Source: an uncultured Chthonomonadaceae bacterium
Lineage (GTDB): Bacteria > Armatimonadota > Chthonomonadetes > Chthonomonadales > Chthonomonadaceae
NCBI GenBank assembly: GCA_963835065.1
Contig: CAWIEK010000024.1
Span: 1 to 64,000 of the forward strand
Direction of reading: 5' to 3'
Length of the DNA: 64,000 nucleotides
Part shown: piece by piece, positions 1 through 64,000 of the stretch
Numbering within the stretch: the stretch's first letter is position 1
Layout of the letters: each line of letters begins with the position of its first letter
Notes under the pieces: generated by a model
Databases searched by the model: none
Seen by the model: the letters and a program-made list of their open reading frames with translations, nothing else
What the model was told of the DNA's origin: nothing
Translations under genes and position numbers: made by a program

Positions 1-1019
1 GGGTTCGTCATTCGGGTCTTGCGGCACGAGTTTGCCCCGGACGGCAAGGCTGAGAACGGTTTGGCGAATTAGCGCGATTTGCTCCGGGCGCGTGGTGAGG
101 CGCGGCAGATGGTGGAGATGAAAGGCGGCGTGTTCGCGAAAGGCGGGCGAGTCGGCGGGCTGGTTCAGGCGTTGGAGGGATGCCGCTGTTAAGCGCTCCC
201 GGCGGTATTCCCGTTCCGCCTGCGCCGCTTCCAATTGGTCACACAAGGCCATGAGTTCGTCTACTTTGGCGACGATGCGGTGTTGTTCGGCAAGAGGTGG
301 AAGCGTTAACGGCAGCATTTCAAGTTTTGGTTTGGTTATGTGTTGTAAGCCGACTCCGCCATGTGCTTGGTCAATAAGTTCAAGTAGTCTGGAATTGATT
401 GCCAACTTGAGGAACTGCGGCATGAAAAGTTAGTCCCTACTTGCTCAACTCGAAAGATATGTTGATTAAGAATGGCATGGCCGCGACTCCAGATATGTGC
501 CCCAAACGATGTGCCAGGCGTACCAGACCAACTAATGAGGAAGTCACCACTATCAATGTGAAACTTCTCTAAAACCGGTGTGTTGCAGTAGTTGAAAGGG
601 GCCGCCTCATTGTTCAAATTTTGGATGCGAACAATCGGTACTCCATTCTCACTCCACTCGTCGGGTTTGAAGGCACGGCCATTGACCAATTGGAGAGCAT
701 CACCCAATCTTACCAAAGCCCAATGAATTGGCACTTCAAACGGAACTTCATCTAATCCTATGGGTAGATGTGTTTCTTGCTTCTTGATTTCACCAGCCTT
801 AACCAAACGATTCTTTTCCACCTGAATACGTTTTAGCAAATTGTCGGCGGGTTCGTCATTGGGGTCCTGGGGGACGAGTTTGCCCCGGACGGCGAGGTCG
901 AGGATGAAACGGCGCAGGCGCGGCAGGGCGTCGGGGGCGTCGGCGATGCGGTCGAAGTGGGCAAGAAGGTTTTCAGGATTTATCGGTGTTGGCTGCTCCG
1001 GGTTGCATTTTTGAGACAT
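1..1019 (-). pseudogene. hsdS: Type I RM specificity subunit, frameshifted near 425-428 and running off the window start
   Basis: The motif LAVRGKLVPQDPNDEP occurs twice (about 850-900 and 1-50). After the T-run in AACTTTTCATG the HsdS-like frame continues as MPQFLKLAINSRL...LPPLAEQHRIVAKVDELMALCDQLE. Lies downstream of hsdM. Confidence 0.9.
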
Positions 1020-1045
1020 GTACCAATTTCGTGTGAATTACAGGC

Positions 1046-1122
1046 AATTTGCTAGAAGGCTTCTAGCAAATTCGGTAATATCATAAACAGAAGGCAATTT
1101 TCCAGAAGCCTTCTGGAAAATT
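1046..1122. repeat. Two 27-bp palindromes in tandem with a 50-bp period
   Basis: AATTTGCTAGAAG-G-CTTCTAGCAAATT (1046-1072) and AATTTTCCAGAAG-C-CTTCTGGAAAATT (1096-1122). Confidence 0.9.
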
Positions 1123-1128
1123 GGTAAG

Positions 1129-1162
1129 AAAACGCCTATCAGGTATTACTGATAGGCGTTTT
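1129..1162. terminator. Probable bidirectional intrinsic terminator after doc
   Basis: 14-bp stem AAAACGCCTATCAG / CTGATAGGCGTTTT with a 6-nt loop. Confidence 0.7.
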
Positions 1163-1183
1163 GTAAACCGGGTGTTGCGAGTA

Positions 1184-1623
1184 TTAGAAAACGGTCAAAG
1201 GAGAGGTTCTTCCTTTAATCCAATCCGTAAACTCTTGAATAGAAAGTTGCTTTTCCTGAAAAGCAAGCGCGACTTTGATAGCCTCTTCATCAAATCGCGC
1301 GCCATCATATATTTTCATGTCGTAGCCATTCAGTTCAAGGAAGGTTACGCACGTGAGTAAACCTGTTCTCTTGTTCGCGCCACAGAAGATATGATTGACA
1401 ATAATACGTTCCGCTATCGCGGCTGCCTTATCAAAGATGGTGGGGAAACGGTCTTCGCCAAAACGTATGGTTCGTATCTCTTCCAAGATGTAATCAAGCG
1501 AGTTTCGGTACAGAAGATTGTCTATCCCTACGTAGTCTTCCCCGAATCTTCAATGAACATCCTGTTGATTTCGATGATAACCTGAACGCTTGGAACTTTC
1601 AGTATTTGGCGAGTTCCGTCCAT
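1184..1623 (-). pseudogene. doc: Fic/Doc family toxin, frameshifted in the C-run at 1540-1543
   Basis: Fic motif variant HIFCGANKRTG. The Doc-like N-terminus MDGTRQILKVPSVQVIIEINRMFIEDSG joins EDYVGIDNLLYRNSLDYILEE if one base is added in the homopolymer. Confidence 0.8.
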
Positions 1624-1775
1624 GTTTTGCGGTGGCGTTCCATTCGACGTTTGGCTATGGCTAAGAATTCAGCGTCAATTTCGGCTTGTGTCGGTTCCGG
1701 GGCATTATCCGGCTGCTCCCCTAAAGGAGTTTTGGGTTCAGGAGAAACTTTCGGTTCAACCTCTACAACAGACAT
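1599..1775 (-). CDS. Small antitoxin partner of Doc
   Basis: 58 aa, RBS GAGGA, overlaps the doc start. The C-terminal helix EFLAIAKRRMERHRKTWTELAK is typical of Doc-associated antitoxins. Confidence 0.65.
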   Translation of the reverse strand: MSVVEVEPKVSPEPKTPLGEQPDNAPEPTQAEIDAEFLAIAKRRMERHRKTWTELAKY

Positions 1776-1835
1776 AGTTCTATCCTCACAGACATGGACG
1801 CACAAAGATTACAGTCTTAGTATAACACTACTTTC

Positions 1836-3290
1836 TCATCTTAGCAGCGCCTCCGCTAAAATCGTTTTCAGTTGGTCGCGCAGGGCGTTTGTTTGCTGTT
1901 CCGCCGCGTCCAATCGGAGGAGCAGTTCTTGGGGGTCGCCGTGATCGTCGGCAATCGTGTGCGGGTTTTTGAAGTCCAGATTGTAGCCCCGCGCCTTTAC
2001 CTCGTCGGCGGACACGCGCCACGCCACTTCGCTTTCTTTTCGCCCCTGCCGCTCGCGCCCGCCCCACCATGTTACGCACGGCGCGAAGTGTTCCACGCGA
2101 ATGGGGCGCGTCATGGAGTACGCTTTCTGGCCGGCGGGCACCTGATGCTCGTAGAACCAGATTTCCTTTGTTTGTTCGCCCTTTTCAAAAAACAGCAGGT
2201 TGGTTCCGATGCTGGCATACGGCTTGAACACGCTGTTGGGCAGGCGCACGATGGTATGCAGATTGCACTCCTCCATGAGATGCTCTTTCAAGCGCGTTTT
2301 CACGCCCTCGCCGAAAAGGGAGCCGTCCGGCAAAACAACGGCGGCGCGGCCTCCCGATTTCAGCAGGCGCACAATCAGGGCCAGAAACAGGTCAGCGGTT
2401 TCGCGGGTCTGGAAATGTTTGGGGAAGTTGGTTTCGATGCCGTCTTCCTCGCGCCCGCCAAACGGAGGATTGGTCAGGATAATGTCAACCCGGTCCGATT
2501 GATGGTAGCTGATGTACGGGCGGGCCAGCGTGTTGTCGTGGCGGACGAAGGAGGGATCGTCAATGCCGTGCAGCAGCATGTTGGTCACGCACAGCATGTG
2601 CGGAAGCTGCTTCTTTTCCACCGCGCGCAGCCCCGCCTGCATTGCAAGATCGTCTTCAGTGGTATGGACATAGTGTTCGCGCATGTAGCGGAGGGCGCAC
2701 GTCAAAAAGCCGCCCGTGCCACACGCGGGATCGAACAGAATCTCGCCGGGATGCGGGTCGGTGCGTTCGGCCATAAACGCGGTCACGGCGCGGGGCGTGT
2801 AATACTCGCCTGCGTTGCCCGCGCTTTGCAGGTCGTTGAGAATTTGCTCGTAGATGTCGCCGAAGTGCTGCCGCTCCGACAGGTTGTTGAAGTCAATGGC
2901 GGCGATTTTGTTCACCACCTGCCGCATCAGCTGCCCCGACTTCATGTAGTTGTAGGCATCCTCGAACACGCTGCGCACCACGCGCCTGCGCCCGTCCTGC
3001 CCCGCGAGGGGCAAGTCTTTCAGGGTTGGAAACAGCGTCTCGTTGATGAACGTCACCAACGCTTCGCCCGTCCTGCCTTCCGCATCCGCCGCCCACGCCC
3101 GCCACTGCAAGGCTTCGGGGATCGGGGAACGGTAGCCGGGTTCCAGAAGTTCCAGTTCTTTATCCTGGTCATCAATAATCTTGAGAAAGAACATCCAGCA
3201 CAACTGCGAAATGCGCTGCGCGTCGCCATCCACGCCCACATCCTGGCGCATAATGTCCTGAATTGATTTTACGGTGTTGCGGACAGACAT
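1836..3290 (-). CDS. hsdM: Type I RM methyltransferase subunit M
   Basis: GEYYTPR, DPACGTGGF and NPPF motifs; GGAG RBS before the ATG at 3290. Confidence 0.97.
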   Translation of the reverse strand: MSVRNTVKSIQDIMRQDVGVDGDAQRISQLCWMFFLKIIDDQDKELELLEPGYRSPIPEALQWRAWAADAEGRTGEALVTFINETLFPTLKDLPLAGQDGRRRVVRSVFEDAYNYMKSGQLMRQVVNKIAAIDFNNLSERQHFGDIYEQILNDLQSAGNAGEYYTPRAVTAFMAERTDPHPGEILFDPACGTGGFLTCALRYMREHYVHTTEDDLAMQAGLRAVEKKQLPHMLCVTNMLLHGIDDPSFVRHDNTLARPYISYHQSDRVDIILTNPPFGGREEDGIETNFPKHFQTRETADLFLALIVRLLKSGGRAAVVLPDGSLFGEGVKTRLKEHLMEECNLHTIVRLPNSVFKPYASIGTNLLFFEKGEQTKEIWFYEHQVPAGQKAYSMTRPIRVEHFAPCVTWWGGRERQGRKESEVAWRVSADEVKARGYNLDFKNPHTIADDHGDPQELLLRLDAAEQQTNALRDQLKTILAEALLR

Positions 3291-3301
3291 AGGAAGCTCC
3301 G

Positions 3302-3427
3302 AGGCATTAGGCATTAGGCATTAGGCATCAGGAATTAGGCATTAGATATAGGGTATTGATCTTCTGTCTTTTCTTCTTCTCTTCTTCTTTTCTTCCCTAA
3401 TGCCTAATGCCTAATGCCTAATGCCTA
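3302..3427. repeat. Inverted heptamer arrays (AGGCATT)n ... (AATGCCT)n between hsdR and hsdM
   Basis: Read directly; pyrimidine-rich spacer between the arms. Confidence 0.95.
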
Positions 3428-5884
3428 CGTATAGAGCGCCGCCTGCAATTCGTGGACGGCGGTTTGGAAGGCGGCGGGGCCGCCGAATTGGGAGACAAGC
3501 TGCGTCACGCTGCCCATGCTGTTGAAGGGCGCGATGCGCAGTAACTGCAAATCGTCGAGTTTCATCACGCCCTGATCCTGATATTTGAGCAGGAGGGCTT
3601 CCAGTACGGCGCGAGCTTTGTCGCCGTAGCGGGTGAACACGTCGCGCTTGCGGACGCTTTCGGCCCGTTCACGCCGGGTGAGCGGGGGCCGGTCAAAAGC
3701 GACATGGCAGATCAAGTCGAACGGGTCCAGGTCCCGGCCTATTTCTTCCAACAGCGGGGCAAGCGGCAGGTCTTCGCGTTCCAGTTCTTCCAGAATGGCC
3801 TGCTTGCGCAGGGCGCCCTTCCAGCGGGTTAGAAAATCGTCCAGGCTGGCGAAGCGCTTGCGCAGGGCGCGTTTGGTAAAGTCGCGCAGGCTTTCCGTGA
3901 CCAGTTTGCCGTTTTCGTCCAGATACTCCACGCGCTCGGCAATGATTTGGGCGCTGATGCCGTCCACGTAGATTTTGCGGCGTTTCCCCACTCCGTCCGA
4001 GAGCAGGGAAATATCCGGCGTACCGCCATCCACAACGGTTTCCGCCCCCTCCTCGCCATAACCCGGCCTGTCTTCTTCGGTCGCTTCCGTTTCCTCTTCT
4101 TCTGAGGGCGTGATCGGGTCGTTTGCTCCCGGCTCGTAAATCTGCACGGGTTCGCCATCAAAATCGGGGTCGGCAAAGTGGTGGGTCGCGCCCCGGAAGT
4201 CAATCACGGTGAAATAGAATTTTTTCGTATCGTCGTGGATTCGGGTTCCCCGTCCCACGATCTGCTTGAACTCCGTTGTCGAGCCGACAGCGCGATCCAG
4301 CACGATCAGGCGGCAGGTTTGGGCATCCACGCCCGTTGACAGCAGGCGCGACGTGGTGACAAGCACAGGGTATTTGGATTCGGGATCAATGAAGTTTCCA
4401 AGCTGCGCCTGGCCTTCCTGGTCACTGCCCGTAATCCGCATCACGTACCTGTGGTTCTGCTGGTACAGGTCGGGGTTTTCGTTGATGAGCGCCTGCCTCA
4501 TGCGGGCCGCGTGTTCCTCATCCACGCAGAATACGATTGTCTTTTGAAACCGGTCGCCGCTGGCTTTCAAAAAGTCCGAGATTTTGCGGGCCACCAGTTT
4601 GGTGCGGGGGTCCAGAACAATGGTGCGGTCAAAATCCTTTTGGTTATAAATCCGGTCCTCGATCTCCTCGCCGTCGCGGTCTACAGTTCCCTGCACGGGC
4701 CGGTAGCCTTCCACATCCCGGTCAATGTGAACGCGCACCACTTTATAGGGCGCGAGAAAGCCGTCGCGGATGCCCTGTTTCAGTGAATAGGAATACACGG
4801 GCGGGCCGAAATAGCTGATGTTGGAAACGTAGCGGGTTTCTTTGGGCGTGGCGGTCAGGCCAATCTGCGTTGCGCCGGCAAAGTATTCCAGTATTTCGCG
4901 CCAGGCGGCGTCTTCCGCCGCGCTGCCCCGGTGACACTCATCAATCACAATCAAATCGAAAAAGCCGGGCGAAAACTCGCGGAACAGCTTTTGCCGCTCT
5001 TCCGGGCCGGTAATCGCCTGGTACAATCCCAGATAAACTTCATACGCGGTATCTACGCGGCGCTTGCGGTCGCTGTCTTTCGCTATCGCGGTGGGAAGCG
5101 ATACCTCAATGCCGTCGGGCCGCTCGATGGTTTTGGTATTGGCGCTCAGTTTCGCCATTGCCGCGCCGAAAGGCCGGAAGTCGTTTACCATCGTCTGGTC
5201 TATCAGCACGTTGCGGTCGGCAAGGAACAGAATTCGTTTTTTGCGCCCCGATTTCCACAAGCGCCAGAGTATCTGAAACGCCGTGTACGTTTTGCCGGTT
5301 CCCGTCGCCATGACCAGCAGAACGCGGTTCTGCCCTCTGGCAATGGCTTCCATGGTGGCGTTGATCGCGTTGACCTGGTAGTAGCGCGGCGTTTTGCCGC
5401 TTCCATCCTCATAGTAATCCTGAAGCACAATCGCTTCTTCTTCGGGCGCAAGGCCCTTCCAGGCGCGGTATTTGGCCCACAATTCGCCGGGGGAGGGAAA
5501 CTTGTCCAGGGGCAACGTTGTTTCCAGCAGCAGGCTTGTGCCCGTCCGGTCATGGAAAACAAAGCCGTCGCCGTTGGAAGCGAACACAAAGGGGATGTTG
5601 AGGGTATCGGCGTAATCCAGCGCCTGCTGCATCCCGTCGCCCAGGCTGTGCTTGTTGTCTTTGGCTTCAATCAGTGCGATGGGGATATTAGGCTTGATGT
5701 ACAGGATGTAATCGGCGCGTTTCTGTGTGCCCCGCGTGACCAGCTTGCCGCGCACCATGATGCGCCCGTTCGTGAAGCTGACTTCCTCGCGGATTTGCAG
5801 CATCTCATCCCACCCGGCCTGCTTCACGGCGGGCGTGATAAACTTGGCGCAGATGTCCCGTTCGCTGAGAGGCTTCTTGTCCAT
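3425..5884 (-). CDS. hsdR: Type I RM restriction subunit R (EcoAI/EcoEI-like)
   Basis: ADY...IEAK nuclease motif; ATGTGKT, DECH and QIVGRGTR helicase motifs. Confidence 0.97.
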   Translation of the reverse strand: MDKKPLSERDICAKFITPAVKQAGWDEMLQIREEVSFTNGRIMVRGKLVTRGTQKRADYILYIKPNIPIALIEAKDNKHSLGDGMQQALDYADTLNIPFVFASNGDGFVFHDRTGTSLLLETTLPLDKFPSPGELWAKYRAWKGLAPEEEAIVLQDYYEDGSGKTPRYYQVNAINATMEAIARGQNRVLLVMATGTGKTYTAFQILWRLWKSGRKKRILFLADRNVLIDQTMVNDFRPFGAAMAKLSANTKTIERPDGIEVSLPTAIAKDSDRKRRVDTAYEVYLGLYQAITGPEERQKLFREFSPGFFDLIVIDECHRGSAAEDAAWREILEYFAGATQIGLTATPKETRYVSNISYFGPPVYSYSLKQGIRDGFLAPYKVVRVHIDRDVEGYRPVQGTVDRDGEEIEDRIYNQKDFDRTIVLDPRTKLVARKISDFLKASGDRFQKTIVFCVDEEHAARMRQALINENPDLYQQNHRYVMRITGSDQEGQAQLGNFIDPESKYPVLVTTSRLLSTGVDAQTCRLIVLDRAVGSTTEFKQIVGRGTRIHDDTKKFYFTVIDFRGATHHFADPDFDGEPVQIYEPGANDPITPSEEEETEATEEDRPGYGEEGAETVVDGGTPDISLLSDGVGKRRKIYVDGISAQIIAERVEYLDENGKLVTESLRDFTKRALRKRFASLDDFLTRWKGALRKQAILEELEREDLPLAPLLEEIGRDLDPFDLICHVAFDRPPLTRRERAESVRKRDVFTRYGDKARAVLEALLLKYQDQGVMKLDDLQLLRIAPFNSMGSVTQLVSQFGGPAAFQTAVHELQAALYT

Positions 5885-5929
5885 TGTTTTTCCCGCAAAC
5901 GCGCCCGATTGATGCCAAAGAAATGGTTG

Positions 5930-6478
5930 CTATTTGGACGGAGCGGGCGGAAACGCTTTGCCGTCTATGAGCATTTTGCCGCCGGCGGGCATGTCTTTTT
6001 GGAGCAGCAGCAGCCACTTACCGCCGGACTTGGTCCAGGTGTCCTGCGCCGTGCTGATCGCGTCCATCTTGTGCGGCTTGCCTTTGGGGTCGGCAATCGT
6101 GGCGGCCAGATGCAGCGAATTGTTCACCACCATGTTTGCGCCCACCATCTTGACGCCGGTAACGGTAAAGGTGGCGCTATTGATGGTCGTCAGCCCTTTC
6201 AGATTGGCGTCCAGCGAGCTGATCCATTGGTCGCGGGTGAGCGTTCTGCCATCCGCCGTCTGGTTTGTCGCGTTGGGAACGGCCAGGGCTTGGATGGCTT
6301 TGGTATCTTTCTTCTTGAGCGCCGCCCCGATTTTGTTGTACAGCGCCTGCGCGTCGCTCTTCGTCGGCGCGGTATCGGCTTTTGCCCCATAAGGCGTGGC
6401 AATCAAGGCAGTTGTGGTCACGCCGCCGATTAAGACAGGCAGCAGCAGGGAAAGTGTGGCAAGGTTTGGGAATCGCAT
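5930..6478 (-). CDS. Secreted protein with an NTF2/DUF4440-like fold
   Basis: Signal peptide, GGAG RBS, DTWTKSGGKWLL ending. Confidence 0.65.
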   Translation of the reverse strand: MRFPNLATLSLLLPVLIGGVTTTALIATPYGAKADTAPTKSDAQALYNKIGAALKKKDTKAIQALAVPNATNQTADGRTLTRDQWISSLDANLKGLTTINSATFTVTGVKMVGANMVVNNSLHLAATIADPKGKPHKMDAISTAQDTWTKSGGKWLLLLQKDMPAGGKMLIDGKAFPPAPSK

Positions 6479-6540
6479 GAATGTCTCCATTTTTAAGATT
6501 TACAGCAGTGAGGGTGTTGTAGAAAATTTCTGTATTCTGT

Positions 6541-6573
6541 GTGCAGGGCGGGGAACAAGCCCCTACCCTGCAC
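6541..6573. repeat. REP-like palindrome
   Basis: GTGCAGGGCGGGG-AACAAG-CCCCTACCCTGCAC. Confidence 0.6.
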
Positions 6574-6594
6574 AACATCTTGGTTAAATTCGCC

Positions 6595-7701
6595 TTACGG
6601 CGTCGGTTTCGCGGCGGACGCGGTTTTGGCGGTTTTCGCGCCTTTTGGCGTTTTGATGGGATAGCCTTTCCAGACATATTCCAGCGCCTGGGGCAGCGTT
6701 TGGTTGACGACCCTGCCGTCCACGTGTCCCGCGCCCACCGCATAGACGTACTGGTAATGGTACTTTTTCGCCTTCAGCACTTCGGCCATGCGCTGATTTG
6801 CCAGCGGCCAGTTGTGGTAGGTGGATTCGGGGTCGTGGGAGCGGTTGTCGTTTTCCCCGACTTCCATCCAGATGCGCAGGGGTTTGGCCTTGCTTTGCGG
6901 AATCAAATGCTCGTGGTACTCCCAGGCGCCGTGCGGGGAAGCGGGGTTGAGGGGCGACTGCTGGTTGACGTAGGTTCCCGAATACGTCAGAACGCGGTGG
7001 TACAAATCGGGATGATACCACGCCATTGTAAACGCCGCCGCGCCGCCCGAACTGCCGCCCATCGTCATGCGGGCGTTGGGGTCTTTGGTAAAGGTGACGT
7101 GGTAGTCCTGCGTGATCTTGGGCAGCACTTCGGTTTCGATGAACTCGGCGTACTGTCCTGAAACAGTGTCGTACTCCAATCCCCGCTCGCTGCCCTGCGC
7201 GTCGCCGCCGCCCGAATTTATAAAAATCGCGGCCATGACGGGCAGGCGGCGATCCGCGATCATGTTGTCCAGAATCGTGGGCATCTGCCGCTGTCCCATG
7301 CTGTCCTGCGACACGAGAAACGGGATGGGCGTTCCCGCGACGTACTGACTCGGCACGTACACAGTGACGTGGCGCTGATACGGAACCGTCTGCCCCGGCG
7401 CGGTTTTGCTAATGCCCGGATAGATTTTGCTGTCCGTAGAGTTCATGGTAAACTGGTAAATCATGCCTTTCGGCGCGTCGGCGCGTTCGGTCAGTTCCGG
7501 CGCGTTAGCATAAGGCGGCTGAACAATGTAATCGCCATCGCCCACGCCGGGGGCATAAGGCGCAAGCTGCGTGGTACTCACAACCGAGCCTTGCGCGGGG
7601 TCGGCAGCAGTTTGCGCCTCAGCGGCGCGTTGGGTCGCGGGCAGACAGGGATAAACCGCGAGACAAAAAAAGGCGAGACAATGCGTAAGGGTTGGCTTCA
7701 A
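6595..7701 (-). CDS. Secreted alpha/beta-hydrolase (enterochelin-esterase-like)
   Basis: GGSSGG nucleophile elbow, RGLEYD motif, C-terminal GH; TTG start after GAGGAG. Confidence 0.85.
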   Translation of the reverse strand: MKPTLTHCLAFFCLAVYPCLPATQRAAEAQTAADPAQGSVVSTTQLAPYAPGVGDGDYIVQPPYANAPELTERADAPKGMIYQFTMNSTDSKIYPGISKTAPGQTVPYQRHVTVYVPSQYVAGTPIPFLVSQDSMGQRQMPTILDNMIADRRLPVMAAIFINSGGGDAQGSERGLEYDTVSGQYAEFIETEVLPKITQDYHVTFTKDPNARMTMGGSSGGAAAFTMAWYHPDLYHRVLTYSGTYVNQQSPLNPASPHGAWEYHEHLIPQSKAKPLRIWMEVGENDNRSHDPESTYHNWPLANQRMAEVLKAKKYHYQYVYAVGAGHVDGRVVNQTLPQALEYVWKGYPIKTPKGAKTAKTASAAKPTP

Positions 7702-7751
7702 TGTATTCTCCTCTGTTGCAAGGATAGAGTTTGGTTTGGAAGGCTTGCAGC

Positions 7752-7788
7752 ATAGCGCTATCATAGCAACAAGCCTACCATTTGTCAA
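7752..7788 (-). promoter_or_regulatory. Sigma70 promoter with an overlapping LacI-type palindrome
   Basis: TTGACA-17-TATGAT on the minus strand; ATAGCGCTAT palindrome at 7752-7761. Confidence 0.7.
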
Positions 7789-7849
7789 GGGTTGAAGTGA
7801 GAGATTGAAAGCCTTTTGTTGAAACAGAAGTTTCTCAACAGAAAATCGC

Positions 7850-8476
7850 TTACCCGCCATATCCCAGGCAATGCCAGCGGGGAGCCACATCTACTCTGGC
7901 ATTCAGGCCACGCTGATATAAGTCCATATCAGGCGGCATGTCTTCGGACGCGCAGTAGAGCAGCGCGCCGGAATGACAAGCCGCATCGCCATGCGAACAT
8001 ATCCACAGCCATACTCTTCCCCGGTCATCCTTCTCGGCTTTGGTCACGGTAAAGACTCCCTGCTGGAGTGGCAGGGCGGGAACCGCGCCCCGCTCCACGC
8101 GGCGGGCAAGGGATTCCAACGACGCTTGCTCCAGCGTAAAGGAGAGATGCAGCGGCCAATTTGTGAACGGCGCAGCGACCAGCGCCAGCGTCAGCATCCC
8201 CCATCCAATGCCGAACAGCGACACGCGCGCCCGGCTCCACGCCTTTGTTTTGCCGCGCAATGCTGCTATCCACGCGATTCCGACGGGAACACCTAAAACA
8301 GCTATCATCAGGGGCATGCCCGCATACCCCCAGCGCAATTCGCCCCGCGCAAACGCAAGCCCACTTACGGCGACACCACACAAGCCGGCGACGGTCAAGG
8401 CCAGCAGCATCGCAATCCCGATCCGCTCCAGCCATGCGCCGGCGCGCTGTTGCGGGGAAGTCAATGTTCCCATCAT
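7850..8476 (-). CDS. Hypothetical membrane protein
   Basis: About three hydrophobic helices; AGGAG RBS. Confidence 0.65.
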   Translation of the reverse strand: MMGTLTSPQQRAGAWLERIGIAMLLALTVAGLCGVAVSGLAFARGELRWGYAGMPLMIAVLGVPVGIAWIAALRGKTKAWSRARVSLFGIGWGMLTLALVAAPFTNWPLHLSFTLEQASLESLARRVERGAVPALPLQQGVFTVTKAEKDDRGRVWLWICSHGDAACHSGALLYCASEDMPPDMDLYQRGLNARVDVAPRWHCLGYGG

Positions 8477-8656
8477 CAATCTATTCTCCTTCAAGCGTTT
8501 TGGTCTTTCGGCAGACACAAACGCATTATAACTGATTTTGCGTGACGGCAGCGTGACCAACAGGCCAAAAGTTTTGTGTTTGCGTGACGGAATTGGCCGC
8601 ATCCGGTACTCGCGCAGGCAGGAAACCGCGCAACGCTTGCAGAATAGCACCCCACT

Positions 8657-10639
8657 ATGACAGCCTCAACCAATCACACCGAATCAATCGGCAATCGCCA
8701 ATCGTCAATCGCCAATCGCGCGGGTTTACGCGCCATGCTGCTCGCCCTTCTGCTTGCGCCGATAACCGCGTACTGGTCCGCCGATCAGGTGATGGACGTT
8801 ATTTTTTCCCTGATGATTCCGCCTGTCGTGGTCACGCTGGTTGTCGCCGTCGTGAACCTGATGGTACGACGGATTTCGCCCCGATTGGCGCTGACCGAGG
8901 GCGAACTGATTATTGTGTACGGGATGCATGCCGTGCTGGGCGCGATTTGCGCCGAATGGACGAACGTTATCAACCCGACGATACACAGTTACGCGCTGTA
9001 CGCAAGCAGCGAGTCGCGGTTTCGGGAACTGATTAATCCCCATGCCATCAAGTGGCTGTTCATCCCGGTTGAAAATGCCGCGAAATACGAAGATTACCGT
9101 AACGGCGGGTATCCGTTCGGCTATTTCCTGTCGCATTTGAACTTGTGGTGGACGTACATTCTCTCGTGGACGCTGTTATTTTCGCTCGTTTGTTTCGCCA
9201 TGCTGTGCATCAACAGCCTGATGCGCGACGAATGGACGAACCGCGAAAAGCTCGCGTTCCCCATTATCCAATTGCCGATGGCGATTGTGCAGTCGGGCGC
9301 GGGCAAGTCGCAGGTCTGGAAAAGCAAGTTTTTGTGGATACCGTTTCTCATCATGTTCGGCGTAGACATGCTGAACGGTTTCCACTTCATTTATCCGAGC
9401 CTGCCGCTTATCAATGTGCGCTTTCTGGCCGCGCTCAACGATTTTACGCCTACGGCTCCCCTCAACGCTATCGGGTGGACTCCCATCGGCATTTTTCCCT
9501 ACATGGCCGTGATCGGCTTTTTCATGCCGACTGATTTGCTGTTTTCGTGCATTTTCTTCTTTTTCTTCCGCAAGTTCGAGCAGGTGTTCACGTACTCGCT
9601 GGGGTATACCGAGTCGGCGGGCGTGTTCGGCGGGGGCGGTCTGGTTCCCGCGCCGCCGTACTTTAGCGAGCAGAGTTGGGGCGCGTTTCTGGCCCTGTTC
9701 GTTACGGCGATGTGGGTCGCCCGCAACTATCTGAAAGAAGTGTGGCGGCAGATTTTGCATGGACACCCCAAAGGAGACAGCGGCGTTCCGCACCGCTTTG
9801 CCTTTTTGGGACTGCTTGGCAGCGTGGGCGCGCTGATGGTTTTGTCCGTGTACGTCGGCATCCCGCTGTGGATGACCGCCGCGTCCGTGATTCTGTTTTT
9901 GATGTTCAGCGCCGCCCTGACGCGGATGCGGGCGCAGATCGGCGCTCCCTCGCACGAAATGGCGTTTATGGGGCCGAACCAACTGCTGGTGGATTTCGTC
10001 GGAACGCAGGGCTTGCCCCAGGCGGGCGTCAGCCGCTTGGTCACAACGTTCTTCTTTATGAACCGCATCCACCGGACGCACCCCATGCCGCACCAATTGG
10101 AAGCGATGAAAATGGGCGACACGGGCAAAATGAACCAACGCGCCCTGTTCGTCGCCATCACGGTCGCAACGGTCATTGGCTGCATTTTGGGACATCTGAT
10201 GTACATCTGGAAAGGGTATCACTACGCGGCGGAACGGGGCGGCGGGGAAACGGCGGGCGTGGTGGATACGCTTGTCAACAAGCATCAGCCGTCCAACCCA
10301 ATCGCCATTTTGTTTGTCGTATTGGGCTTTCTTTTCGTGCTGAGTCTGGATTTCATTCGCTTCCGCATCCCCGCTTTTCCCCTGCACCCGGCGGGCTATG
10401 CGCTTGCCATGAACTTCGGACTGGACTACTTCTGGTTCGGGCTGCTGATCGTGTACGTCATCAAGGTGTTCGTGGAGCGCTACTACGGCTTGAAAGGCTA
10501 CACCAAACTGCACGAAGTGGCGCTTGGCATCATGCTGGCCGAGTTCTGCGCCGAAGCGGTCTGGTCGGCCTATTCGATCTGGACGCACACCGCCACCTAC
10601 AGCATCAGCATCAACGGACGCTTAGGCTGGGACCAGTAA
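8657..10639 (+). CDS. DUF6785/DUF6784-type polytopic membrane protein (putative transporter)
   Basis: 660 aa with many TM helices; motifs LMRDEWTNREKLAFPIIQLP and PLHPAGY. Confidence 0.8.
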   Translation: MTASTNHTESIGNRQSSIANRAGLRAMLLALLLAPITAYWSADQVMDVIFSLMIPPVVVTLVVAVVNLMVRRISPRLALTEGELIIVYGMHAVLGAICAEWTNVINPTIHSYALYASSESRFRELINPHAIKWLFIPVENAAKYEDYRNGGYPFGYFLSHLNLWWTYILSWTLLFSLVCFAMLCINSLMRDEWTNREKLAFPIIQLPMAIVQSGAGKSQVWKSKFLWIPFLIMFGVDMLNGFHFIYPSLPLINVRFLAALNDFTPTAPLNAIGWTPIGIFPYMAVIGFFMPTDLLFSCIFFFFFRKFEQVFTYSLGYTESAGVFGGGGLVPAPPYFSEQSWGAFLALFVTAMWVARNYLKEVWRQILHGHPKGDSGVPHRFAFLGLLGSVGALMVLSVYVGIPLWMTAASVILFLMFSAALTRMRAQIGAPSHEMAFMGPNQLLVDFVGTQGLPQAGVSRLVTTFFFMNRIHRTHPMPHQLEAMKMGDTGKMNQRALFVAITVATVIGCILGHLMYIWKGYHYAAERGGGETAGVVDTLVNKHQPSNPIAILFVVLGFLFVLSLDFIRFRIPAFPLHPAGYALAMNFGLDYFWFGLLIVYVIKVFVERYYGLKGYTKLHEVALGIMLAEFCAEAVWSAYSIWTHTATYSISINGRLGWDQ

Positions 10640-10690
10640 CCATTCCTCACATGCCTTTGCCTATTGTTGCCGCTATGTAAACACGGATGT

Positions 10691-11104
10691 TCAGGAAGCA
10701 ATATCAATCTGACGGCTTTGCGACAACATGGCTTCAATCGTGTTGTAAACTTTCGGCAGGCGGAACACGGCTTTCAATGCCTGCTCAAACTCTTCCGGGG
10801 TATGACAAACGTGCAGAGCCTCGGCATTGCTCACAGCAGGCGTTTTGTTGAGATAGATTTTGGCCTCGTAAGGCTGCAGCAGCTCGTGACGGACGAAAAA
10901 TAAAGGCAGCGTATAATCATTCAATGCCACAGCCCGCGCCTCGAACATTAGTAAGATGGCTTCGTCCTCAAGCTGTCGCGCATCAACAACACCCATGACA
11001 AGGTTGCGCGTGTTACGCCCAAGTTGGGTAGCAACTTCGCGCAGAATTGTTATCGGGGGCTTTTGGTCGGGAATGGTAAAATCGGGAATGATGCTGTCGT
11101 TCAT
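10691..11104 (-). CDS. Hypothetical protein, operon partner of the EEP nuclease
   Basis: AGGAG RBS overlapping the upstream stop; PITILREVATQLG motif. Confidence 0.75.
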   Translation of the reverse strand: MNDSIIPDFTIPDQKPPITILREVATQLGRNTRNLVMGVVDARQLEDEAILLMFEARAVALNDYTLPLFFVRHELLQPYEAKIYLNKTPAVSNAEALHVCHTPEEFEQALKAVFRLPKVYNTIEAMLSQSRQIDIAS

Positions 11105-11116
11105 TCGTTCGCTCCT

Positions 11117-11998
11117 TTAGGGCAGGTCAGTAATTCGAAACAAGATTGGCAGATGATCGGAGTACTCCTGCATATTGGGCAGTCCCGCCTCCGTCAACAA
11201 CTCATTTTCTCCGTCACGTCGTGACGGAGTTTCGGTAAGGCTGGTGAGAATATGCAAATCTTCATCTTTGAAACGTGGCAGCAGCGAGGGCCGCAGTAGA
11301 ACCTGATCGAACCAATTCCAAAAGTAGGTGACACTTCGGCCTTTGTCGTAGTAATACGTGCCATAATAGGAACCGATGCTGGCGTTATCGCGTTCACCCA
11401 TCTGCGCCCAAAAAGGATTGTAGAACAAGCGGTACTCGTGTCCATCCACGACGCGGGCGTGAGGCGTGTCGCGCTTGCCCCGGGCAAGTTGGCGCGTCAT
11501 AACGGCATGAAGCCCATTGGCGGCGATCATTCCTGTTTCAAAAGGGTTCATGTTGAAGTCGCCGACCACCAGCGTATTTTGATGTCCTACATTCTCGTTG
11601 TCTTCTGCCGCTGTTATACCCTCAGCCAGTTTTTCAGCGTTTCGCCGTTGTTCGTAGCTATCTTCATACAGTTTTGAAGGCAAATGCGTGGCGGCAATCA
11701 ACAAGCGCTCTCTGTCGTTTTCCAATCGGAACAATACGTAGTCCGCTGTTGCGGAAACAGGAATAGTCTGGTATCGGCTGGATATGTACCCTTCGATTTT
11801 GGCGCAAACCCCGGAACTCAAATGCTGATAGCGCGTAAAATCGTCGGTATTGAGAGCAGGCAACAAGCCTGCCGGACGGATATTTGCCGGAGCCTCAGCC
11901 AGCAGCAACACATCCACATCAAAGCGTTTTGCCAGCGCCGCCACAGTCTGACCGATACGCTCATTGTTGTTGATGTTCCAGAATAGAAAAGTCGGCAC
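11117..11998 (-). CDS. Endonuclease/exonuclease/phosphatase (EEP) family protein
   Basis: FWNI, LAE, THLPS, GDFNMNP, FDQVL and SDHLP motifs. Confidence 0.9.
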   Translation of the reverse strand: MPTFLFWNINNNERIGQTVAALAKRFDVDVLLLAEAPANIRPAGLLPALNTDDFTRYQHLSSGVCAKIEGYISSRYQTIPVSATADYVLFRLENDRERLLIAATHLPSKLYEDSYEQRRNAEKLAEGITAAEDNENVGHQNTLVVGDFNMNPFETGMIAANGLHAVMTRQLARGKRDTPHARVVDGHEYRLFYNPFWAQMGERDNASIGSYYGTYYYDKGRSVTYFWNWFDQVLLRPSLLPRFKDEDLHILTSLTETPSRRDGENELLTEAGLPNMQEYSDHLPILFRITDLP

Positions 11999-12169
11999 AG
12001 CAAATGCGCTCCCAATGAGTTAGCCTGAAAGATAGGATATAATTCTCGAACCGTCAGGCATAATCCTTTATCACAGAACGCTTGCGTATACGAGTGGAAT
12101 ACGCAAGCGTTCTACAATCCTCTGAATGTCAACAAGAGAAGACCAAAAGAATGGAATTAGGAGAAGGGG

Positions 12170-12886
12170 ATGGAGTTTCAGCCGCTGCATCGGTGGGATT
12201 TGACGCGGGAAGAAGCCGTAGAAACGCAGCGGATGCTGGCCGGCAGGGTTCGGGAGGAACCGCTGGATACGGCTAACGTCCGCCTTGTCGCCGGCTCGGA
12301 TATGTCGTATGAGCGTACGGACGACCAGACAACAACGCCTGTCTTCGCCGGGTTTGTTACGCTGGAACTGCCTAAATTGACCGTGTTTGAAGAAGCGGGC
12401 GTACAAAGCGTGTCGCCGTTTCCTTATATTCCCGGCCTGCTGTCGTTTCGGGAAACGCCGCCCCTGCTGGAAGCCTGGACCAAACTCCGGCACAAGCCTG
12501 ACGCCCTGCTTGTGGATGGACAGGGCCTTGCCCACCCGCGCCGCTTTGGGCTGGCGTGTCATTTGGGCCTGCTGCTCAACCTGCCGACTATTGGCGTGGC
12601 GAAAACGCTGTATGTGGGCAAACACGAACCCGTTGGCGAAAACGTCGGCGATTGGCAGCCCCTGCTGGACAAGGGCGAAGTCGTGGGAGCCGCCCTGCGC
12701 ACCCGGCGCAAAGCCTCGCCCATTTTCATCTCCGTCGGCCACCGCGTTGACCTGAACAGCGCCCTTGCTCTCGTCCTGCGCTGCCTGGGCAATACGCGCG
12801 TCCCGGAAACCACCCGGCAGGCGCATGAGTACGTCAACCGCCTGCGCCGCAACCCCGCTCTGCTGCAAGAGAGGGAGGAGGGCTGA
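12170..12886 (+). CDS. nfi: Endonuclease V
   Basis: FPYIPGLLSFRE, VDGQGLAHPRRFGLACH, SVGHR and PET motifs. Confidence 0.97.
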   Translation: MEFQPLHRWDLTREEAVETQRMLAGRVREEPLDTANVRLVAGSDMSYERTDDQTTTPVFAGFVTLELPKLTVFEEAGVQSVSPFPYIPGLLSFRETPPLLEAWTKLRHKPDALLVDGQGLAHPRRFGLACHLGLLLNLPTIGVAKTLYVGKHEPVGENVGDWQPLLDKGEVVGAALRTRRKASPIFISVGHRVDLNSALALVLRCLGNTRVPETTRQAHEYVNRLRRNPALLQEREEG

Positions 12887-12970
12887 ACCACCCGCTGCGC
12901 TAGAGGCACAGAGACACAGAGGTTTCACAGAGAAAAGGAGAAAAGGAGAAAAGGAGAAAAGGAGAGGCAA

Positions 12971-13031
12971 CAAAAACGCCGTTCCTTTTTCCACAGAGAA
13001 CTGTACTGTGGAAATGGGAACGGCGTTTTTG
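12971..13031. terminator. Long hairpin between convergent genes
   Basis: CAAAAACGCCGTTCC...CCACAG / CTGTGG...GGAACGGCGTTTTTG. Confidence 0.7.
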
Positions 13032-13066
13032 GTAATGACTTTTAGGGCTTGCCGGTGGGACTAAGG

Positions 13067-13123
13067 AGTTGATAGTTGATAGTTCGTAGTTGATAGAGGT
13101 GGAGGAACTATCAACTATCAACT
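13067..13123. repeat. Inverted heptamer arrays (GTTGATA)n ... (TATCAAC)n
   Basis: Read directly. Confidence 0.9.
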
Positions 13124-13410
13124 CATTTAGGCGGCTTGTTTGTGGGGGCCGTCCCTGTGTTCACGGCATCCTCTGTTTTTGGCGGAATGGGCTTTGCGGG
13201 TTGTGGGGGCGGCGCAACGATATTGCCCTCCGAGTCTGCCCACACGCCCGGATGTCCTTTGCTTTGCATCGGCCCGGTGTAGTACATCGTGCCGCCACTA
13301 AGTGATTCCGGCGCGGTGGCGGATTTTTGGGCGCGTAAAAACAATACGCCCGCCAACAGGACAATCACGCCCACGCACACTGCCAACGCATATTGCCCCC
13401 GCTTCGACAT
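13123..13410 (-). CDS. Small N-terminally anchored membrane protein
   Basis: One TM helix, YYTGPM motif, Pro-rich tail, GGAG RBS. Confidence 0.7.
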   Translation of the reverse strand: MSKRGQYALAVCVGVIVLLAGVLFLRAQKSATAPESLSGGTMYYTGPMQSKGHPGVWADSEGNIVAPPPQPAKPIPPKTEDAVNTGTAPTNKPPK

Positions 13411-13453
13411 GGCTCCCTCTCCCTAACCGTCAGCGCCTGATGAGGCGACTCCG

Positions 13454-13630
13454 TTATTCCCCGGCGCCTTTGGTCTTGGCCGCGCCCTTTTTGTAATCCG
13501 CTCCCTTGTAGTAGTTCGGATCGTTGGTGGGCGCTTCGTCTTTCTTGCCACAGCCGGCAAGACCGGTCAGCGCGGTGACAAACGCGACAGCGGACACATA
13601 CGCCGCGAGTCTGAGGATACGCTTTTGCAT
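13454..13630 (-). CDS. 58-aa lipoprotein, absent from the ORF track
   Basis: Translated by hand as MQKRILRLAAYVSAVAFVTALTGLAGCGKKDEAPTNDPNYYKGADYKKGAAKTKGAGE; LAGC lipobox; AGGAG RBS. Confidence 0.8.
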   Translation of the reverse strand: MQKRILRLAAYVSAVAFVTALTGLAGCGKKDEAPTNDPNYYKGADYKKGAAKTKGAGE

Positions 13631-13684
13631 AGGTTTCTCCTGCTGAATTTTCCGATGGATTTCTTGTGTGCCGTATCGGCGGAT

Positions 13685-14542
13685 TTACTTGCTGGCCGTG
13701 AAGTAGCGCTTGTAGTACAGACCGGTGTTGTCTTTATCCAGGTAGCGCTCGGCGTTGCCGATGATGAACTTCGAGTGGCCGTCCAGGAAGGTAAAGTTAC
13801 CGCCGGTGCGTCCCTTATGCTCGTAACGCGCCTCGCAGCCGAACGCCGTGCCGATGCGGTCTGCGCTCGTTACGTAGCAGGTCACGCCGTCGCTGATGTT
13901 GGCGGTGCGCGCCGGTTCCACAACGCTTGCCAGCGTCCGGCCACTGAAGGTATACGTGCCGGCTACCGTTGTCCAGCCGCTGCCGGGATAATCATAGATC
14001 GGATCGGCTGTTGTGCCCGTGCCGGCGAATACCGCAAATGCAATGCCGTAATGGGAAATATACCCTGCGCCGCCGCCCGTGTTCGGCTTGGTGGTCAGCG
14101 GCGGAATGTAGCCAGCGGAACCACTGCCCGGTGAACCCGTACCGTCGCAATCGGCCTGGTCCATCGCGTCGCCGATGGCCTGCGGATTGAAACTGGGGCA
14201 GAATCGTACAGGTACGCTTTTGATGTAAGGATTCAGGGTCGTCACCCAGAGCCAGGGCAGGGCGGCGTCTGCGGTGGTACACGTTTGCAGCCCGGCGGCT
14301 TGCCCGTTGTTGCTGGTCGGGCAGTTGCGCCAGGGCACAATCGTTTCGTCATAATCCTGCACATACATGACCTGCGCGGTTCCGATTTGCTTGTTGTTGC
14401 TCAGGCAGGAAACGGTACGAGCCGCTTCGCGCGCCTGCGCGAAGACAGGGAAAAGAATGGCCGCTAAAATGGCGATGATAGCGATAACTACAAGCAGTTC
14501 AATCAGCGTAAACCCACGATGCGTTCTACGATGCATGGACAC
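13685..14542 (-). CDS. Prepilin-type N-terminal cleavage / DUF1559 H-X9-DG protein
   Basis: [31 protein letters not shown]-terminal H...NFTFLDGH. Confidence 0.93.
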
Positions 14543-14777
14543 CTCTCCTTATTTTTGTGACCTTTGCGGTCTATAGCGCTGACAGCAAAGCGCTGCAGCA
14601 AGAATGGGACAACAACAATGCAGTGACAACCATGGAAATGTCGGCGGCGGCCAAACAAAAAACCACGCAAAAAGTCCTGACAGAACAACGCGGAAGAACG
14701 CATCCATAAGGGTTTTCACGTGGCGACATAGCCAACTTATTAAGCCGACATTGGCTTTGTTAAAGGTCTATTATGCG

Positions 14778-14806
14778 ATTATAGCGACAAGTTCAGGCTG
14801 AGTCAA
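14778..14806 (-). promoter_or_regulatory. Sigma70 promoter of the prepilin cassette, implying a leader of about 230 nt
   Basis: TTGACT-17-TATAAT. Confidence 0.75.
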
Positions 14807-14966
14807 GAGAATCTTCATCTATTTTGCCCTATTTTTCGAATATTTTCAAAATTTCTTTAGCAAATTGGTCTTTTGGCGCGTTATAGACTTCTGCCTGCAA
14901 GAACACGTATACAAAATAACACGCCATGCGATACATATAATGTAAGCACAACCGAAAGCTGGAATT

Positions 14967-16766
14967 TCAGCCGTAAAGCGGGCCGTAAGCGGCGCAGGCC
15001 CGGAAATCGGCTCCCGTTGCGTCCATGCCACTCCCGAAACGCGCCCACGCGCTCGGACGGAACAGGCGATTTTCGGCAACGTTGTGCATATCCACCGGGA
15101 TGCGCAGCATGGCGGCGAGGGTAATCAGATCGGCTCCGATGTGCCCATAGCAAATCGCGCCGTGATTGGCTCCCCAGGCGTTCATCACGCTGTACACGTC
15201 GGCAAACGCGCCCTGTCCCGTCAGGTTGGGAACAAACCACGTTGTCGGCCATGTCGGGTCGGTGCGCAGGTCGAGCGTTTTGTGAACGGCTTCGGGCAGG
15301 TCGAGAGTGACGCCTTCGGCGATTTGCAGCACGGGGCCGAGTTCCTTGACAAGATTGACGCGGCACATGGTGACGGGCATGCCGCCCCGCGTGGTGAAAT
15401 CCGTCGAATACCCGCCGCCTCGAAAGTATTCCAATGTGCCCGGACGGAACAAAGTCGCGTTCAGACACTTCTCCATGTCTTCGGGCGAAATGTCGGCAAA
15501 GCGTTTCAGGACGGGCTTGCCATTTGCGGTTTGCTCGCCTGTCCAATCCAATGCGGCGGGGCCGGAATTGATTAGATGCAGGAAGCCGTTGACGGCTGCG
15601 CCTTCCAAGGTGTATCCTGTCACGCGCTGAACGGCTTCGGGACTCCAGTAGGTACGCACATCCGCGAACAACTGCGCGGTTCCCGTCAGCAGATGCCCGA
15701 ACAGCATGGACGCGGCATTGAGCGCGTCGTTTTCCGTCGCCACCATGTAGGGCTGCCGAATTCCGTTCCAGTCAAAGGACGTATTGAGCAGGGCCTCCAT
15801 GAAATCGCCGTTGGGAAAATGATCCGTCCATTGGCGCTGTCCCTGAAAGCCGCCCGCAAGCGCGTTGTGTCCCTGCGCTTCTTCTTTGAAACCGAGTTCG
15901 GCGAGGCGCGGATTTCCCACCATTAAGTCGCGGGCGATCAGGGTCATTTGTACGCAGATTTCCCAATCTTTGTCTTTTTGGGCGCGGTTGTGTTGACGTT
16001 CGGGCGGGTTGCGGTCTTCGCCCTCCTTGCAGTGTTCCCGCGTCCATGGCAGAGCGCGTTCGTATTCTTCCGGGTCATAGATTTTCTCGTCCATGCGCCG
16101 GACGAATTCCGTCATGTCTATCACTTCGGTTCGCATCCCCAGATAATCTTGCCAGAAATCGGGGTCTACCATGCTGCCCAAAATGCCCATTGACATGCCG
16201 CCCATGCCCAAATAGGACGTGCCGCGCATGGTTGCGACAGCGACACCGGCGCGGGCAAATTGCAGCAGTTTTTCCTGAACATCGGCGGGAATCGCAGTAT
16301 CTTCCAAATCCTGCACGTCGCGCCCGTAAATGCCGAACGTGGGTAAGCCTTTTTGATTGTGCGCGGCAAGCGTGGCGGCAAGGTACACGGCTCCGGGGCG
16401 CTGTGTGCCGTTGAAGCCCCAAATGGCTTTGGGCAGAACCGGGTCCATGTCCATCGTTTCCGAGCCGTAGCACCAGCAGTTCGTGACCGTGAGCGATACC
16501 CCGACACCTTCGCGGGCGAATTTGGCGGCGCAGCGCGCGGCTTCGGCCACGCCGCCGATGCACTCATCCGCAATCACGCACTCGACCGGCAGGCCGCAGG
16601 CGTGAAGCAGGTTTGCGCTCAGAAAATCCGCCACATTCCGCGCCATTTGCATGACGGGGCCTTCCAGAGACTCGCGGATGCCGCCGTAGCGTCCATCTAT
16701 CGCGGGGCGGACGCCGATTTTAGGCAGGGGGGTGTTCAGGCGGTTGGCAGGAACCGGGGTGTTCAT
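14967..16766 (-). CDS. fucI: L-fucose isomerase
   Basis: [37 protein letters not shown] and WGANHG motifs. Confidence 0.97.
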
Positions 16767-16872
16767 CGGTGAATATCTCCTCTGGTAATAATCTATGCGG
16801 GCGCGAACGTCCGCGTTGCTGCAACATTCCCTGCGTACAAGCGATATTCCTGCCACATGATAAAATACGGTC

Positions 16873-16911
16873 TCACCACAGAGGCACAGAGACACAGAGG
16901 GGTCACAGAGA
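16873..16911 (+). repeat. 39-bp CACAGAG-type repeat; identical copy at 22863-22901, partial copy near 12903-12932
   Basis: TCACCACAGAGGCACAGAGACACAGAGGGGTCACAGAGA. Confidence 0.9.
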
Positions 16912-16946
16912 AGAACGGGAGAAGAGGAGAAGGGGAGAGGAACATT

Positions 16947-17543
16947 ATGACAGATATATTGACGCCGATGGGATGGGAACCGACGCCTAATCGCAGGCGG
17001 TTTACGCGAGCCGAGTGCGCCTTTTTGGAGGACAACGGATTACTGACGGGACGCTACGAACTGATTGATGGGGAGATCATTTCCAAGATGGCGCAGAATT
17101 TACCACACAAGATTGCCGTGATGCTGATTACCGCCTGGCTTATGCGCGTGTTCGGGGACGCTTTCATTCAGTGTCAAATGTCGGTGGGCGTGGATTTGGC
17201 GGATGCGGAAATCAACGCGCCGGAACCCGATGTTTCCGTGTTATCCCGCCCGCTTGCGTCCCTGCCCGACAGCGAACCGGCTCCCGCGGATGTGCTGCTT
17301 CTGGTAGAAGTTTCGGATAGTACGCGCCATTTCGATCTGACAACAAAAGCCCGTCTCTACGCTCGCGCCGGCATTGTGGAATACTGGGTTGCCGACATTA
17401 AAGCAAGGCGGTTTGTCGTACATCGTAATCCCACGCCGACCGGCTATACGGAAGTCACCGAATACAGCGCGGAAGCCGAAATTGCCACGCTCGCCCGTCC
17501 CGATGCCCCCATTCGCGTATCCGAACTGTTCTCGCCTGCGTAG
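16947..17543 (+). CDS. Uma2/DUF820 family endonuclease
   Basis: [20 protein letters not shown] and [11 protein letters not shown] motifs. Confidence 0.93.
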
Positions 17544-17633
17544 CCGAAGGCGGAGTTAGTTGTCAGGCTGGTATACAATAGGTTTTCTGAGGAAGTCTGA
17601 ACCTTTTTCCTGCCGTATTCTGTCAAATTCATT

Positions 17634-20600
17634 ATGTCTACTCTTACCATTTCCAGTCCTTCCCCTTCCCTTATTACTGACCGTTCGCGCCTTTCCGCCG
17701 CAGAGTTGGAGTGCCTGCGCGAACTGGTGGAGCGGGGATTGTACCTGCAGGCGTATGCGCGTTTGGAGCCGCATTTGCCCCTGACGCGGCTGCGGGACGC
17801 GGTTTCCTGCGACATTGCCGGACGCCTTGCCGCCAATTTGGGTGACGGCGATCTGGCCGACTTATTGCACCTGCGCGCGTACCGGCTTGACCGCAATAAT
17901 CCGCGCGCCCGGTATGGTTATGCCCGCGTCGTTTTGAGCCGGAAAGGGCCGCTTGCCGCGTGGAAAACCATGAACCGGCTTGGCGAGCCGGACCGCTCGC
18001 TGCCGGGCGTGGATGCCGATGACGCCGCGGAATGGTGTTCGCTGTACGGCCTGGTCACGGGACTGCTGCGCGACTTCGATACGGCGGAAGCATGGCTGGC
18101 GCGGGCCGAGTCGCTTGCGCCGGACAATCCCTGGGTGTGGGTGGAGCGTTCCAGCGTTCTGGAACACGCCGACCGCTACGAGGAAGGCTTGCAGGCGGCG
18201 CAGCGCGCCCTCGAACTGCGCCCCTGGTATCGGGCGGGCATACAGGCGGTGGCGCAATCCTTGACCCTGCTCAATCGTGACGACGAGGCGCTGGAACTGC
18301 TGGCCGAGGCTTCGGAGCGTTTGGAAAGTTCGGTTGTCACGCACCAACTGTTGGGGATGCTGCTGGAACGGCAGATGTACCCGGAAGCCGCCCGCGCTTT
18401 AGATCGTTTTGAAACCTTATCCCCGCTTGCCGGACGGGATTATCAGCAGTGGATGGCAGGCGTACGCTCAGATTTGGCCTATCATAACGGCGACTTGGAA
18501 GCCACCATTCGGTTTGCGCAGGAAACCGGCTCCTCGTTTTTCGAGCGCGTTGCCGCCAATATGCAGGCCGCGCCCCCGGATGCGCCCCGCGTACAATTGC
18601 CCGTCGGGTTTGTCCGGCAGCACCACATGACGTGCGCCCCCGCCACGCTTGCCACCCTGGGCCGCTTTTGGGAACAGCCCGTAGACCATCTGGAAATCGC
18701 CGCCGACATCTGCTACAACGGTACGCCCTGGCATAATGAGCGCGATTGGGCCGACAAGCGCGGCTGGACGACCCGCGATTTCCGCGTGACCTGGGACAGC
18801 GCCCGCGCCTTATTGGACAGGGGTATTCCCTTCACGCTGACAACAGCAGGGCCGGGCTACGCGCACTTGCAGGCCGTCATCGGCTACGACGCCCGGAGAG
18901 GCACATTCCTGATTCGTGATCCCTACGCCCGCAATGTCGGCGAAGCGATGGCTGAGGGACTGCTGCAATCCCTGCGCTCCATCGGGCCGACGGGTATGGC
19001 GCTGGTTCCCCCCGCGCAGGCGCATTTGCTTGATGGCCTTACCCTGCCCGATTCCGATTTGTACGACGGCTATTACCGCGTTTCCCGCGCCCTTGTCCGG
19101 CACGACCGCGCGGCTGCGTGGACGGCATTTGAAGCCATGCAGGAAGCAGACGCCGAACATACGCTCACCATTCAGGCGCGGCGCGCGATTGCTTCTTACG
19201 ATGAGGACGTGGCGGAAATTCTCGCCTGCACCCAACGCCTGGAAGCGCGCTATCCCGAAGACGCTAACCTCAAACTGGCGCATGTCTCGTGCCTGCACCG
19301 CTTGTCGCGCCGCGAAGAGCGTTTGGAACTGCTGCAAACGCTGTGCCGCCGCGCGTCCCTGGCGGGTATTGGGGAAGAATCGGAAAATGCCAACGCGGAG
19401 AGCGGGGAAACGGCGGAAAGGGGCGCGGAAGCGGCTGTCGCCTCTGTTTCGGGAAATGATTCCGCCGCCCTCTCCGTCCGGTTTTCACTGGCTATGGCCG
19501 CGCCCCTGTTTTGGGAGCAGTACGCGCAGGAACTTGCCGACGATGCCCGCGAACATGACCGCGCCATACTATTGCTCAAGCGCTCCATTCGCCGCCAGCC
19601 GACAGACGCGGGCAGTCTGTTTATTCTTGCCAATATCCTGTGGGATCGGCAGGAGTTTCAGGAAGCGTTCGGGCTGTACCGTTTCGCCGCGTGTCTGGAA
19701 AATACCAACGAGAACCTGTCCCGCGCGTATTTCGCCGCCGCCCGCTACCTGCGGCAAACCGAAAGCGCGTTGGAGTTTTTACGCAATCGGTTTCAGCGAT
19801 TGGGCAAACAATCCGCCCTGCCCGCGCATACCCTGTACGCCGCCCTGACGGAACTGGATCGCCAGCCGGAAGCCTTCGCCGTTTTGGAACAGGCGATGCG
19901 CCGCCGTCCCGATGATGGCGAAATGCTGCTGTTCGCGTCCCGGCAGCGCGCCCGCCACAATCAACTGACTGAGGCGCAAAGCCTGCTCGAAGCCGCCCGC
20001 GACAAAGCCCCGCGCCTGGACTGGCTGCGGACGCAGGCATCCACTGCCGGCCATGCCAACGATACCGCGCAGGCTTTGGCCTGCTGGCGCGAAGTGCTGA
20101 CGCTTGCTCCGCTTGCCCTGGACGCGCACGAGGCCGTTGCCAATCTGCTCCTGCAAACGGCGGGACCGGGCGCGGTGCAGCAGCACTTTGAAGCGGTCAG
20201 CGCGCGGTTTCCGCACCATTGCGCCCTGCATCAGCAGTGGGCCAAATGGATGCGCGGCCATGATTTGGAACACGATTCGGCTGCGCATGAGCGCGTCCTG
20301 CTGCATCTGATTGAGATTGATCCGGCAGACGCCTGGGCGCGGCGCGAAATCGCGCACCTGCTTGGCGACCTGAACCGCGTGGAAGAAGCCCTTGTCCATG
20401 CGGAACACGCGCTGGTTCTGGAACCCAACAACACCAATGGCTACGCCGTCTTTGGCGACCTGTGCGGCGAATCGGGCAGGTGGGACGCGGCCCGCGACCA
20501 TTATCGCCGCGCCATCGCGCTTTCGGTTGACAACGATTACGCGCTTGGGCGGTTCGTGAGCGCGTGTGATACCCCGGCGCAAAAGCGCGAGAGCCTGCAC

Positions 20601-22844
20601 TTTATCCGAACGGAATTGCAGCGGCAGACCGTGTACGGCGACGGCCTGCTGGCGTTCCGGCGCTACGCGCAGGGCGTCCTTTCGCCCGACGAGACTTACG
20701 GGGCGCTGTACCAGACCCTGCGCGAACGTCCCGACCTATGGCATGCCTGGTCCGCCGCTATCGAGCAGTTGATTGACCTGGATCGCGCGCCCGAAGCCGA
20801 ACAGCTTGCTTTGCAGGCTACGTCGCGCTTCCCGCTCAACCCCGACTTGTGGCAGAATCTGGCGGCTGCGCGGGCGGCGCAGGCCAATATCGCAGGCGAA
20901 CAGGAAGCCCTGCGGCAAGCCTTGCAGATATTTCCGAGTTATGCGCCCGCCGCGCGGCAGTTGGCTGTCACCTTCCGGCGCATGGGGCAGTGGGACGAGT
21001 CGCGGCAAATTCTGGAAGGGATTCTGGCCCGTGACCCGCAGGATGCCGAAACCCTGTCCGGCATGGCGTACACGCTCTGGCAGATGGGAAAGCGCGAGGA
21101 CGCCCTGAAAATCACGCGCGATCTGACGCGCCTGGAGCCGGGGTATTCGTGGGCGTGGGAGGCATTGCACGACTGGTCGCAGCAGATGGGGCGGGGAAGC
21201 GAGGCCGAGGACGCCCTGCGCGACCTGACCCGTCGGCGTCCGGGCGAAGTGCGCTCATGGCTGATGCTGGCCCGCGCGCTGGATCGCCCCGACCTGCTGG
21301 ACGAGCGATTGGCTGCGCTGGACAAAGCCATCGCCCTCAACCCGCGCTGCTACGAGGCGTATTCCCTGAAAGCGCAATTGCTCACGGAAGAGGGCCGCTA
21401 CGATGATGCCCTCCGCGCCTGTCAATTGCCCGCCGGACAGCATACGCCAACGGGTTTGCGGGCGCGGGCTGCGTGGGTGACGGCGGAAAAGGGCGACCTG
21501 CGCGACGCCATGACGCAGATGCGTACACTGCTTGCCGACGATCCCAACTATCTGTGGGGCTGGACGCAGCTTGCGCGCTGGAGCCGCAGCCAGAACGCCC
21601 CAGACGTGTATCTCGAAGCCGCACGCCGTATGGTTGCCCTTGATCCGCAGGATTCTATTTCCCATACCTACCTTGCCGACGCCCTGAAACGGAGCGGCGA
21701 CAAGAACGGCGCGAAACAGGCGTTCTGGCGCGCGGTTCTCGTGTCGTCCGATGCGTCCTATGCGGGCGTGACGCTCTTCGAGATGCAGATGGAGGACGGG
21801 GAAATCGCGCAGGCGCAGCAGACCATTGATACGCTGTTAGGCCGCGCCAAAGAAGCCTGGACGTATGTACTCGCGGTTCGGCTGGCCCTGCACCACAAGG
21901 ACGAGCGACTGGCGGCGCAGTATCTTCACGCCCTGTGCCTGCTGCCGGGCGACATCAGCGATGATGTGGAGGAGGGGTTGGAGCGGCTGCAGGCGGCGGG
22001 CTATGCGCAAACCCTGACACACCTGTTGTGCCAATTGATTGAACAGCCGGACGCGCAGCCGATTGCAGCCTGGTTTTGGGCTAAGGATTGCGTACAGCAC
22101 AACGCCCCGAACGCCGAGTCGCGGCTGGACGGATTGTGCGCGCGGGGTGAAATCGGCATACGCGCCCTTGCCGGTTGGGTGGAAGCCTTAGCGGACGCGA
22201 AAAACAAGGAAGCGGTCAACAAGTTCGTCCATTTGCACCGCGCCGTATTGCGCCAACACGACCATTCGTGGGGCAGCGTGGCGTATGCGCTCACGTCCCT
22301 GCGACTGCACGACAAAACCGTAGAATGGACGCAGGACTGGCAGGCGCGGACGGATGCCCGCGCCTGGATGCTGCTCAACCGCGCCGTGTCCCTGCGCAAC
22401 CTGAACCGCGATGCCGAATCCACACAGGTAAGCCGCCATGCCGTCAGCCTGCGCCATGATAACAGCACCCCGAAGCATACGCTCTGGCTGGCTTCCGATG
22501 CCGCGCTTGCCGGGGAAACCGCGTCCGCGCAGCAGTCTCTCAGCCGCGTGGAATTGGCAGAGCAGCCGGCGTTTTACCAATTCCTGCATCATCTCGTCAC
22601 CGCGCTGGTAAAGGTGCAATCCTCGCCTCCTGCGGCGAAAGCGGGCGCGTTCGCGCAGGCGCGTCAGCACGTCCGGGACGCCATGAAAGCGTTCCCGGCC
22701 TTTGCGCAAAACACGCTGATGCAGCGCGTGTTCCCGCAACTCATCCGCAAAATCGCCCGTGACAGCAAGCAACCCCTCGCGCCCGCGTGGATGGCTGCGC
22801 AATGCCTGCTTGTCCTGCCCCTGCGCAAATGGAAGCCGCGCTGA
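17634..22844 (+). CDS. Giant TPR protein with an internal C39-like peptidase domain
   Basis: RQHHMTCAPATL (Q/C), HLQAVIGYD (H) and LIRDP (D), flanked by many TPR-like helical repeats. Confidence 0.85.
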   Translation: MSTLTISSPSPSLITDRSRLSAAELECLRELVERGLYLQAYARLEPHLPLTRLRDAVSCDIAGRLAANLGDGDLADLLHLRAYRLDRNNPRARYGYARVVLSRKGPLAAWKTMNRLGEPDRSLPGVDADDAAEWCSLYGLVTGLLRDFDTAEAWLARAESLAPDNPWVWVERSSVLEHADRYEEGLQAAQRALELRPWYRAGIQAVAQSLTLLNRDDEALELLAEASERLESSVVTHQLLGMLLERQMYPEAARALDRFETLSPLAGRDYQQWMAGVRSDLAYHNGDLEATIRFAQETGSSFFERVAANMQAAPPDAPRVQLPVGFVRQHHMTCAPATLATLGRFWEQPVDHLEIAADICYNGTPWHNERDWADKRGWTTRDFRVTWDSARALLDRGIPFTLTTAGPGYAHLQAVIGYDARRGTFLIRDPYARNVGEAMAEGLLQSLRSIGPTGMALVPPAQAHLLDGLTLPDSDLYDGYYRVSRALVRHDRAAAWTAFEAMQEADAEHTLTIQARRAIASYDEDVAEILACTQRLEARYPEDANLKLAHVSCLHRLSRREERLELLQTLCRRASLAGIGEESENANAESGETAERGAEAAVASVSGNDSAALSVRFSLAMAAPLFWEQYAQELADDAREHDRAILLLKRSIRRQPTDAGSLFILANILWDRQEFQEAFGLYRFAACLENTNENLSRAYFAAARYLRQTESALEFLRNRFQRLGKQSALPAHTLYAALTELDRQPEAFAVLEQAMRRRPDDGEMLLFASRQRARHNQLTEAQSLLEAARDKAPRLDWLRTQASTAGHANDTAQALACWREVLTLAPLALDAHEAVANLLLQTAGPGAVQQHFEAVSARFPHHCALHQQWAKWMRGHDLEHDSAAHERVLLHLIEIDPADAWARREIAHLLGDLNRVEEALVHAEHALVLEPNNTNGYAVFGDLCGESGRWDAARDHYRRAIALSVDNDYALGRFVSACDTPAQKRESLHFIRTELQRQTVYGDGLLAFRRYAQGVLSPDETYGALYQTLRERPDLWHAWSAAIEQLIDLDRAPEAEQLALQATSRFPLNPDLWQNLAAARAAQANIAGEQEALRQALQIFPSYAPAARQLAVTFRRMGQWDESRQILEGILARDPQDAETLSGMAYTLWQMGKREDALKITRDLTRLEPGYSWAWEALHDWSQQMGRGSEAEDALRDLTRRRPGEVRSWLMLARALDRPDLLDERLAALDKAIALNPRCYEAYSLKAQLLTEEGRYDDALRACQLPAGQHTPTGLRARAAWVTAEKGDLRDAMTQMRTLLADDPNYLWGWTQLARWSRSQNAPDVYLEAARRMVALDPQDSISHTYLADALKRSGDKNGAKQAFWRAVLVSSDASYAGVTLFEMQMEDGEIAQAQQTIDTLLGRAKEAWTYVLAVRLALHHKDERLAAQYLHALCLLPGDISDDVEEGLERLQAAGYAQTLTHLLCQLIEQPDAQPIAAWFWAKDCVQHNAPNAESRLDGLCARGEIGIRALAGWVEALADAKNKEAVNKFVHLHRAVLRQHDHSWGSVAYALTSLRLHDKTVEWTQDWQARTDARAWMLLNRAVSLRNLNRDAESTQVSRHAVSLRHDNSTPKHTLWLASDAALAGETASAQQSLSRVELAEQPAFYQFLHHLVTALVKVQSSPPAAKAGAFAQARQHVRDAMKAFPAFAQNTLMQRVFPQLIRKIARDSKQPLAPAWMAAQCLLVLPLRKWKPR

Positions 22845-22953
22845 ACGGGGCAGTACATGCCTTCACCACAGAGGCACAGAGACACAGAGGGGTCACAGAG
22901 AGTTTCAGGAGGAGACCCTGTATAGTGGCTATGGTCTGACGAACCCTCACATT

Positions 22954-23400
22954 TTAAGTTGACAAACGGAACTGTGGCGGGAACTCTTCTCTTCGCGCAA
23001 ACAAGCGCCGTACGTAGCGGAGGGTGAACTGAAACAAGCTCACCTGCGGCTTGTGGCTGCGGTCTACTTCGCGGCGCTTGCCCTGCGCTTCGCGTTCACC
23101 TCCCAAAAACAGCGTCCACGTATAGGCCATACACACCCCCATGACCAGGGCTTCCACGCGCTTCTTGTGTTGCAGATGGGTTTTGTCCAGCCGAAAGCCT
23201 GGCTCCTTGAAGTCCCGAAACCTCTCTTCAATCCAGAAGCGTCGCCCACAGCGGTTGAGATTGTCCTTGCCAACAGGCAAGTTCGAGAGCAAGTAGCAGG
23301 GTTCCTCTTTCGGATCAAGACGGCTCCCCCCGCAGTTAGACGCAAACGCCCCGACAGGGTATCATAATTCGTACAAGACCGCTTCATGGTTGACCTCGGT
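22954..23400 (-). mobile_element. IS4-superfamily transposase C-terminal remnant
   Basis: LLSNL...RRFWIEERFRDFKEPGFRLDKT signature; N-terminus missing and frame broken. Confidence 0.75.
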
Positions 23401-23679
23401 GAGCATGTGGGCTGGCGCTTACGTTCTACCAACTTTGTCACCGAAACGGTCTTGTTCCATTATCACTTTATCACTTTTTCTGAAGGTTGGTCAGCTGAAT
23501 TCCTTTATTATAGCGATAGCTCAAGTGTGAACCATTGGGAAGCCAGCGCACAGTGCCAGGTGAAGAGTAGTGACCGGTTTTGATTTCAAGGCCCGGAGGC
23601 GTTCAAATAGCGCGTAGCTCTTTTCCATCCAGATTGGATACATACAGGAGCGGTGTTCGGTCAATGTAATCGAACCAGT

Positions 23680-23915
23680 TCCGGTCGCAAGGAAGTGAAC
23701 GCGCCTCCGGCGTATACGAGCCAGGACTGTTCCGGGTGTGGGTATCGCGTTCCCAAAACACTTAAAGAGCGCGTCCATATCTGCCCGTGCTGTCCTCTCG
23801 TCCTTGACAGAGACGTGAACGCGGCACGGAACATTCTCAAAATCGCTGTGGGGCAACACAGCGTTCCTGCTTGACAGGAGAGAAGCCCCGACGTTTACGC
23901 CTGGGGAGTTGTCAC
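23680..23915 (+). mobile_element. tnpB: IS200/IS605 remnant: tnpB 3' end plus right end
   Basis: PAYTSQDCSGCG...CPCC...DRDVNAARNIL, followed by GAAGCCCCGACGTTTACGCCTGGGGAGTTGTCAC (hairpin ending in TCAC). Confidence 0.85.
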
Positions 23916-24277
23916 AGGCTTCGCGGAGGTATTCATCCCAATCCATCCGGGTTCCTTCTTGCGGCATTACGGCACAAGAGCTATTCAGTAAACCTCGTCT
24001 ATGGGTACGTTGCCCCACTGTATAAGCCGCAACATGGCTTCACGAAATGCGCTCACAGATACGAGCCAAACACATTAACGAGGCCCGTAATGGTGTCCTC
24101 GTCAATATCTTTGCGGACGCGCTGACGCTCCAGGAGCGCATCTACAATGGCCTCCCAAAAACTCTGGTCATGGGCGTGGCTATCCTCTTCAAAGAGTATC
24201 TTGTGCGGCAGACACGACACCACATCTAAGAGCAATACCGTTCAAATAAGGCACTTTTCACCTCAAAAAGAACATTG

Positions 24278-24344
24278 TAGGGACACAACTTGTTGTGTCC
24301 GCGCTCTCATCTACCGGAAGAGGACACAACAAGTTGTGTCCCTA
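24278..24344. repeat. GTAG-type REP doublet; second doublet at 32735-32840
   Basis: GTAGGGACACAAC-TT-GTTGTGTCC ... GGACACAAC-AA-GTTGTGTCCCTAC. Confidence 0.85.
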
Positions 24345-24630
24345 CCAACGCTTATTTGAACGGTATTGCATCTAAGAGGGCAAGCATCCGCCCCGCCAGC
24401 GGTGTCCCTTCCACGTCGCGCAACACACGGGCAATGGCGCGGGCATGGCGCGCGGTACTTTTCTTGCGGGGCGAGGGAGAGTTGCTCATGGCTTGTGTCT
24501 ACAATACGGTTGCAAAAAAGTCCTGCAACCGCCGCCCAAATAGTTCCGGCAAGCGCCAAAATAGTTCTCACAAGGTCTTGACAAAACTTTCTAGACCTTA
24601 ACTTGTAACTGATGAGGTTAGCAGTTTCCC

Positions 24631-25275
24631 CTATAAAATCTGGCAGGCTTCCTCAAAATCCAGGCGCGGGTTGCGCGGATACAGCTTCGACGGGTCGCCG
24701 TGTCCGAGATTGCACACAAAGTTGATTTTCCACTTGCCGTCGGGGAAGAATTCGGCGTTGACTTTATTCGCGTCGAAGCCGGACATCGGGCCGCAGTCCA
24801 GGCCAAGCGCGCGGGCGGCGAGTATCAGGTACGCGCCCTGCAAACTGCCGTTGCGAAACGCGGCGTCGGCAATCACTTCCGGCTGGCCGGCAAACCACGA
24901 ACGGGCATCGGCTTGCGGAAACAGCCTGGGCAAGTGTTCGTAAAACTCCATGTCGTAGGCAACGAGGGCGACAACGGGAGCCGTGCGGGATTTTTCCACG
25001 TTGTTGGCGGACAGGGCGGGCAGGACGCGGGCTTTGGCCTCCTCGCTCGTCAAAAACAAAACGCGCATCGGGCAGCAGTTCGCGCTCGTCGGCCCCCATT
25101 TCAGCAGGTCGTACAGTTCGCGCAGGGTTTTTTCGGAAACGGGTTCGGGCAGCCAGGCGTAGTTGGTGCGGGCCTGCCGAAACAAGACGTCAAGCGCATG
25201 TTCGTCAACGCGCGCATGGGTTTGTTCGTCTGTGTGCCGTGATGGTAATGTGGTGTCTATGGTCGCTGTCATCAT
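24631..25275 (-). CDS. rutE: Malonic semialdehyde reductase (RutE-like nitroreductase)
   Basis: [40 protein letters not shown] and RNPRL motifs. Confidence 0.88.
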
Positions 25276-25442
25276 GAGATTCCTTTCTGATAATACATAC
25301 AAGGGCGCGTCAACTGCTGCCGGGGATTGAAAATCCCCGGCACGGTGTCGGCAGAGTGGAAACCACCCAAATATAATTCTATCTCATTGTACCTACGCTG
25401 TAGACAACCCTTGCTGCTCATTTATTCTGCGTTTGTGACCAA

Positions 25443-25477
25443 AAAGCGGCGATTATTCATAAAATAATCGCCGCTTT
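25443..25477 (-). terminator. Intrinsic terminator after the GH74 gene
   Basis: AAAGCGGCGATTATT / AATAATCGCCGCTTT stem followed by a T-run on the minus strand. Confidence 0.75.
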
Positions 25478-25499
25478 CTGCGCTGCTTCTGACCGTCAA

Positions 25500-27741
25500 T
25501 CACTTTCGCGCGGTTTGCCCGGTGGGAGCGGGATCGGCGTAGAGGATTCCCCTGCCGTTCGTGCCCAAATACACGCGGCCATAAATGCGAGGGTCGCCCG
25601 TCACGACCTGCCCGATCCAGCCGTACTGATGCCGGTCATCGTTGATGCGTACCCATGTTTTGCCGCCATCATCCGAGCGGAAAACGCCCGATACGTCATT
25701 CACTTTGCCGGTCAGATATAAGGCAGGGTAGGGTTGGCCGGGCGCGGCCTTGCCGAAGCCGATTGCGTCACCCGTCTGCGCGTCCGCCATTTTGGTAAAC
25801 GTCGCGCCGCCGTCCGTGGAGTGGAACAGGCCGCTTTCATACGCGGTCAGCCACAAATCGCCTTCCTGTCCCGATGTTGTTCGGATGCGACTGCGGCTTT
25901 TGGGCAGGTTCTCGGCTTTCGCGGCGAAGGTAACGCCGCCATCCGCGCTGGCGTACAGTTTGCCTTCCGCCGAATCATAGGCGTAAAAGCGCGACGGGTT
26001 GACGCGATCTGAAACCACGTTGACGCGGGCGGGAAGCCCCTTGCAGGCCGTCCATGCCGCGCCCCGATTGGTGGAAACATGCGCCTGCCCGTTTTGCGGC
26101 GTCCAGACGAGCGTATTGCCGTCGGCGGACAGGGCAATTGCGCCCCCGCCCCGGCTTTGTGGCGGCGCGGCGGCAAACGGCGTCCATGTCGACCGCGCCA
26201 TCCGTTGAAAACGCGCCCAACGTACTCCTGTCGCCCCTGCCCACTCGCGCCATCAAATTCGGATTTTGAGCCGCATAGTCCAGGCTGTCCGTATTGCTGA
26301 GAATGGGGTTTGTCCAGATGCCGTTGCGCGGCGCAACCGTTAAATCATCGTGCCGGAAGCCGCCGATGTCACCCAACCCGCTGACCAGATGCGGCCCGCT
26401 CGCCGGGCTTATCAAATCAATTACGGCGGTTTCTTCCAAACCCTGCGCGGCTACCGTCCAATGCGTCGGCTGATTGTTGTCGGCGGCATTGGCATCGTCA
26501 CTGCCCCAGATCGTTGCGCCCGTGCCATATAAAACATGGCCGGGATGGAAGGGGTCAATGGCAAGCGCCCCCATCCAGTGCCCCATGTCGGCTGTGCCCC
26601 GGTTCCAGTTCAGGAACGGAGACGCGGAACTGTCGCGGACGGACTTCGCTTTCAGCGCGTTCCACGTTTTGCCGCCGTCCACGCTGCGAAACAGGTCATC
26701 GCCCGTACTCCACTTGTCCATCGTCGTGACCATCAGGGTTCCGGGATGCTGCGGGTCGAGCGCAAGTCCCGCATAGCCGAAATTGCCCGCGCCCGCGCTG
26801 CCGGGTTTCAGGGGCGTGATGTTCGTCCATGTATCCGTATTGGTGTCATATTTCCACACAGCCCCATCGGTCATGTTGTTGGGACCGGGCGCGTTGCCAT
26901 ACGTGAGGATTAGGGAGCCGCTTTTGTCCAGAACGCCGTGATGCGGCAATAAGCCGGACGGCTGGCCGGGAACCGCTTCCCATGTTTTGCCGCCGTCCCT
27001 GCTGCGGTACAAGTTTACGCCTGGAGCCGACACGCCGACGTAAACAGTTTGCGAACCTTTGCCCCCTGCCGCGTTGCGAGGATCAAAGACGACAAAGCCG
27101 ATGCCGATGCCATTGGTTCGCTCGCCAACAGGAAAACTTTCCACTTTGCTCCACGCCGCGCCGTAATCGTCGCTGCGCCAAAGCCCGTCATGCCGCGAAC
27201 CAAAATAAAGGACGCTGTTTTTGCCGGGGTCAACCGCCAATCGTTCGCCAATGGAACGCCCGTCCTCGTTGCCGCCCATTTTGAACGGCATATCGGTACG
27301 CTGCCATGTTCGCCCCTGATCCACAGAGCGCAAAATCGCGCCCTTGCTCGCCCACGACTGCGTGTACGTGCCGACAGCAGCGTACACCCGCCTTGCATCC
27401 GTGGGGTCGGGCGCGATGCTTTCCACGCCCATCAAATTTCCTTCCGCCTGCCCGATCCAATCCATCAGTGGAGTCCAGCGCTTTGTGTCAGGGTTCCAGC
27501 GGTACGCGCCGCCAATATCCGTGCGGGCATACAAAACATTGGCCTGTTTGGGACTGAACACGATCCCCGACACAAACCCGCCGCCAACAATCTCCACATT
27601 TTTCCACACGTAGGGTACAGAAGTTCCCCGTTTTGCCGTTTTCGCCTCGTCCGCCCTGCCGCAAACCGGAAGCGTCAACGATCCGCTCCACAGCAGCCCG
27701 CCCAACGTAAGGGGAAGCAGCCGCATCGCCTGTTTGTTCAT
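25500..27741 (-). pseudogene. GH74 xyloglucanase, split by a frameshift near 26190-26200
   Basis: GGGFVSGI...YARTDIGGAYRW, LGDIGGF, Asp-box SxDGGxTW repeats and GDPRIYGRVYLGTNGRG; the two ORFs overlap at STDGA/STWTPF. Confidence 0.9.
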
Positions 27742-27843
27742 TTCTTCCTCCCGAATGTTTCTTTCATTCTCTCACAATTTTAACAGGCAACACAAGCAAA
27801 TTTGTGTTGAACTTACACTTCCCTGTTAGTGTGGACTTGTGAA

Positions 27844-27954
27844 AACAGCCGCCTGCCCCACTAAACAGAGTATCGCTGAAAATTCGTAGTTATTGTATGT
27901 CTATCAACTACGAACTATCAACTATCAACTGTTTACAGGAAGCAGGCGGCTGTT
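27844..27954. repeat. Terminator-like outer stem enclosing a TATCAAC heptamer element
   Basis: AACAGCCGCCTGC / GCAGGCGGCTGTT, with inner pairs TAAACAG/CTGTTTA and TTCGTAGTT/AACTACGAA. Confidence 0.75.
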
Positions 27955-27978
27955 TGTTACATATCCGCTGTCAGGCTA

Positions 27979-28200
27979 TTATTGGGTTGGGGCGGGCATC
28001 TTCGCGCCGGCTTTCCCTTTTTCGGCTGCCGCCTCCATTTGCTTGCGGGCATCCGGGGGCATTTTACTGGCGTCGCCGCTGAAAATTTTACGCTCGTCGG
28101 CGTCCTTCATGCCGCTGTCCGAGTGGGAGCAGCCGGTGAGCAGACCTGCCAGGCCGCAGAAGAGGCCGCAAACAGCCAGCATCTTTGCAGTTCGTTTCAT
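27979..28200 (-). CDS. Small lipoprotein
   Basis: LLTGC lipobox, GAGG RBS, follows a DUF1559 gene. Confidence 0.8.
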   Translation of the reverse strand: MKRTAKMLAVCGLFCGLAGLLTGCSHSDSGMKDADERKIFSGDASKMPPDARKQMEAAAEKGKAGAKMPAPTQ

Positions 28201-28321
28201 AATCAGACTTCCTCTGCTTTCTCAACAAATGCTTTCTAAACAAAATCAGGGTTCAAAAACGACTTCGGGGTTCGTCGGCCATTCTCAACGTGGGAACACC
28301 GAAATCGTTTTTGCGCGATTG

Positions 28322-29188
28322 CTACGGGCGGTTGGTATTCCACATGTTGTTCTGCGGCTGATTGGTCGGGTCCGGGTTGGTGTTCGACGGCTTCATGGAC
28401 TTTACGTGTCCATCGCAGAAAGCGAAGTTCGCCATGCCCGTATGATGCGCGGAAACGCCGCCGTTTTTGCCCAGCCCAAAGGTGGTCGAATCCGCCTGTG
28501 TGCCATCGGGAATTTGCTGTTCGCCCCAGCCGCCGCCATAGTATTGTCCCGCAATCACGCACTGCGGCCCGAAGCCGGAAACCTGATCGAAGGTTCCGAA
28601 GGAGGGCGTTGCCGTATTGCCGGCCTGCGCGTCACTGGCAAACTTCTCGGTCAGCAGTATGGATTCGGCGGCGCGCTGGATTTTCGCGTTCGTGGCGGAA
28701 GCGGTAGACAGCCAGCCCGGATCGTAGCCGGACGTCGCCATGACGCCCGCTTCGGAAAAGGAATTGTTCACCCAGTTGCCATAGTAGCCATTGGCGGCAT
28801 AGGAAATGAACACGCCTTCCCAGGGATAGTTGGGCGGGGCGGGGGCGGCACCGTTGAGGCCATCATCCGGGCAATGGAACACGCCCAGGTTCTTAATGTA
28901 CGGCTGTACGCGAACCGGCCAGCCGCTGCCGACCCAGCCACTGGCCTGGTCGAAGCCGAGCGGGAAGGTTTCGTCATAGTCCTGAACGTACTGCAAAATG
29001 CCGAGCGACAACTGCTTTTCGTTGGAAAGGCAGGACGACTGGCGGGCTTTTTCGCGCGCCTGCGCGAAAACCGGGAACAGAATGGCCGCTAGGATCGCGA
29101 TAATGGCGATCACGACGAGCAATTCAATCAGCGTAAAGCCTTTGGCGGCGGGGCGGGGCAATACGGAACGGCGAGAATTCGAATTCAT
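28322..29188 (-). CDS. Prepilin-type N-terminal cleavage / DUF1559 H-X9-DG protein
   Basis: [54 protein letters not shown]. Confidence 0.93.
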
Positions 29189-29315
29189 AGTTCTTCCTCT
29201 AAATTTAGTTTTTCAACTGGCGCTGTTGCGCGACGAAAACGCTCATGGCGCGGCTGCCGATAATGCAAGGCAATACATTGCTGTAGGGCTTCGCTGCGCG
29301 TAGGGTGTTAAGACT

Positions 29316-29343
29316 ATTATACAACAGTTTAGCGACAATGCAA
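29316..29343 (-). promoter_or_regulatory. Putative sigma70 promoter
   Basis: TTGCAT-16-TATAAT. Confidence 0.55.
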
Positions 29344-29500
29344 GTCTATTTTTGCCAATTTAGCGTTAAATCTTTTGCATGGATTGTCACAACTCTGCTT
29401 GCTTCAACGTTCAGCCACGATCTGCGAATTGTAGCATTCAACGCTTGCACACGCATATCTGCTGCTTGTAAATACTGCTATTTGTACCTGATACTAAACG

Positions 29501-29534
29501 AGAGCGGACGCGCTTGTGATTGCGCGTCCGCTCT
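29501..29534 (-). terminator. Hairpin downstream of yicI
   Basis: AGAGCGGACGCGC / GCGCGTCCGCTCT. Confidence 0.65.
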
Positions 29535-29570
29535 TCTTATCCGTCCCTTTGCAAACAGGAACGCTTTTGT

Positions 29571-31898
29571 CTATTCCGGCAGCGTAATCGTCAGCGCATG
29601 GATGCCCTCAGCAGGCGTTATACTAACGCCCATCGCGCCCGCTGTCGCCGTGCCGCCACTCACGGAAGCGACAGCCGGAACACCCACCAGAAGTATTTGC
29701 CAGTTTTGGCTTGCGCCTTCAGCGTTCAGTTGTATTTGCGCTCCCGCCCGCAGAACAGTGACCGTGAATGTGGCGTTTCCGTTCAAATCGGGCACGGTGA
29801 CGACGATTTCCCTGCCCGCCTCCAATTCGTACACGCGCAGGGTAACGCCGTCCGCGAAATCGTAATCCGGTTTCTCGTCCTGGCTGCCGACAGCAATTAC
29901 GGAATGAGGCCGAACCAGCAGGGGTACGCTCAGGAAACCATGTGTTTCCCGTATCCAGCCGGGGCCGTTAATCACCTTGCCCGTAAAGAAATCGGTCCAT
30001 TTTCCGGGAGGAACGTAATAATCTACGGCTCCGCTTGCCGTGAAGACGGGCGCGACGAGCAGGGACTCGCCAAGCATGTATTGCCGATCCAGCGTGTCGC
30101 AGGCGGGGTCATCGGGAAATTCCAGCAGCATCGCCCGCATGGTCGGCACGCCCGTTTGATGCGCGTACACCGCCTGCGCGAACAGATAGGGCATCAGGCG
30201 GCATTTCAGTTTGGTGAAAAAGCGCAGCGTGTCTACGGCCTCCTCGTCGAACAGCCAGGGAACGCGATACGAGGAACTCCCATGCAGGCGGCTGTGCGAG
30301 GACAGCAGGCCGAACGCGATCCAGCGCTTGTACACTTCGGCGGGCGGAGCGCCCTCGAAGCCGCCGATGTCGTGGCTCCAAAAGCCGAAACCGGACAGGC
30401 ACAGCGACAGCCCTCCCCGCAGGCTTTCCGCCATAGATTCAAAACTGGAATAGCAGTCGCCGCCCCAATGCACGGGGAATTGCTGGCTGCCCGCCGTGCC
30501 CGAACGCGCAAACAAAACCGCTTCCCCCACTCCACGCTTCGCTTCCAAAACGTCGAACACCACCTTATTATAAAGGTAGGAGTAGAAGTTGTGCATTTTG
30601 AGGGGGTCGGAGCCGTCCGCGTAAACAACATCGGTTGGGATACGCTCGCCGAAATCCGTTTTGAAGCAGTCCACGCCCATATCAAGCAAGCCGCGCAGTT
30701 TGTCGCCGTACCATCGGCAGGCGTCGGGATTGGTGAAGTCCACAATGCCCATGCCCGCCTGCCATTGATCCGTCTGCCACACGTCGCCGTTGGGCTTTTT
30801 GAGCAGATAGCCGTTCGCCTTGCCTTCCGCGAACAGGGGCGACAATTGCGCGATGTAGGGATTGATCCACACGCAGATACGCAGGCCGCGCTCTTTCAGC
30901 CTTTGCAGCATGGCGGGCGGATCAGGGAACGCGCGCCCGTCCCACTCGAAATCACACCAGCGAAATTCGCGCATCCAGAAGCAGTCAAAGTGAAAAACGT
31001 GCAGGGGCAAATCCCGATCCGCCATGCCCTGTATAAAACTCGTCACGGTCTGCTCGTCATAACTCGTGGTGAACGAGGTCGTCAGCCACAGCCCGAACGA
31101 CCACGCGGCGGGCAGGGCGGGCTTTCCGGTCAGAGCGGTATACTTCATCAACACTTCTTTGGGCGTCGGACCGTAAATCACAAAATAATCCAGCGTTTGC
31201 CCCCGGACGCTGAACTGAACCCGCGACACCTTTTCGGACGCGACCTCAAACGACACTTCTTCCGGGTGGTTGACGAACACGCCGTACCCCCGGTTGGTCA
31301 GGTAAAACGGCACGTTCTTGTACGCCTGCTCGCTGCCGGTTCCCCCGTCCTTGTTCCACGTTTCCACAACCTGCCCGTTCTTGACAAAGGCCGTAAACCG
31401 CTCGCCCAAACCGTACACGCACTCGCCCACACCCAGGGCAAGCTGCTCGTGCAGATATGGCCCGTCGCCCTCCACTTCGGCCAGTCCCAGCCCCTTCATG
31501 CCGCTTTTCGTAATCGCGCTGCCATCCCCAACAAATTCCACGCTCCACGCTTCGCCCCGCGCCACCTTCACGGCTAACCTGCCGCTCGTCAATATAGCCA
31601 TTTCCGCATCGGCGCTGACCACAACGCCTTCCGCCGTTTCCTGCAAAAGCGGAAAATGCGGCCCGGCTTCCCTCCCGCCGCCAAAGTGCGTGACCTGTAC
31701 GCGAATCACATCCGGCAGGGGCGAGGAGTAGCGAACGGTCAGCAATGGCCCGTCCAGCGTATTCCCCCGGTTATGAATTCGCTTGGCCGGAACCTGAACA
31801 ATCAGCGCGTCCGGCTGTGTCTCCACCTCATACGCCTGCCCGGCATAAAAAGCGCGAACGCCCTTCTGCATCATCCAGTTGCCATCCGTAAACTTCAA
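29571..31898 (-). CDS. yicI: GH31 alpha-xylosidase
   Basis: MKFTDGNW, HFDCFWM, FKTDFGERIP, HWGGD and WSHDIGGF motifs. Confidence 0.96.
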   Translation of the reverse strand: MKFTDGNWMMQKGVRAFYAGQAYEVETQPDALIVQVPAKRIHNRGNTLDGPLLTVRYSSPLPDVIRVQVTHFGGGREAGPHFPLLQETAEGVVVSADAEMAILTSGRLAVKVARGEAWSVEFVGDGSAITKSGMKGLGLAEVEGDGPYLHEQLALGVGECVYGLGERFTAFVKNGQVVETWNKDGGTGSEQAYKNVPFYLTNRGYGVFVNHPEEVSFEVASEKVSRVQFSVRGQTLDYFVIYGPTPKEVLMKYTALTGKPALPAAWSFGLWLTTSFTTSYDEQTVTSFIQGMADRDLPLHVFHFDCFWMREFRWCDFEWDGRAFPDPPAMLQRLKERGLRICVWINPYIAQLSPLFAEGKANGYLLKKPNGDVWQTDQWQAGMGIVDFTNPDACRWYGDKLRGLLDMGVDCFKTDFGERIPTDVVYADGSDPLKMHNFYSYLYNKVVFDVLEAKRGVGEAVLFARSGTAGSQQFPVHWGGDCYSSFESMAESLRGGLSLCLSGFGFWSHDIGGFEGAPPAEVYKRWIAFGLLSSHSRLHGSSSYRVPWLFDEEAVDTLRFFTKLKCRLMPYLFAQAVYAHQTGVPTMRAMLLEFPDDPACDTLDRQYMLGESLLVAPVFTASGAVDYYVPPGKWTDFFTGKVINGPGWIRETHGFLSVPLLVRPHSVIAVGSQDEKPDYDFADGVTLRVYELEAGREIVVTVPDLNGNATFTVTVLRAGAQIQLNAEGASQNWQILLVGVPAVASVSGGTATAGAMGVSITPAEGIHALTITLPE

Positions 31899-32080
31899 TT
31901 TCTCAACTCCCCTGCCGCTGTCCGCGCGTACACAGTGGCGTTCGTTCTTCAGCTCTAGCCGATAGTACGCTCTCCCTGCCCAAACCGTTCAAAGCAAGTT
32001 CGCTTGTCAAAGCAAGTACGCTTGCGCTTTGGGAGAAAATAAGGTATATCTTTTGTAGAAACCATGAAAGGGGGGCTATC

Positions 32081-32320
32081 GTGCAAACGCGAGTTCAAAA
32101 ATGGGGAAATAGTCTGGCAGTGCGTATTCCAAAATCCTTTGCGGCAGAAACGTCACTGGAGCAGGATACGCTTGTCGAGTTGTCAATGTTGGAGGGCAAG
32201 TTAGTCATTGCGCCCATCAAAACTCGGCCAACGCTCGAAGAGCGTATGGCGTCCGTTACAAAAGAAACGTTACATGGTGAAGTAGATTTCGGGCCGCCGA
32301 CAGGAAAGGAAGTTTGGTAA
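32081..32320 (+). CDS. mazE: AbrB/MazE antitoxin
   Basis: VQKWGNSLAVRIPK ... HGEVDFGPPTGKEVW. Confidence 0.93.
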   Translation: MQTRVQKWGNSLAVRIPKSFAAETSLEQDTLVELSMLEGKLVIAPIKTRPTLEERMASVTKETLHGEVDFGPPTGKEVW

Positions 32321-32321
32321 C

Positions 32322-32660
32322 GTGGCCTATATTCCTGAACGCGGCGATTTCATCTGGATTTCCTTCAATCCGCCGGCAGGACACGAGCAGGCAGGCCGCC
32401 GCCCCGCGCTTATATTGTCGCCGTCCGCTTATAATGGCGTCACCGGACTCGTCATTTGCTGCCCTGTTACCAGCCAGGTGAAAGGCTACACGTTTGAAGT
32501 TGCCATACCGGGGGGACTGGAAGTTTCCGGCGTGGTGTTGAGCGATCAGATAAGGAACCTTGATTGGGAGGCGCGGCAGGCGAGTTTTCTTTGCAAGGCT
32601 CCTAAAACGTTTGTGGACGAAGTGCTGATGAACCTCGGCGATTTGCTTACGGGGCCGTGA
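32322..32660 (+). CDS. mazF: MazF endoribonuclease toxin
   Basis: YIPERGD, GHEQAGRRPALILSP, CPVTSQVKGY and DQIRNLDW motifs. Confidence 0.95.
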   Translation: MAYIPERGDFIWISFNPPAGHEQAGRRPALILSPSAYNGVTGLVICCPVTSQVKGYTFEVAIPGGLEVSGVVLSDQIRNLDWEARQASFLCKAPKTFVDEVLMNLGDLLTGP

Positions 32661-32858
32661 TAGCAGTACCGGACTTCTCGCTCCTAAGTTTAATAGCATT
32701 CAAATAAGACGGTTGCTGCCTCAAAAACAAGTTCGTAGGGACACAACATGTTGTGTCCTCTTCCTGCGGCGGCATGTCCTCGCATAAAGGAGGGCGCGGA
32801 CACAACCTTGCCCATGCGGACACAACATGTTGTGTCCCTACAAATCGTTACGTGCCGG

Positions 32859-33593
32859 TCACAAGGCCAGCACATTCTTAACCTGGATGGCTGCCATCAA
32901 TTTTGTGTGGTAATCAGAAAGCGTCTCATAATCAAGGAAACTCACGCGCTGCGCAATAGGCGTAAAGGTATGTGAACCTAACTTGCCCTTGTACTCGTTT
33001 TGACGCGCAGCATCGGCGACAATGTGAAACTTTACGGCAAAATCCTGCAAATCCATAAAGCGCAGCAACGCGCTGTACACATCCGTCGTATGCTCTACCT
33101 CGAAAAACTCGCTCGGCATTTTGCGCGTGTTGAACCATGTTACGTCTATCATACGCGCCCGCGCCAGCAGATGGTCGTAGGTAAAGGCGGGGTACTTCTC
33201 CACGCTGCTGACCTGAGAAAGCGTTTTGTCCAGAAACTTCCGGTTCTTGTCCTGATAAGGCACGAACGTATCGAAGCCTTGTAGGTTGCCGATTTCTACG
33301 ATCAAGCCCTGATAATAAGAGTGGTCAACCGCCTGCTTCTTTTCCAAGGGCGCGTTCGCGCCAAGCGCGAAATGCTTTTCGATGCTCTTGCGCGACTCTT
33401 CCAACCCCCACAAGCCCGGTTTGATTTTGAAAAACTCCGGCCTGTCCTGAACAATCCTGCGCATGGATGCGAACGGCGTTTTTGTGCCCCACGTACTGCC
33501 CTCCACCTTCAATGCAGTCTGATAAAGATGCCCCAATGTGGCATAGCCACCGCTGCTGCGCATGGCTTCAATCACCGCTTCATGTTGCTTCAT
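32859..33593 (-). CDS. Putative nuclease with an N-terminal HTH and a PD-(D/E)xK-like domain
   Basis: KTPFASMRRIVQ HTH-like region; IDVTW...FEVEHTT; co-oriented downstream of the MTase. Confidence 0.65.
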   Translation of the reverse strand: MKQHEAVIEAMRSSGGYATLGHLYQTALKVEGSTWGTKTPFASMRRIVQDRPEFFKIKPGLWGLEESRKSIEKHFALGANAPLEKKQAVDHSYYQGLIVEIGNLQGFDTFVPYQDKNRKFLDKTLSQVSSVEKYPAFTYDHLLARARMIDVTWFNTRKMPSEFFEVEHTTDVYSALLRFMDLQDFAVKFHIVADAARQNEYKGKLGSHTFTPIAQRVSFLDYETLSDYHTKLMAAIQVKNVLAL

Positions 33594-33707
33594 GGAAGGG
33601 CTGTACTCCTGTACCTCTTGGCCGAGTCGTGAACGCCCCGTCTAAAGGGCGTTCCGCCAGTCGGTCTGCGACCGGAACACGTATTTTGTTGCAAGTCTCT
33701 TATGCAA

Positions 33708-34640
33708 TCAACCCCTGTCAAAGACAAACCGCGCCTGCTGCATCGGCAGTTCGTCCTGCAATCGGGCAACGGCAACGGCAAGATAATCTGGTGTCACATC
33801 AAAACCGACAAACCGCCGTCCCAATCGGGCGCTGACAACGCCCGTCGTGCCACTGCCGCAAAATGGGTCTAATATCAGATCGCCGGGATTGCTTGCCGCC
33901 CTAATGATGCGTTCCAGCAGGGCTTCCGGTTTTTGCGCAGGGTGCTTGCCATAGCGCTTTTCCCGCTTTGCCGGTGGCAGGATGCGCCACAAACTCTGCA
34001 TCTGCTTGCCGGGGGTAGGGTCGCCAATACGCCGCATGTCCTCATAGTGGAAGAGATGCCGCGCTTTGGCGTCCCGCCGCGCCCACAAAATGGTTTCCGT
34101 CGCATGGGTGAAGTAGCGGCAGGACAGGTTCGGCGGAGGCGTTATCTTATACCACGCAATGTCATTCAAAATCGCGTAGCCCAATGTCTGCATGGCAAAT
34201 CCGACGCTGAAAATGTTGTGCGCCGTTCCCGTTACCCACAGCGTTCCATTGGGCTTTAAGACGCGGCGGCACTCCGTCAGCCAGGTTGTATTGAAGCGAT
34301 GTATCTGCGCAAACGTTTCAGCCTTGTCCCAAACGCCCTTGTTGACGCTGACCATGCGCCCTGAATGGCAAGTCACGCCCCCGTTGGACAAAAAATAGGG
34401 CGGGTCGGCAAAAATCAAGTCAAAGGTTTCTGTCGGAACCGATTTCAGCAGTAACAGCGCGTCACCGCAATACAGCCGCACATCATGAACGGCGTTGATG
34501 TAATAAGGTTCAGGAACCTCCACTGCCGGAGTGTCGCGCCTATCGTTCTCATAGTCCTCAATTTCAACATCTGCAACTTCAACCTCAACGTTCTCAACGT
34601 CGGCTTCGACTTCGGTAGCAAAAATTTCCGTGTGCATCAT
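33708..34640 (-). CDS. Beta-class N6-adenine DNA methyltransferase (DpnA-like)
   Basis: DPPYFLSNGGVTCHSGRMVSVNKGVWD, HPAQKPE and DPFCGSGTT motifs. Confidence 0.92.
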   Translation of the reverse strand: MMHTEIFATEVEADVENVEVEVADVEIEDYENDRRDTPAVEVPEPYYINAVHDVRLYCGDALLLLKSVPTETFDLIFADPPYFLSNGGVTCHSGRMVSVNKGVWDKAETFAQIHRFNTTWLTECRRVLKPNGTLWVTGTAHNIFSVGFAMQTLGYAILNDIAWYKITPPPNLSCRYFTHATETILWARRDAKARHLFHYEDMRRIGDPTPGKQMQSLWRILPPAKREKRYGKHPAQKPEALLERIIRAASNPGDLILDPFCGSGTTGVVSARLGRRFVGFDVTPDYLAVAVARLQDELPMQQARFVFDRG

Positions 34641-34865
34641 CGGGCAGGCGATCCCTTCCTGAAAAGTGATCGCGATCCTACCAGATTTATTGTTTGCAGA
34701 TCAAGTGATCGTTAAAACAATCTGCATACGCCATTTTCTACGCCGACGTGTTGCTGTCAGAATACGCGCTGCGCGTCCGGGCAGCGTCACGGTCGCGGTG
34801 AACGTTTGGCATGGTTCAAGGCGATGTTAACAACGCTTGCTGTGAAATACTGGCCGTGTGGTTGC

Positions 34866-34983
34866 CAGGGGTTGAAAACCCCTGTCTGGACAAAGCAAGC
34901 GTCTTTCAGACGCGCCCATGCTTTCTGGAAGTTGCGTCTGCAAGACGCTTGCCTTTTCCTGCCGGGTGTTTTCAACACGCGGA
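34866..34983. repeat. Bipartite REP-like doublet; related copies near 25319, 39597 and 54464
   Basis: GCGTCTGCAAGACGC-TTG-N7-GCCGGG..TTTTCAA..C.CGG present in both orientations. Confidence 0.8.
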
Positions 34984-35047
34984 ACGCTCGTGTCGGTACC
35001 CGGCCTTCCAGTTCACAGCAAGCGTTAGCAATGGAATGGAGGTTATC

Positions 35048-35316
35048 GTGCAAACGCGCGTTCAAAAATGGGGAAACAGTCTGGCTGTGCGTATTCCGAA
35101 ATCCTTTGCGGCAGAAATGTCGTTGAAACACAATGCGCTTGTCGAGTTGTCAATGTTGGAGGGCAAGTTAGTCATTATGCCCATCAAAAACAGCCAACGC
35201 TTGAAGAGCGTATAGCATCCGTCATAAAAGAAACTTTGCATGGTGAAAAAGAAACAGAAAAAAAGAGCCAAGCAACGCGAAAAAAGCGAACCTTTTGCCC
35301 CACTGCCCTTGTCTAA
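35048..35316 (+). pseudogene. mazE: Orphan mazE paralog with a frameshift in the A-run at 35186-35190 and a replaced C-terminus
   Basis: Aligns by eye to 32081-32281 as far as LHGE; no mazF follows. Confidence 0.85.
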
Positions 35317-35400
35317 ATAGCACAAGTGTCTACTATACAGACACAAAGACTGAATGTTGGTAGTTCCTATCAACTATCAACTATCAGCTACTCACTCAGG

Positions 35401-35550
35401 AAGGAGGTACAGGCCCATGTCCCACCCCTCCCGTGCGCCCTGACGCTTACGAGGTCACGACGCCTCTCTCCTACAACCAGACACAACGAGACATCGGGCT
35501 GGAAGCGCTGCATTGCCAAGATTTCGACGCTGCCTCTACATACTCTTATC
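35401..35550 (+). other. Conserved element, copy 1: RBS, mini-ORF MSHPSRAP* and 115-nt core
   Basis: Core 35436-35550 matches 54621-54735 at 108 of 115 positions (hand alignment). Confidence 0.85.
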
Positions 35551-35738
35551 CTCTTGTCTGCTTATCCTTCATCCTTTGCTTGCGCCACTTCCCATTGGCA
35601 AAGGTTAAGAGCCTATTCGCAATAGGTTCCCCTTCCCCCAGGTTGCGTATTTCTGCTTCGCTTTGGAAATACGTTTTATGGGAGAAGGGGCAGGGGTTGA
35701 GAGCCAATTGAAACGGGAACTTGTTCTTTTACGAACCC

Positions 35739-37988
35739 TTACGGCTGCTTCGGTTTGGCGAAGATGGCGTTGTCTACGGGCGCGTTGACGGCCACATCCG
35801 TAAACTTCAGGTCAAGCAGCGTGGCCTTGCCCTGCGACACTTTCAGCGTACCGGGAACCTTCACGCCCTGTGAGGTTTTGTAATTGCCCATCAGCACGGT
35901 CACATCCGCTTTGGAGGTCGGCAGCACCATGCGCGACGCGAGGTTGGTCACAGGGTCAATATACACCCGCACATCCGCGCCCTTGTCCGTCGTGATGATA
36001 TAGCCCGTATCGCCGCTGTCACCGGACTTAGGCAGGGAGCGCACGGCGTAGTTGTTGGCGTAAGCGTCGCGCAGCAATTTGATGGGATTGAGCGCGCTGC
36101 CCAGACCGGCGGGCGGCGTTTGCGTTGCGCCCGCAACGGTCAGCCATTCCTCGCTGTTCCCGCCTGCCGTGCCGAACGAAATGGGAAAGGCCGAGGTCAG
36201 GTCGGCGCGTACCTTGTCGGGAGCCGCCAGCGTAAGCGTCAGGGATTCGATAGGAAGCGCGCCGGGGAATTGCCCTGTCGGATCGGTCAGTTCGCCCGAA
36301 CCTTTCAGCACCATGCTTTTCCAGTTCAGGAAAGCCGCGCCGCCGTGCGCCTTGATGGTAGCCGCCAGCCCCGTTTTCCCGGCTGCCATTTCCGCAGGCG
36401 TACCCTTCGCGCCCGTACCACTTCCCCCTGCACCACTCCCCCCTGTCCCCTGTCCCCTGTCCCCTGTCCCCTCTAACGTGGGCGAAAGCAGGTCTACACT
36501 CGCGGCAGGAATCACGCGCACCGTGCCGATGGCTTCCACGTCCTTGCGGATGGCTTTGGCGTCGCCGACAAGGACGATTTGGGGCGCGTTGAGATGCAGG
36601 CCGCGCATGATTTCGGGAACCTGACTGCCTGTAACCGCCTGAACGCGCTCGGCGTAATGTGTCAGGTCGCCCGGCCCATTGCCGTACAGCACGGCGGGAA
36701 CCAGCCGGGTTAAAACGCCGTTCGGGGTCGCCACGCTGACGGCAAATGAACCCTGCAAGAACGCTTTGCGATCCTGAAGTTCCTCGGCAGGCACTTCACC
36801 CATGCTGATTTTACGCGATTCTTCCAGCGCCAGTTTGACCACTTCGCCCGTCGAGGCGTTTTTGGTAAACGTAAAAATTTCAAACTCGCCCGCGTCCTTG
36901 TTGCGCCTGAAACCACTGCCCACGCCATACGTCAGGCCGCGCTTCACGCGAATTTCGCGGGTCAGGCGGCTGTCGAACTGTCCCAGGCCGAGAACCGCAG
37001 TGGCGACGGTTCCGGCAATGCGGTTCGGGTCGCTGTAACCGTTCGTCAGCGTACCGATACGCACTTCCGTTTGCGCGGCTCCCGGACGGTCCAGAATGGT
37101 AATCTGCGGCTTCGCCGTATCCGAAGGAGCGGTCATTCGCGCAGGCGGCGCGGGCGCGGCGGGAACGTCTTTCTTGTCCCAACTCCCAAACGCGGCCTGC
37201 GCTTTTTCCATTGCCTGCGCGGGCGTAATGTCGCCCACGAGGAACAGCGTGGATTGGTTGGGCGCAAAAAAAGTGTCGTGGAACTTCTGCGCGTCGTCAC
37301 GGGTCAGCGATTGCAGCGTTTGCGGCGTACCCTCGCTGTTGTTGCCATACGGGTGCGCGCCATACACCAGGCGAGACAGGGCCAGTTCCGCGATTGTGGC
37401 GGGCTGCGACAGAGATTGCGTCAATTCATTTATGGTTTGGCTGCGCGTCCTGTCCAATTCTTGTTGGGGGAACGAAGGACGCAGGGTGATGTCGGCAAGC
37501 AGGCTGAACAGGGTATCCGCGTAGGGGCTTAACCCGCTTGCCGAAACAGTCAGGTAATCGTCGTCCACGCCCGCGCCCAATGACGCGCCCAGGCCATCAA
37601 TCGTGTCGGCGATTTCCGTTTCGCTCCGGGTAGCCGTGCCCTTGTTGAGCAGGCGCGCGGTCATGGAAGCCAGCCCCACTTTGTCTTTCGGGTCCCGGAT
37701 GGAACCGGCGGGGATTGCCAGCCGCATCCATACGGCGGGCTGCGTATGGTCTTCCAGCACCACCAGTTTCAGGCCGTTGGGCAATGTCTGCTGCACGATT
37801 TTCGGCAATTGCAGGGCGCGTTCCTTGCCCAGCGGCGGCAATCCCGCCGCGCTTTTGGAAGCCTGCTGCGCGCCTGCGCCCGGCAGGACGGATAAGGAAA
37901 GCGTCAGGATCGCGCCCAAAGCAACCCCATTCAAGCCTGTGCGATTGCGCTGCCGGGGAGTATTGTTTATGTTGCGAAACCGGGTCAT
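35739..37988 (-). CDS. M16 peptidase non-catalytic subunit with an extra C-terminal beta domain
   Basis: LPNGL and SRLTREIRVKRGLTYG motifs, no HxxEH, signal peptide. Confidence 0.88.
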   Translation of the reverse strand: MTRFRNINNTPRQRNRTGLNGVALGAILTLSLSVLPGAGAQQASKSAAGLPPLGKERALQLPKIVQQTLPNGLKLVVLEDHTQPAVWMRLAIPAGSIRDPKDKVGLASMTARLLNKGTATRSETEIADTIDGLGASLGAGVDDDYLTVSASGLSPYADTLFSLLADITLRPSFPQQELDRTRSQTINELTQSLSQPATIAELALSRLVYGAHPYGNNSEGTPQTLQSLTRDDAQKFHDTFFAPNQSTLFLVGDITPAQAMEKAQAAFGSWDKKDVPAAPAPPARMTAPSDTAKPQITILDRPGAAQTEVRIGTLTNGYSDPNRIAGTVATAVLGLGQFDSRLTREIRVKRGLTYGVGSGFRRNKDAGEFEIFTFTKNASTGEVVKLALEESRKISMGEVPAEELQDRKAFLQGSFAVSVATPNGVLTRLVPAVLYGNGPGDLTHYAERVQAVTGSQVPEIMRGLHLNAPQIVLVGDAKAIRKDVEAIGTVRVIPAASVDLLSPTLEGTGDRGQGTGGSGAGGSGTGAKGTPAEMAAGKTGLAATIKAHGGAAFLNWKSMVLKGSGELTDPTGQFPGALPIESLTLTLAAPDKVRADLTSAFPISFGTAGGNSEEWLTVAGATQTPPAGLGSALNPIKLLRDAYANNYAVRSLPKSGDSGDTGYIITTDKGADVRVYIDPVTNLASRMVLPTSKADVTVLMGNYKTSQGVKVPGTLKVSQGKATLLDLKFTDVAVNAPVDNAIFAKPKQP

Positions 37989-39538
37989 TATTTGGCCTCC
38001 TTGCGGCCTTGCGCGTTTGCCGTGTCATCGTTTGCGGCGTTCCTGTTTATCGTGTCGCCGTTCCCGGCGTTTTGAACCGGCGCGTTTTTGCCTGTTCCCA
38101 CCCGCGCGGACTTTTCGGGTTTGGGCGCGTCCTGTGTTTTCTGCATCGCGGCGGGGAGCATATACAGGACGTTGCGCTGTTCGGGCACAAAGTATTTCTG
38201 CGCCACGCGCTGAATGTCGGCTGCGGTGACGGCTTGCAGTTCGCTCAGTTCCTTATTGGCCTCGTCGGGAGTGCTGTACAATAAATCCGCTTCGCCCAAC
38301 TGGCTGGCTTTGGCTTCCGTAGAAATCGTGCCGAACACCTTGCCGGAAATGGCCTGATTTTTGGCCTTGTCCAGTTCCGCCTGGCTGACGGGCTGATCAC
38401 GCAGTTGGTTCATCTGCTCCACAAGCGCTTTTTCCAATGTATCAGGCGACTTGCCCGCGTTGGCAACCGCATAGAAGAAGAACATGCCGCCCAATTTCAA
38501 TTCCAGGGGTGAGCCGCCTGCTTCCACCGCGATCTGCTGATCCCGCACCAGGGAACGGTACAGGCGCGAACTGTTGCCGACCGACAGGATTTGTGACATC
38601 ACATCGAACACAGGCAGGTCTTTGGCGTCCGCGCCCTCGGTAGCCGGCAGCCGGAAGCCCATAATCACCATCGGCAGGGGCGCGAGTTTGTCATACGCGG
38701 TTTTGCGCTGCTCCGCTTTCTGGTCGCTGGCAATCACGGGATAGCGCGTGAACGGTTTGGCAGATTTCGGGATGGCCGCGAAATATTTGCTGATGCGGGC
38801 AAGGGCGTCCGCCGTTTTGAAGTCGCCGACAAGGATGAGCGTAGCATTATCGGGCTTGTAATACTCATCGTGGAACGCTTTTACGTCGCTGAGTTTCGCG
38901 TCGTCCAAATTCGCCATGATGCCGATGGTGGTATGGGCATACGGATGCGTGGGCGGGAACAGCATAGCCTGAACGGTTTCAAGCAGCGTTCCATACGGCG
39001 CGTTTTCCACATCCAGCCGATGCTCTTCCTCCACGACCGCGCGCTCCGATTTCAAATTCGGCTCGTCCACGCGCAGCGACCCCATGCGGTCCGCTTCCAG
39101 ATAAAGAACTCTGTCCAGAGCGTTGGAAGGCACGGTTTCATAGTACCGCGTCCGGTCGAAGTAGGTGTCGGCGTTGTAATGGCCGCCGATTTGCTCCACA
39201 TAGCGGGCGTGTTCTTCCGAGCCGACATGCGCCGAACCTTTGAACATCAGGTGTTCAAACAGGTGCGCGAACCCGGCCTTGCCTTTGGCTTCGTCCTTGC
39301 TGCCGACGTGGTACCAGATTTGCAGCGTCACGACAGGCGCGTGATGGTCTTCCAGCGTGACCACTTTCAGGCCGTTGGGCAATTTGGTTTCTTTATAATC
39401 CAGCCGGGGCACGGGAATCGCGGCGGCAGGCGGCTTTCCTGCCTCCTGCGCCTGCGCAAACGGCAAAACAGCTAAACTCAGCCCGCCCACAGCAAGCAAA
39501 GGCGCTATAAATCGGGTTTTTAAACCTAAATGCTTCAT
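37988..39538 (-). CDS. M16 zinc peptidase catalytic subunit
   Basis: GFAHLFEHLMFKGS; signal peptide. Confidence 0.93.
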   Translation of the reverse strand: MKHLGLKTRFIAPLLAVGGLSLAVLPFAQAQEAGKPPAAAIPVPRLDYKETKLPNGLKVVTLEDHHAPVVTLQIWYHVGSKDEAKGKAGFAHLFEHLMFKGSAHVGSEEHARYVEQIGGHYNADTYFDRTRYYETVPSNALDRVLYLEADRMGSLRVDEPNLKSERAVVEEEHRLDVENAPYGTLLETVQAMLFPPTHPYAHTTIGIMANLDDAKLSDVKAFHDEYYKPDNATLILVGDFKTADALARISKYFAAIPKSAKPFTRYPVIASDQKAEQRKTAYDKLAPLPMVIMGFRLPATEGADAKDLPVFDVMSQILSVGNSSRLYRSLVRDQQIAVEAGGSPLELKLGGMFFFYAVANAGKSPDTLEKALVEQMNQLRDQPVSQAELDKAKNQAISGKVFGTISTEAKASQLGEADLLYSTPDEANKELSELQAVTAADIQRVAQKYFVPEQRNVLYMLPAAMQKTQDAPKPEKSARVGTGKNAPVQNAGNGDTINRNAANDDTANAQGRKEAK

Positions 39539-39653
39539 AAGAATACTCTCCAATGTCAGGCCTCCTGCAGACGCCATTCTTTGTGTACAATGTTCCGCGT
39601 CCGCAGGACGCTTGACTTTTCCTGCCGGGTATTTTCAATACCGCAACGCCAAA

Positions 39654-39926
39654 TTACTCCGGCGAGTGGATGATTTCCGCCTCGACAATCTCGTCCATGA
39701 TATGCTCCGCCGAAGCGTCGTCCGTGCTGCTGAATTTGGACAGGGCCTGCACTTCCTCATCACTGAGCGTACCGTCTCCTATCGCAAACAACTGCGCCGA
39801 CAACGCCCGCAAGTCTTCCAAACGCATTGTGAGCGACTCCATTTCCTCGCTCAACTCGGTGATATGCAGGTCAATCTGCCCCGCAAGATGCAAAATCGCC
39901 CCAACACGTTCCTGACTCAATGCCAT
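39654..39926 (-). CDS. Small acidic hypothetical protein
   Basis: AAGGAG RBS; helical composition. Confidence 0.6.
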   Translation of the reverse strand: MALSQERVGAILHLAGQIDLHITELSEEMESLTMRLEDLRALSAQLFAIGDGTLSDEEVQALSKFSSTDDASAEHIMDEIVEAEIIHSPE

Positions 39927-39944
39927 TTTGGTATGCTCCTTGTT

Positions 39945-40043
39945 TTGGTGGTTGGTGGCTGGTGGTTGGTGATTGGTTTACAAGTATACGCTTATCGCAG
40001 GCGTCATCTTAAACCAATCACTAATCACCAGCCGCCAACCACC
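39945..40043. repeat. Inverted heptamer arrays (TGGTGGT-like) ... (ACCANCC-like)
   Basis: Read directly; overlaps the glycosyltransferase stop codon. Confidence 0.75.
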
Positions 40044-41143
40044 TCCTCATACGCTTGATCCTGCCGCTGCGCCATTGCCTGCGCGGTGTAGCAGGCGGCA
40101 AAGCGTTCCCGCGCGGCGCAACTCCAGCGCTTGTTGATTTCGGGCGTAAACGCTTGGGCAAGCCCTGCCGCAAACGCCGCAGGATCGGCAATCGGGGCCA
40201 GCCAGCCGTTTTCGTCATGCGTTACCACATCCCGGACTCCCGGCGCGTCACAGCCCACAATCGGCAGGCCGCATGACATGGCTTCCAGAGCGGCGAGGGG
40301 AAGCCCCTCGAATTTGGACGGCAGCGCCAACACATCCGCTGCCGCCAGCAGGGGCGCAATGTCGTGGCAATTGCCCAAAAACCGCGTTTGCTCGCCCACG
40401 CCGATCCGCCGGGCTTCCTGTTCCGTCGCGTGTCGCGCCCAGCCGTCACCCGCAAATAACGCCATTGCGGGCTGCCCCTGCGCTTTCAGTTTCGCCAGCG
40501 CATGCAGCAGCACATACGGGTCTTTCTGCTCCACAAGCCGCCCCAAAAACAGCGCGACAGGCATGTCCTGCGGTAAATCCAACGCCTGCCGCGCCTGCCG
40601 TCGAGAAAGGGGCAAGGCTATGGCTTCCACGCCGTTGTCTATGACAAACGCCTTTTCCGGCGCGATCAAATCACATCCCAGCAGCGATTCGCGCACACTT
40701 GCCGATACGCCGTACAGCCGATCCAAAAGCCCGTTTACGCGCCGCCGCCGTTCCAGTTCATGCTCCAGTTTCAGGACGCAGGGAATATGCTCTGTCGCCA
40801 CCACATAAGGCACATGCGCGCACCGAGCAGCAATGGTTCCCCAATCCCCTTCCCACGTCGCGCCGATGTGGTTGTGGAAAATATCAATACGCCATTCCTG
40901 CAATTGCGTTACCAGCCGGGGCAATTGCGCCACATCCGCGTCCCATCGCAGCGTAAACCGCGCCACCCCTGATACATACGATGCCATCCGCGCGACAAGT
41001 TCGTCCGTTCCCGGATGCTCGGCGCAAATCAGGAACGTTTCGTAGCGCGCGGACGGCAAATGCTTCGCCAGCAACTCCATTACGCGGCCCACGCCGCTCG
41101 GATGCAGACTGTCGGTATAAAAGGCTAGGCGGTGAGTGGGCAT
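40025..41143 (-). CDS. GT4 glycosyltransferase
   Basis: GRLVEQK and EGLPLAALEAM motifs. Confidence 0.9.
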   Translation of the reverse strand: MPTHRLAFYTDSLHPSGVGRVMELLAKHLPSARYETFLICAEHPGTDELVARMASYVSGVARFTLRWDADVAQLPRLVTQLQEWRIDIFHNHIGATWEGDWGTIAARCAHVPYVVATEHIPCVLKLEHELERRRRVNGLLDRLYGVSASVRESLLGCDLIAPEKAFVIDNGVEAIALPLSRRQARQALDLPQDMPVALFLGRLVEQKDPYVLLHALAKLKAQGQPAMALFAGDGWARHATEQEARRIGVGEQTRFLGNCHDIAPLLAAADVLALPSKFEGLPLAALEAMSCGLPIVGCDAPGVRDVVTHDENGWLAPIADPAAFAAGLAQAFTPEINKRWSCAARERFAACYTAQAMAQRQDQAYEEVVGGW

Positions 41144-41239
41144 AGAGATAAGAGATAAGAGATAAGAGATAAGAGGGTAAGAAACGGTATAAGATAGCAG
41201 CTATGAGACGCCTTTTCTCTTATCTCTTATCTCTTATCT
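41144..41239. repeat. Inverted hexamer arrays (AGAGATA-like / TTATCTC-like)
   Basis: Read directly between the two glycosyltransferase genes. Confidence 0.85.
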
Positions 41240-42333
41240 AGTGCCTGAAACAGCGCTTCCCACTGCGGCACGACGGCGTGGGAACTGTAGGCGCGAACCA
41301 CATGGGCGCGTAAGGCTTGGCCCAGGCGGGCGCGTTGGCCGGGTTGGTCAATCAAGTTAAGCATTGCTTGCGCGACGGCGGGCGGAGTTTCATGCGGCAC
41401 GAACACGCCTGAAATGCCGTCTTCGATTTGCTGCGGCGTACCGCCGTCGCGGGTAGCGATGACGGGCAAGCCCGCCGCGCCCGCTTCGGCAATCACGTGC
41501 GGCATCCCCTCGCCCTGCGACAGCCAGGTGAAAATATCCAGCCCGGACAGCAGGCGCGGCACGTCGGGACGGTCGCCGGTGAAAATCATGCGGTCAGCCA
41601 ATCCCCGCTCCTGCGCCTGTTGCTTTAATCCGTCCGCATATTCCGGGTGAAACGCATCCGGCCCGCCGATAACGACAAAACGCGCGTTCGGACGCTGAGG
41701 CGCGACAAGGGCGCAGGCTTCGACAAAATCCTGTACGCGCTTTTTGGGGTCCAGCCGCCCCACCCATCCAATTACAACCGCATCAGGCGCGACGTTCCAC
41801 TCCGCCCGTACCGCTGCGCGGTCTTCCGGGCGAAACTCCGACATATCCACCATGCTCGGAATTTCCAGCGCCCATTCGGGGTCGGGCATCACCGTTGCCG
41901 CCGCGTCCCGAATGTCTTTGCACACGCCCACATAGGCGCTCGTATGGTGCTTGGGATTGTGGAACGCTTCGGACACCAGCCCGCCATGCTCAATTAAAGG
42001 TGGAACCGGCCCGCCGTCCGCGCGCAGCAAATCATAGGCCACATACACGGGGCGGACGCCCTGACACGCCACCACGACATTAAACTGATCGTCGCGTATC
42101 CGTTGCGCGATATGCGGCCCGTGTTCCTCCGGCCCCGTGCCGTAGCAGTACGTGTCTACGGCAACGCCCAATTCGCGCAACTGCTCGTGCGTCTGGTACG
42201 GCATGTTGGGACGCCGGTACGTGGACAGCGCTTCCAGATGGTAGCGCTTGCGATCCAGACACCGCGCCAACAGCCGCAGTTCCGTTTCTTCCCCGCCCAC
42301 CACCAGCCACGCAAACACAAACAAAATCTTCAC
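41227..42333 (-). CDS. GT4 glycosyltransferase
   Basis: GRLDPKK and EGMPHVIAEA motifs. Confidence 0.9.
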   Translation of the reverse strand: MKILFVFAWLVVGGEETELRLLARCLDRKRYHLEALSTYRRPNMPYQTHEQLRELGVAVDTYCYGTGPEEHGPHIAQRIRDDQFNVVVACQGVRPVYVAYDLLRADGGPVPPLIEHGGLVSEAFHNPKHHTSAYVGVCKDIRDAAATVMPDPEWALEIPSMVDMSEFRPEDRAAVRAEWNVAPDAVVIGWVGRLDPKKRVQDFVEACALVAPQRPNARFVVIGGPDAFHPEYADGLKQQAQERGLADRMIFTGDRPDVPRLLSGLDIFTWLSQGEGMPHVIAEAGAAGLPVIATRDGGTPQQIEDGISGVFVPHETPPAVAQAMLNLIDQPGQRARLGQALRAHVVRAYSSHAVVPQWEALFQALDKR

Positions 42334-42348
42334 GGGTTTACTTGTTCC

Positions 42349-43491
42349 TTACCCTTCGCACTCCAACACCACCTGCAAAGCCTGCCCGCCCTCATGCGCC
42401 AGCAGGGAAAAGGCTTCCTGCGCTTCGGCAAACGGCAGGATGTGCGTAATCAGGTGTTCGCGTACATCCGCGCCTCTTTCCTGTAAAAACGCGAGGGTTG
42501 TCAGTGCCAGGCGGCGGTGGTTCCATGTTGCCGACATCTTGCGTGGGACGCGGTAGATTTGGGCGCAGATATGTTTCAGGCCGTTGTGGTGGAATTCGCG
42601 CCCCAGTTGCAGATTGTTCGCGCCGCCCTGATAAAAGCCCAGGTCAATGACGGGGCACTGTGGCTGCAAAGCGCGCAGGCACAAATGCAACAGTTCGTCC
42701 GAACCCGAACATTGGAAGGCTATGTCCGCGCCCCGGTTGCCCAATCCGTCGTGCCAGTGCGTTTTGGCCCACCAGCCCACGTCTATCTCCTGCGTGTTCA
42801 GAGCCGTCATGCCAAGCCGCGTCGCCCGCTCCAATTTCCACGCATTGCGGCCCGCAACTGCCACTTCCGCCGCGCCCGCCCACTGGCACAACATGCCCGT
42901 AAACAGCCCGATAACGCCCGTGCCGCCGATTAGAACGCGCTTGCCTCGGACGCCGCAGCCAAAGGTTTGCGCATTTGCGCCGAACGCTTCTTCATCCGCA
43001 TGAAGCAGGCCATTGGCGCAAATCGGCCCCATCTGCGCCACATAAATACCGAGCATGGGATCGAAATCGGGAGGGAGAGGATAATACAGTTCGTTGCGGG
43101 CCAAAACCGTATGCCCGCTCTTGTGTCCATACGTCACGCTGACCGTTTGCCCGGCTTCCACGCCCCACGCCCGCGACGCGACGACCTGCCCCACCTGCAT
43201 ATAGCCGGAAAACGGCAGGGGATACTGCGCCCTGTCGCCCCAATCGAAGAACACTTTGAGGTCATTATCCCAACGCGCATGAAGATAGGGGTTGGTTCCG
43301 AGGAAATGGGTCAGTTCGGTTCCCGTGGAAAGCCCGCAATACAAGGTGCGAACGCGAAACGCCTCCGGGGGCAGTTCGCCCTCTTCGTAATGAAAAATCG
43401 CGGCGCGTTCGGGCGCTACAAACCCAATATGCTCCACGCCAAACGGCCCCTGATAAGCGTTTTCCTGTTCGCGGCTCATGCGTCCATCCAA
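42349..43491 (-). CDS. Medium-chain (zinc-type) alcohol dehydrogenase family protein
   Basis: GLSTGTE and GTGVIG Rossmann motifs. Confidence 0.82.
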   Translation of the reverse strand: MDGRMSREQENAYQGPFGVEHIGFVAPERAAIFHYEEGELPPEAFRVRTLYCGLSTGTELTHFLGTNPYLHARWDNDLKVFFDWGDRAQYPLPFSGYMQVGQVVASRAWGVEAGQTVSVTYGHKSGHTVLARNELYYPLPPDFDPMLGIYVAQMGPICANGLLHADEEAFGANAQTFGCGVRGKRVLIGGTGVIGLFTGMLCQWAGAAEVAVAGRNAWKLERATRLGMTALNTQEIDVGWWAKTHWHDGLGNRGADIAFQCSGSDELLHLCLRALQPQCPVIDLGFYQGGANNLQLGREFHHNGLKHICAQIYRVPRKMSATWNHRRLALTTLAFLQERGADVREHLITHILPFAEAQEAFSLLAHEGGQALQVVLECEG

Positions 43492-43607
43492 TCCCGGTCT
43501 ACAGATGTAATGTATCGGCTGCGTTGTTAAGTTCCACTCGCCTGGACGCCGTACCGCCGCCTGCTTCCGAACTCTTCTTTATCTACGTCTTTGGAGCGTC
43601 AATTTCT

Positions 43608-44843
43608 TCAATCTGAAGTTATAATTTGTTTGTCCGGCAGCAGCAGGCGCATCTCGATTTTGTCCGCGCCGAAATAGCCCTGCTGTCGGCGCACTCCAGC
43701 AGGAACTTTCACCACAAGCGCCTGACGGCTTTGCGCCACATACGCGCCCCTGCGCGCCACAACCCAACCGCCCTCCTCCACGCCCAATCCCGTATAGCCC
43801 GGCTGATCCAGCACCGCTGTCAGCAGGCGCTGCATCCGATTACGGGCAAAAAAATGCTGGTCTACAATGGTTTTGGGCAGCAGGTTGAGGCCGCTTGCCA
43901 GGGGACAGCCGCCGGACTGCAAGCCCTGCGTTTTCACCGTTTCGCCCGTCGGCATTTTGGCTCCCATCAGCGAGGCTCCCGCGCTTGTTCCCCCCACAAC
44001 GCCGCCGCGCCGCAATACCTGTCGTATGGCTTCCGGGACGCCCGAAGTTTCCGGGAAAGCGGTCATAAAGCGGTTCTGGTCGCCGCCCGGTATCCACACG
44101 CCCCGCGCTTCCCGCAAGCGCCTGCACAAGTCGTCGGGAGACAATCCTACCGGAGCATCCACCTGCCGCGCGCCGTTGTCCCGAAACAAGGCGACGGATT
44201 CCGGCCCGCCCACAGCCGGGTCCGCTTCCGTTTGCGGCAAAATCACAATCGGCGCGTCCGGCCCGCCCGCCGCTTCCACAAAGGTCTTTACCAGCGCGGG
44301 CGATGTTTTGCCGCCGCCCGCCACCAGCACGGTTCCGGCGTGGTTCGGCTCTTTTGCAGGCGCGGAACCTTCCGGCAGTTGTCCGGCTGCCGTCGTGTCC
44401 TGCGCCTTTCCCTCCTGCACAGTTGCCGCGCCAGGAAGCGTATTCGCCGCGCCGCGTAGTTCTTTGGCTATCGGCGCGTTCAGGCGATCCGGGCGTTCGG
44501 CGGCGTAGCCGGGAGCCACCATCAGCGCCGACAGCAGCCGGAAAGCGGACCGTGAAGCCAACGAGAACGACAAGCCGCCGGGAAGATGCGCGGGCCGAAA
44601 CAACACCCAACCCTGCCACGCAAACACCAGCAGCCAAAACAGCGTCACCCAGGGCGGCTTGGCCCAGCACCGCCACGTTTTCACGCCCTTTAACGCCGCC
44701 AGAACATAGAACAGGGTCGCCAGCCCCGACAGCGCGAACAGCGCGTACTTTTGAAAAATCAGCACGAGAAACGCCGCCTTACAAAACGTAAAAGCGTAGC
44801 CCTCGTACTTGCGCCCCTGCTCTTGTCTGTCCCATTCGCTCAT
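43608..44843 (-). CDS. Cyanophycinase/peptidase S51 fused to an N-terminal membrane module
   Basis: GGDQ, GTSAGA and DQHF..RNR motifs; first ~110 aa hydrophobic. Confidence 0.85.
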   Translation of the reverse strand: MSEWDRQEQGRKYEGYAFTFCKAAFLVLIFQKYALFALSGLATLFYVLAALKGVKTWRCWAKPPWVTLFWLLVFAWQGWVLFRPAHLPGGLSFSLASRSAFRLLSALMVAPGYAAERPDRLNAPIAKELRGAANTLPGAATVQEGKAQDTTAAGQLPEGSAPAKEPNHAGTVLVAGGGKTSPALVKTFVEAAGGPDAPIVILPQTEADPAVGGPESVALFRDNGARQVDAPVGLSPDDLCRRLREARGVWIPGGDQNRFMTAFPETSGVPEAIRQVLRRGGVVGGTSAGASLMGAKMPTGETVKTQGLQSGGCPLASGLNLLPKTIVDQHFFARNRMQRLLTAVLDQPGYTGLGVEEGGWVVARRGAYVAQSRQALVVKVPAGVRRQQGYFGADKIEMRLLLPDKQIITSD

Positions 44844-44896
44844 CGCACCCTCCGATTCAGGTATTCGGTGTTCAGGAAATGCAAAAGCATAGAGGT

Positions 44897-45442
44897 TTAC
44901 TTTAGCACGTCAAGATTATTATCTGCAGCATCTCCAATACTGGACTGTTGCCTGCTCCGCCATACCTTCCGACAGAGTATAATGCCGCCTACTAATCCAC
45001 TGCCGTAACTGCCCAGATGGATCCACAAATCGGTTAAAAAATAAACATGGCGACTGGCAGGAATTTGAGAAGCAAGTGGCTCTACCAAGTACACCAGACG
45101 CGCTGTTGCGGCGGCAAAGCCGATGATACCCGCAAGAATAGCACAACACGCCATCGCGCCAAGCAAAATGCCAATCGGACGCGCTAACGACCAAACCGAA
45201 CGTTTCGGAGCCTCACCATGCAGCGCGGCAAACGCGAGCGGAATGCCGAGAAGCAACCCTACCCACCATGTAGCAACAATTCCCCAACCCAACCCCAACA
45301 GCGTGGGATTGTCTGTGCCGAAAATGTTCGGATGTCCAATCGTAAAATATTCGACACAAATACGCGCCGTGATTTGGTCATGGATGATACCGTAGCAAAC
45401 CGCCGCAACGATGCACAACAGGATGATAGTTAAGAATTTCAA
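44897..45442 (-). CDS. Conserved hypothetical membrane protein
   Basis: YGIIHDQITARICVEYFTIGH and WGIVATWWVG; about four TM helices; GGAGG RBS. Confidence 0.8.
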   Translation of the reverse strand: MKFLTIILLCIVAAVCYGIIHDQITARICVEYFTIGHPNIFGTDNPTLLGLGWGIVATWWVGLLLGIPLAFAALHGEAPKRSVWSLARPIGILLGAMACCAILAGIIGFAAATARLVYLVEPLASQIPASRHVYFLTDLWIHLGSYGSGLVGGIILCRKVWRSRQQSSIGDAADNNLDVLK

Positions 45443-45472
45443 AATACCTCCGTCTGCTCAACCCTCAACTAC

Positions 45473-46969
45473 TCAACTCTCAACGCTCAATGGAATAATC
45501 GTTTCCGGCTTCCTTTGCCCACGATGAAACACGTTGTACTCGCAGAAGGAAACGGCTTCGCCCTGCGCGTTCAGGATTTTGGTGCAGCACTGTTGGATAC
45601 GCTTGTGGTCGTATGTGTGCGCGTCCATGAACGGTTTTACCACGACGCGAAACACGCGCCTGCCGAACTGTTCCGGCTGCCCGATGAGCGGCAATACATC
45701 CCGCAGGCCGCTGCGCAAAAACAGGGTCGCCAGGTCGCGCAGGGTTTGGCGGGCGCGCAAATGGGCTACGTCCGACCAGACCCGCCGCGCCGCGCCGCCC
45801 AGCATCCCCGCGAAACTGATCCGATCCGCGAACAAATCCAGATAGCGGGCCACGTCCAGATGGCGCGGCAGGGGCGTAATAGTTTCGCGCTTGGCGTCCA
45901 GAAAGCCATACGTCAGGGCGCAGCAATCGGGGTGCGAACAGGGCAGGCCGACAAAATCGCTCGTCAGCAACGCGCCGCCCGTTTGACAATCCAACTCGCG
46001 CAGCACGTCCGTCATGGTCAAGCGCTCATGCGCGGCGAATTCATGTTCGTACCGCCCCGCGCTCATTACGGGCTGAAACGTCAGGCCGTTGATGTTATCG
46101 AGTGACAGGGCGTAGCGGTACAGGTCGCCGATTTCATCGTCATTAACGCCCCGCTCCAATGTCGCCACAAGAGTTACGAACAAGCCCTTTTCCTGCGCCC
46201 GCCGCAAGGCTTTCTGCTTGACGGCAATCAAGTCCCGCCCGTACAAACGCGCCTGCACATCCGCCCGGAAACTGGAAAACGAGAAAAACAACTCCACGCG
46301 CTCACGATGCGCCGCCAGAACTTCCAGCAGTTCGTCGCTTTGCTCCAAACGCAGGCCGTTGGTATTCACCAGGATACGCCCGATGGGATATTCTAACGCC
46401 AAATTGAGCATTTCGGCAAAGTGGGGATGAATGGTCGGCTCACCGCCACTGAGCATTAGCACATCCAGACTGCGCTGTGTCCGAAAAAACGTGTCCAATC
46501 GCTGTCGCGCCGTTTCCACGCTCATAAAATCGTGCCCCCGCGCATCCGCATAGCACGTCGGGCAGCGCAGATTACACGCGAGGGTGATTTCCAGCAGCAG
46601 CACACAGGTGGGAGGAGCGGGAGGAAAGGATGAATCCATTGCCGGTTGCCGATTGCCGACTGCCGATTGGGTTTTTCCTGTTCCCTGTTCCCTGTTCCCT
46701 GTTTCCTCTTCTATTCCCCCGCAGCAGGCGGAGTCGCTGCCGCAGCAGCCGGTGATTGCGCTTGGCAGCCCGACACGCGGCGACACGTACCGGCGGAGGC
46801 GCAGGTACTCGTTGGCGTCTGATGCCAGCAGCGCTTTAGATGCGCCGTGACGCGGACAGGTTCGTTCCATCCACACTCGTTCCGCCTCGACAAACAGCCG
46901 GGCGGGAACCGTCCGCAGGCACGTCGGGCACAATCCGTCCGTCTGCTCGGTCCACTCTGCCATTTCCAT
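45473..46969 (-). CDS. Radical SAM enzyme of the Tes/GDGT-MAS (MJ0619) type
   Basis: N-terminal CPTC...CPRHG, CNLRCPTC, SGGEPTIHP, PCSHPDC, C-terminal CC...SFCEYN. Confidence 0.88.
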   Translation of the reverse strand: MEMAEWTEQTDGLCPTCLRTVPARLFVEAERVWMERTCPRHGASKALLASDANEYLRLRRYVSPRVGLPSAITGCCGSDSACCGGIEEETGNREQGTGKTQSAVGNRQPAMDSSFPPAPPTCVLLLEITLACNLRCPTCYADARGHDFMSVETARQRLDTFFRTQRSLDVLMLSGGEPTIHPHFAEMLNLALEYPIGRILVNTNGLRLEQSDELLEVLAAHRERVELFFSFSSFRADVQARLYGRDLIAVKQKALRRAQEKGLFVTLVATLERGVNDDEIGDLYRYALSLDNINGLTFQPVMSAGRYEHEFAAHERLTMTDVLRELDCQTGGALLTSDFVGLPCSHPDCCALTYGFLDAKRETITPLPRHLDVARYLDLFADRISFAGMLGGAARRVWSDVAHLRARQTLRDLATLFLRSGLRDVLPLIGQPEQFGRRVFRVVVKPFMDAHTYDHKRIQQCCTKILNAQGEAVSFCEYNVFHRGQRKPETIIPLSVES

Positions 46970-47063
46970 ACCGTTTTCTACGCTTTCTTCAAACAGGCAA
47001 TGCAGGCATCAGGCACAAGTTTCAAGCATACCTGTACCGAACACCCTTAGATGTGAGTAACTT

Positions 47064-47214
47064 TTCACCACCAAGACGCCAAGAACACCAAGAGAAAACA
47101 GGCCACAAAAAGACACAGAATCGAAGTTGGTTTCGTTCTCTCCTGCAATTTCACTACGTTGTTCTTCTCGTCCTTCTTGTTCTGCTTGGTGTTCTTAGTG
47201 TCTTGGTGGTGAAA
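47064..47214. repeat. Inverted 9-mer element; second copy at 55479-55610
   Basis: TTCACCACCAAGACGCCAAGAACACCAAG ... CTTGGTGTTCTT(A/G)G(T/C)GTCTTGGTGGTGAA with different interiors. Confidence 0.9.
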
Positions 47215-47228
47215 AGTTAGCGATGTGA

Positions 47229-47585
47229 TTATATATTTCTGCACAGTATCAGGATTCCCAGGAAAATCAACAGCACAACCAAGAAGGGAATCATCATGCC
47301 GCAGGCCGCGAAATGGGATCGTCGGTACACATACAGCGCGGCCAAAACCGTGCCTACCCAGGGCAGAGAGTACAGCCATAACGCGCTTGGAAACACAGAT
47401 ATGAACGCCACGCTGACGACGCTCAACCCGATCAGCAAACCGAAGGATAGGCCGAACCCCGCCAGTATGTCCAGGGCTTTGTTGTTCGTCAGCAGCTTGG
47501 GCGATGGATGCAGCGACGTGCCGCATTGCGGACAGTAGAGGGTGTTGGGAGGCGTCTGGATATGACAATTCGGGCATTGTTTCAT
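47229..47585 (-). CDS. Zinc-ribbon membrane protein with a near-terminal Cys
   Basis: CPNC...CPQCG, three TM helices, ends LGILILCRNI; GGAGGAGG RBS. Confidence 0.8.
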   Translation of the reverse strand: MKQCPNCHIQTPPNTLYCPQCGTSLHPSPKLLTNNKALDILAGFGLSFGLLIGLSVVSVAFISVFPSALWLYSLPWVGTVLAALYVYRRSHFAACGMMIPFLVVLLIFLGILILCRNI

Positions 47586-47664
47586 GTTGGTTCCTCCTCC
47601 GGCAGCGCGCAATAAAATGGTTCATCCGGTTCGTGAACGCAAGGGACGGCCCGTGATTGGCGTG

Positions 47665-48342
47665 TTAGGAAAGCGCGAAACTGTCCGTCGCTTGTCCTGC
47701 GCGCAGCAAGTGGCGCAGGCGAACCGAAAAGAAAATCGCGCCCGCGATACATGCCCACTGCGCAGCGGTAATCATGGCGGCATCGGGATGGTCGCGCCAG
47801 AATTCCACGCCGAACCGCGCTATGCAGTACAAGGCTCCCTGCGCGCAAAACAGCGCGTTTTCCGGCAGGGTTTGGTTTCGCCGCGCTTCCAGCAAAATCA
47901 GGACGATCAAAATCAGCAGGCAGGACAGGGATAAATATAGCTGCGTGGGATGGCGATACGCGCCGTGCTGCCACACCGCCCATGCCATGCCCGTCGGCTT
48001 GCCATAGCAGCACCCGCCGAAAAAACAGCCCCACCGCCCCACCGCTTCGCCCGCGCAAATCGCCACCGCGAATAAATCTCCCGTCGGGCGTCGGATGCCA
48101 AGCCACTTTTTCGCCAGCGCGACAGCCAGATACCCGCCCACAATGCCGCCCAATACCGTTTTGCCAGCCGTGCCCGTCGTCAGCCATTGCGCTACATTCG
48201 CGCACAGCAGCCCGCCGATGATGCCCGCTACGAGCAGCGCGAAAATGCCTTCTGTCGCCAGGCCGCGCCGTCGCGCCATCCACGCGAACGCCGCCAACCC
48301 AGTCAAATATCCTGCCGCATAACAGCCCGCCGAAAGCGTCAT
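47665..48342 (-). CDS. Prolipoprotein diacylglyceryl transferase (Lgt) family paralog
   Basis: GRWGCFFGGCCYG, RHPTQLY and RFGVEFWR motifs. Confidence 0.88.
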   Translation of the reverse strand: MTLSAGCYAAGYLTGLAAFAWMARRRGLATEGIFALLVAGIIGGLLCANVAQWLTTGTAGKTVLGGIVGGYLAVALAKKWLGIRRPTGDLFAVAICAGEAVGRWGCFFGGCCYGKPTGMAWAVWQHGAYRHPTQLYLSLSCLLILIVLILLEARRNQTLPENALFCAQGALYCIARFGVEFWRDHPDAAMITAAQWACIAGAIFFSVRLRHLLRAGQATDSFALS

Positions 48343-48480
48343 TTCACTCCCATTCCGTAAGCGCTCTGTGATCTCATTCGCGCTTTTTTATTCGCGTTCA
48401 TTCGCGGCTTCTTAACTCTGAAGTCGGTTTTGAAGCCGGTTCGCCAATCTTTGCTCCCCATTTCACCCTTCATTGCCGCG

Positions 48481-48999
48481 TTATTGCCGTGTCAGGGTGA
48501 AGACAGCGCCGACATTGACATGGCTTGGATCGGAAGGCAGTCCGGGCAGGAGCAATATTCCTCCCAAATGTCCCTGAGCGTCAAAACCATAGTTGCCGTT
48601 GGCAGGATTACTCTGGCTGCCCTGCACAACGGTTCCTCTCACAATGCCTGTCGTGGTGTCGCCGCTGGTATCGAATTGGGCGTCCACCGTGCCGTCCTGA
48701 TTGGCAGTCGCATTGTGGAGCGTACCTGTGATTTTGCCCTTCGCGTCAATGTCGAGCGTCAAGTTTCCGGTTTGCAGGGGGCCGAGGGTTGATCCGAGAT
48801 TCGTCGGGGTCTGCCATGTGCCGATCCAGCGGCCAACAAACTTGGAAAGCGGCTGCGGCGGCGTCAGTTGAGCCACGGGAAAAGAGGAGGCTGGCTGAAA
48901 GTCCTGGGGGCGTATAGGCCCGCCATATCCGCATCCAATGAGCAAGCTGCTGCCGAGTGTGAGCGGGATCAGCAGTAAGAGCGCGTGAGAAGTTCGCAT
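48481..48999 (-). CDS. Lipoprotein
   Basis: LLIGC lipobox; GGAGG RBS. Confidence 0.75.
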   Translation of the reverse strand: MRTSHALLLLIPLTLGSSLLIGCGYGGPIRPQDFQPASSFPVAQLTPPQPLSKFVGRWIGTWQTPTNLGSTLGPLQTGNLTLDIDAKGKITGTLHNATANQDGTVDAQFDTSGDTTTGIVRGTVVQGSQSNPANGNYGFDAQGHLGGILLLPGLPSDPSHVNVGAVFTLTRQ

Positions 49000-49185
49000 A
49001 GTCCCTCCTGAATGGCAACGATTGCAAAAACCTACGCTTCTTGCGGCGACACGAAAGCATTCGGATACGCCGCAGTTTGTAGATAGGGCTTTCTTTCGCT
49101 ATTGCTTACCAAACCTCCTGCAAATCCCCCACATTTCTGAGAGGCAAAGAAACTCCTGCGCAAGTTGGACGCGCAAAAACATTCC

Positions 49186-49214
49186 TTGACAACTGCGCGT
49201 TTTCCGAATATGAT
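49186..49214 (+). promoter_or_regulatory. Sigma70 promoter
   Basis: TTGACA-17-TATGAT. Confidence 0.75.
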
Positions 49215-49254
49215 TGAGTAACTTATTCCGCAAGCAAGTAGAAAAGGAACAACC

Positions 49255-51099
49255 ATGCGCTTTCGCACTACCTCACGTATTCTGCTGCCTCTCATTCCGA
49301 TGGCTGCCCTTGCCCTTGCCCTGCCGCAGTTCGCGGCGCGCGGGCAGGCGGACGGCAAGCCGACAGTGGTAAAAATCACTGAAGCCAACGGGACGTTTCA
49401 TCTGACCTGCAACGGACAGCCGTTTGTCATCAAGGGCGCGGGCGGCGACGGCTCCAAGAAACTGCTGCATGACGCGGGCGGCAATTCGTTTCGGACGTGG
49501 GGCGTGGACAATCTCGGCCCGCTGCTTGACGAAGCCCAGAAGCAGGGTTTGATGGTGACGGCGGGAATCTGGCTCGGCCATAAGGAACACGGCTTCGATT
49601 ACAACAACGCCGATCAAGTGGCGGAACAGTACGACAAAGCGCGGCAGGCCATTCTCAAGTACAAAGACCATCCCGCCCTGCTGATGTGGGGCATCGGCAA
49701 CGAAATGGAAGGCTACGAAAAAGGCGACAATGCCGCCATCTGGTCGGCTGTCAACAACATCGCTGCCTTAGCCAAAAAACTTGATCCGAACCATCCCACC
49801 ATGACCGTGATCGCCGAAATCGGCGGCGACAAGGTGAAGAACATCAATCGCCTGTGCCCCGACATAGACATTGTGGGCATCAACAGCTACGGCGGCGGGC
49901 CAAGCCTTGCAGCCCGTTATAAGCAGGCGGGCGGCGTGAAGCCCTATGTGGTCACGGAATTCGGGCCGGCGGGCGTGTGGGAAAGCGGCAAAAACAAGTG
50001 GGGCGCGGTTCCCGAACTGAGCAGCACCGCGAAAGCCGCCGCGTATAAAAACACGTGGCAGCAGGCGATTGCGGGGCAAAGTTTAAGTTTGGGCGGGTAC
50101 GCTTTCGCGTGGGGCAACAAGCAGGAAGCGACGGCAACGTGGTTCGGCCTGCTATTGCCGGACGGCAGCCGATTAGGAGGCGTGGACGCCCTGACGGAGT
50201 GCTGGACAGGCAAGCCGCCCGCCAATCGCTGCCCCGAACTGCGCAGCCTGAAAATCGAGGGCGTGGACGAAGCCGATCCCGGCGCAACCGTAAAAGCCAC
50301 TTTAGACGTTTCAGACCCGGAAAGCGACCCGCTCAAAGTGCAATGGGTGCTGCAGGCCGATGCGGGCAAACTGAATACCAACGGCGACACGGAAGCCGCC
50401 CCGCCAACGTTCCCGGACGCCATTGTCAACAGTGACAGCAAGCAGGCAACGTTACGGATGCCTAAGGGTGGCGGCATTTACCGCTTGTTCGCATACGTGC
50501 GCGACAATCACGGCGGCGCAGCCGTCGCCAACGTTCCGATTTTGGTGAAAGGCGCATCCCCCGCGCCTACGCCTGCCCTTGCCGGCGTTTCCAAAGCCAG
50601 CACCCTGCCTCTCGTTGTGTATGCGGAAGCCGGGCAAACCGTTCCGTTTATCCCGTCCGGTTACATGGGCAATGCGGGCGCGATTAAGATGAACGAACAG
50701 TGCGCGGACAATCCGCACAGCGGCAAAACCTGTCTGGAAGTGCAGTACGCGGCCAAAACGGATTGGGGTGGCGTGGTCTGGCAATCGCCTGCCAACGATT
50801 GGGGCGACCAGCCCGGCGGCAAAAACCTGACCGGAGCCAGCAAATTGACGTTCTGGGCGCGCGGCGCAAAGGGCGGCGAATCCGTAAACTTCCTGTGCGG
50901 CATTATCGGGCGCGACAAACCCTATTTCGACACGGTTCAAGCCAAATTAGAAAAGGCAACGCTGACAAAAGAGTGGAAGCAGTACAGCATTGACCTCAAA
51001 GGCAAAGACCTGACGCGCATCAAAAGCGGCTTCGGCTGGACGCTCGGTTCCACCGGCGAACCCATCACGTTCTACCTCGATGACATTCGCTACGAGTAA
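49255..51099 (+). CDS. Secreted clan GH-A glycoside hydrolase (GH2-TIM-like) with a C-terminal CBM-like domain
   Basis: WGIGNE and VTEFG catalytic motifs; LTFWARG...FYLDDIRYE. Confidence 0.85.
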   Translation: MRFRTTSRILLPLIPMAALALALPQFAARGQADGKPTVVKITEANGTFHLTCNGQPFVIKGAGGDGSKKLLHDAGGNSFRTWGVDNLGPLLDEAQKQGLMVTAGIWLGHKEHGFDYNNADQVAEQYDKARQAILKYKDHPALLMWGIGNEMEGYEKGDNAAIWSAVNNIAALAKKLDPNHPTMTVIAEIGGDKVKNINRLCPDIDIVGINSYGGGPSLAARYKQAGGVKPYVVTEFGPAGVWESGKNKWGAVPELSSTAKAAAYKNTWQQAIAGQSLSLGGYAFAWGNKQEATATWFGLLLPDGSRLGGVDALTECWTGKPPANRCPELRSLKIEGVDEADPGATVKATLDVSDPESDPLKVQWVLQADAGKLNTNGDTEAAPPTFPDAIVNSDSKQATLRMPKGGGIYRLFAYVRDNHGGAAVANVPILVKGASPAPTPALAGVSKASTLPLVVYAEAGQTVPFIPSGYMGNAGAIKMNEQCADNPHSGKTCLEVQYAAKTDWGGVVWQSPANDWGDQPGGKNLTGASKLTFWARGAKGGESVNFLCGIIGRDKPYFDTVQAKLEKATLTKEWKQYSIDLKGKDLTRIKSGFGWTLGSTGEPITFYLDDIRYE

Positions 51100-51116
51100 A
51101 CCGCTTTACAACTGTT

Positions 51117-51329
51117 TCAAAACACGACATGCAGCACGTCCGGGTCGCAATCGGACGCGCTGCGCTGCGTTTCCGGCTGTGTTTTGGCGCGTTCCGGCTG
51201 TCCCTTGCAGCACAGGGCGGCGGCGCTGACCAGCATCGCGGCACAGGAAACGACAACGATACCAACGCCGAGAACAAAGATAATGGGGCAGTGCAGGCAA
51301 TTCAGCCATAAACCGTGCAAGTTCGTCAT
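51117..51329 (-). CDS. Small Cys-rich membrane protein
   Basis: GAGGGAG RBS; one TM helix. Confidence 0.4.
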   Translation of the reverse strand: MTNLHGLWLNCLHCPIIFVLGVGIVVVSCAAMLVSAAALCCKGQPERAKTQPETQRSASDCDPDVLHVVF

Positions 51330-51584
51330 GGTTCTGTCTCCCTCATGGCAGGAAGCGCAAACGTGGAAGAGGATAGTGCTGCTCCCATTATAAGGCATAA
51401 TGTGTAAAAATACCATAAACTTTTCGGCATATTTTCCGCGAACTGCATCACTTTGGTTCTGTGAAGCGCGTAACAAGAAGCCCCTGTCTTGATGGTCACG
51501 CCGACGAGGGCGGAAACATCAAGGCGGGGGCTTTAAATGCTGCCGGAACAACTTCTACGCGCCTCTGGAAAGCAGGAATAACTT

Positions 51585-52463
51585 ATGCCTACGCGCCGTT
51601 TCTTCTCTCGTCCTGTCCTCCTCGCTTGTGGCCTGTTGCTCGCGCTGGTGGCTGTACCCTGTGCGCTGACGTGGCGGGCATGGCGGCAGGAGAAGTTAGA
51701 TCAGGCGCTGGCGGCGGCAGTCGAACAGTACAATTCTGCGGCCACTCTGGACCTGCTCAGGCGGGGCGCGAACCCGGACGCCTGCAAAGGGACGGGACAG
51801 GTCCTCTCCCTGTGGCAACAATGGAAAGCCTGGCAGGAGCGACTTGGAGGGACAACGCCCGCAGCGCCTACGGGTACGCCTGTCCTGCTCCTTGCGATCA
51901 CCAATCTGCCTTCACCCTATGAGAACAAGGCAGGATATGCGCGGGGCGTAGCCATCGTGAAAGCCTTGCTGGATCGCGGGGCGCAGGTGGCTGTCAACAA
52001 TGAAGAGGGCGTTCCCCTCCTCAGCCTTGCTGTCGAGTTGGCCTATGATACGCAGATCGCGCGTCTGCTGCTTCAGCCTCACGACCACGTCAGCCCGCCC
52101 GCGCTTGACACCAAAAACCCGTTAAATGGAAGAACCCCCTTAATGGCCGCTGCCGGATGGGGCGAGCCGGACATGCTGAACCTGCTGCTCGGCGCAGGCG
52201 CGAACATTGACGCGCAAGGACAGGGCGGATGGACGGCGCTGATGCTTGCCGTGAACAAGGGGAGGGATGAAAACGTGGCTTGCCTGCTCGCCCATCATGC
52301 GAACCTCCGCATCAAAAACAGCATCGGGGAAACGGCGCTGTCTATGGCGCGAGTAAGCCGAACAACTTCCTTTACACACGACGCAGGAGCGGATTTCTGG
52401 CCGCGATTAGTGAAGATGCTTGAGCAGGCGGACGCCATAAATTCCGCCGCGACAGTCAAGTAA
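51585..52463 (+). CDS. Ankyrin repeat protein with an N-terminal TM helix
   Basis: GRTPLMAAA, GWTALMLA and GETAL repeats. Confidence 0.9.
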   Translation: MPTRRFFSRPVLLACGLLLALVAVPCALTWRAWRQEKLDQALAAAVEQYNSAATLDLLRRGANPDACKGTGQVLSLWQQWKAWQERLGGTTPAAPTGTPVLLLAITNLPSPYENKAGYARGVAIVKALLDRGAQVAVNNEEGVPLLSLAVELAYDTQIARLLLQPHDHVSPPALDTKNPLNGRTPLMAAAGWGEPDMLNLLLGAGANIDAQGQGGWTALMLAVNKGRDENVACLLAHHANLRIKNSIGETALSMARVSRTTSFTHDAGADFWPRLVKMLEQADAINSAATVK

Positions 52464-52593
52464 TCGCCGCCCTGATTGCCAACGACACGCCCCTACAAGG
52501 CAAGATGAAGTCAGGGGATGGAGTCAGAATTTGAACAGGGATTCTGCTATACTACGAGTGATAAGCAGAAACAAAAGCCTGTAAGGAGCGCAA

Positions 52594-53280
52594 ATGTCGG
52601 ACACGTCGCAAGTTGCCAACCCCGGCAGCACATTGGGCGAGGCCGTGGGAGCGTTGGTCGAAAAAGAGGTCAACCGCCTGATGCGCCCGATTGCGGAAGA
52701 GTACGGCTGCGTGTACGTGACGGCAGGCAAACCCGATCCCCACGCGGCCCGCGCAACCAAACTGTTAATGCAAGATGCGGCAGGCAGGCAGTTCCAAATC
52801 GCGGCTGTCATTGCTTCCCGGCGCATACAACCCCTCATTCTCATTGATGCCGTATACGCAGGCAACGCGAAACGCGCGCAGGAAAAAGGGAGTGAAATAG
52901 GGGTGGCGCATCACCATTTGCGCAGCGCCTATCCTGCCATCCGCCAATCTATCGCTGTTCTTATCGGAAACTGGAGTGCGTCTTCAAAAGCCATAATGCG
53001 AAGTTCCGACACAACCATTTTTGAAGTCGGCACTCCGAAAATAGTATCCACGCTGGCACAATATGGGATTGAGTTTGAGGTAAGCGAGAAAGAGCCGGAA
53101 CACGCGATTGCGGCATGGCATCGGTGGAAAGAACTGAACGCCTCAGAATACGATGCTATTGCCCATGCACTGCTGGAAGATATAGAACCGGAACTGCGGA
53201 AAACACTTCAAATCGCGCTGAATAGGCGCCTTCCGCGAAAAACACGAGCGCCAAGATGTGAAAAGATTGCGCGGCTGTAG
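52594..53280 (+). CDS. Type II restriction-endonuclease-like protein, apparently non-catalytic
   Basis: AAGGAG RBS; architecture recalls BanI-type enzymes, but the expected D and ExK positions read A and DAV. Confidence 0.5.
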   Translation: MSDTSQVANPGSTLGEAVGALVEKEVNRLMRPIAEEYGCVYVTAGKPDPHAARATKLLMQDAAGRQFQIAAVIASRRIQPLILIDAVYAGNAKRAQEKGSEIGVAHHHLRSAYPAIRQSIAVLIGNWSASSKAIMRSSDTTIFEVGTPKIVSTLAQYGIEFEVSEKEPEHAIAAWHRWKELNASEYDAIAHALLEDIEPELRKTLQIALNRRLPRKTRAPRCEKIARL

Positions 53281-53292
53281 ATATAACCATGA

Positions 53293-54154
53293 CTATTTCA
53301 CAGCCGCCTTTGAGGGTGATAAAGGCGCGACGGCGATATTGATGTGGCGGTAAGTCACGCCGTTTTCTTCAATCTCCTCTATCCTGTTCAACTGTTCTTC
53401 GGACACCAGAACGATATAACGGTAGTTTGCCAGTTCGATACCGCCAAGTATCCCGGCATTGTAAAGCGCGGCCTGCTTACGCGCATATTCGGCTTTAGCG
53501 TTTGCCTCAGTCTGCGCCTCGACCTTCTTCCATTCCGTCAACACCAAGCCGTCAGCAGTACGTTGAACAGTATCCGTGTTGAGTGGCCTGTCTGGAAATA
53601 CGAGGTCAGTTCTCGCCCCCTCTGCATTGGCTTTGAAGGCGTAAATGCCATGCAGCAACAAATGCGCGGCCCCCAACTTTTCGCAGGCCGTTTCGCCTAC
53701 ATCAAAGGCTTTCTGCCATCGCTCCTGAATGTCTTCAGCCGCCACAATGCTTTGTTGGAGATGCAGAAAGGCGCGTTCCGATTGGCGTTTAATGACTTCG
53801 GAAATGTTCGTAAGGAGGTAGTTCACTTCCGTAATGAGCAGCAATAGACTGAAGAGCAGAGAGTCTGGCTGTTATCTGAGGCAGCACTCCATCATTGTGT
53901 GTGAACTCGTATCCATTCCCTATGCCGAAGTAGTTCTGTACATTTTGGCTGGCTTCTCCGGGTATCACATATCTAAATTTTTCGTAGAACTGTTTCAAAC
54001 TGGCTTTAGCGAGATTGGCTTGGCCTGCAAGAGTGGTTGACAGTTGATGAAGATGGTTGTTATGCTGTTGTTTGTATGTGTCTAATCGTTCCCCAATCTC
54101 TACAAGGGCTTTGACTCGCCCGCAGATAGCTGTCCACTCGTTTTGCCAATTCAT
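53293..54154 (-). pseudogene. Hypothetical PD-(D/E)xK-like protein split by a frameshift near 53830-53860
   Basis: Two overlapping ORFs; RTDLVF...VLTEWKK; AAGGAG RBS. Confidence 0.6.
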
Positions 54155-54231
54155 GATGTGTGTTCTCCTTGATGGTAGATAGCCAATCTACTATGGATAA
54201 CGTTTGCAAACCGGAAACAACTAAGAACGGT

Positions 54232-54515
54232 GTAGTCCGCGCAGGCGGACTTCGTAACCACAGCCGCGCAATTTATTGCACGGACGCTTGTAATTGGTAA
54301 CATAAAAGTTTGCACAACGCGGAAGCTTCTACCCTCACCGGGCGTCCACTTGTGGACACGGCCCCTCTCCCTGATTCGTCCGCAACGCGGACAGGGAGAG
54401 GGGAGCAAATGTGTTCACTTTGTGCGTTTTTATTAAGAGCCACTCCCAATAGGCGCGGCATTTGCGTCTGCAAGACGCTTGCACTTTCCTGCCGGGGATT
54501 TTCAATCCCCGGCCA
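54232..54515. repeat. Cluster of three REP-like families
   Basis: GTAGTCCGCGCAGGCGGACT; CCCCTCTCCCTG/CAGGGAGAGGGG; CCGGGGATTTTCAATCCCCGG. Confidence 0.7.
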
Positions 54516-54580
54516 GAAAAAGCTGCAACCTTTTTCCTCCACAAGTCGTCTGAATAAATGTACATGCGTCTACCATACAC

Positions 54581-54735
54581 AAAGGAGAACAGATGCCTAT
54601 GCTCTGCCTGCTCCCACTGCCGCCCTGACGCCGCTGAGGTCACGACGCCTCACTCTTACAACCAGACACAACGAGACATCGGGCTGGAAGCGCTGTATTG
54701 CCAAGATTTCGACGCTGCCTCTACATACTCTTATC
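54581..54735 (+). other. Conserved element, copy 2: RBS, mini-ORF MPMLCLLPLPP* and 115-nt core
   Basis: Core matches copy 1 (35436-35550) at 108 of 115 positions. Confidence 0.85.
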
Positions 54736-54773
54736 TTTATCTTTATCTTTTATCTTTATCTTATCCCTCATCC

Positions 54774-55457
54774 TTACCGATAATCGGGGCGAACGGCATA
54801 CGCAATCGGGTCTTCCAAGCCCGCGCGCTGGAAACCGCGCAGGCGCAGGGCGCAGCTGTCGCACACGCCGCAGGCCACATCCTGACTCTGGTAACAACTC
54901 CACGTCAGATGCAGCGGCGCGTTCAGTTCCAGCCCTTTGCGGATAATGTCTTCTTTGTTCAGATAAATAATCGGCGTTTCAATGCGAATGTCGCCCGCCG
55001 CCGTGCCAAGCCGTATCACTTCGTTGAACGCGGCGTAGTATTCCGGGCGGCAGTCGGGATAGCCGCTGCTGTCCTCATACACCACGCCGATGTACAGCCG
55101 TTTCGCGCCGCACACTTCCGCCCACGACACGCCCACGCTCAAAATATGCGCGTTGCGGAAGGGAACATACGACGTGGGTATCTCCTGATTGTCCAGATCG
55201 GCCTGCGTGACCGGCATACTCGCGTCCGTCAGGCTGCTGCCGCCAATCGCCGCAAGGTGCGCAATGGAGCAGGTCATCCGCCGCGCATGGGGAATCTGGT
55301 AAAAGTCGGCCAGTTCGTGGAACGCCTGCAATTCCCGCTGTTCCGTGCGCTGTCCATAATTCAAATGCAGAAAATTCAACTCGTGACCGTCTTCCCGCGC
55401 CAAAGCCGCCGTCACGCACGAGTCCATGCCGCCCGAAACCAGTACAATCGCCCGCAT
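54774..55457 (-). CDS. queC: 7-cyano-7-deazaguanine synthase
   Basis: SGGMDS, YVPFRN, GYPDCR and TWSCY...CGVCDSC motifs. Confidence 0.97.
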   Translation of the reverse strand: MRAIVLVSGGMDSCVTAALAREDGHELNFLHLNYGQRTEQRELQAFHELADFYQIPHARRMTCSIAHLAAIGGSSLTDASMPVTQADLDNQEIPTSYVPFRNAHILSVGVSWAEVCGAKRLYIGVVYEDSSGYPDCRPEYYAAFNEVIRLGTAAGDIRIETPIIYLNKEDIIRKGLELNAPLHLTWSCYQSQDVACGVCDSCALRLRGFQRAGLEDPIAYAVRPDYR

Positions 55458-55719
55458 AAGCCTTGCTCCTCGTAGTTTTTCACCACCAAGACGCCAAGAA
55501 CACCAAGAGAAAAGAGAAGAAGAGAAGAAGAGAAGAAGACATTTACCTATCAAACCTAACATATTCTTTTGCTTTGACTTACTTGGTGTTCTTGGCGTCT
55601 TGGTGGTGAATAGTTGTTCCTTCTCGTTCCTCAATTGCTGTAAACCACCATTTTACCGCGAAACTCCAAAACGATGTTGAGAAAATAAACGCGGATGGTT
55701 CGTATTCTTAGCAGGACAG

Positions 55720-55755
55720 TTGACGCGCCCGACAAGTTTGTGATAAACTTCACAG
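55720..55755 (+). promoter_or_regulatory. nuo promoter with a Rex/CRP-type operator over the -10 box
   Basis: TTGACG-18-TAAACT with TGn extension; TTGTGA-TAAACT-TCACAG palindrome at 55738-55755. Confidence 0.7.
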
Positions 55756-55915
55756 AAGATAAAGAAGAGGGTGTTCAGGTATTCGGTGTTCGGTGTTGCA
55801 TATTCGGACAAGCCACCATTTCCAAGAGGGTGCGTAAAGCGCGTGGGTGGCTGACCTGAAAACCTGTTGGGAACAAACTGCCGCAGCCCGGCGTAACAGG
55901 GCAGGGGAACGATTA

Positions 55916-56500
55916 GTGAACAGTTATATACCTATTGCCGTATTGGTGTTGGTGGCGACGGTGATTGCTGCCGCGATGGTAGGCGGCTCCTTCTTTCTCG
56001 GTCCCAAAAAGCCCGGGGCGCAGAAAGAAACGCCCTACGAATGCGGCATGACGCCCGTTGGCTCTGCCCGTGAGCGCTTTCCCATCAAGTTCTACCTGAT
56101 CGCGATGCTGTTCATCGTGTTCGACATCGAAACCATTTTCCTGTATCCCTGGGCCGTCAACTATGGCGCGCTCGCCCACTCCCTGAAAGTGTTTAACCTG
56201 ATTGAAATGGCCGTATTTGTTATCATCTTGTTTGTCGGCTATTTCTACATCATCGGCAAGGGCGCATTGGATTGGGACGAGAGCGAGCAGGCCCGCAACG
56301 CCGACGTGCTGACCGCCCATGTTGTCGCGCCGCGTGGCGCGCTCCGTTATGGCAACGAAGACTCCGGCCCCGCCGACCTGTCCAAAACGCCCATCGGCCC
56401 GCGCGTTCCCACTTATGGCGCAAGTTCGCAGGAACTCTACCAGCGCATGCCCGACCAAAGCGTCCCGGCCCTGCCCCGCGACGTGCCGCGTATTCAGTGA
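55916..56500 (+). CDS. nuoA: NADH-quinone oxidoreductase subunit A with a C-terminal extension
   Basis: PYECG, FYLIAMLFIVFDIE and KGALDW motifs. Confidence 0.95.
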   Translation: MNSYIPIAVLVLVATVIAAAMVGGSFFLGPKKPGAQKETPYECGMTPVGSARERFPIKFYLIAMLFIVFDIETIFLYPWAVNYGALAHSLKVFNLIEMAVFVIILFVGYFYIIGKGALDWDESEQARNADVLTAHVVAPRGALRYGNEDSGPADLSKTPIGPRVPTYGASSQELYQRMPDQSVPALPRDVPRIQ

Positions 56501-56501
56501 A

Positions 56502-56625
56502 GAGTAGTCAGTAGTCAGTAGTCAGTAGTCAGTAGAAAGCCCGCTCTCGTAAGGTTGTACTGACAGGTAAAGCCATAAGTAGACAGGAATTTCTACTGAC
56601 TACTGACTACTGACTACTGACTACT
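56502..56625. repeat. Inverted heptamer arrays (AGTAGTC)n ... (GACTACT)n
   Basis: Read directly between nuoA and nuoC. Confidence 0.95.
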
Positions 56626-56637
56626 TCTGAGGTACTC

Positions 56638-57351
56638 ATGGTTCAATCGCCTCCGCCACCCGCAGTGGAAACCGTTCCTGAGCGGCTGGAAGTGCAAAAA
56701 ATTCGCGCGCTGTTTCCCGACGCCATTCTGGACGTGAACCTGTTTCGCGGTGACACGCGCATTATGGTGCAGCGCCAGCACATCGTGGAAGTCTGCCGCC
56801 TTATGCGCGACGACCCGCAATTGCAATACAACTTCTTTGTGGAATGTCTCGGCGTAGACTATCTGGACTACCGCGACGACTACCGCTTTGAAGTGGTGTA
56901 CAACCTGTACTCGCTGCCCTGGGAAAAAGACGGCAAGCGCTACGGGCACAACACGCGCATTTTTCTGAAAGTGCCCGTGCCCGAAGAAGACGCAATTGTT
57001 CCGAGCGTGACAAGCATCTACCCCGGCGCGAACTTTCCCGAACGCGAAATTTTCGATATGTTCGGCGTCCGCTTTTCCGGGCATCCCGATTTGCGGCGGA
57101 TTTTAATGCCGGACGACTGGATCGGGAATCCACAGCGCAAGGATTACCCGCTCGGCGGCGAGCGCGTCCAATTTCCGGGCGGCAAGTACGGCCCGTCCGT
57201 TGCCGAAGTGCCCGTCCAGCACCCCGGCGAGTCCTTCTACGGCAAAACCGGCGACGAGCAGGGAGAAAAGTACGGTCACGTTCGCACCCCCACGCCGGAC
57301 AAAGGGCCGGGAACGCAGTTGCCGCCGGCGGGAGAACCGGGCAAGAGTTGA
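56638..57351 (+). CDS. nuoC: NADH-quinone oxidoreductase subunit C
   Basis: [24 protein letters not shown]...RKDYPL. Confidence 0.96.
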
Positions 57352-57476
57352 TAGTTGATGGTTGATAGTTGATAGGCAAGCACAGACAATATCTACCTTC
57401 GCCTTTCACCCATTTTACAAGCGGCACAAGCTACGCTGACAGGTCACTATCAACTAAAAACTATCAACTATCAACT
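57346..57476. repeat. Inverted heptamer arrays (GTTGATA)n ... (TATCAAC)n
   Basis: Read directly between nuoC and nuoD. Confidence 0.93.
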
Positions 57477-57494
57477 TTCCCGAAGGGAAAACTC

Positions 57495-58739
57495 ATGGCT
57501 ATTGACGAAAAGCGTCTGAATGAATTAAATACCGAGTCCATGAACGCGCAGGGCATACAGGTTGACGCCCTTGACGACCAGACGATGGTAGTCAACATGG
57601 GGCCGCAGCATCCGAGTACGCACGGCGTTTTGCGCGTGGTTCTGGAACTCGACGGTGAGGTAATCGTCCGCGCCACGCCGCACATCGGGTATGTGCATAC
57701 CGGCATCGAAAAAGAATTGGAGTTCCAGACCTATCTGAAGGCGGTCACGCTGACAGACCGCATTGATTACGTGGCGTCCCTGCTGGAAAACGGCGCGTAC
57801 TCGCTGTCGGTTGAGAAACTGCTGGGCATTGAGATACCGCCGCGCGGGCAGGTATTGCGCGTGATGCTGATGGAACTGGAGCGCCTTGCCAGCCATCTCG
57901 TATGGCTCGGAACCCACATTCTCGATCTGGGAGCCATGACCGTCTTCTTCTACGCCTTCCAGCAGCGCGAAAAAATACTGGACTTGAAAGAGATGATTTC
58001 GGGCGTCCGCATGATGACCAGTTGGATCGTGCCGGGCGGTCTGCGCGGCGATGCCCCGGACGGGTGGCTTGCCCGCGCCAAAGACCTGGTGGACGATTTC
58101 CCCCGCGCAATGGATGAAATCGAAAACCTCTTGAGCGCCAACCCCATTTTCCGGGAGCGGACGCAGGGCGTGGGAACCATCAGCGTGGAAGACTGCCTTG
58201 CGCTTGGCGTGGCCGGCCCGACCCTGCGCGCGGCGGGCGTTCCTTACGACATCCGCAAAACGCAGCCTTACAGCGGCTACGAGCATTTCCGATTTTACGT
58301 GCCGACGGGAGAGTTCAGCGACGTTTACGACCGCTACCGCGTCCGCATGGCCGAAATGATGCAAAGCCGCGAAATCATCAAGCAGTGCATTGAAAACATG
58401 CCCACCGGCCCAATCAACAGCGATGACCGCAAAGTCGTGCCCCCGGCGCGGCAGGAACTCGACAACAGTATGGAAGCCGTCATCCACCACTTCAAGCTGT
58501 GGACGGAAGGCTTTCACCCGCCCGTTGGCGAAGCCTACGTACCCATCGAAAGCGGCAAGGGCGAAGCAGGGTACTACATTGTCAGCGACGGAACCAACCG
58601 CCCCTATCGCTGTCACCGCCGCCCCGCCAGTTTCATGAACTTGCAGGCGCTCTCGAAAATGTCCGAAGGCCGCCTGATCGCCGATGTGGTAGCCATCATC
58701 GGCAGCATTGATATTATTTTGGGTGAAATAGATCGGTAG
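57495..58739 (+). CDS. nuoD: NADH-quinone oxidoreductase subunit D
   Basis: NMGPQHPSTHGVLR; ends GEIDR. Confidence 0.97.
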   Translation: MAIDEKRLNELNTESMNAQGIQVDALDDQTMVVNMGPQHPSTHGVLRVVLELDGEVIVRATPHIGYVHTGIEKELEFQTYLKAVTLTDRIDYVASLLENGAYSLSVEKLLGIEIPPRGQVLRVMLMELERLASHLVWLGTHILDLGAMTVFFYAFQQREKILDLKEMISGVRMMTSWIVPGGLRGDAPDGWLARAKDLVDDFPRAMDEIENLLSANPIFRERTQGVGTISVEDCLALGVAGPTLRAAGVPYDIRKTQPYSGYEHFRFYVPTGEFSDVYDRYRVRMAEMMQSREIIKQCIENMPTGPINSDDRKVVPPARQELDNSMEAVIHHFKLWTEGFHPPVGEAYVPIESGKGEAGYYIVSDGTNRPYRCHRRPASFMNLQALSKMSEGRLIADVVAIIGSIDIILGEIDR

Positions 58740-58850
58740 GCATCAGGCATTAGGCATTAGGCATTAGGAAATGCCAAGTTCCTTTGTGCCAGTACAAGCA
58801 TATCAGCATCCGGGTAGTTCCTAATGCCTAATGCCTAATGCCTGATGCCT
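58737..58850. repeat. Inverted heptamer arrays (AGGCATT)n ... (AATGCCT)n
   Basis: Read directly between nuoD and nuoE; same unit as 3302-3427. Confidence 0.95.
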
Positions 58851-58860
58851 GGAGTGCCTT

Positions 58861-59499
58861 ATGTCTTCGTCTCCTTCCATCTCCGGCGGCGCGCGCGAGC
58901 CGCTGCCCATGCCGGACAAGCAGTACCATTTTTCTCCGCAGGCGATTGCCGAAATGGAAGAAATCGCCAGCCACTACCCGCAGCGCAAAGCCGCCTGCCT
59001 GCCCACGCTGTGGATCGCGCAGCGCGAATACGGTGGGTATCTGACACCCAACGCCATACAGGAAGTGGCGGACCGGCTTGGCCTGTCGTTTCAGGAAGTG
59101 GAAGGCGTCGCCACCTTTTACACGATGTACAACCTGCGCCCCGTGGGGCGGCATCATCTGGAAGTCTGTACCTGCCTGACGTGCGCCGTGTTGGGCGCGT
59201 ATGACGTGGTGCATACCCTGGAGCATGAGTTGGGCATCGGCATCGGGCAGACCACGCCGGATAAAGAGTTCACCCTGTCGGAAGCCGAGTGCCTGGATTT
59301 CTGCGGCGCGGCCACCGTAATGCAGGTCGGAGACAAGTATTTCACGAACCTGACCGCCTACAACGTGATGAACCTGATACAAGAACTGCGCCAAAGTCCC
59401 GACTTCACACCCGCCAAACTCGCCGACAGCGTCGTAAAAGTGCATATCCCCGGCGCAAGCGAAACCGGTGGCGGCAGTTTCAAACCGGAAGACATCTAA
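58861..59499 (+). CDS. nuoE: NADH-quinone oxidoreductase subunit E
   Basis: VATFYTMY; CTCLTC and ECLDFC 2Fe-2S ligands. Confidence 0.93.
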   Translation: MSSSPSISGGAREPLPMPDKQYHFSPQAIAEMEEIASHYPQRKAACLPTLWIAQREYGGYLTPNAIQEVADRLGLSFQEVEGVATFYTMYNLRPVGRHHLEVCTCLTCAVLGAYDVVHTLEHELGIGIGQTTPDKEFTLSEAECLDFCGAATVMQVGDKYFTNLTAYNVMNLIQELRQSPDFTPAKLADSVVKVHIPGASETGGGSFKPEDI

Positions 59500-59526
59500 A
59501 TAGCAGGGGTAGCGGACACAGCAGTT

Positions 59527-59988
59527 ATGAAGTCTACAGCAGATACTTACCATGATGCAGCGCAAGAACATTTGGTTACGGCTCAGGAGTTACACGAAGC
59601 AGGCAACTACTATCTATCTCACTATATTGCAGGATTAGCGGTAGAGTGCATGTTACGCGCTTTCTTACGCGCCGAAGATAAATTTGACGCGGATCATAAT
59701 CTGGCGCAGCTTGCTGAAAAAGCAAACTTTTATGAGTATATACCAACACATCAGTGGGAGCAATTCGCCGCGAAGTTTACGCAGATGAATGTGCGTTGGC
59801 GCAGCAATCATCGCTTTTTTGCGCAATCTGAGGTGAGGAGGTATCTGCGCTCTGTAGGCGCGGATGCAGGCGCAAAAGGCGACACCTTCAAGAACAATAG
59901 CCGTACCTTGTTAAATCTGGCTATCGAAGTGCTTAATCAGGGAGAAGCATCATGGCAAAAACGCAAGTCAGCTTCACAGAAGAAGTAG
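59527..59988 (+). CDS. HEPN-domain protein
   Basis: AQELHEAG..YLSHYIAGLAVECMLRA...HNL helical HEPN pattern. Confidence 0.7.
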   Translation: MKSTADTYHDAAQEHLVTAQELHEAGNYYLSHYIAGLAVECMLRAFLRAEDKFDADHNLAQLAEKANFYEYIPTHQWEQFAAKFTQMNVRWRSNHRFFAQSEVRRYLRSVGADAGAKGDTFKNNSRTLLNLAIEVLNQGEASWQKRKSASQKK

Positions 59989-60218
59989 AGCGCCTTCTTC
60001 GGGATCATTTTACAAACGCCAATGTTATCATAGGAATTAACCCCGGGGCGGAGCGTGTCAGCGGTCAACTGGTTACTCCTGACTTTATCGGCATGGAACA
60101 CATTGACCGTCAAAAAATGGTGCGTGATGTGTTGCGCAAAACGCTGAAGAAGAAAGCCGAAGGAGTGTCCATTATCCTCGCCTACACGCCGGACGAATAC
60201 GCGGCTATGTCGGCGTAA
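59952..60218 (+). CDS. Small BolA/MNT-like partner of the HEPN protein
   Basis: VTPDFIGMEHIDRQKMV...YTPDEY; overlaps the HEPN gene. Confidence 0.6.
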   Translation: MAKTQVSFTEEVERLLRDHFTNANVIIGINPGAERVSGQLVTPDFIGMEHIDRQKMVRDVLRKTLKKKAEGVSIILAYTPDEYAAMSA

Positions 60219-60257
60219 GCAACGCTAGAGTTGGAATTTCAGGCAGGAGTTGGTGTC

Positions 60258-61592
60258 ATGGCGGAATTGAATTTGTTGTTTAAGAACCGGAATGTGCCCG
60301 GTATTGAGAATATTGACGTTTATGAGGCGAACGGCGGCTATGCGGGGCTGAAAAAAGCCGTTGCAATGGAGCGGCAGGCCGTTATTGACGAAGTGAAAAC
60401 GTCCGGGCTGCGCGGGCGGGGCGGGGCGGGCTTCCCGACGTGGATCAAGTGGAACGGCCTGCCCAAAAACTACAACGCGCCGCATTATGTCATCTGCAAC
60501 GCGGATGAGGGCGAACCCGGCACGTACAAAGACCGCGAATTGATGCTGAAACTGGCGCATACGCTGGTCGAAGGCATGATTCTCGCGGGTTATGCCACGC
60601 ACAGCACAAAAGGCTATGTGTACATCCGGGGCGAGTACGTGCAGCCGGCCTGGCAGGTGCGCAAAGCCATAGATCAGGCGTATAAGGCCGGGTATCTGGG
60701 CAAAAATATCCTGGGCGTTGAGGGCTTCAACTTCGATCTGTACATTCAGATGGGCGCGGGCAGTTACGAGTGTGGCGAAGAGTCCGCGCTGATGAGCAGT
60801 CTGATGGGCGAGCGGGGCAACCCGCGTTTGAAATTCCCCCACGCGCCCCTGCCTACTGTGGAAGGCGTGTGGAAATCGCCCACGCTGATTAACAATGTCG
60901 AAACGTACTGCGCGGCAACGTGGATTCTCGCCAACGGCGGCGCGGAATACGCCAAATACGGCACGGAAAAAAGCAAGGGCAGCAAAGTGATGTCCGTATC
61001 CGGGCATGTCGCCCGTCCGGCAAATTACGAAATCGAGTTGGGAACGCCCCTGATGGAACTGCTGGACATGGCGGGCGGCGTCACGAACGGGCGCTTGAAA
61101 GCCGTGATACCGGGCGGCTCCTCGGTGCAGATTATGACCGCAGAGCAGTGCCAAAAGATCAATCTGGATTACGAAAGCTGCGCGGCGAACGGCACATTGC
61201 TTGGTTCAGGCGGCTTCATGGCGTTCAACGACCTGACCGACATTCCCCTGCTGATGAAGCGCACGGCGGAATTTTACATGCACGAATCTTGCGGCAAATG
61301 TACGCCCTGCCGCGAAGGAACGCGCTGGATTTACAAAATTCTGGATCGCGTCACATCGGGAGCCGGGCGCGACGGCGACATTGACCTTCTGCTGGATGTG
61401 TGCAGCCAGATTGACGGACGCTCGTACTGCGGTCTGGGCGACGCCGCCGCGTGGCCGATTGTCGGAGCCATCAAAGTATTCCGCCCCGAATTCGAGTATT
61501 GGATTAAAAACAAAAAATCGCCCGTCGGCCCGCGCCACGTTCCCCCAACGCCCGAAGTGGTCAACCCGCTGCTGATGCTGACGGCAGTGTAG
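60258..61592 (+). CDS. nuoF: NADH-quinone oxidoreductase subunit F
   Basis: SGLRGRGGAGFP, NADEGEPG, YECGEESAL and ESCGKCTPCREG motifs. Confidence 0.97.
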   Translation: MAELNLLFKNRNVPGIENIDVYEANGGYAGLKKAVAMERQAVIDEVKTSGLRGRGGAGFPTWIKWNGLPKNYNAPHYVICNADEGEPGTYKDRELMLKLAHTLVEGMILAGYATHSTKGYVYIRGEYVQPAWQVRKAIDQAYKAGYLGKNILGVEGFNFDLYIQMGAGSYECGEESALMSSLMGERGNPRLKFPHAPLPTVEGVWKSPTLINNVETYCAATWILANGGAEYAKYGTEKSKGSKVMSVSGHVARPANYEIELGTPLMELLDMAGGVTNGRLKAVIPGGSSVQIMTAEQCQKINLDYESCAANGTLLGSGGFMAFNDLTDIPLLMKRTAEFYMHESCGKCTPCREGTRWIYKILDRVTSGAGRDGDIDLLLDVCSQIDGRSYCGLGDAAAWPIVGAIKVFRPEFEYWIKNKKSPVGPRHVPPTPEVVNPLLMLTAV

Positions 61593-61639
61593 GAAAACAT
61601 TGTTGATGTGAACTTCCATAGCAAGAAAGGAAGCGCGAG

Positions 61640-62098
61640 ATGACAGCAACGGTTGCGAAAACGTTCCCTGCGTATCGGAATGTCGTGCAGGAGTTGGTAG
61701 AGGAGCATTTGGAACTCACAGATCAGCCCCTGCTGCTGGCTCTTTATTACGTGCCGGATCGCGACTCGAATGATATTTTCTTGTTCGAGGTGGCTGATAA
61801 GTTCGGCGGTAATCGGGTCACTGAAGAAAATGCATTTATGGAAGTAACGTTCGGAGCCAACTCGGGGTTGCGTATCGGCAAAAAGCAGCGCCTGCATTTG
61901 ATTATTACAAACCCCAATGAGCTCCGCGCAGCTATTCGGAATAAGTGGCCCGATGTTGTGGAAATTGGCAAAGCCGTAGCGCAAGAACGTTACCAACAAC
62001 TCTACGCCGCGTCTGAGGATGGAGAAAACTTGTTAAGGGACCTGCGCTATTACGCTGCGCCGGATAGGGACCTCCGATATGAACCTGCCGTCGGGTAA
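61640..62098 (+). CDS. Hypothetical protein, partner of the downstream HEPN gene
   Basis: Overlaps the next gene; LHLIITNPNEL resembles an MNT C-terminal strand-helix. Confidence 0.6.
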   Translation: MTATVAKTFPAYRNVVQELVEEHLELTDQPLLLALYYVPDRDSNDIFLFEVADKFGGNRVTEENAFMEVTFGANSGLRIGKKQRLHLIITNPNELRAAIRNKWPDVVEIGKAVAQERYQQLYAASEDGENLLRDLRYYAAPDRDLRYEPAVG

Positions 62099-62609
62099 GG
62101 TCTGGCTGCGGCAAGCGCTATCTGACTTGGAATGTGCAAAGCTTCTTGAAACAAATCCAGAACTGCGCTGCCATGCCATTGCAAAATATCAGCAGACAGT
62201 GGAGAAGGGCGTGAAAGCGTTGGCGGTTGCTGTAAGCGACAGTACGACGACGCAGATAACCATTCAGTTCAACCATGATGTCGAATCGTACATCAATGTT
62301 ATGCAGCGTCTGCCACTCAAGCGAAACTCCAACATTCCACAGCGTATTCGCAGCCTGTTCAATGTACAAGACATGAGTATTTTGTACAATCTGATTGCAC
62401 AAGCGCCGCACCGTCCTGCTGCGGGAGAAAGATACGCGCGTAATACCGAATACCCATTTCAGAATACAGAGGATGCATGGGCGGCTCCCTGTGATGCTGG
62501 TGTTTACTCCGAAGAGGAACTGAGAATGTGGGGCCGCTTGACCACAAAAATGATAAATGAGGTGGAAGCATTAGTGGGGGTTTTGTACCGCAGCAAGCGA
62601 AAACGCTGA
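62079..62609 (+). CDS. HEPN-domain protein
   Basis: WLRQALSDLECA...QQTVEKGVKAL...H...EYP. Confidence 0.72.
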   Translation: MNLPSGKVWLRQALSDLECAKLLETNPELRCHAIAKYQQTVEKGVKALAVAVSDSTTTQITIQFNHDVESYINVMQRLPLKRNSNIPQRIRSLFNVQDMSILYNLIAQAPHRPAAGERYARNTEYPFQNTEDAWAAPCDAGVYSEEELRMWGRLTTKMINEVEALVGVLYRSKRKR

Positions 62610-62808
62610 TAGCTAACCAAGCGCGTCGAATTTGTCAGCGTGTTTGACGCAAGTTGGATACCTCTTTGTTGCTTTCTGGACAAAGTTGCGGGACGGCAAC
62701 AGCACACCCGTTGTTCCTGATTATCAACCATGCCAATGTTGCCGGAAACCATTCTCTCGAACTCTGAGGTGCAAGCGGCATTGCGTCAGGCATGGCAGGA
62801 ATAGTAAC

Positions 62809-63079
62809 ATGACAGCAACATTAACATTGACGCCGGAAGCGCTTGAGGACGTGACCGCCCTCTCACTCGCCCTTTCGCTGGCGGCTGCAAACAAATGCGC
62901 TCGTGAAATTGGCCTCAACGCCAACGAGAACCTGGTTGGAATTATGTATTTGTTGGTTGATGGCGAAGATGTTTGGGAGGTCAGTTACGGACCTCTAACT
63001 GTTTCGATCAGCGCGGCGGTTTGATCATCGAAGTGAACGCCAACGACAATAGCATACGGCGCGTACTGCGGGGCAGTGA
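62809..63079 (+). pseudogene. Small hypothetical protein with apparent frameshifts
   Basis: MTATLTL...WEVSYGP, then in another frame RGGLIIEVNANDNSIRRVLRG. Confidence 0.5.
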
Positions 63080-63106
63080 ACACAAACGGGCGCGAAGGAG
63101 CAAGTT

Positions 63107-64000
63107 TTGAAGCATCAGTGGCTATATTTGAGCAATATTGATATACAAACGGAACGCCTGCAATGTGAGCAGGAGGGGCGCGATTTGTCGAGCGTGGAAG
63201 ACGAGTTCGCCCGGGTTCTGAGTCTGGATTTGGAAGACGAGGCCAATCAGCCTGCCGCCGAAGCGCTGCTGGACAAAACGATTGCACTGCCTATCAAGCC
63301 GGGTTTCAAGTACACTGAGCCATCCGACCTGGAAGGTATTCGCGCTTTGCGAACGGCGGATAAAGTCAAACTGCCTGCCCTGAAATTGAACGACGCGCAG
63401 TTGGAAGACAAGGTTTATGGGGCGTGGACGGGGCGCTGCGTGGGCTGTCTGCTTGGCAAGCCGGTGGAAGGCTGGAAGCGGCCCAAACTGTATGGCTACC
63501 TGAAAGATCTGAAGCGCTGGCCGCTTTCGGACTTCTTCCGACTGGATGTCGCTACGCCCGAAGTGAAGGAAAAGTACAAACTGGAAAGCGGATGGGCCGT
63601 CAAGTTCTTTGCGGATAAAGTCGAGTACATGCCGGAAGACGACGATACCAACTACACCACGACCGGGCTTGCCATCCTCCAGAAGTACGGGCCGAATTTC
63701 ACGCCTGCCGACGTGGGCCGCTTCTGGCTGGATAACATTCCCCTGCTCAATACCTGCACGGCGGAGCGCGTGGCCTGGCGGAATATAGACAAAGGTATTG
63801 CGCCGCCCGCAAGCGCCACGTTCCGCAATCCGTACCGGGAGTGGATCGGGGCGCAGATTCGCGCGGATTTTTGGGGCTACGCCGCTGCGGGCAATCCCGA
63901 ACTGGCGGCCACTTTTGCCTGGCGCGATGCAAGCGTGTCGCACGTCAAAAACGGCATTTACGGCGAAATGTGGGCGGCGGCCATGATCGCAGCCGCGTTT
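63107..64000 (+). CDS. ADP-ribosylglycohydrolase family protein, partial and absent from the ORF track
   Basis: TTG start after AAGGAG; YGAWTGRCVGCLLGKPVEGW, EDDDTNYT, IGAQIRAD and SHVKNGIYG motifs. Confidence 0.88.
   Translation, partial: MKHQWLYLSNIDIQTERLQCEQEGRDLSSVEDEFARVLSLDLEDEANQPAAEALLDKTIALPIKPGFKYTEPSDLEGIRALRTADKVKLPALKLNDAQLEDKVYGAWTGRCVGCLLGKPVEGWKRPKLYGYLKDLKRWPLSDFFRLDVATPEVKEKYKLESGWAVKFFADKVEYMPEDDDTNYTTTGLAILQKYGPNFTPADVGRFWLDNIPLLNTCTAERVAWRNIDKGIAPPASATFRNPYREWIGAQIRADFWGYAAAGNPELAATFAWRDASVSHVKNGIYGEMWAAAMIAAAF

Follow-up and report, generated by a model that had tools for sequence, protein, structure and literature searches.

In bacterial SECIS and other stop-plus-spacer signals, an RNA structure lies at a fixed distance 3' of the stop codon in the A site. 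Among stand-alone small RNAs, MicA and RybB depend on ECF sigma factors, and Qrr and CsrB/C are multicopy. Glu-Pro-stop stalls termination and leads to A-site cleavage, according to the cited part of bioRxiv 2021.08.16.456513, and RxPP, where x is S, A, G or P, also stalls, with RAPP alone being insufficient for stable arrest in the material cited from PMC7897499. For R-x-P-stop itself, no test was found in the covered portions of the arrest-peptide literature. A stalled ribosome gives a toeprint 16 nt from the P site (PMC13410324, cited in part), and stalled ribosomes or Shine–Dalgarno (SD)-like sites near 5' ends change mRNA fate (PMC7509114, likewise).

We analyzed a 64,000-nt stretch of DNA (the window) from an uncultured Chthonomonadaceae bacterium (assembly GCA_963835065.1, contig CAWIEK010000024.1, positions 1 to 64,000). 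The window's own assembly, G000, comprises 8.0 Mb in 71 contigs and is 92% complete; G001 and G002 are two genomes of the same genus. The initial annotation had described a two-copy duplication, with near-identical segments at 35436–35550 and 54621–54735. Re-alignment confirmed that these match at 108/115 positions, but the core is present in 162 rather than two G000 copies (blastn, 80–100% identity). An nhmmer profile search of G000 recovered the same 162 copies at E<1e-5, plus one weak extra. At least 47 copies were found in G002 and 13 in G001, and the element is thus seen in 3/3 genomes of the genus. The family set used below holds 192 copies: all 162 from G000, 20 of the at least 47 from G002, and 10/13 from G001. 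The 162 copies in G000 are evenly spaced, and conservation extends jointly over their promoter motif, ribosome-binding site, proline-stop mini-frame and core. The order, 5' to 3', is A-tract, bipartite motif, second hexamer, spacer, SD, mini-ORF, 7 nt, hairpin 1, A/C linker, hairpin 2 and pyrimidine tail. In the two window copies these features, and one neighboring remnant, lie as follows.

35246..35287, + strand: copy 1, A-tract upstream of the promoter motif (sequence; common to most copies)
35288..35316, + strand: copy 1, putative ECF-type bipartite promoter motif GAACCT-N17-GTCTAA (genome motif matches)
35328..35333, + strand: copy 1, second –10-like hexamer GTCTAC (recurs across copies)
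35361..35396, + strand: copy 1, variable 5' spacer with CTATCAA micro-repeats (–10-to-core distance 60–161 nt across copies)
35401..35407, + strand: copy 1, Shine–Dalgarno site AAGGAG (sequence)
35417..35443, + strand: copy 1, mini-ORF MSHPSRAP-stop (family in frame in 184/192)
35444..35450, + strand: copy 1, 7-nt spacer, fixed in length and variable in sequence (7 nt in 187/192)
35451..35466, + strand: copy 1, predicted hairpin 1, 5 bp with a 6-nt loop (paired in the alignment of 51 copies, A2)
35467..35487, + strand: copy 1, A/C-rich linker, its length differing by a few nt (copy comparison)
35488..35536, + strand: copy 1, hairpin 2, long and irregular, an alignment-based prediction (weak in copy 1 alone)
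35504..35518, + strand: copy 1, invariant apex AGCGCTGYATTGCCA (exact in 162/162)
35537..35580, + strand: copy 1, ACATA and pyrimidine tail, likely 3' end (copy comparison)
35728..35741, + strand: remnant resembling an ISAzo13-family element end, near copy 1 (sequence)
54525..54553, + strand: copy 2, promoter variant GCAACC-N17-GTCTGA (same variant in the G002 ortholog)
54568..54587, + strand: copy 2, second hexamer GTCTAC (from 54568) and Shine–Dalgarno site (54582–54587) (sequence)
54593..54628, + strand: copy 2, mini-ORF MPMLCLLPLPP-stop (MLCLLPLPP in the G002 ortholog)
54636..54651, + strand: copy 2, predicted hairpin 1 (sequence)
54673..54721, + strand: copy 2, predicted hairpin 2, apex at 54689–54703 (sequence)
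54722..54773, + strand: copy 2, pyrimidine tail reaching the convergent queC stop (sequence)

The A-tract of copy 1 (35246..35287) is presumably UP-element-like, and the halves of the bipartite motif begin at 35288 (GAACCT) and 35311 (GTCTAA). Several features had been recognized in the initial annotation. The AAGGAG ribosome-binding site was indeed located in both copies (35401–35407 and 54582–54587), MSHPSRAP (35417–35443) and MPMLCLLPLPP (54593–54628) do both end in CCC-TGA, and the GAGGT/GCCTC hairpin maps to 35451–35466. The tandem ACAAC(C/G)AGAC occurs in the window copies but is not kept across the family. In copy 2, a second in-frame TGA lies two codons past the first. Elsewhere in the window, an intact mazE-mazF-like pair occupies 32081–32660. 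A second mazE copy, 3 kb from the first (35048–35245; 89% over 159 nt), has a frameshift and breaks off at the start of copy 1 of the element. Intergenic hairpins with 7-nt micro-repeats of various kinds in both arms lie at 3302–3428, 13062–13123, 41146–41239, 56503–56625, 57343–57476 and 58736–58850.

Among the genomes searched, the element is known from one genus only. A blastn survey was positive in 3/41 genomes. A model (R1) run across the order was positive in 3/68, the 65 others being without the element. A second model (R2), run on a phylum sample, was positive in 1/151, namely G000 itself; here the best 22–51 candidates per genome were scored, and weak homologues can escape. Promoter plus leader patterns, searched in the family, were found in 2/42 genomes, and no viral contig searched had the element. 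The apex pattern occurs at 34 or more loci of the genome collection, with 30 in Chthonomonadaceae among the matches listed. The four loci outside this family, among the at least 34 listed, match in the apex only and were set aside, as were two metagenome matches (a first search gave none) that were likewise apex-only and due to chance. No Rfam 15 covariance model matched the window at gathering score, and none matched the core at E≤10. In the literature covered on Armatimonadetes noncoding RNA, many-copy structured RNAs, MITE cargo and even spacing, mostly main texts of open papers, the element is undescribed.

A delocalized retron ncRNA was also considered and rejected. Each of the three genomes of the genus encodes a type XIII retron reverse transcriptase (RT), assigned by family features given in the cited parts of PMC7736814 and PMC13712802. 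Across the order, however, 4 of the 7/68 genomes with this RT are without the element, and msr-msd-like units belonging to the RT lie ahead of its operon. The gap before the RT is not conserved; in each of the three genus genomes it holds a different micro-repeat hairpin. The operon itself (RT_XIII, SWIM_XIII) stands behind msr-msd-like units arranged in tandem, of which G000 has three, G001 two and G020 one, with units at L181:4212-5022 (– strand; G000 C50, about 59711-60521), at L178:8110-8840 and, in L182, upstream of the operon. These units share a 5' part and have different long hairpins, as in a small ncRNA array with differing msd arms. Two further observations concern G000: an RT of the CRISPR-associated type, standing alone, with a Cas1-like ORF behind it (L168:4457-6450; C49:681456-683452), and a 16S rRNA match of 1696 nt against a 1533-position model (L137; C51:119419-121114), which suggests an insertion of ∼160 nt.

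The promoter motif sets the element apart from the rest of the genome. A strict form, GAA(A/C)C(C/T)-N16/17-GTCTAA, is present in 143/162 G000 copies, with a spacer of 16 or 17 in 138, and a relaxed form in 153/162 copies versus 94/1000 control windows. The strict consensus has 151 matches in G000 (9 in a reversed-genome control). Because 136 of these lie upstream of a copy, the motif is almost private to the element, which accounts for 90% of its matches. We take a bipartite AAC/CGTC-type motif with a 16–17 nt spacer to be the ECF promoter consensus. Mapped ECF26 promoters carry a CGTCT –10 (PMC6180224, in the part cited). Judged by its letters, the element's motif looks like the ECF type, with a presumed sigma factor responding to a presumed signal. 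Genes of the sigma70 family are not enriched as neighbors: 5/57 (9%) have a copy within 2 kb, compared to 7% among all genes. Past the motif, a second GTCTAC-like hexamer is found in 143 of the 146 copies that have the motif, 16–20 nt beyond the start of the first hexamer in 138/146. It is this second hexamer, beginning at 35328 and 54568, that had been annotated as the –10-like sequence GTCTAC(T/C)ATACA. The sequence is there, but the bipartite motif lies upstream of it; the second hexamer may act as a sigma-dependent pause site. In 8/15 divergent loci compared, the upstream bipartite motif is a different one, CTAAA-N13/14-GTTAAT, which we take to be sigma28-like, and five G001 copies have a third upstream type. 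Hence, within the genus, the same leader and core sit behind three different upstream types.

Sequencing runs gave a hint of expression. Six of seven RNA or probable-RNA runs yielded one short contig (157–524 nt) on the core, from related copies, and the remaining run (X2) yielded none. The hint is weak, because the runs were chosen for holding the stretch, the contigs come without strand or ends, and DNA of a 162-copy repeat could look alike. The small word shares in these runs are uninformative on habitat.

Behind the SD, a mini-ORF start codon in frame with the stop was called in 155/162 G000, 20/20 G002 and 9/10 G001 copies, a total of 184/192 against about one third expected by chance. 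Start calling was heuristic, and four G001 copies start with GTG, CTG or TTG. Lengths are 8, 9, 10, 11, 15 and 16 codons. The last codon is proline in 192/192 copies (CCC in 159, CCT in 19, CCG in 10, CCA in 4). Residue –2 is Ser, Pro or Ala throughout, and residue –3 is Arg in 177/192, by way of four codons, Leu in 9 and His in 6. Among the 162 G000 copies, the C-termini are RSP (119), RPP (27), HPP (6), RAP (5) and LPP (5). Stop codons vary as well, with TGA in 172 of the 192 copies, TAA in 19 and TAG in 1. The spacer from stop to hairpin 1 is 7 nt in 187/192, in 34 sequence variants among 162 copies, and hairpin 1 starts 13 nt past the first base of the proline codon. Since residue, stop and distance are conserved while the letters vary, these comparisons indicate that the mini-ORF is under selection on its frame and last three residues. 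The earlier remark that Pro-stop ends stalling leaders agrees with the family data; CCC-UGA itself is not needed. The only copies closer than 8 kb are an identical pair 1092 bp apart (L045; G000 C30:36965 and 38057), both without the promoter motif and with ATT for ATG.

Downstream of the mini-ORF, RNAalifold on A2 predicted hairpin 1 and a long irregular hairpin 2. In A2, 89.8% of cells are paired, compared to 41–51% for slid partners, and 0/500 shuffles reach 89.8%. Hairpin 1 is paired in 100% of A2 cells, with one pair occurring as A-U, U-A and C-G, and it is intact in 160/162 G000 copies. Five pairs show two-sided change, which is not above shuffles (46/500; 332/500 in a second test); the changes come from few lineages, and the copies are related. 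Folding of the window copies does not surpass that of shuffles (z +0.9 to +1.5), and their minimum-energy folds are without most of hairpin 2; only a G001 copy folds as drawn (z –1.5). A mutual-information scan, in which one subfamily dominates, detected no pairs beyond the helices. We regard hairpin 1 as a secure prediction and hairpin 2, weak in G000, as a probable one. The 15-nt apex is exact in 162/162 G000 copies and in 35/35 divergent copies. One copy (L122; G002 C14:637827-637979) has its 5' half replaced by another repeat, with the apex and 3' arm remaining. A novel structured RNA, the third option of the initial annotation, fits these family data.

We propose that the element is a translated, ribosome-pausing leader on a stand-alone structured RNA, a reading to which we give about an even chance. 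Transcription would begin a short way past GTCTAA under an ECF sigma factor, giving a stress-induced RNA of 200–300 nt. A ribosome would then translate the 8–16 codons of the mini-ORF and, with Pro-tRNA in the P site and a stop in the A site, would be slow to release. Hairpin 1, lying roughly at the ribosome's leading edge (13 nt past the first base of the proline codon), may reinforce this pause. The paused ribosome would guard the RNA against 5'-3' decay and keep the invariant apex, 71–75 nt from the stop, available to a putative binding factor. We infer pause and protection from the Pro-stop literature, the position of hairpin 1 at 13 nt and the RNase J gene encoded in G000. Copies would spread as ISAs1-type MITE cargo, as seen for 11 of them, then lose the shell and be kept, and cores would be homogenized within a genome, presumably by gene conversion. 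Gene conversion can mimic core conservation, which counts against this explanation, as do the weak folds of the window copies, a number of two-sided changes not above shuffles, the insufficiency of RAPP by itself and the restriction of the family to one genus among the genomes searched. One copy lies directly after, and facing, the RNase J gene (G000 C53:218943-220715), probably by chance among 162.

The same anatomy could serve a different end, in which the ribosome itself is the target. Under stress, RNA from 160 copies would trap ribosomes just before termination, together with tRNA-Pro and release factor, so as to stockpile them or to slow translation, and the apex would contact the ribosome or a hibernation factor. 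We consider this rather unlikely. The stop-to-apex distance held at 71–75 nt and the almost private promoter motif are in keeping with it, yet the longest complementarity of the element to the rRNA operon is 9 nt and G001 has only 13 copies. In addition, tmRNA, which is expected to clear Pro-stop stalls, is encoded. The idea draws support from TnaC, whose arrested ribosomes hold tRNA-Pro: over-expression depletes that tRNA and slows growth, according to the cited part of PMC11890864.

To what extent is the element simply transposon cargo? In G000, CAGGGC...GCCCTG terminal repeats occur as 11 pairs, each with a copy between them, in shells of 453–653 bp, and by this measure 11/162 copies qualify as ISAs1-type MITEs. 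Target duplications are 10/10 in five shells, 9/10 in two and ≤7/10 in four. The same terminal repeat bounds ISAs1 transposase elements in G002; the transposase (PF13808) was found in that genome but not in G000 (92% complete) or G001. Within about 700 nt of the window copies there are no paired ISAs1-type ends. By the terms of the initial annotation, its reading would fail if the unit proved to be the end of a known IS or MITE, and this is half the case. Eleven copies do sit inside ISAs1-type shells, but as cargo rather than as an end, and neither window copy is among them. In 10 aligned shells, identity is 94–96% in hairpin 2, 88–91% in the SD and ORF, and 74–83% in most of the upstream shell, with one block at 90%. 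Other copies, including copy 1, lie near ISAzo13-like ends. G000 also has two 1363-bp ISAzo13-family elements (L059, C41:162052; L060, C53:451923), and 14 short shells of 80–93 bp have ISAzo13-family ends and TTA/TAA-type flanks.

Comparison of orthologous sites gives some history. In G002, though not in G001, an ortholog of copy 2 follows queC and shares its promoter variant, with MLCLLPLPP as the mini-ORF; neither relative carries the element at the copy 1 site. Directly past the apex, 153/162 G000 copies read AG, as against 2/32 G002 loci, and the G002 ortholog of copy 2 carries G002-type core letters. Such genome-specific letters, present even in an ortholog, point to gene conversion. One could accordingly suppose that the element is selfish or neutral, multiplied with its shells, and that conversion alone keeps the core alike. 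The 11 shells with terminal inverted repeats and 9–10/10 target duplications in 7 of them, the shared ends of full ISAs1 elements in G002, the empty copy 1 sites and the genome-specific core variant all favor this, and MITEs with promoters, ORFs and sRNAs are known (PMC10969869, in the part cited). We nonetheless think it unlikely. Conversion does not account for the retention of one frame through six ORF lengths and four start codons, and it leaves unexplained the synonymous wobble, the spacer of fixed length and variable sequence, and the presence of one core behind three upstream types. Moreover, the ends of QMITE1 are better conserved than its middle, as described in the cited section of PMC10969869, and here the reverse holds.

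The copies are placed unusually evenly. Only 4/105 gaps are shorter than 10 kb, compared to about 27 (26.6 ± 4.2 and 26.8 ± 4.1) expected for random intergenic placement (0/1000 trials), whereas two control repeats, of 158 and 101 copies, show random or clustered placement (z +1.8 and +2.9). The ∼158-copy control family, randomly spaced, occurs in the window at 34927–34982, 39590–39645 and 54457–54512. Close pairs (<20 kb) are few in both orientations, 7 direct and 12 inverted. On 6672 G000 genes called with a hexamer model, the downstream gene is on the opposite strand in 101/161 copies, and no shared family accounts for more than 7 of about 320 neighbors. Between tandem genes, 60 copies point against the direction of the genes and 22 along it (p=3e-5), which would be expected if a sense promoter or terminator is harmful. 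Measured against GC skew, replication strand bias is nil (31:31). The depletion of short gaps, set against the controls, and the scarcity of both kinds of close pair would suit a locally acting chromosome element, each copy serving 20–50 kb, for instance as a transcription–translation anchor or a domain boundary, with a nearby second copy not kept. Still, target immunity or recombination between near-identical copies of 110–150 nt could also thin close pairs, and the control repeats are shorter than the element. Considering further the lack of strand bias, an assembly in 71 contigs and a relative, G001, that manages with 13 copies, we find a local chromosome role distinctly unlikely.

The apex raises the question of tRNA mimicry. 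It matches G000 tRNA-Gly(GCC) from D-stem to anticodon loop at 13/15 positions, ungapped, a score equaled by 2/1000 shuffles and 8/1000 random 15-mers. As a mimic or relic of this tRNA, it might act as a decoy, occupying a toxin that cuts tRNA or a protein that binds it. But this was one of several comparisons, uncorrected; a 48-nt local alignment is not significant (23/300), and the bases 3' of the loop cannot make the anticodon stem. The resemblance, seen in sequence, is a lead only, and the decoy reading is very unlikely.

Coding readings of the downstream region fare worst. The stop-to-apex distance (71–75 nt) is off frame in 49/192 copies through linker indels, and all three downstream frames contain stops: 53 of 192 copies in +1, 117 in 0 and 126 in –1. 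The initial annotation had noted that the +1 frame is open, which is true of both window copies (ORFs 35433–35711 and 54558–55475) but not of those 53. It had also noted a TTG-started, 31-aa hydrophobic peptide at 35513–35608; this exists in copy 1 and is not kept across the family. With proline and stop codons that wobble and no downstream frame kept, both a type I toxin and recoding, two of the options first raised, are rejected. A type I toxin-antitoxin mRNA with this TTG-started peptide as toxin is highly improbable: copy 1 encodes a leucine-rich version and the TTG is invariant in copies, but the leucines derive from the T/C tail, no SD precedes the TTG, and the frame gives ≤6 aa in 64/162 G000 copies and a short hydrophobic peptide in only 12/192. 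A recoded small gene, using a +1 shift at CCC-UGA, readthrough or selenocysteine, is hardly credible even with a +1 frame open in 139/192 copies, a hairpin close behind the stop and an encoded tRNA-Sec, given that CCT, CCG and CCA occur with TAA or TAG and thus leave no fixed codon pair, and given the stops in every frame and the frame-shifting linker indels. ARAGORN called the tRNA-Sec (G000 C1:196596-196693) and also a 96-nt tRNA with anticodon TTA, which reads TAA (C42:1858-1953); the latter may be a false call.

The paused-leader reading can be placed among known systems. The element resembles bacterial SECIS and recoding signals in having a structure at fixed distance 3' of a stop, but it tolerates TAA or TAG as the stop and has no conserved downstream frame. 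With MicA/RybB, Qrr and CsrB/C it shares an alternative-sigma promoter motif, a predicted stand-alone small transcript and redundancy. It differs from them in having one to two orders of magnitude more copies, a leader predicted to be translated, and a T tract without a classical terminator hairpin immediately ahead of it. Ribosome-based 5' stabilizers, such as the ermC leader, hbs and SD-like sites blocking RNase J1 (PMC7509114), are similar in that a 5'-proximal ribosome could shield the RNA, RNase J being encoded; the cases in the cited part of that source protect mRNA, whereas the downstream part of the element is non-coding.

Arrest leaders are closer. TnaC, PepNL, ApdA/ApdP/ApcA (RAPP/RAPG), synthetic RxPP and Glu-Pro-stop, as presented in the cited parts of PMC11890864, PMC7897499 and bioRxiv 2021.08.16.456513, likewise combine a short ORF and a strong SD with a conserved C-terminal R-x-P or P-P before the arrest codon. 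Unlike them, the element has no regulated downstream gene (opposite strand in 101/161, no common family), a hairpin at fixed distance and a conserved RNA domain after the stop, 162 copies, and a peptide of mostly only 8–9 aa. Prokaryotic MITEs, including Correia and the Coxiella QMITE1 with Cbsr3 and Cbsr13 (PMC10969869, in part), share the non-autonomous shell, terminal inverted repeats, target duplication, internal promoter and tens to hundreds of intergenic copies. In contrast, only 11/162 copies of the element have paired ends, its cargo shows higher conservation than the shell and is also retained in its absence, its promoter motif is of ECF and not of sigma70 type, its mini-ORF appears to be under peptide-level selection, and its copies are evenly spaced.

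Taken together, the architecture appears to be new, resembling an arrest leader joined to an sRNA and traveling like MITE cargo. We tentatively raise, as a doubtful proposition, that it represents a new class of RNA gene: a single RNA, in ∼160 evenly placed copies, would make up almost the entire regulon of one ECF sigma factor, with a ribosome loaded and held at proline-stop as platform for the apex, and would form a ribosome-capture system that acts locally across the whole chromosome and was domesticated from transposon cargo. Should the paused-leader reading hold, it would be a new use of ribosome stalling and a recent host takeover of transposon cargo. The family offers about 200 natural variants of an 8-residue stalling candidate, and cell-free testing is possible without culturing the organism. 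Arrest peptides described so far control the gene that follows, and the MITE-borne sRNAs on record are without a selected frame; the element joins both, with no downstream gene.

Follow-up and report, generated by a model that had tools for sequence, protein, structure and literature searches.

What would a bacterium accomplish with a second Lgt, a small membrane protein that bears a cysteine almost at its C-terminus and a radical SAM enzyme resembling tetraether synthases? The question is raised by a 64,000-nucleotide stretch of contig CAWIEK010000024.1 (the window) from an uncultured Chthonomonadaceae bacterium, in which a sequence-only reading had assigned five co-oriented genes at 44897..48999 to a candidate lipid or lipoprotein modification system. 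According to the ORFs and their translations, all five reading frames are real, lie on the minus strand and contain the motifs quoted for them. Literature searches found no description of the cassette.

Composition and distribution of the cassette

The core cassette consists of an Lgt paralog (47665..48342, 225 aa), a Cys-bearing membrane partner (47229..47585, 118 aa), a Tes-like radical SAM enzyme (45473..46969) and the AFTFCK protein (44589..44843), all encoded on the minus strand. The first three had been part of the five-gene proposal, while the lipoprotein and the 4-TM gene also included there had counterparts in 0 of the 80 related loci. The fourth core member, present in 70 of the 80 loci, lies just beyond the boundary drawn originally and had been overlooked. 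The lipoprotein (48481..48999, minus strand; lipobox L20-I-G-C23) was assigned to no family in profile searches and appears to be an ordinary predicted lipoprotein that neighbours the cassette. The 4-TM gene (44897..45442, minus strand) is a passenger inserted between the radical SAM and AFTFCK genes; a contig about 95% alike carries different DNA in its place, and its product falls in unnamed Atlas clusters at 0.97.

The AFTFCK domain, of about 85 aa, comprises three hydrophobic stretches and two invariant Cys (21 and 59) predicted on the cytoplasmic face. It matched no Pfam family and falls in unnamed Atlas clusters. Nearly all relatives encode it in a stand-alone gene, and its motif lies at most 200 nt from the radical SAM stop in 55 loci. 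In our case it forms the first 85 codons of ORF 43608-44843, the remainder of which (43608..44588, minus strand) encodes an S51 (cyanophycinase-like) peptidase domain with a match to PF03575 and a TIGR02069 score below the cut-off. This domain is a lineage-specific accessory: besides the window, the fusion occurs in one of the 80 loci (L006, 66% identical), and different DNA occupies its position in the contig that is about 95% alike. No conserved peptidase was found in the cassette.

That the genes form a conserved, dedicated system was borne out by the neighbourhood survey, with the Lgt paralog in 58 of the 80 radical SAM loci; 16 of the 22 loci without it have less than 3 kb of upstream sequence. 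Paralog and enzyme co-occur in 28 of 121 Armatimonadota genomes, on one contig in 25 of these, and neither was found in the other 93. All 27 Lgt matches of at least 175 bits, a threshold chosen after the scores were seen and applied to kin genomes that are not independent, lie within the 28 enzyme-bearing genomes; in the 28th (G051) the paralog next to the enzyme gene is interrupted. AFTFCK was present in 22 of the 121 genomes, all among the same 28. The gene grouping exceeds chance by far. Some related loci add DUF4395 Cys-rich proteins or ICMT/PEMT-family methyltransferases, which are enzymes of lipids or lipidated Cys.

The Lgt paralog and the radical SAM enzyme

The Lgt paralog matched PF01790 with 101.6 bits (cut-off 24.9), and the structure 5azb was its sole significant match, both by profile (E 2e-18) and by fold. 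Against TIGR00544, the equivalog model of the housekeeping Lgt, it scored 50.2 bits, below the cut-off of 118.9. A housekeeping Lgt is also present in every genome tested; in this genome its gene sits on contig C53 and adjoins an LspA-like gene. The E. coli residues R143, G154, R239, E243 and R246 correspond to R103, G114, R176, E180 and R183 of the paralog and are conserved in 82, 82, 82, 81 and 80 of 82 paralog rows, respectively. The motif GRWGCFFGGCCYG at residues 102-114, formerly considered atypical, is ordinary in the phylum: the housekeeping Lgt of the same genome carries GRIGCYLNGCCYG, and Cys occupies both motif positions in 8/8 housekeeping Lgts of Armatimonadota. The alignment points instead to the loss of His103, together with a gained Lys or Arg, as the distinguishing change. 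His103 is retained in 0/82 paralog rows versus 8/8 housekeeping rows, and 81 of the 82 paralogs have the new basic residue; here, L64 takes the position of His103 and Lys61 is new. The phospholipid-binding arginines R143 and R239 are kept, while the HGGL motif, the proposed peptide-binding site of Lgt (PMC4728403), is altered. His103 is the proposed catalytic base, and E. coli H103 mutants fail to complement; working Lgts naturally carry Y, W or F at this position. The paralog may act as a thiol-diacylglyceryl transferase.

The radical SAM enzyme was predicted to have the four-domain GDGT-MAS fold, including the C-terminal lipid/cluster domain. In a fold comparison the model, of low confidence at residues 66-112 and 387-406, matched GDGT-MAS (7TOM) with a Z of 41.5 over 420 aligned residues (rmsd 3.1), the next entry reaching 20.5. 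The rubredoxin site (C14, C17, C38 and H41; C-x2-C-x20-C-x2-H) and the SAM cluster CxxxCxxC (C132, C136 and C139) are invariant in 61 rows. From the C-terminal motifs C461-C462 and F475-C476, C461 and C476 align, along with C349, with the only Cys, three in number, that all 15 Tes references share in their C-terminal part, and we infer that they are the ligands of a C-terminal auxiliary cluster. These Cys are kept in 35/35 clade-A rows. All three were lost in five Lgt-linked enzymes (two from Bacteroidota, three from Armatimonadota), so Tes-type radical storage is not the shared chemistry of the entire Lgt-linked group. The N-terminal auxiliary cluster motif (C73, C77, C80 and His; CPxxCGxCxxH) was found in 0/61 rows versus 15/15 Tes; the linker at its position has three to four other Cys in 36 rows and none in 23. 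Met439 and Tyr459 of GDGT-MAS, fully conserved among archaeal homologs, are replaced by Lys445 (61/61 rows) and Ile465; the variants M439A and Y459F/L remain active in vitro (PMC9433317).

In a quick tree of 68 rows, Tes lies beyond a branch with an SH-aLRT support of 100 and the Lgt-linked enzymes beyond another with 98. Clade A and Tes as one group was rejected (p-AU 0.00013, 27 rows). The score for NF045702 (Tes/GDGT-MAS), 190.3 bits, remained below the curated cut-off of 450, and 10/10 reference proteins tested scored 494-746. With the enzyme branching apart from Tes and scoring under the cut-off, the condition named beforehand as refuting its membership in the Tes family applies in the strict sense. 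The best NCBIfam score was that for TrsS (NF045646; 233.8 bits), short of its cut-off of 490, and in the tree the Lgt-linked enzymes branch apart from both TrsS and the methyltransferase-linked relatives, one true TrsS being placed elsewhere on a long branch. As the neighbourhoods of these sister subfamilies show no lipid context, the fold leaves the substrate unfixed. By alignment and tree, the enzyme represents a separate Lgt-linked subfamily of the Tes/GDGT-MAS structural family. No export signal was found in it. GDGT-MAS binds E. coli phospholipids, combines a large pocket with non-specific headgroup binding, draws the chains into its own pockets and reacts via a C-S intermediate. By analogy, the enzyme may bind lipids and C-C couple their tail ends.

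Membrane partners and proposed function

The partner consists of an N-terminal zinc ribbon and two to three predicted membrane helices, and ends in LGILILC115-RNI (LG-x4-C115), with the Cys three residues before the C-terminus (115/118) and no N-terminal signal peptide ahead of it. It is the one full-length member of its family in the genome, and the membrane part occurs in the seven genomes with the same enzyme subtype, each time inside the cassette. Partners occur in one to many copies per locus and evolve fast; zinc-ribbon partners share a mean identity of 0.25 with their relatives and have C115 in 64/69 rows. The predicted conservation of the terminal Cys was confirmed: it is present in 39/47 zinc-ribbon partners versus 79/270 control ORFs, and conserved in helical-type partners (G-x-C in 22/23). 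Hairpin partners have G-x-C in 35/52, and each of the 31 loci tested encodes at least one Cys-tailed partner. The N-terminal domains differ fully between lineages and are missing in Bacteroidota partners of 59-64 residues. Three unrelated partner architectures have arrived at a single Cys in the same predicted location, where a membrane helix reaches the outer side on which Lgt works. Basic residues precede rather than trail the last helix (2.3 versus 0.8; topology predicted only), the same arrangement as in a signal peptide. Many of the Cys are followed by more hydrophobic residues, and six helical-type partners extend 142-161 residues beyond it, resembling a lipoprotein body. The partner Cys does not stand in a lipobox: the motif [LVI][ASTVI][GAS]C is missing from the cassette partner (L-I-L-C), and its canonical form was rare among partners (1/30 and 0/22).

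We propose, with a probability of roughly 0.45, that the four core genes constitute a dedicated protein-lipidation line, in which lipid tails are modified in the cytoplasm before the paralog transfers the lipid to an outward Cys. At the cytoplasmic membrane face the radical SAM enzyme would modify phospholipid tails, most likely by linking the ends of two tails in the manner of Tes; the paralog would then move the modified glycerolipid onto the conserved outward-facing Cys of the partner. The AFTFCK protein might conceivably be a membrane dock, or a two-Cys metal/electron relay for an enzyme without the N-terminal cluster motif. With tail modification ahead of transfer, the sidedness problem would be solved, and since the residue before the Cys is usually large, the lipidated product would stay uncleaved in the membrane. 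Taken separately, the paralog probably makes a thioether-lipidated Cys outside a lipobox; given such lipidation, a lipid tail is, with slightly less assurance, the radical substrate, and tail-to-tail C-C coupling accounts for about half of that latter probability. The gene set, its co-occurrence, the folds, the residue changes and the conserved Cys are observations, and it is likely that the cassette attaches an unusual lipid to proteins. Rather unlikely as a whole is a bolder version, a second lipidation pathway of bacteria in which the Tes-like enzyme welds fatty-acyl tails, the His-less Lgt staples the resulting macrocyclic or membrane-spanning phospholipid to a non-lipobox Cys of membrane proteins and AFTFCK supplies the membrane subunit that the enzyme otherwise lacks. 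Counted against the lipidation line were the loss of His103 in 82/82 paralogs, the placement of the enzyme outside Tes by tree and HMM and the near absence of the lipobox, as well as the scarcity of Tes homologs among the known bacterial producers of diabolic acid, most of which have none (PMC13159169).

The order suggested earlier, by which the paralog adds an ordinary diacylglyceryl and the radical SAM enzyme then cyclises or cross-links the chains of the lipidated protein, is unlikely. A cross-link could run from a chain to another lipid or protein, with a Cys of AFTFCK as one conceivable target. Recruitment of the enzyme would fall to the cytoplasmic N-domain, zinc ribbon or helical, in the manner of a RiPP leader; multiple variable partners with a conserved N-terminal cytoplasmic domain form a precursor-like pattern, and the large, headgroup-tolerant pocket of GDGT-MAS also favours this order. 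However, these domains are unlike between lineages and absent from the shortest partners, GDGT-MAS takes chains into its own pockets, and the lipid head would be fixed at the outer face; we infer that an outward-facing Cys and an enzyme without an export signal make this order awkward. Less likely again, the radical SAM enzyme itself forms a C-S bond from a lipid tail (or residue) to the partner Cys, and the paralog, deprived of its catalytic His, does no more than bind lipid and helix and present them, or else carries out some other transfer. The retention of R143, R239, E243, R246 and G154 in almost all paralogs and a predicted sidedness that sets the Cys apart from the enzyme weigh against this, as does the natural replacement of His103 in working Lgts, although the universal loss of His103, the C-S intermediate of GDGT-MAS and hydrophobic residues trailing the Cys, which may sit deeper in the bilayer, agree with it. 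A single radical event would also need no C-cluster and fits the five enzymes without its Cys.

More doubtful than either is a lipid-only pathway, in which enzyme and paralog make a special membrane lipid, the paralog passing diacylglyceryl to a non-protein acceptor, and the small proteins act as sensors, carriers or regulators with Cys that bind metal or form disulfides. The ICMT/PEMT matches could indeed be phospholipid methyltransferases, the partners diverge fast, unlike enzyme subunits, and 8/47 zinc-ribbon partners lack the tail Cys; yet one Cys recurs on the same predicted side in three architectures, and no tested locus was without a Cys-tailed partner. A non-lipid redox, metal or sulfur/selenium module in the membrane, akin to TrsS or methyltransferase-linked systems and with a degenerate Lgt as scaffold, is improbable. 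The top NCBIfam score for TrsS (234 bits), the Cys-richness of all four cassette proteins and the DUF4395 proteins of some loci point towards it, whereas the missed TrsS cut-off, the separation in the tree and the invariant Lgt catalytic arginines point away.

The cassette bears on bacterial Tes homologs, 456 of which were listed with a function that was hypothesised only (PMC8941075) and which were the subject of a 'roadmap' remark (PMC9433317). The question of their role has stood since 2022, and they serve as candidate markers of branched tetraether producers. One large branch is now tied to an Lgt paralog of its own and to membrane proteins that bear a Cys rather than to bulk lipid genes, and caution is advised in using this Lgt-linked branch as a tetraether marker. 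A candidate substrate, residue and partner are named for direct test. If true, the proposal implies that proteins can be lipidated in breach of the lipobox rule, and it may provide the first case of a protein anchor made of a tail-joined lipid; a bilayer-spanning anchor, if true, would explain what a large block of the bacterial Tes homologs is for. The cassette also offers a purpose for some unexplained second lgt genes.

Relation to known systems

The paralog shares fold, family (PF01790) and the five residues named above with E. coli Lgt (PDB 5AZB). It differs as a second copy alongside the housekeeping Lgt, in having K/R-S/T-x-L/I-GG in place of HGGL and in being shorter, without the N-terminal arm in the lineage studied. 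As in the Lgt-LspA-Lnt pathway, the candidate acceptor Cys ends a hydrophobic helix at its predicted outer end and basic residues stand before the helix; in contrast, this Cys lies close to the C-terminus or inside the protein and has no lipobox, and no LspA gene lies within the cassette. Eukaryotic CaaX processing comprises prenylation, trimming and ICMT methylation. The cassette may be likened to it for a putatively lipidated Cys near the C-terminus and ICMT-family genes in some related loci, but it has no prenyltransferase, and the window has no ICMT gene. Its several variable partners would fit a RiPP system, but no conserved peptidase accompanies them. The second Lgt of Mycobacterium smegmatis, MSMEG_5408, was reported with Y26H and N146C (PMC13251419), and the same pattern occurs in the actinobacterial cassette Lgt of locus L085. 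A different lipid preference was speculated for MSMEG_5408 (bioRxiv 2025.01.07.631728); the cited passages draw no tie to a radical SAM enzyme or substrates. TrsS (NF045646) and the methyltransferase-linked relatives belong to the same structural family as our enzyme (PF23545 and PF04055), but to another branch of the tree and with other neighbour genes. Tes/GDGT-MAS (M. jannaschii MJ0619; PDB 7TOL, 7TOM; NF045702) differs from the bacterial, Lgt-linked enzyme in its N-cluster motif, replaced here by a Cys-rich linker modelled with low confidence, and its loci, fetched by pattern with short flanks, gave no Lgt, partner or AFTFCK match. Equivalents of its Gln268 and Arg275 are present in the radical SAM enzyme of the cassette.

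Gene content and distribution of the cassette

All five ORFs named in the sequence-only reading, among them a lipoprotein (48481-48999) and a 4-TM protein (44897-45442), were confirmed on the minus strand by ORF reading of the window, together with their quoted motifs. The lipoprotein and the 4-TM protein do not belong to the cassette, since neither was matched in any of 80 loci around relatives of the radical SAM gene (the best 80 of 183). The closest of these relatives are from Armatimonadota. Of the 80 loci, 58 carry a gene of the Lgt family; among the other 22, 16 had less than 3 kb of upstream DNA and 6 carried no such gene despite at least 3 kb. The first 85 residues of ORF 43608-44843 correspond to a small membrane protein encoded by a gene of its own in 70 of the 80 loci, and sequence ends at most 134 bases past the enzyme's stop codon in 3 of the 10 misses. 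The motif of this domain, here called AFTFCK (44589-44843), lies within 200 bases of that stop in 55 loci. A public contig about 95% alike (run X2 record 9) has the radical SAM gene and the AFTFCK domain joined; where the window has the 4-TM gene and the peptidase part of the ORF, it carries different DNA. From the 80-locus counts and this contig, the cassette core consists of four minus-strand genes, i.e. the Lgt paralog (47665-48342), a partner protein (47229-47585), the radical SAM enzyme (45473-46969) and AFTFCK. Promoter and terminator scans returned chance level only.

The 8.0-Mb genome, of which the window's contig is C24, holds one PF23545 and two PF01790 genes. A non-coding repeated element (47049-47222; 84 genome matches of at least 40 bases by blastn) separates the partner from the radical SAM gene and is cleanly missing from one related contig. 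Downstream stand a co-oriented Zn-dependent dehydrogenase and two GT4 glycosyltransferases (40025-43491); the dehydrogenase is linked in 2 of the 80 loci only.

Among 121 Armatimonadota genomes, each at least 90% complete, 28 contained the enzyme. Lgt matches of at least 175 bits, a threshold set after the scores were known, numbered 27 and all fell within these 28 genomes; the 28th has an interrupted Lgt paralog adjoining its enzyme. Paralog and enzyme share one contig in 25 of the 28, counts in which related, non-independent genomes are treated singly. The best match in the 93 enzyme-free genomes reached 154 bits, and the seven top sub-threshold matches retrieved were all His-bearing housekeeping Lgts; at most 24 candidates were scored per genome, so that some housekeeping copies were missed. 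A housekeeping copy was found in each of three genomes in which the paralog had been considered the sole Lgt. AFTFCK occurred in 22 of the 121 genomes, all with the enzyme. The membrane part of the window's partner subtype was found in the seven genomes with the window's enzyme subtype, always within the cassette, and as one further weak match (E 1e-4) in a 1061-codon frame. None of seven sampled genomes of the same family carries the cassette, and hence its distribution is patchy. The four-gene set also occurs in Nonomuraea and in records whose titles name Chloroflexota or Eremiobacteraceae-type bacteria. Mycobacterium branderi and two Bacteroidota records contain Lgt, enzyme and Cys partners, and AFTFCK was not found in the DNA read; the actinobacterial and Bacteroidota examples are plasmid-collection records. 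The cassette of locus L062, from a record titled Rubrobacter, groups with Chloroflexota in the radical SAM tree, and phylum-level sampling around its genome gave the set also obtained for a Chloroflexia genome.

The Lgt paralog and its partner proteins

The paralog affiliates with Lgt by Pfam, profile and fold and scores below all NCBIfam equivalog cut-offs. Its profile recovered PDB entry 5azb, which a single-sequence phmmer search of the PDB missed. The motif that had been called atypical is normal in this organism: the genome's housekeeping Lgt, adjoined by a gene that we take from its motifs to be LspA-like, carries GRIGCYLNGCCYG at that position, and all eight housekeeping rows of our alignment (90 rows, of which 84 differ from one another, after exclusion of fragments, a shadow frame, a second paralog and a short housekeeping locus) have Cys at both N146 and E151 (E. 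coli numbering). Identical substitutions were reported for distant Lgts (PMC13251419), and M. smegmatis has been noted to possess a second Lgt, bearing Y26H and N146C, for which no substrate was given. The paralog's distinguishing signature in the alignment is rather the changed HGGL motif. His103 is found in 8/8 housekeeping and 0/82 cassette rows, and Lys or Arg at position 100 in 0/8 and 81/82, respectively; R143, G154 and R239 are kept in 82/82 cassette rows. H103 mutants of E. coli Lgt were reported not to complement, and a role in peptide binding and thiol activation was proposed for the HGGL motif (Lgt studies PMC4728403, PMC8689077); other working Lgts are described with Y, W or F for His103 (PMC13251419). 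We read this pattern as phospholipid handling being retained and the acceptor site altered, and the activity itself may be lost.

Partners were gathered by position, as the proteins encoded between lgt and the enzyme gene. A Cys 2-16 residues before the C-terminus occurs in 39 of 47 zinc-ribbon partners vs 79 of 270 control ORFs (six-frame ORFs of the window's genome, some spurious), and in a narrower helix-end window in 30/47 vs 52/270. The LG-x4-C motif, derived from the same set, is present in 33/47 partners and 1/270 controls. At least one Cys-tailed zinc-ribbon partner is encoded in 31 of 31 loci. Partners with a helical N-domain have G-x-C in 22 of 23 cases, six of them extending 142-161 residues beyond it. 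In the third type, a hairpin from other Armatimonadota, G-x-C closes the first helix in 35 of 52 (a count without a control set), and therefore a C-terminal position is not general; of the conserved terminal Cys proposed earlier, the conservation held and the position did not hold in general. The general rule is predicted to be a Cys at the outer end of an in-to-out helix, because of a basic-residue bias (2.3 vs 0.8). A canonical lipobox is nearly missing (1/30 and 0/22 partners). Mean identity was 0.25 for partners, 0.68 for the enzyme, 0.60 for Lgt and 0.70 for AFTFCK, and such fast divergence suggests a substrate-like rather than a subunit-like pattern. No full-length trans-encoded partner was detected in the window's genome.

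Locus L025 from Capsulimonadaceae (1-5805) has a tandem array of about 14 zinc-ribbon membrane partners ahead of its radical SAM gene, most with a Cys tail, and no lgt within its 6 kb. The Chloroflexota partners of L066, L067, L069, L070, L074-L076, L078, L080 and L081 are internal-lipobox-like lipoproteins, of no Pfam family, with a 137-161-residue domain beyond GG[TS]C that ends in W-x-C.

The radical SAM enzyme and AFTFCK

By both sequence and fold, the enzyme's best PDB match is GDGT-MAS, the archaeal tetraether lipid synthase Tes (Z 41.5 over 420 residues; next entry 20.5). In a tree of 68 rows (IQ-TREE quick, SH-aLRT support only), 15 Tes fall on one side of a branch with SH-aLRT 100, and 42 cassette-type enzymes, a few with their Lgt on a different contig or beyond the available DNA, form another group (98). 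Clade A, 35 of these 42 rows including the window's enzyme, is supported at 99, and its placement together with Tes was rejected (p-AU 0.00013, 27 rows); the enzyme thus groups outside the Tes clade, which in the strict sense counts against the sequence-only reading. Retained in clade A are the SAM motif, the rubredoxin site and those three Cys that never vary in the C-terminal domain of Tes; the N-cluster motif is absent in 35/35 rows. Clade A also lacks Tyr459 (GDGT-MAS numbering) and has Lys for Met439 in 35/35 rows, as compared with Tes reference loci picked by a motif pattern that selects Met439 by design (44 full-length references; 10 of 10 tested exceeded the Tes cut-off). The C-terminal cluster of GDGT-MAS is reported to capture the first radical (PMC9433317, PMC13459092). 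Tes-like chemistry appears possible for clade A because the GDGT-MAS variants M439A, Y459F and Y459L are described as still active (PMC9433317).

A short tandem-like repeat (46636-46712; 106 genome matches) forms an in-frame insertion in the linker that replaces the N-cluster domain. The Lgt-linked enzymes of L084, L088 and L108-L110 are the opposite of the window's enzyme, having kept the N-cluster motif and lost all three C-terminal cluster Cys, and these five count against one shared chemistry. In a sister subfamily (L086, L253-L262, L271), the gene after the radical SAM encodes a methyltransferase that carries a CC motif at its N-terminus, and the available DNA shows no Lgt; L271, labelled Lgt-linked before inspection, falls with these enzymes and has a methyltransferase neighbor. 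In a third cassette subtype, a membrane protein of 299-300 residues is encoded immediately 3' of the radical SAM gene (L251:2907-3806, L252:512-1414).

AFTFCK has two invariant Cys (AFTFC21K and C59), no Pfam family and only unnamed Atlas clusters. It was found in 22 of 25 sampled genomes with an enzyme devoid of the N motif and in 0 of 3 keeping it, which hints, for one clade only, at a compensation for the lost motif. DUF4395 proteins stand in some loci. Their homology to AFTFCK was not supported (hhalign probability 2.5%, 19 columns) despite a common F-x-F-C-K/R. ICMT/PEMT-family methyltransferase and DUF4395 genes adjoin the enzyme in L063 and L107-L110, where AFTFCK was not found. In the window, AFTFCK occurs as a fusion (43608-44843), joined to a cyanophycinase-like peptidase of the S51 family that shows GTSAG, DQH and GVEE motifs. 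With the fusion recurring only in L006 and absent from the close contig, the peptidase was dismissed as a general processing enzyme.

Proposed order of reactions and comparison with known systems

The simplest order would have the radical SAM enzyme modify a phospholipid tail at the cytoplasmic membrane face, after which the modified lipid would be transferred onto the partner Cys. We infer all chemical steps and give this order a probability of about 0.45. The sequence-only reading had the partner lipidated before the radical SAM enzyme acts. The Lgt active site is described as outward-facing (PMC4728403), the enzyme lacks an export signal, and GDGT-MAS is reported to pull lipid chains into its own pockets (PMC9433317); a lipid fixed on an outer Cys would therefore be hard to reach, and we consider lipidation first unlikely. 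Direct C-S bond formation by the radical SAM enzyme appears marginally less probable still, closely followed by a path involving lipids only, and a non-lipid function is the least probable of all.

Modification of the tail before its transfer, our preferred reading, would belong to a gene set of which no description was found in open-licence PMC and bioRxiv main texts. A list of 456 bacterial Tes homologs is given in PMC8941075, the main text of which does not use "lipoprotein" or "neighbor", and the bacteria known to make membrane-spanning lipids are described as mostly lacking Tes (PMC13159169). The cassette is undescribed in the texts searched, widespread and directly testable, with a chemistry that we infer. 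Its parts are of known families, but neither passes its family's defining tests, and their combination has no described counterpart. GDGT-MAS and the window's enzyme have the fold, the rubredoxin site and the C-terminal Cys in common, whereas the window's enzyme differs at Met439, Tyr459 and the N-cluster motif.

Follow-up and report, generated by a model that had tools for sequence, protein, structure and literature searches.

What are the inverted heptamer arrays that stand between successive nuo genes of an uncultured Chthonomonadaceae bacterium, and why does each junction carry a different repeat unit? The question arises from a window of 64,000 nucleotides, the whole stretch of DNA analysed here, in which a sequence-only reading had described one inverted array at each of three junctions. 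All three are present, at nuoA/C, nuoC/D and nuoD/E, in the following arrangement.

55916..56500, + strand: nuoA (NCBIfam match below the family cut-off); its stop codon, TGA, ends 2 nt 5' of the left arm
56503..56535, + strand: nuoA/C left arm, (AGTAGTC) x4.7, G-rich
56536..56592, no strand: nuoA/C loop, 57 nt; a dispersed core family member, in reverse orientation relative to the medoid copy
56593..56625, + strand: nuoA/C right arm, (GACTACT) x4.7, ending 12 nt before the nuoC ATG
56638..57351, + strand: nuoC (NCBIfam, over the family cut-off); its TGA (57349-51) lies within the nuoC/D left arm
57346..57375, + strand: nuoC/D left arm, (GTTGATA) x4.3
57376..57445, no strand: nuoC/D loop, 70 nt
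57446..57476, + strand: nuoC/D right arm, (TATCAAC) x4.4, ending 18 nt before the nuoD ATG
57495..58739, + strand: nuoD (NCBIfam, over the family cut-off); its TAG (58737-39) is the start of the nuoD/E left arm
58737..58768, + strand: nuoD/E left arm, (AGGCATT) x4.6, including a single AGGCATC variant matched by its mirror in the right arm
58769..58819, no strand: nuoD/E loop, 51 nt
58820..58850, + strand: nuoD/E right arm, (AATGCCT) x4.4, ending 10 nt before the nuoE ATG
58861..59499, + strand: nuoE (NCBIfam, over the family cut-off)

As RNA, the nuoA/C, nuoC/D and nuoD/E elements fold with -81.2, -50.0 and -75.8 kcal/mol (z of -11.4, -6.3 and -9.7, respectively), and none of 200 shuffles folds equally well. 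The loops folded alone do no better than shuffles, no U run was read behind any of the three stems, and the GAGG before nuoC stays outside the long stem. The left arm had been said often to supply the upstream stop codon, which is correct for nuoC (TGA), nuoD (TAG) and, elsewhere in the window, hsdR (TAG), but not for nuoA, whose TGA precedes the arm. The description of the spacers as unique does not hold, because the nuoA/C loop belongs to a dispersed core family, with ~60-70% identity to the other copies; relatives of the nuoD/E loop are weaker, and the nuoC/D loop is barely above shuffles. At 51-70 nt, the loops of the nuo hairpins and of the 23S rRNA insert discussed below contain no four-helix-bundle ORF.

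Further arrays are distributed over the window.

3302..3427, - strand: AGGCATT hairpin separating hsdM from hsdR, whose TAG lies in the arm, with a purine-rich second module nested in the loop
13067..13123, - strand: AGTTGAT hairpin with a short loop (~10 nt), directly after a stop codon
27862..27935, no strand: degenerate hairpin of the AGTTGAT family, with one good arm
36440..36472, - strand: stop-free in-frame heptamer array within the gene of an M16-family peptidase; the orthologue in sister genome G002 has a shorter one
39945..40043, - strand: GGTGGTT hairpin that trails a glycosyltransferase gene and precedes an RBS
41144..41239, - strand: AGATAAG hairpin between two glycosyltransferase genes
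46638..46711, - strand: stop-free mosaic, a GGGAACA module then an AATCGGC module, within the ORF called for a radical SAM gene
47058..47219, - strand: hairpin with 8/9-mer arms, one arm type of which also borders a GxxExxY gene on contig C19
55479..55610, - strand: 8/9-mer hairpin immediately upstream of queC

The expectation that one design recurs along the window is borne out at 3302, 39945, 41144, 47064 and 55479, but only in part at 13067, where the loop is so short, and at 27884, where one arm is degenerate (77% complementary).

The nuo hairpins belong to a large family. A scan of the whole genome, which is 92% complete, returned 2358 arrays of heptamers, but only 94 of hexamers, 330 of octamers and 65 of nonamers. 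Of 874 neighbouring arrays, 441 are inverted partners, compared with a mean of 37.5 and a maximum of 51 after label shuffling; this excess of heptamers and of inverted partners shows that the arrays are not due to chance. There are 463 close inverted heptamer pairs, 353 of them between co-directional genes and anchored at the stop codon, with a strict polarity: the left arm has more G than C in 449 and less in none. Arm length is uniform, near 4.5 units, and the unit vocabulary is small, with dozens of units genome-wide and 283 arrays for the commonest. An element consists of a ~30-nt G-rich array, a loop and a complementary array, and it is found at stop codons, in variable RNA helices or, free of stops, in protein loops.

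Placement between genes follows the stop codon. Using gene calls from our own rough caller, we find that 58 of the 102 elements with at least 60 nt of slack start no more than 15 nt from the stop, where ~13 are expected, while only 20 of the same 102 end near the start codon; the stop-anchored start holds whether or not an RBS follows. Of the proposal that the arrays bridge the stop codon and the next RBS, non-random placement at the stop is therefore retained and anchoring at the RBS is not. From stop to start, the median effective gap is 20 nt. Genes that bear elements are more conserved than others (84.3% against 80.7% identity, p 0.002), and 20 kb of a ribosomal-protein region hold 10 elements, with 1.2 expected. 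A role as terminators is disfavoured, since convergent junctions are not enriched (41 of 417, versus 765 of 5783 junctions) and the three nuo stems lack a U run.

Whole elements have been copied between unrelated loci, in either orientation. The core family, ~57 nt long, is diverged, and yet 64 loops from unrelated loci align as one, with 73% of pairs above the 95th percentile of shuffles; the cores are oriented 26:30 relative to transcription, and all 69 core matches at E<1 have repeat arms, built from several different units. Copies with unrelated flanks comprise one inverted pair 3.9 kb apart, which differs by 1 loop base, as well as small subfamilies; recent copies are rare, with 1 pair of at least 90% identity and unrelated flanks among 393 elements. 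The two arms of an element also change together: mirrored arm variants number 122 against ~5 expected and fall into 47 distinct patterns in co-directional elements, 29 of which are singletons. Heptamer modules are likewise assembled into in-frame mosaics in 277 called genes, where the order of the modules is nearly fixed (340/349).

Comparison with relatives separates the site from its content. Against the 1.6 of 7.5 Mb of G002 that entered the comparison, 38 sites are occupied in both genomes, 25 and 7 in one only and 170 in neither (odds ratio 37, p 2e-20), although the unit is identical at only 2 of the 38 shared sites. Orthologous units are nevertheless closer than permuted ones, at an edit distance of 2.63 against 3.16 (p 5e-5), whereas most orthologous loops are no more alike than non-orthologous ones (above the 95th percentile in 4/31 in the same orientation and 2/31 in the opposite one). 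Sites thus stay occupied between species while unit and loop change. At the nuoD/E junction, 5 of 26 other genomes carry different units. G002 has a different hairpin at nuoC/D (AGGTTTC unit, gap 94), and in a ~95%-identical contig the entire nuoC/D element is replaced by 95 other letters; otherwise the nuo junctions of relatives are mostly short or overlapping. The earlier inference that architecture is conserved rather than sequence agrees well with these data. The core search gave 0 matches in 0.4 Mb of G001 and one weak match (E 0.05) in 1.6 Mb of G002. Joints across loops, of the kind sought as excision intermediates, do occur in metagenome contigs, where they stem from copies elsewhere or from different organisms. 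Among NuoE proteins, the nearest relatives come from Chthonomonadales/Chthonomonadaceae records, and the host is not cyanobacterial.

Two structural RNAs carry the same units as the nuo junctions. Both 23S rRNA genes have a hairpin insert made of the nuoA/C unit at Rfam position 1218. This insert occupies the classic ~1.2-kb intervening-sequence site, which we take to be helix 45 from the ~1.2-kb position in PMC4990558 and from E. coli numbering, and it contains no gene. At position 1218, G001 and G002 have other units, and G005, G013 and G035 have none; more 23S inserts lie near positions 300 and 1840. Helix P12 of the RNase P RNA is filled by AGGCATT, the nuoD/E unit; in G001 and G035 different units stand there, and G005 and G013 lack a repeat array in P12. 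A gene for RNase III is present in the genome.

Repeat arms also enclose genes. They surround 3/3 four-helix-bundle (TIGR02436) genes and 3/3 GxxExxY genes of the genome, and the TIGR02436 gene on contig C8 is enclosed by the nuoA/C unit. The suggestion that the hairpins are empty forms of mobile cassettes is supported to the extent that cargo-bearing forms exist (6/6 genes with arms), but no junction filled in one genome was found empty with the same arms in another, and in the two cases that could inform on this, arm type or cargo is not the same. The 11 ORFs tested from long-spacer pairs are ordinary genes, a HEPN gene or ORFs with no Pfam match. No autonomous transposon with the same ends was found among long-spacer pairs of up to 1.5 kb in the 92% complete genome, and no mobilising enzyme for the elements was identified.

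Taken together, these observations suggest, with about even confidence on our part, that the nuo hairpins are gene-less elements of the kind represented by rRNA intervening sequences (IVSs) and the short tandemly repeated heptamers (STRRs) of cyanobacteria, that they have spread and been swapped in place as DNA, and that they are tolerated by the host; their cutting by RNase III is predicted. The ~30-bp arms would serve as recombination handles in ectopic gene conversion. Their inverted arrangement would let a donor land either way round, whether its loop is empty, holds a nested module or carries a cargo gene, and slippage together with arm-to-arm templating would keep the arms periodic and mirrored. 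New sites would arise rarely, probably aided by a GxxExxY nuclease cassette or by microhomology at stop codons. Elements would survive where a long hairpin costs little, as it should between genes, since stop and RBS remain outside it, about 20 nt apart. RNase III would be expected to cut the 30-37-bp stems as it does in rRNA intervening sequences. Polycistronic messages would be split in the process, a by-product from which the host may draw some use. Since cleavage of such a stem in P12 would break up an RNA that the cell cannot do without, some copies may escape cutting.

Site retention, the bias to conserved genes and the clustering in the ribosomal-protein region also fit host selection. 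Under that explanation, the hairpins would be RNA punctuation whose unit drifts freely, setting subunit ratios in nuo and ribosomal-protein operons through RNase III cleavage, 3'-end protection or translational coupling. The strong conservation of sites between species, the preference for co-directional junctions and the 20-nt median gap speak for it, as does the proposal, in the accessible text of PMC2670836, that a heptamer hairpin between hupS and hupL stabilises the transcript or couples translation. We nonetheless consider it doubtful. The mRNA strand has no G·U bias (G·U 91 against A·C 129 here, 27 against 28 in G002), and wobble selection at the RNA level is seen in neither genome; loop orientation is random, elements start at the stop regardless of a following RBS, most relatives lack a hairpin at these nuo junctions, and related arrays sit in protein loops and rRNA tips, where mRNA punctuation would be senseless. 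Random loop orientation would suit non-autonomous transposons of the REPIN/MITE type, dependent for movement on a trans-acting transposase, HUH (RAYT/IS200) or DDE, with specificity for the arms. In being inverted doublets whose arms are conserved and whose spacer varies, the elements resemble REPINs as the available part of PMC3116915 portrays them, and the genome has 4 Y1 transposase matches; still, this origin is quite improbable. The arms are tandem repeats rather than short palindromes, 4/4 Y1 loci are without heptamer arms (two are flanked by other palindromes), no core match lies at a transposase end, and no target-site duplication was detected in 353 elements, for which the longest direct repeat in the flanks is 3.90, against 3.96 after permutation. 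Moreover, insertions that were random and independent would not recur at the same sites in two species.

Two further origins dispense with a transposase. In the one, polymerase slippage would make the array and template switching its mirror arm, with no movement between loci. Mirrored private variants and the few edits that separate units at orthologous sites fit it, and heptamer excess has been ascribed to slippage in work cited in the portion of PMC4692102 at hand; yet shared cores at unrelated loci largely refute it, and the small vocabulary, the copying of whole elements and the nearly fixed module order leave it very unlikely. In the other, a retron- or telomerase-like reverse transcriptase would write the arrays from an RNA template, to be integrated as cDNA, in keeping with uniform arm length and an ordered module vocabulary. 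Two AGTAGTC elements do lie within a type XIII retron operon, one of them directly upstream of the reverse transcriptase, but the genes overlap at that junction in 4 of the 7 genomes that have this enzyme, and three genus members have three different units there. The other reverse transcriptase of the genome is a CRISPR one beside Cas1, and loops in duplicated segments are not hypermutable (3.0% against 4.0% at third codon positions, with some segments counted twice), so that we give this origin the least credence. The upstream element was rejected as a retron msr-msd, as no conserved non-coding RNA precedes the reverse transcriptase: the junction is overlapping or holds one of three unrelated hairpins.

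Spread and exchange as tolerated DNA, our preferred reading, can be extended to a bolder but unlikely one. Four-helix-bundle and GxxExxY cassettes would plant landing pads with repeat arms at stop codons and at the tips of RNA helices, lineages would overwrite hundreds of pads from their own ordered heptamer vocabulary, and RNase III would excise the loops. If so, intervening sequences would exist in mRNA, and a single mobile system would comprise the classic rRNA IVSs, the STRRs of cyanobacteria and the repeat loops found in frame. Two lines of inquiry, heptamer over-representation in bacteria and the origin of rRNA intervening sequences, here bear on the same elements. Identical units tie the pieces together, the nuoA/C unit with a four-helix-bundle gene and 23S rRNA, and the nuoD/E unit with RNase P RNA. 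In three genomes of one genus the sites persist while the units are swapped; the origin of the elements is therefore testable by strain comparison and their function by RNA end mapping. On the practical side, short-read assemblies break at these elements, hundreds of proteins acquire spurious low-complexity loops from them, and the 23S rRNA may be fragmented by them.

How do these elements compare with known systems? In the literature searched, from which subscription journals were mostly absent, no paper links heptamer arms to four-helix-bundle or GxxExxY genes, or describes these repeats in Armatimonadota. Palindromic elements of Rickettsia are repeat DNA translated in frame inside conserved proteins. 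The stop-free inserts resemble them in being in frame, and differ as mosaics of heptamer modules in nearly fixed order. With REPINs, as described in the accessible sections of PMC3116915, the elements share an extragenic inverted doublet, conserved arms, a variable spacer and compensatory changes; here, however, the arms are not palindromic REPs, they flank no RAYT, and sites are common to species. Intergenic heptamer repeats near gene ends are known from Xanthomonas and Nostoc (PMC4692102) and from Beggiatoaceae, whose TAACTGA arrays are direct repeats (PMC4679880). According to the available portion of the former, Xanthomonas has 70-75 inverted heptamer pairs, mostly between the same genes in two species. 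One unit dominates in these bacteria, in contrast to dozens here, and the accessible text of the two papers makes no connection between the arms and a core, cargo genes or inserts in rRNA.

STRRs and IVSs offer two further comparisons. STRRs, too, are tandem 7-nt units, mostly intergenic and many per genome, and hairpins occur both between co-transcribed genes and in the RNase P RNA gene. A 1997 report by Vioque, cited in PMC2858038, is said to have placed STRRs in RNase P RNA. The hupS-hupL heptamer hairpin is a cyanobacterial STRR in the available text of PMC2670836, and a Nostoc repeat contains the nuoA/C right-arm unit (PMC2408588). The present elements differ in their phylum, in the core shared between arms, in cargo genes, in the swapping of units in place and in ordered in-frame mosaics. 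The helix-45 IVS of Coxiella burnetii has a 28-bp stem, shown to be excised by RNase III, and an S23p four-helix ORF, in the part of PMC4990558 that was accessible. Terminal inverted repeats and a stem of ~30 bp are common to both. The present elements depart from it in having arms of tandem heptamers, in numbering hundreds of copies beyond the rRNA genes and in lacking an ORF in the rRNA copy. The three nuo elements are accordingly IVS-like but not IVSs proper, because they are located between protein genes, outside rRNA; even so, there are parallels with the IVS in the gene-less insert of nuoA/C units at the ~1.2-kb site, absent from G005, G013 and G035, in the nuoA/C arms that elsewhere enclose a TIGR02436 four-helix-bundle gene, and in the presence of RNase III.

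The sequence-only reading had placed inverted heptamer arrays at three nuo junctions, nuoA/C, nuoC/D and nuoD/E (units AGTAGTC, GTTGATA and AGGCATT), and all three pairs are present (window 56502-58850), with the surrounding genes identified by NCBIfam as nuoA, nuoC, nuoD and nuoE. The loops measure 57, 70 and 51 nt, respectively. The left arm contains the upstream stop codon, as claimed, for nuoC (TGA) and nuoD (TAG); the nuoA TGA lies outside, 2 nt ahead of the arm. The right arms end close to the next gene, also as proposed, with the ATG of nuoC, nuoD and nuoE 12, 18 and 10 nt beyond. RNA folding yields one long stem per element (z -11.4, -6.3 and -9.7; 0 of 200 shuffles as good), and the loops folded alone are not better than shuffles. 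The closest named relatives of NuoE are Chthonomonadales/Chthonomonadaceae records, which makes an Armatimonadota host likely. In this operon, nuoC directly follows nuoA without nuoB between them (window 55916-57351), an order identical in the relatives examined. Pairs of a HEPN-like and a small unknown gene, without repeat arms, lie between nuoE and nuoF (59527-60218), which are mostly adjacent in the relatives shown, and after nuoF (61640-62609); only 59527-59988 has a Pfam HEPN match.

The nuo elements belong to a genome-wide population anchored at stop codons. With scan thresholds scaled by period, the 8.0-Mb genome contains 2358 heptamer arrays versus 94 hexamer, 330 octamer and 65 nonamer arrays. 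Neighbouring heptamer arrays (<150 nt apart) are inverted partners in 441 of 874 cases; label shuffles average 37.5 and never exceed 51. Sorted with a purpose-built hexamer-model gene caller, the 463 close inverted pairs comprise 353 at co-directional, 41 at convergent and 23 at divergent junctions; another 43 fall within called ORFs, and 3 are at contig edges. G outnumbers C in the left arm of 449 pairs, and the reverse (G<C) occurs in none. For 246 of the 353 co-directional elements, the left arm starts between -10 and +9 nt from the upstream stop, which is overlapped in 149. Among the 102 elements with 60 nt or more of slack, 58 begin at the stop (~13 expected) and only 20 finish near a start codon. 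The anchor is therefore the stop codon, and the suggestion that the arms bridge stop and ribosome-binding site holds on the stop side but not on the start side. TAG is the upstream stop in 193/353 elements, compared with 1519/5854 genes overall, and its excess persists among stops placed immediately outside the array (76/156). Without the element, the median gap would be 20 nt. REP-like palindrome families without heptamers are separate (window 34871-34976, 32732-32844, 24277-24345 and 1045-1123; loci L163 and L164), and two Y1 transposase genes are flanked by other REP-like palindromes. Between convergent genes on contig C24 (L166, 2567-3032), AGGCATT arms enclose 411 nt with internal palindromes and no clear ORF. 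A type XIII retron-like operon on contig C50 (L162, 8482-14854; RT_XIII, SWIM_XIII with a BRCT domain, and a WGR/HEAT-like gene) has a hairpin at two junctions, and the stretch immediately before its reverse transcriptase is too short for a non-coding RNA. On contig C49 (L161, 7208-11452), Cas6, Cas2, reverse transcriptase and Cas1 genes lie beside a ribosomal-protein operon.

Structural RNAs carry the same hairpins. At Rfam position 1218, both 23S rRNA genes (~3220 nt each) have a hairpin with AGTAGTC arms; two members of the same genus, G001 and G002, use other units at that site, and the genomes G005, G013 and G035 have no insert. Two large-subunit rRNA matches in G013 (L185, L187; contig C2) were left out; they look eukaryotic, and the contig may therefore be a contaminant. 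The 23S also holds a GGGAACA hairpin close to position 1840 and, around position 300, a degenerate one (L174, C49 338082-341304); at its 1840 site, G001 (L182/L184) has an equally long insert without heptamers. We take the 1218 site to be helix 45, judging by E. coli numbering and by the ~1.2-kb 23S fragment described with the helix 45 intervening sequence (IVS) of Coxiella (PMC4990558). Helix P12 of RNase P RNA bears an AGGCATT hairpin, with other units in G001 and G035; the G035 unit also surrounds one of that genome's own four-helix-bundle genes.

Such genes had been said to be flanked by similar arms, and the genome agrees: its three TIGR02436 four-helix-bundle and three GxxExxY genes are all armed, one with partly complementary arms. 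The four-helix-bundle gene on contig C8 has the nuoA/C unit in its arms and the stop-arm-arm-RBS layout seen at nuo. By eye, such arms occur in most of the best 18 four-helix-bundle loci, 17 of them from relatives. In the two of these cases that have an orthologous junction in our genome, that junction carries another arm type or a toxin-antitoxin pair. A MazF-like pair lies beside a single AGGCATT arm on C24 (L165, 2938-3580), where the G002 junction holds a four-helix-bundle cassette. Arrays also enter proteins: 322 of 1678 clusters fall within called ORFs and are spread over 277 genes, and in 23 alignments to G001/G002 orthologues most of them are variable loops kept in frame, frequently filled anew with different modules. 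Coding-strand arrays use stop-free units (616/652), and module order is nearly fixed, purine-rich first (340/349 pair observations). Stop-free ordered mosaics occur, for example, at window 46638-46711, 36440-36472 and 8685-8719.

Sites persist while units change. The G002 comparison covered 1.6 of 7.5 Mb and gave 296 orthologous co-directional junctions, of which 56 were too long and set aside. Among the remaining 240, a hairpin is present in both genomes at 38, only in ours at 25, only in G002 at 7 and in neither at 170 (odds ratio 37, p 2e-20). Just 2 of the 38 shared sites have an identical unit, bearing out the view that architecture rather than sequence is conserved. Orthologous units are nearer than permuted ones (2.63 vs 3.16 edits, p 5e-5), with recurrent pairings (raw units p 0.005); orthologous loops are mostly unalignable. 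Of 26 other genomes, 5 carry a repeat hairpin at nuoD/E, and each of them uses another unit (detected by script in G001, G011, G013 and G015 and by eye in G002). Only G002 has one at nuoA/C (1/24) and nuoC/D (1/26), the remaining junctions being mostly short or overlapping. In contigs of one metagenome run, the nuoD/E arms are kept, and a contig ~95% identical to the window has 95 other letters in place of the nuoC/D element; replacement can thus be abrupt.

The spacers had been thought unique, which is incorrect for the nuoA/C unit: AGTAGTC loops share a dispersed ~57-nt core into which 64 of them align. In this family, 73% of loop pairs exceed the 95th percentile of shuffles, with little signal for AGGCATT (8%) and AGTTGAT (15%). 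Core orientation with respect to transcription is 26:30. Every one of the 69 profile matches at E<1 has repeat arms, some of them built from other units (AAGACAG, ACGGTAG, AGGCATT, AGGGAGT). Among 393 elements, one pair with unrelated flanks differs by a single loop base; there are a few subfamilies, and identical pairs are mostly within segmental duplications. Segments of 8-14 kb are duplicated at 98-99% identity (C26/C62, C27/C29, C25/C37, C43/C69), either as true duplications or because the assembly mixes strains. Mirrored arm variants number 122 against ~5 expected, with 47 distinct patterns in co-directional elements. Arm mismatches show no G·U preference on the mRNA strand (91 G·U vs 129 A·C; 27 vs 28 in G002), no target-site duplication was found at element flanks, and loops in duplicated segments mutate no faster than third codon positions. 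Taken together, this points to copying and arm correction at the DNA level more than to fine-scale selection for paired RNA.

On the simplest reading, this is a dispersed, IVS-like element that the host tolerates. The ~30-bp arms are likely handles for ectopic recombination, letting any copy replace another in forward or reverse orientation; what arrives could be an empty loop, a nested module or a cargo gene. The periodicity and mirroring of the arms are probably maintained by slippage and by templating of one arm on the other, and copies would survive wherever a long hairpin does no damage: directly after a stop, at RNA helix tips and in stop-free protein loops. RNase III, whose gene is present, is predicted from stem length and IVS precedent to cleave the stems. 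Use of the hairpins by the host is a serious rival, given the sites retained between species, the greater conservation of genes flanking elements (p 0.002) and a ribosomal-protein region with 10 elements in 20 kb (1.2 expected). Other origins fit worse: a transposase, since target-site duplications are lacking and the Y1 genes lack these arms, two of them sitting with other palindromes; a purely local source, since loops form a family and elements are copied between unrelated loci; and a retron, since the corresponding junctions of other genomes either overlap or hold different units.

The constituent parts, STRR hairpins (cyanobacterial heptamer arrays), heptamer pairs, REPINs and rRNA IVS, are already known separately. 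STRRs were reportedly found in RNase P RNA by Vioque in 1997. STRR hairpins are described between hupS and hupL (PMC2670836), inverted heptamer pairs in Xanthomonas (PMC4692102), TAACTGA arrays in PMC4679880, a Nostoc repeat containing the nuoA/C unit in PMC2408588, and REPINs in PMC3116915. Our literature search, which covered main texts, found no paper joining these parts. By membership tests, the nuo elements are not IVS, REPINs or MITEs; they work like gene-less IVS/STRR hairpins.
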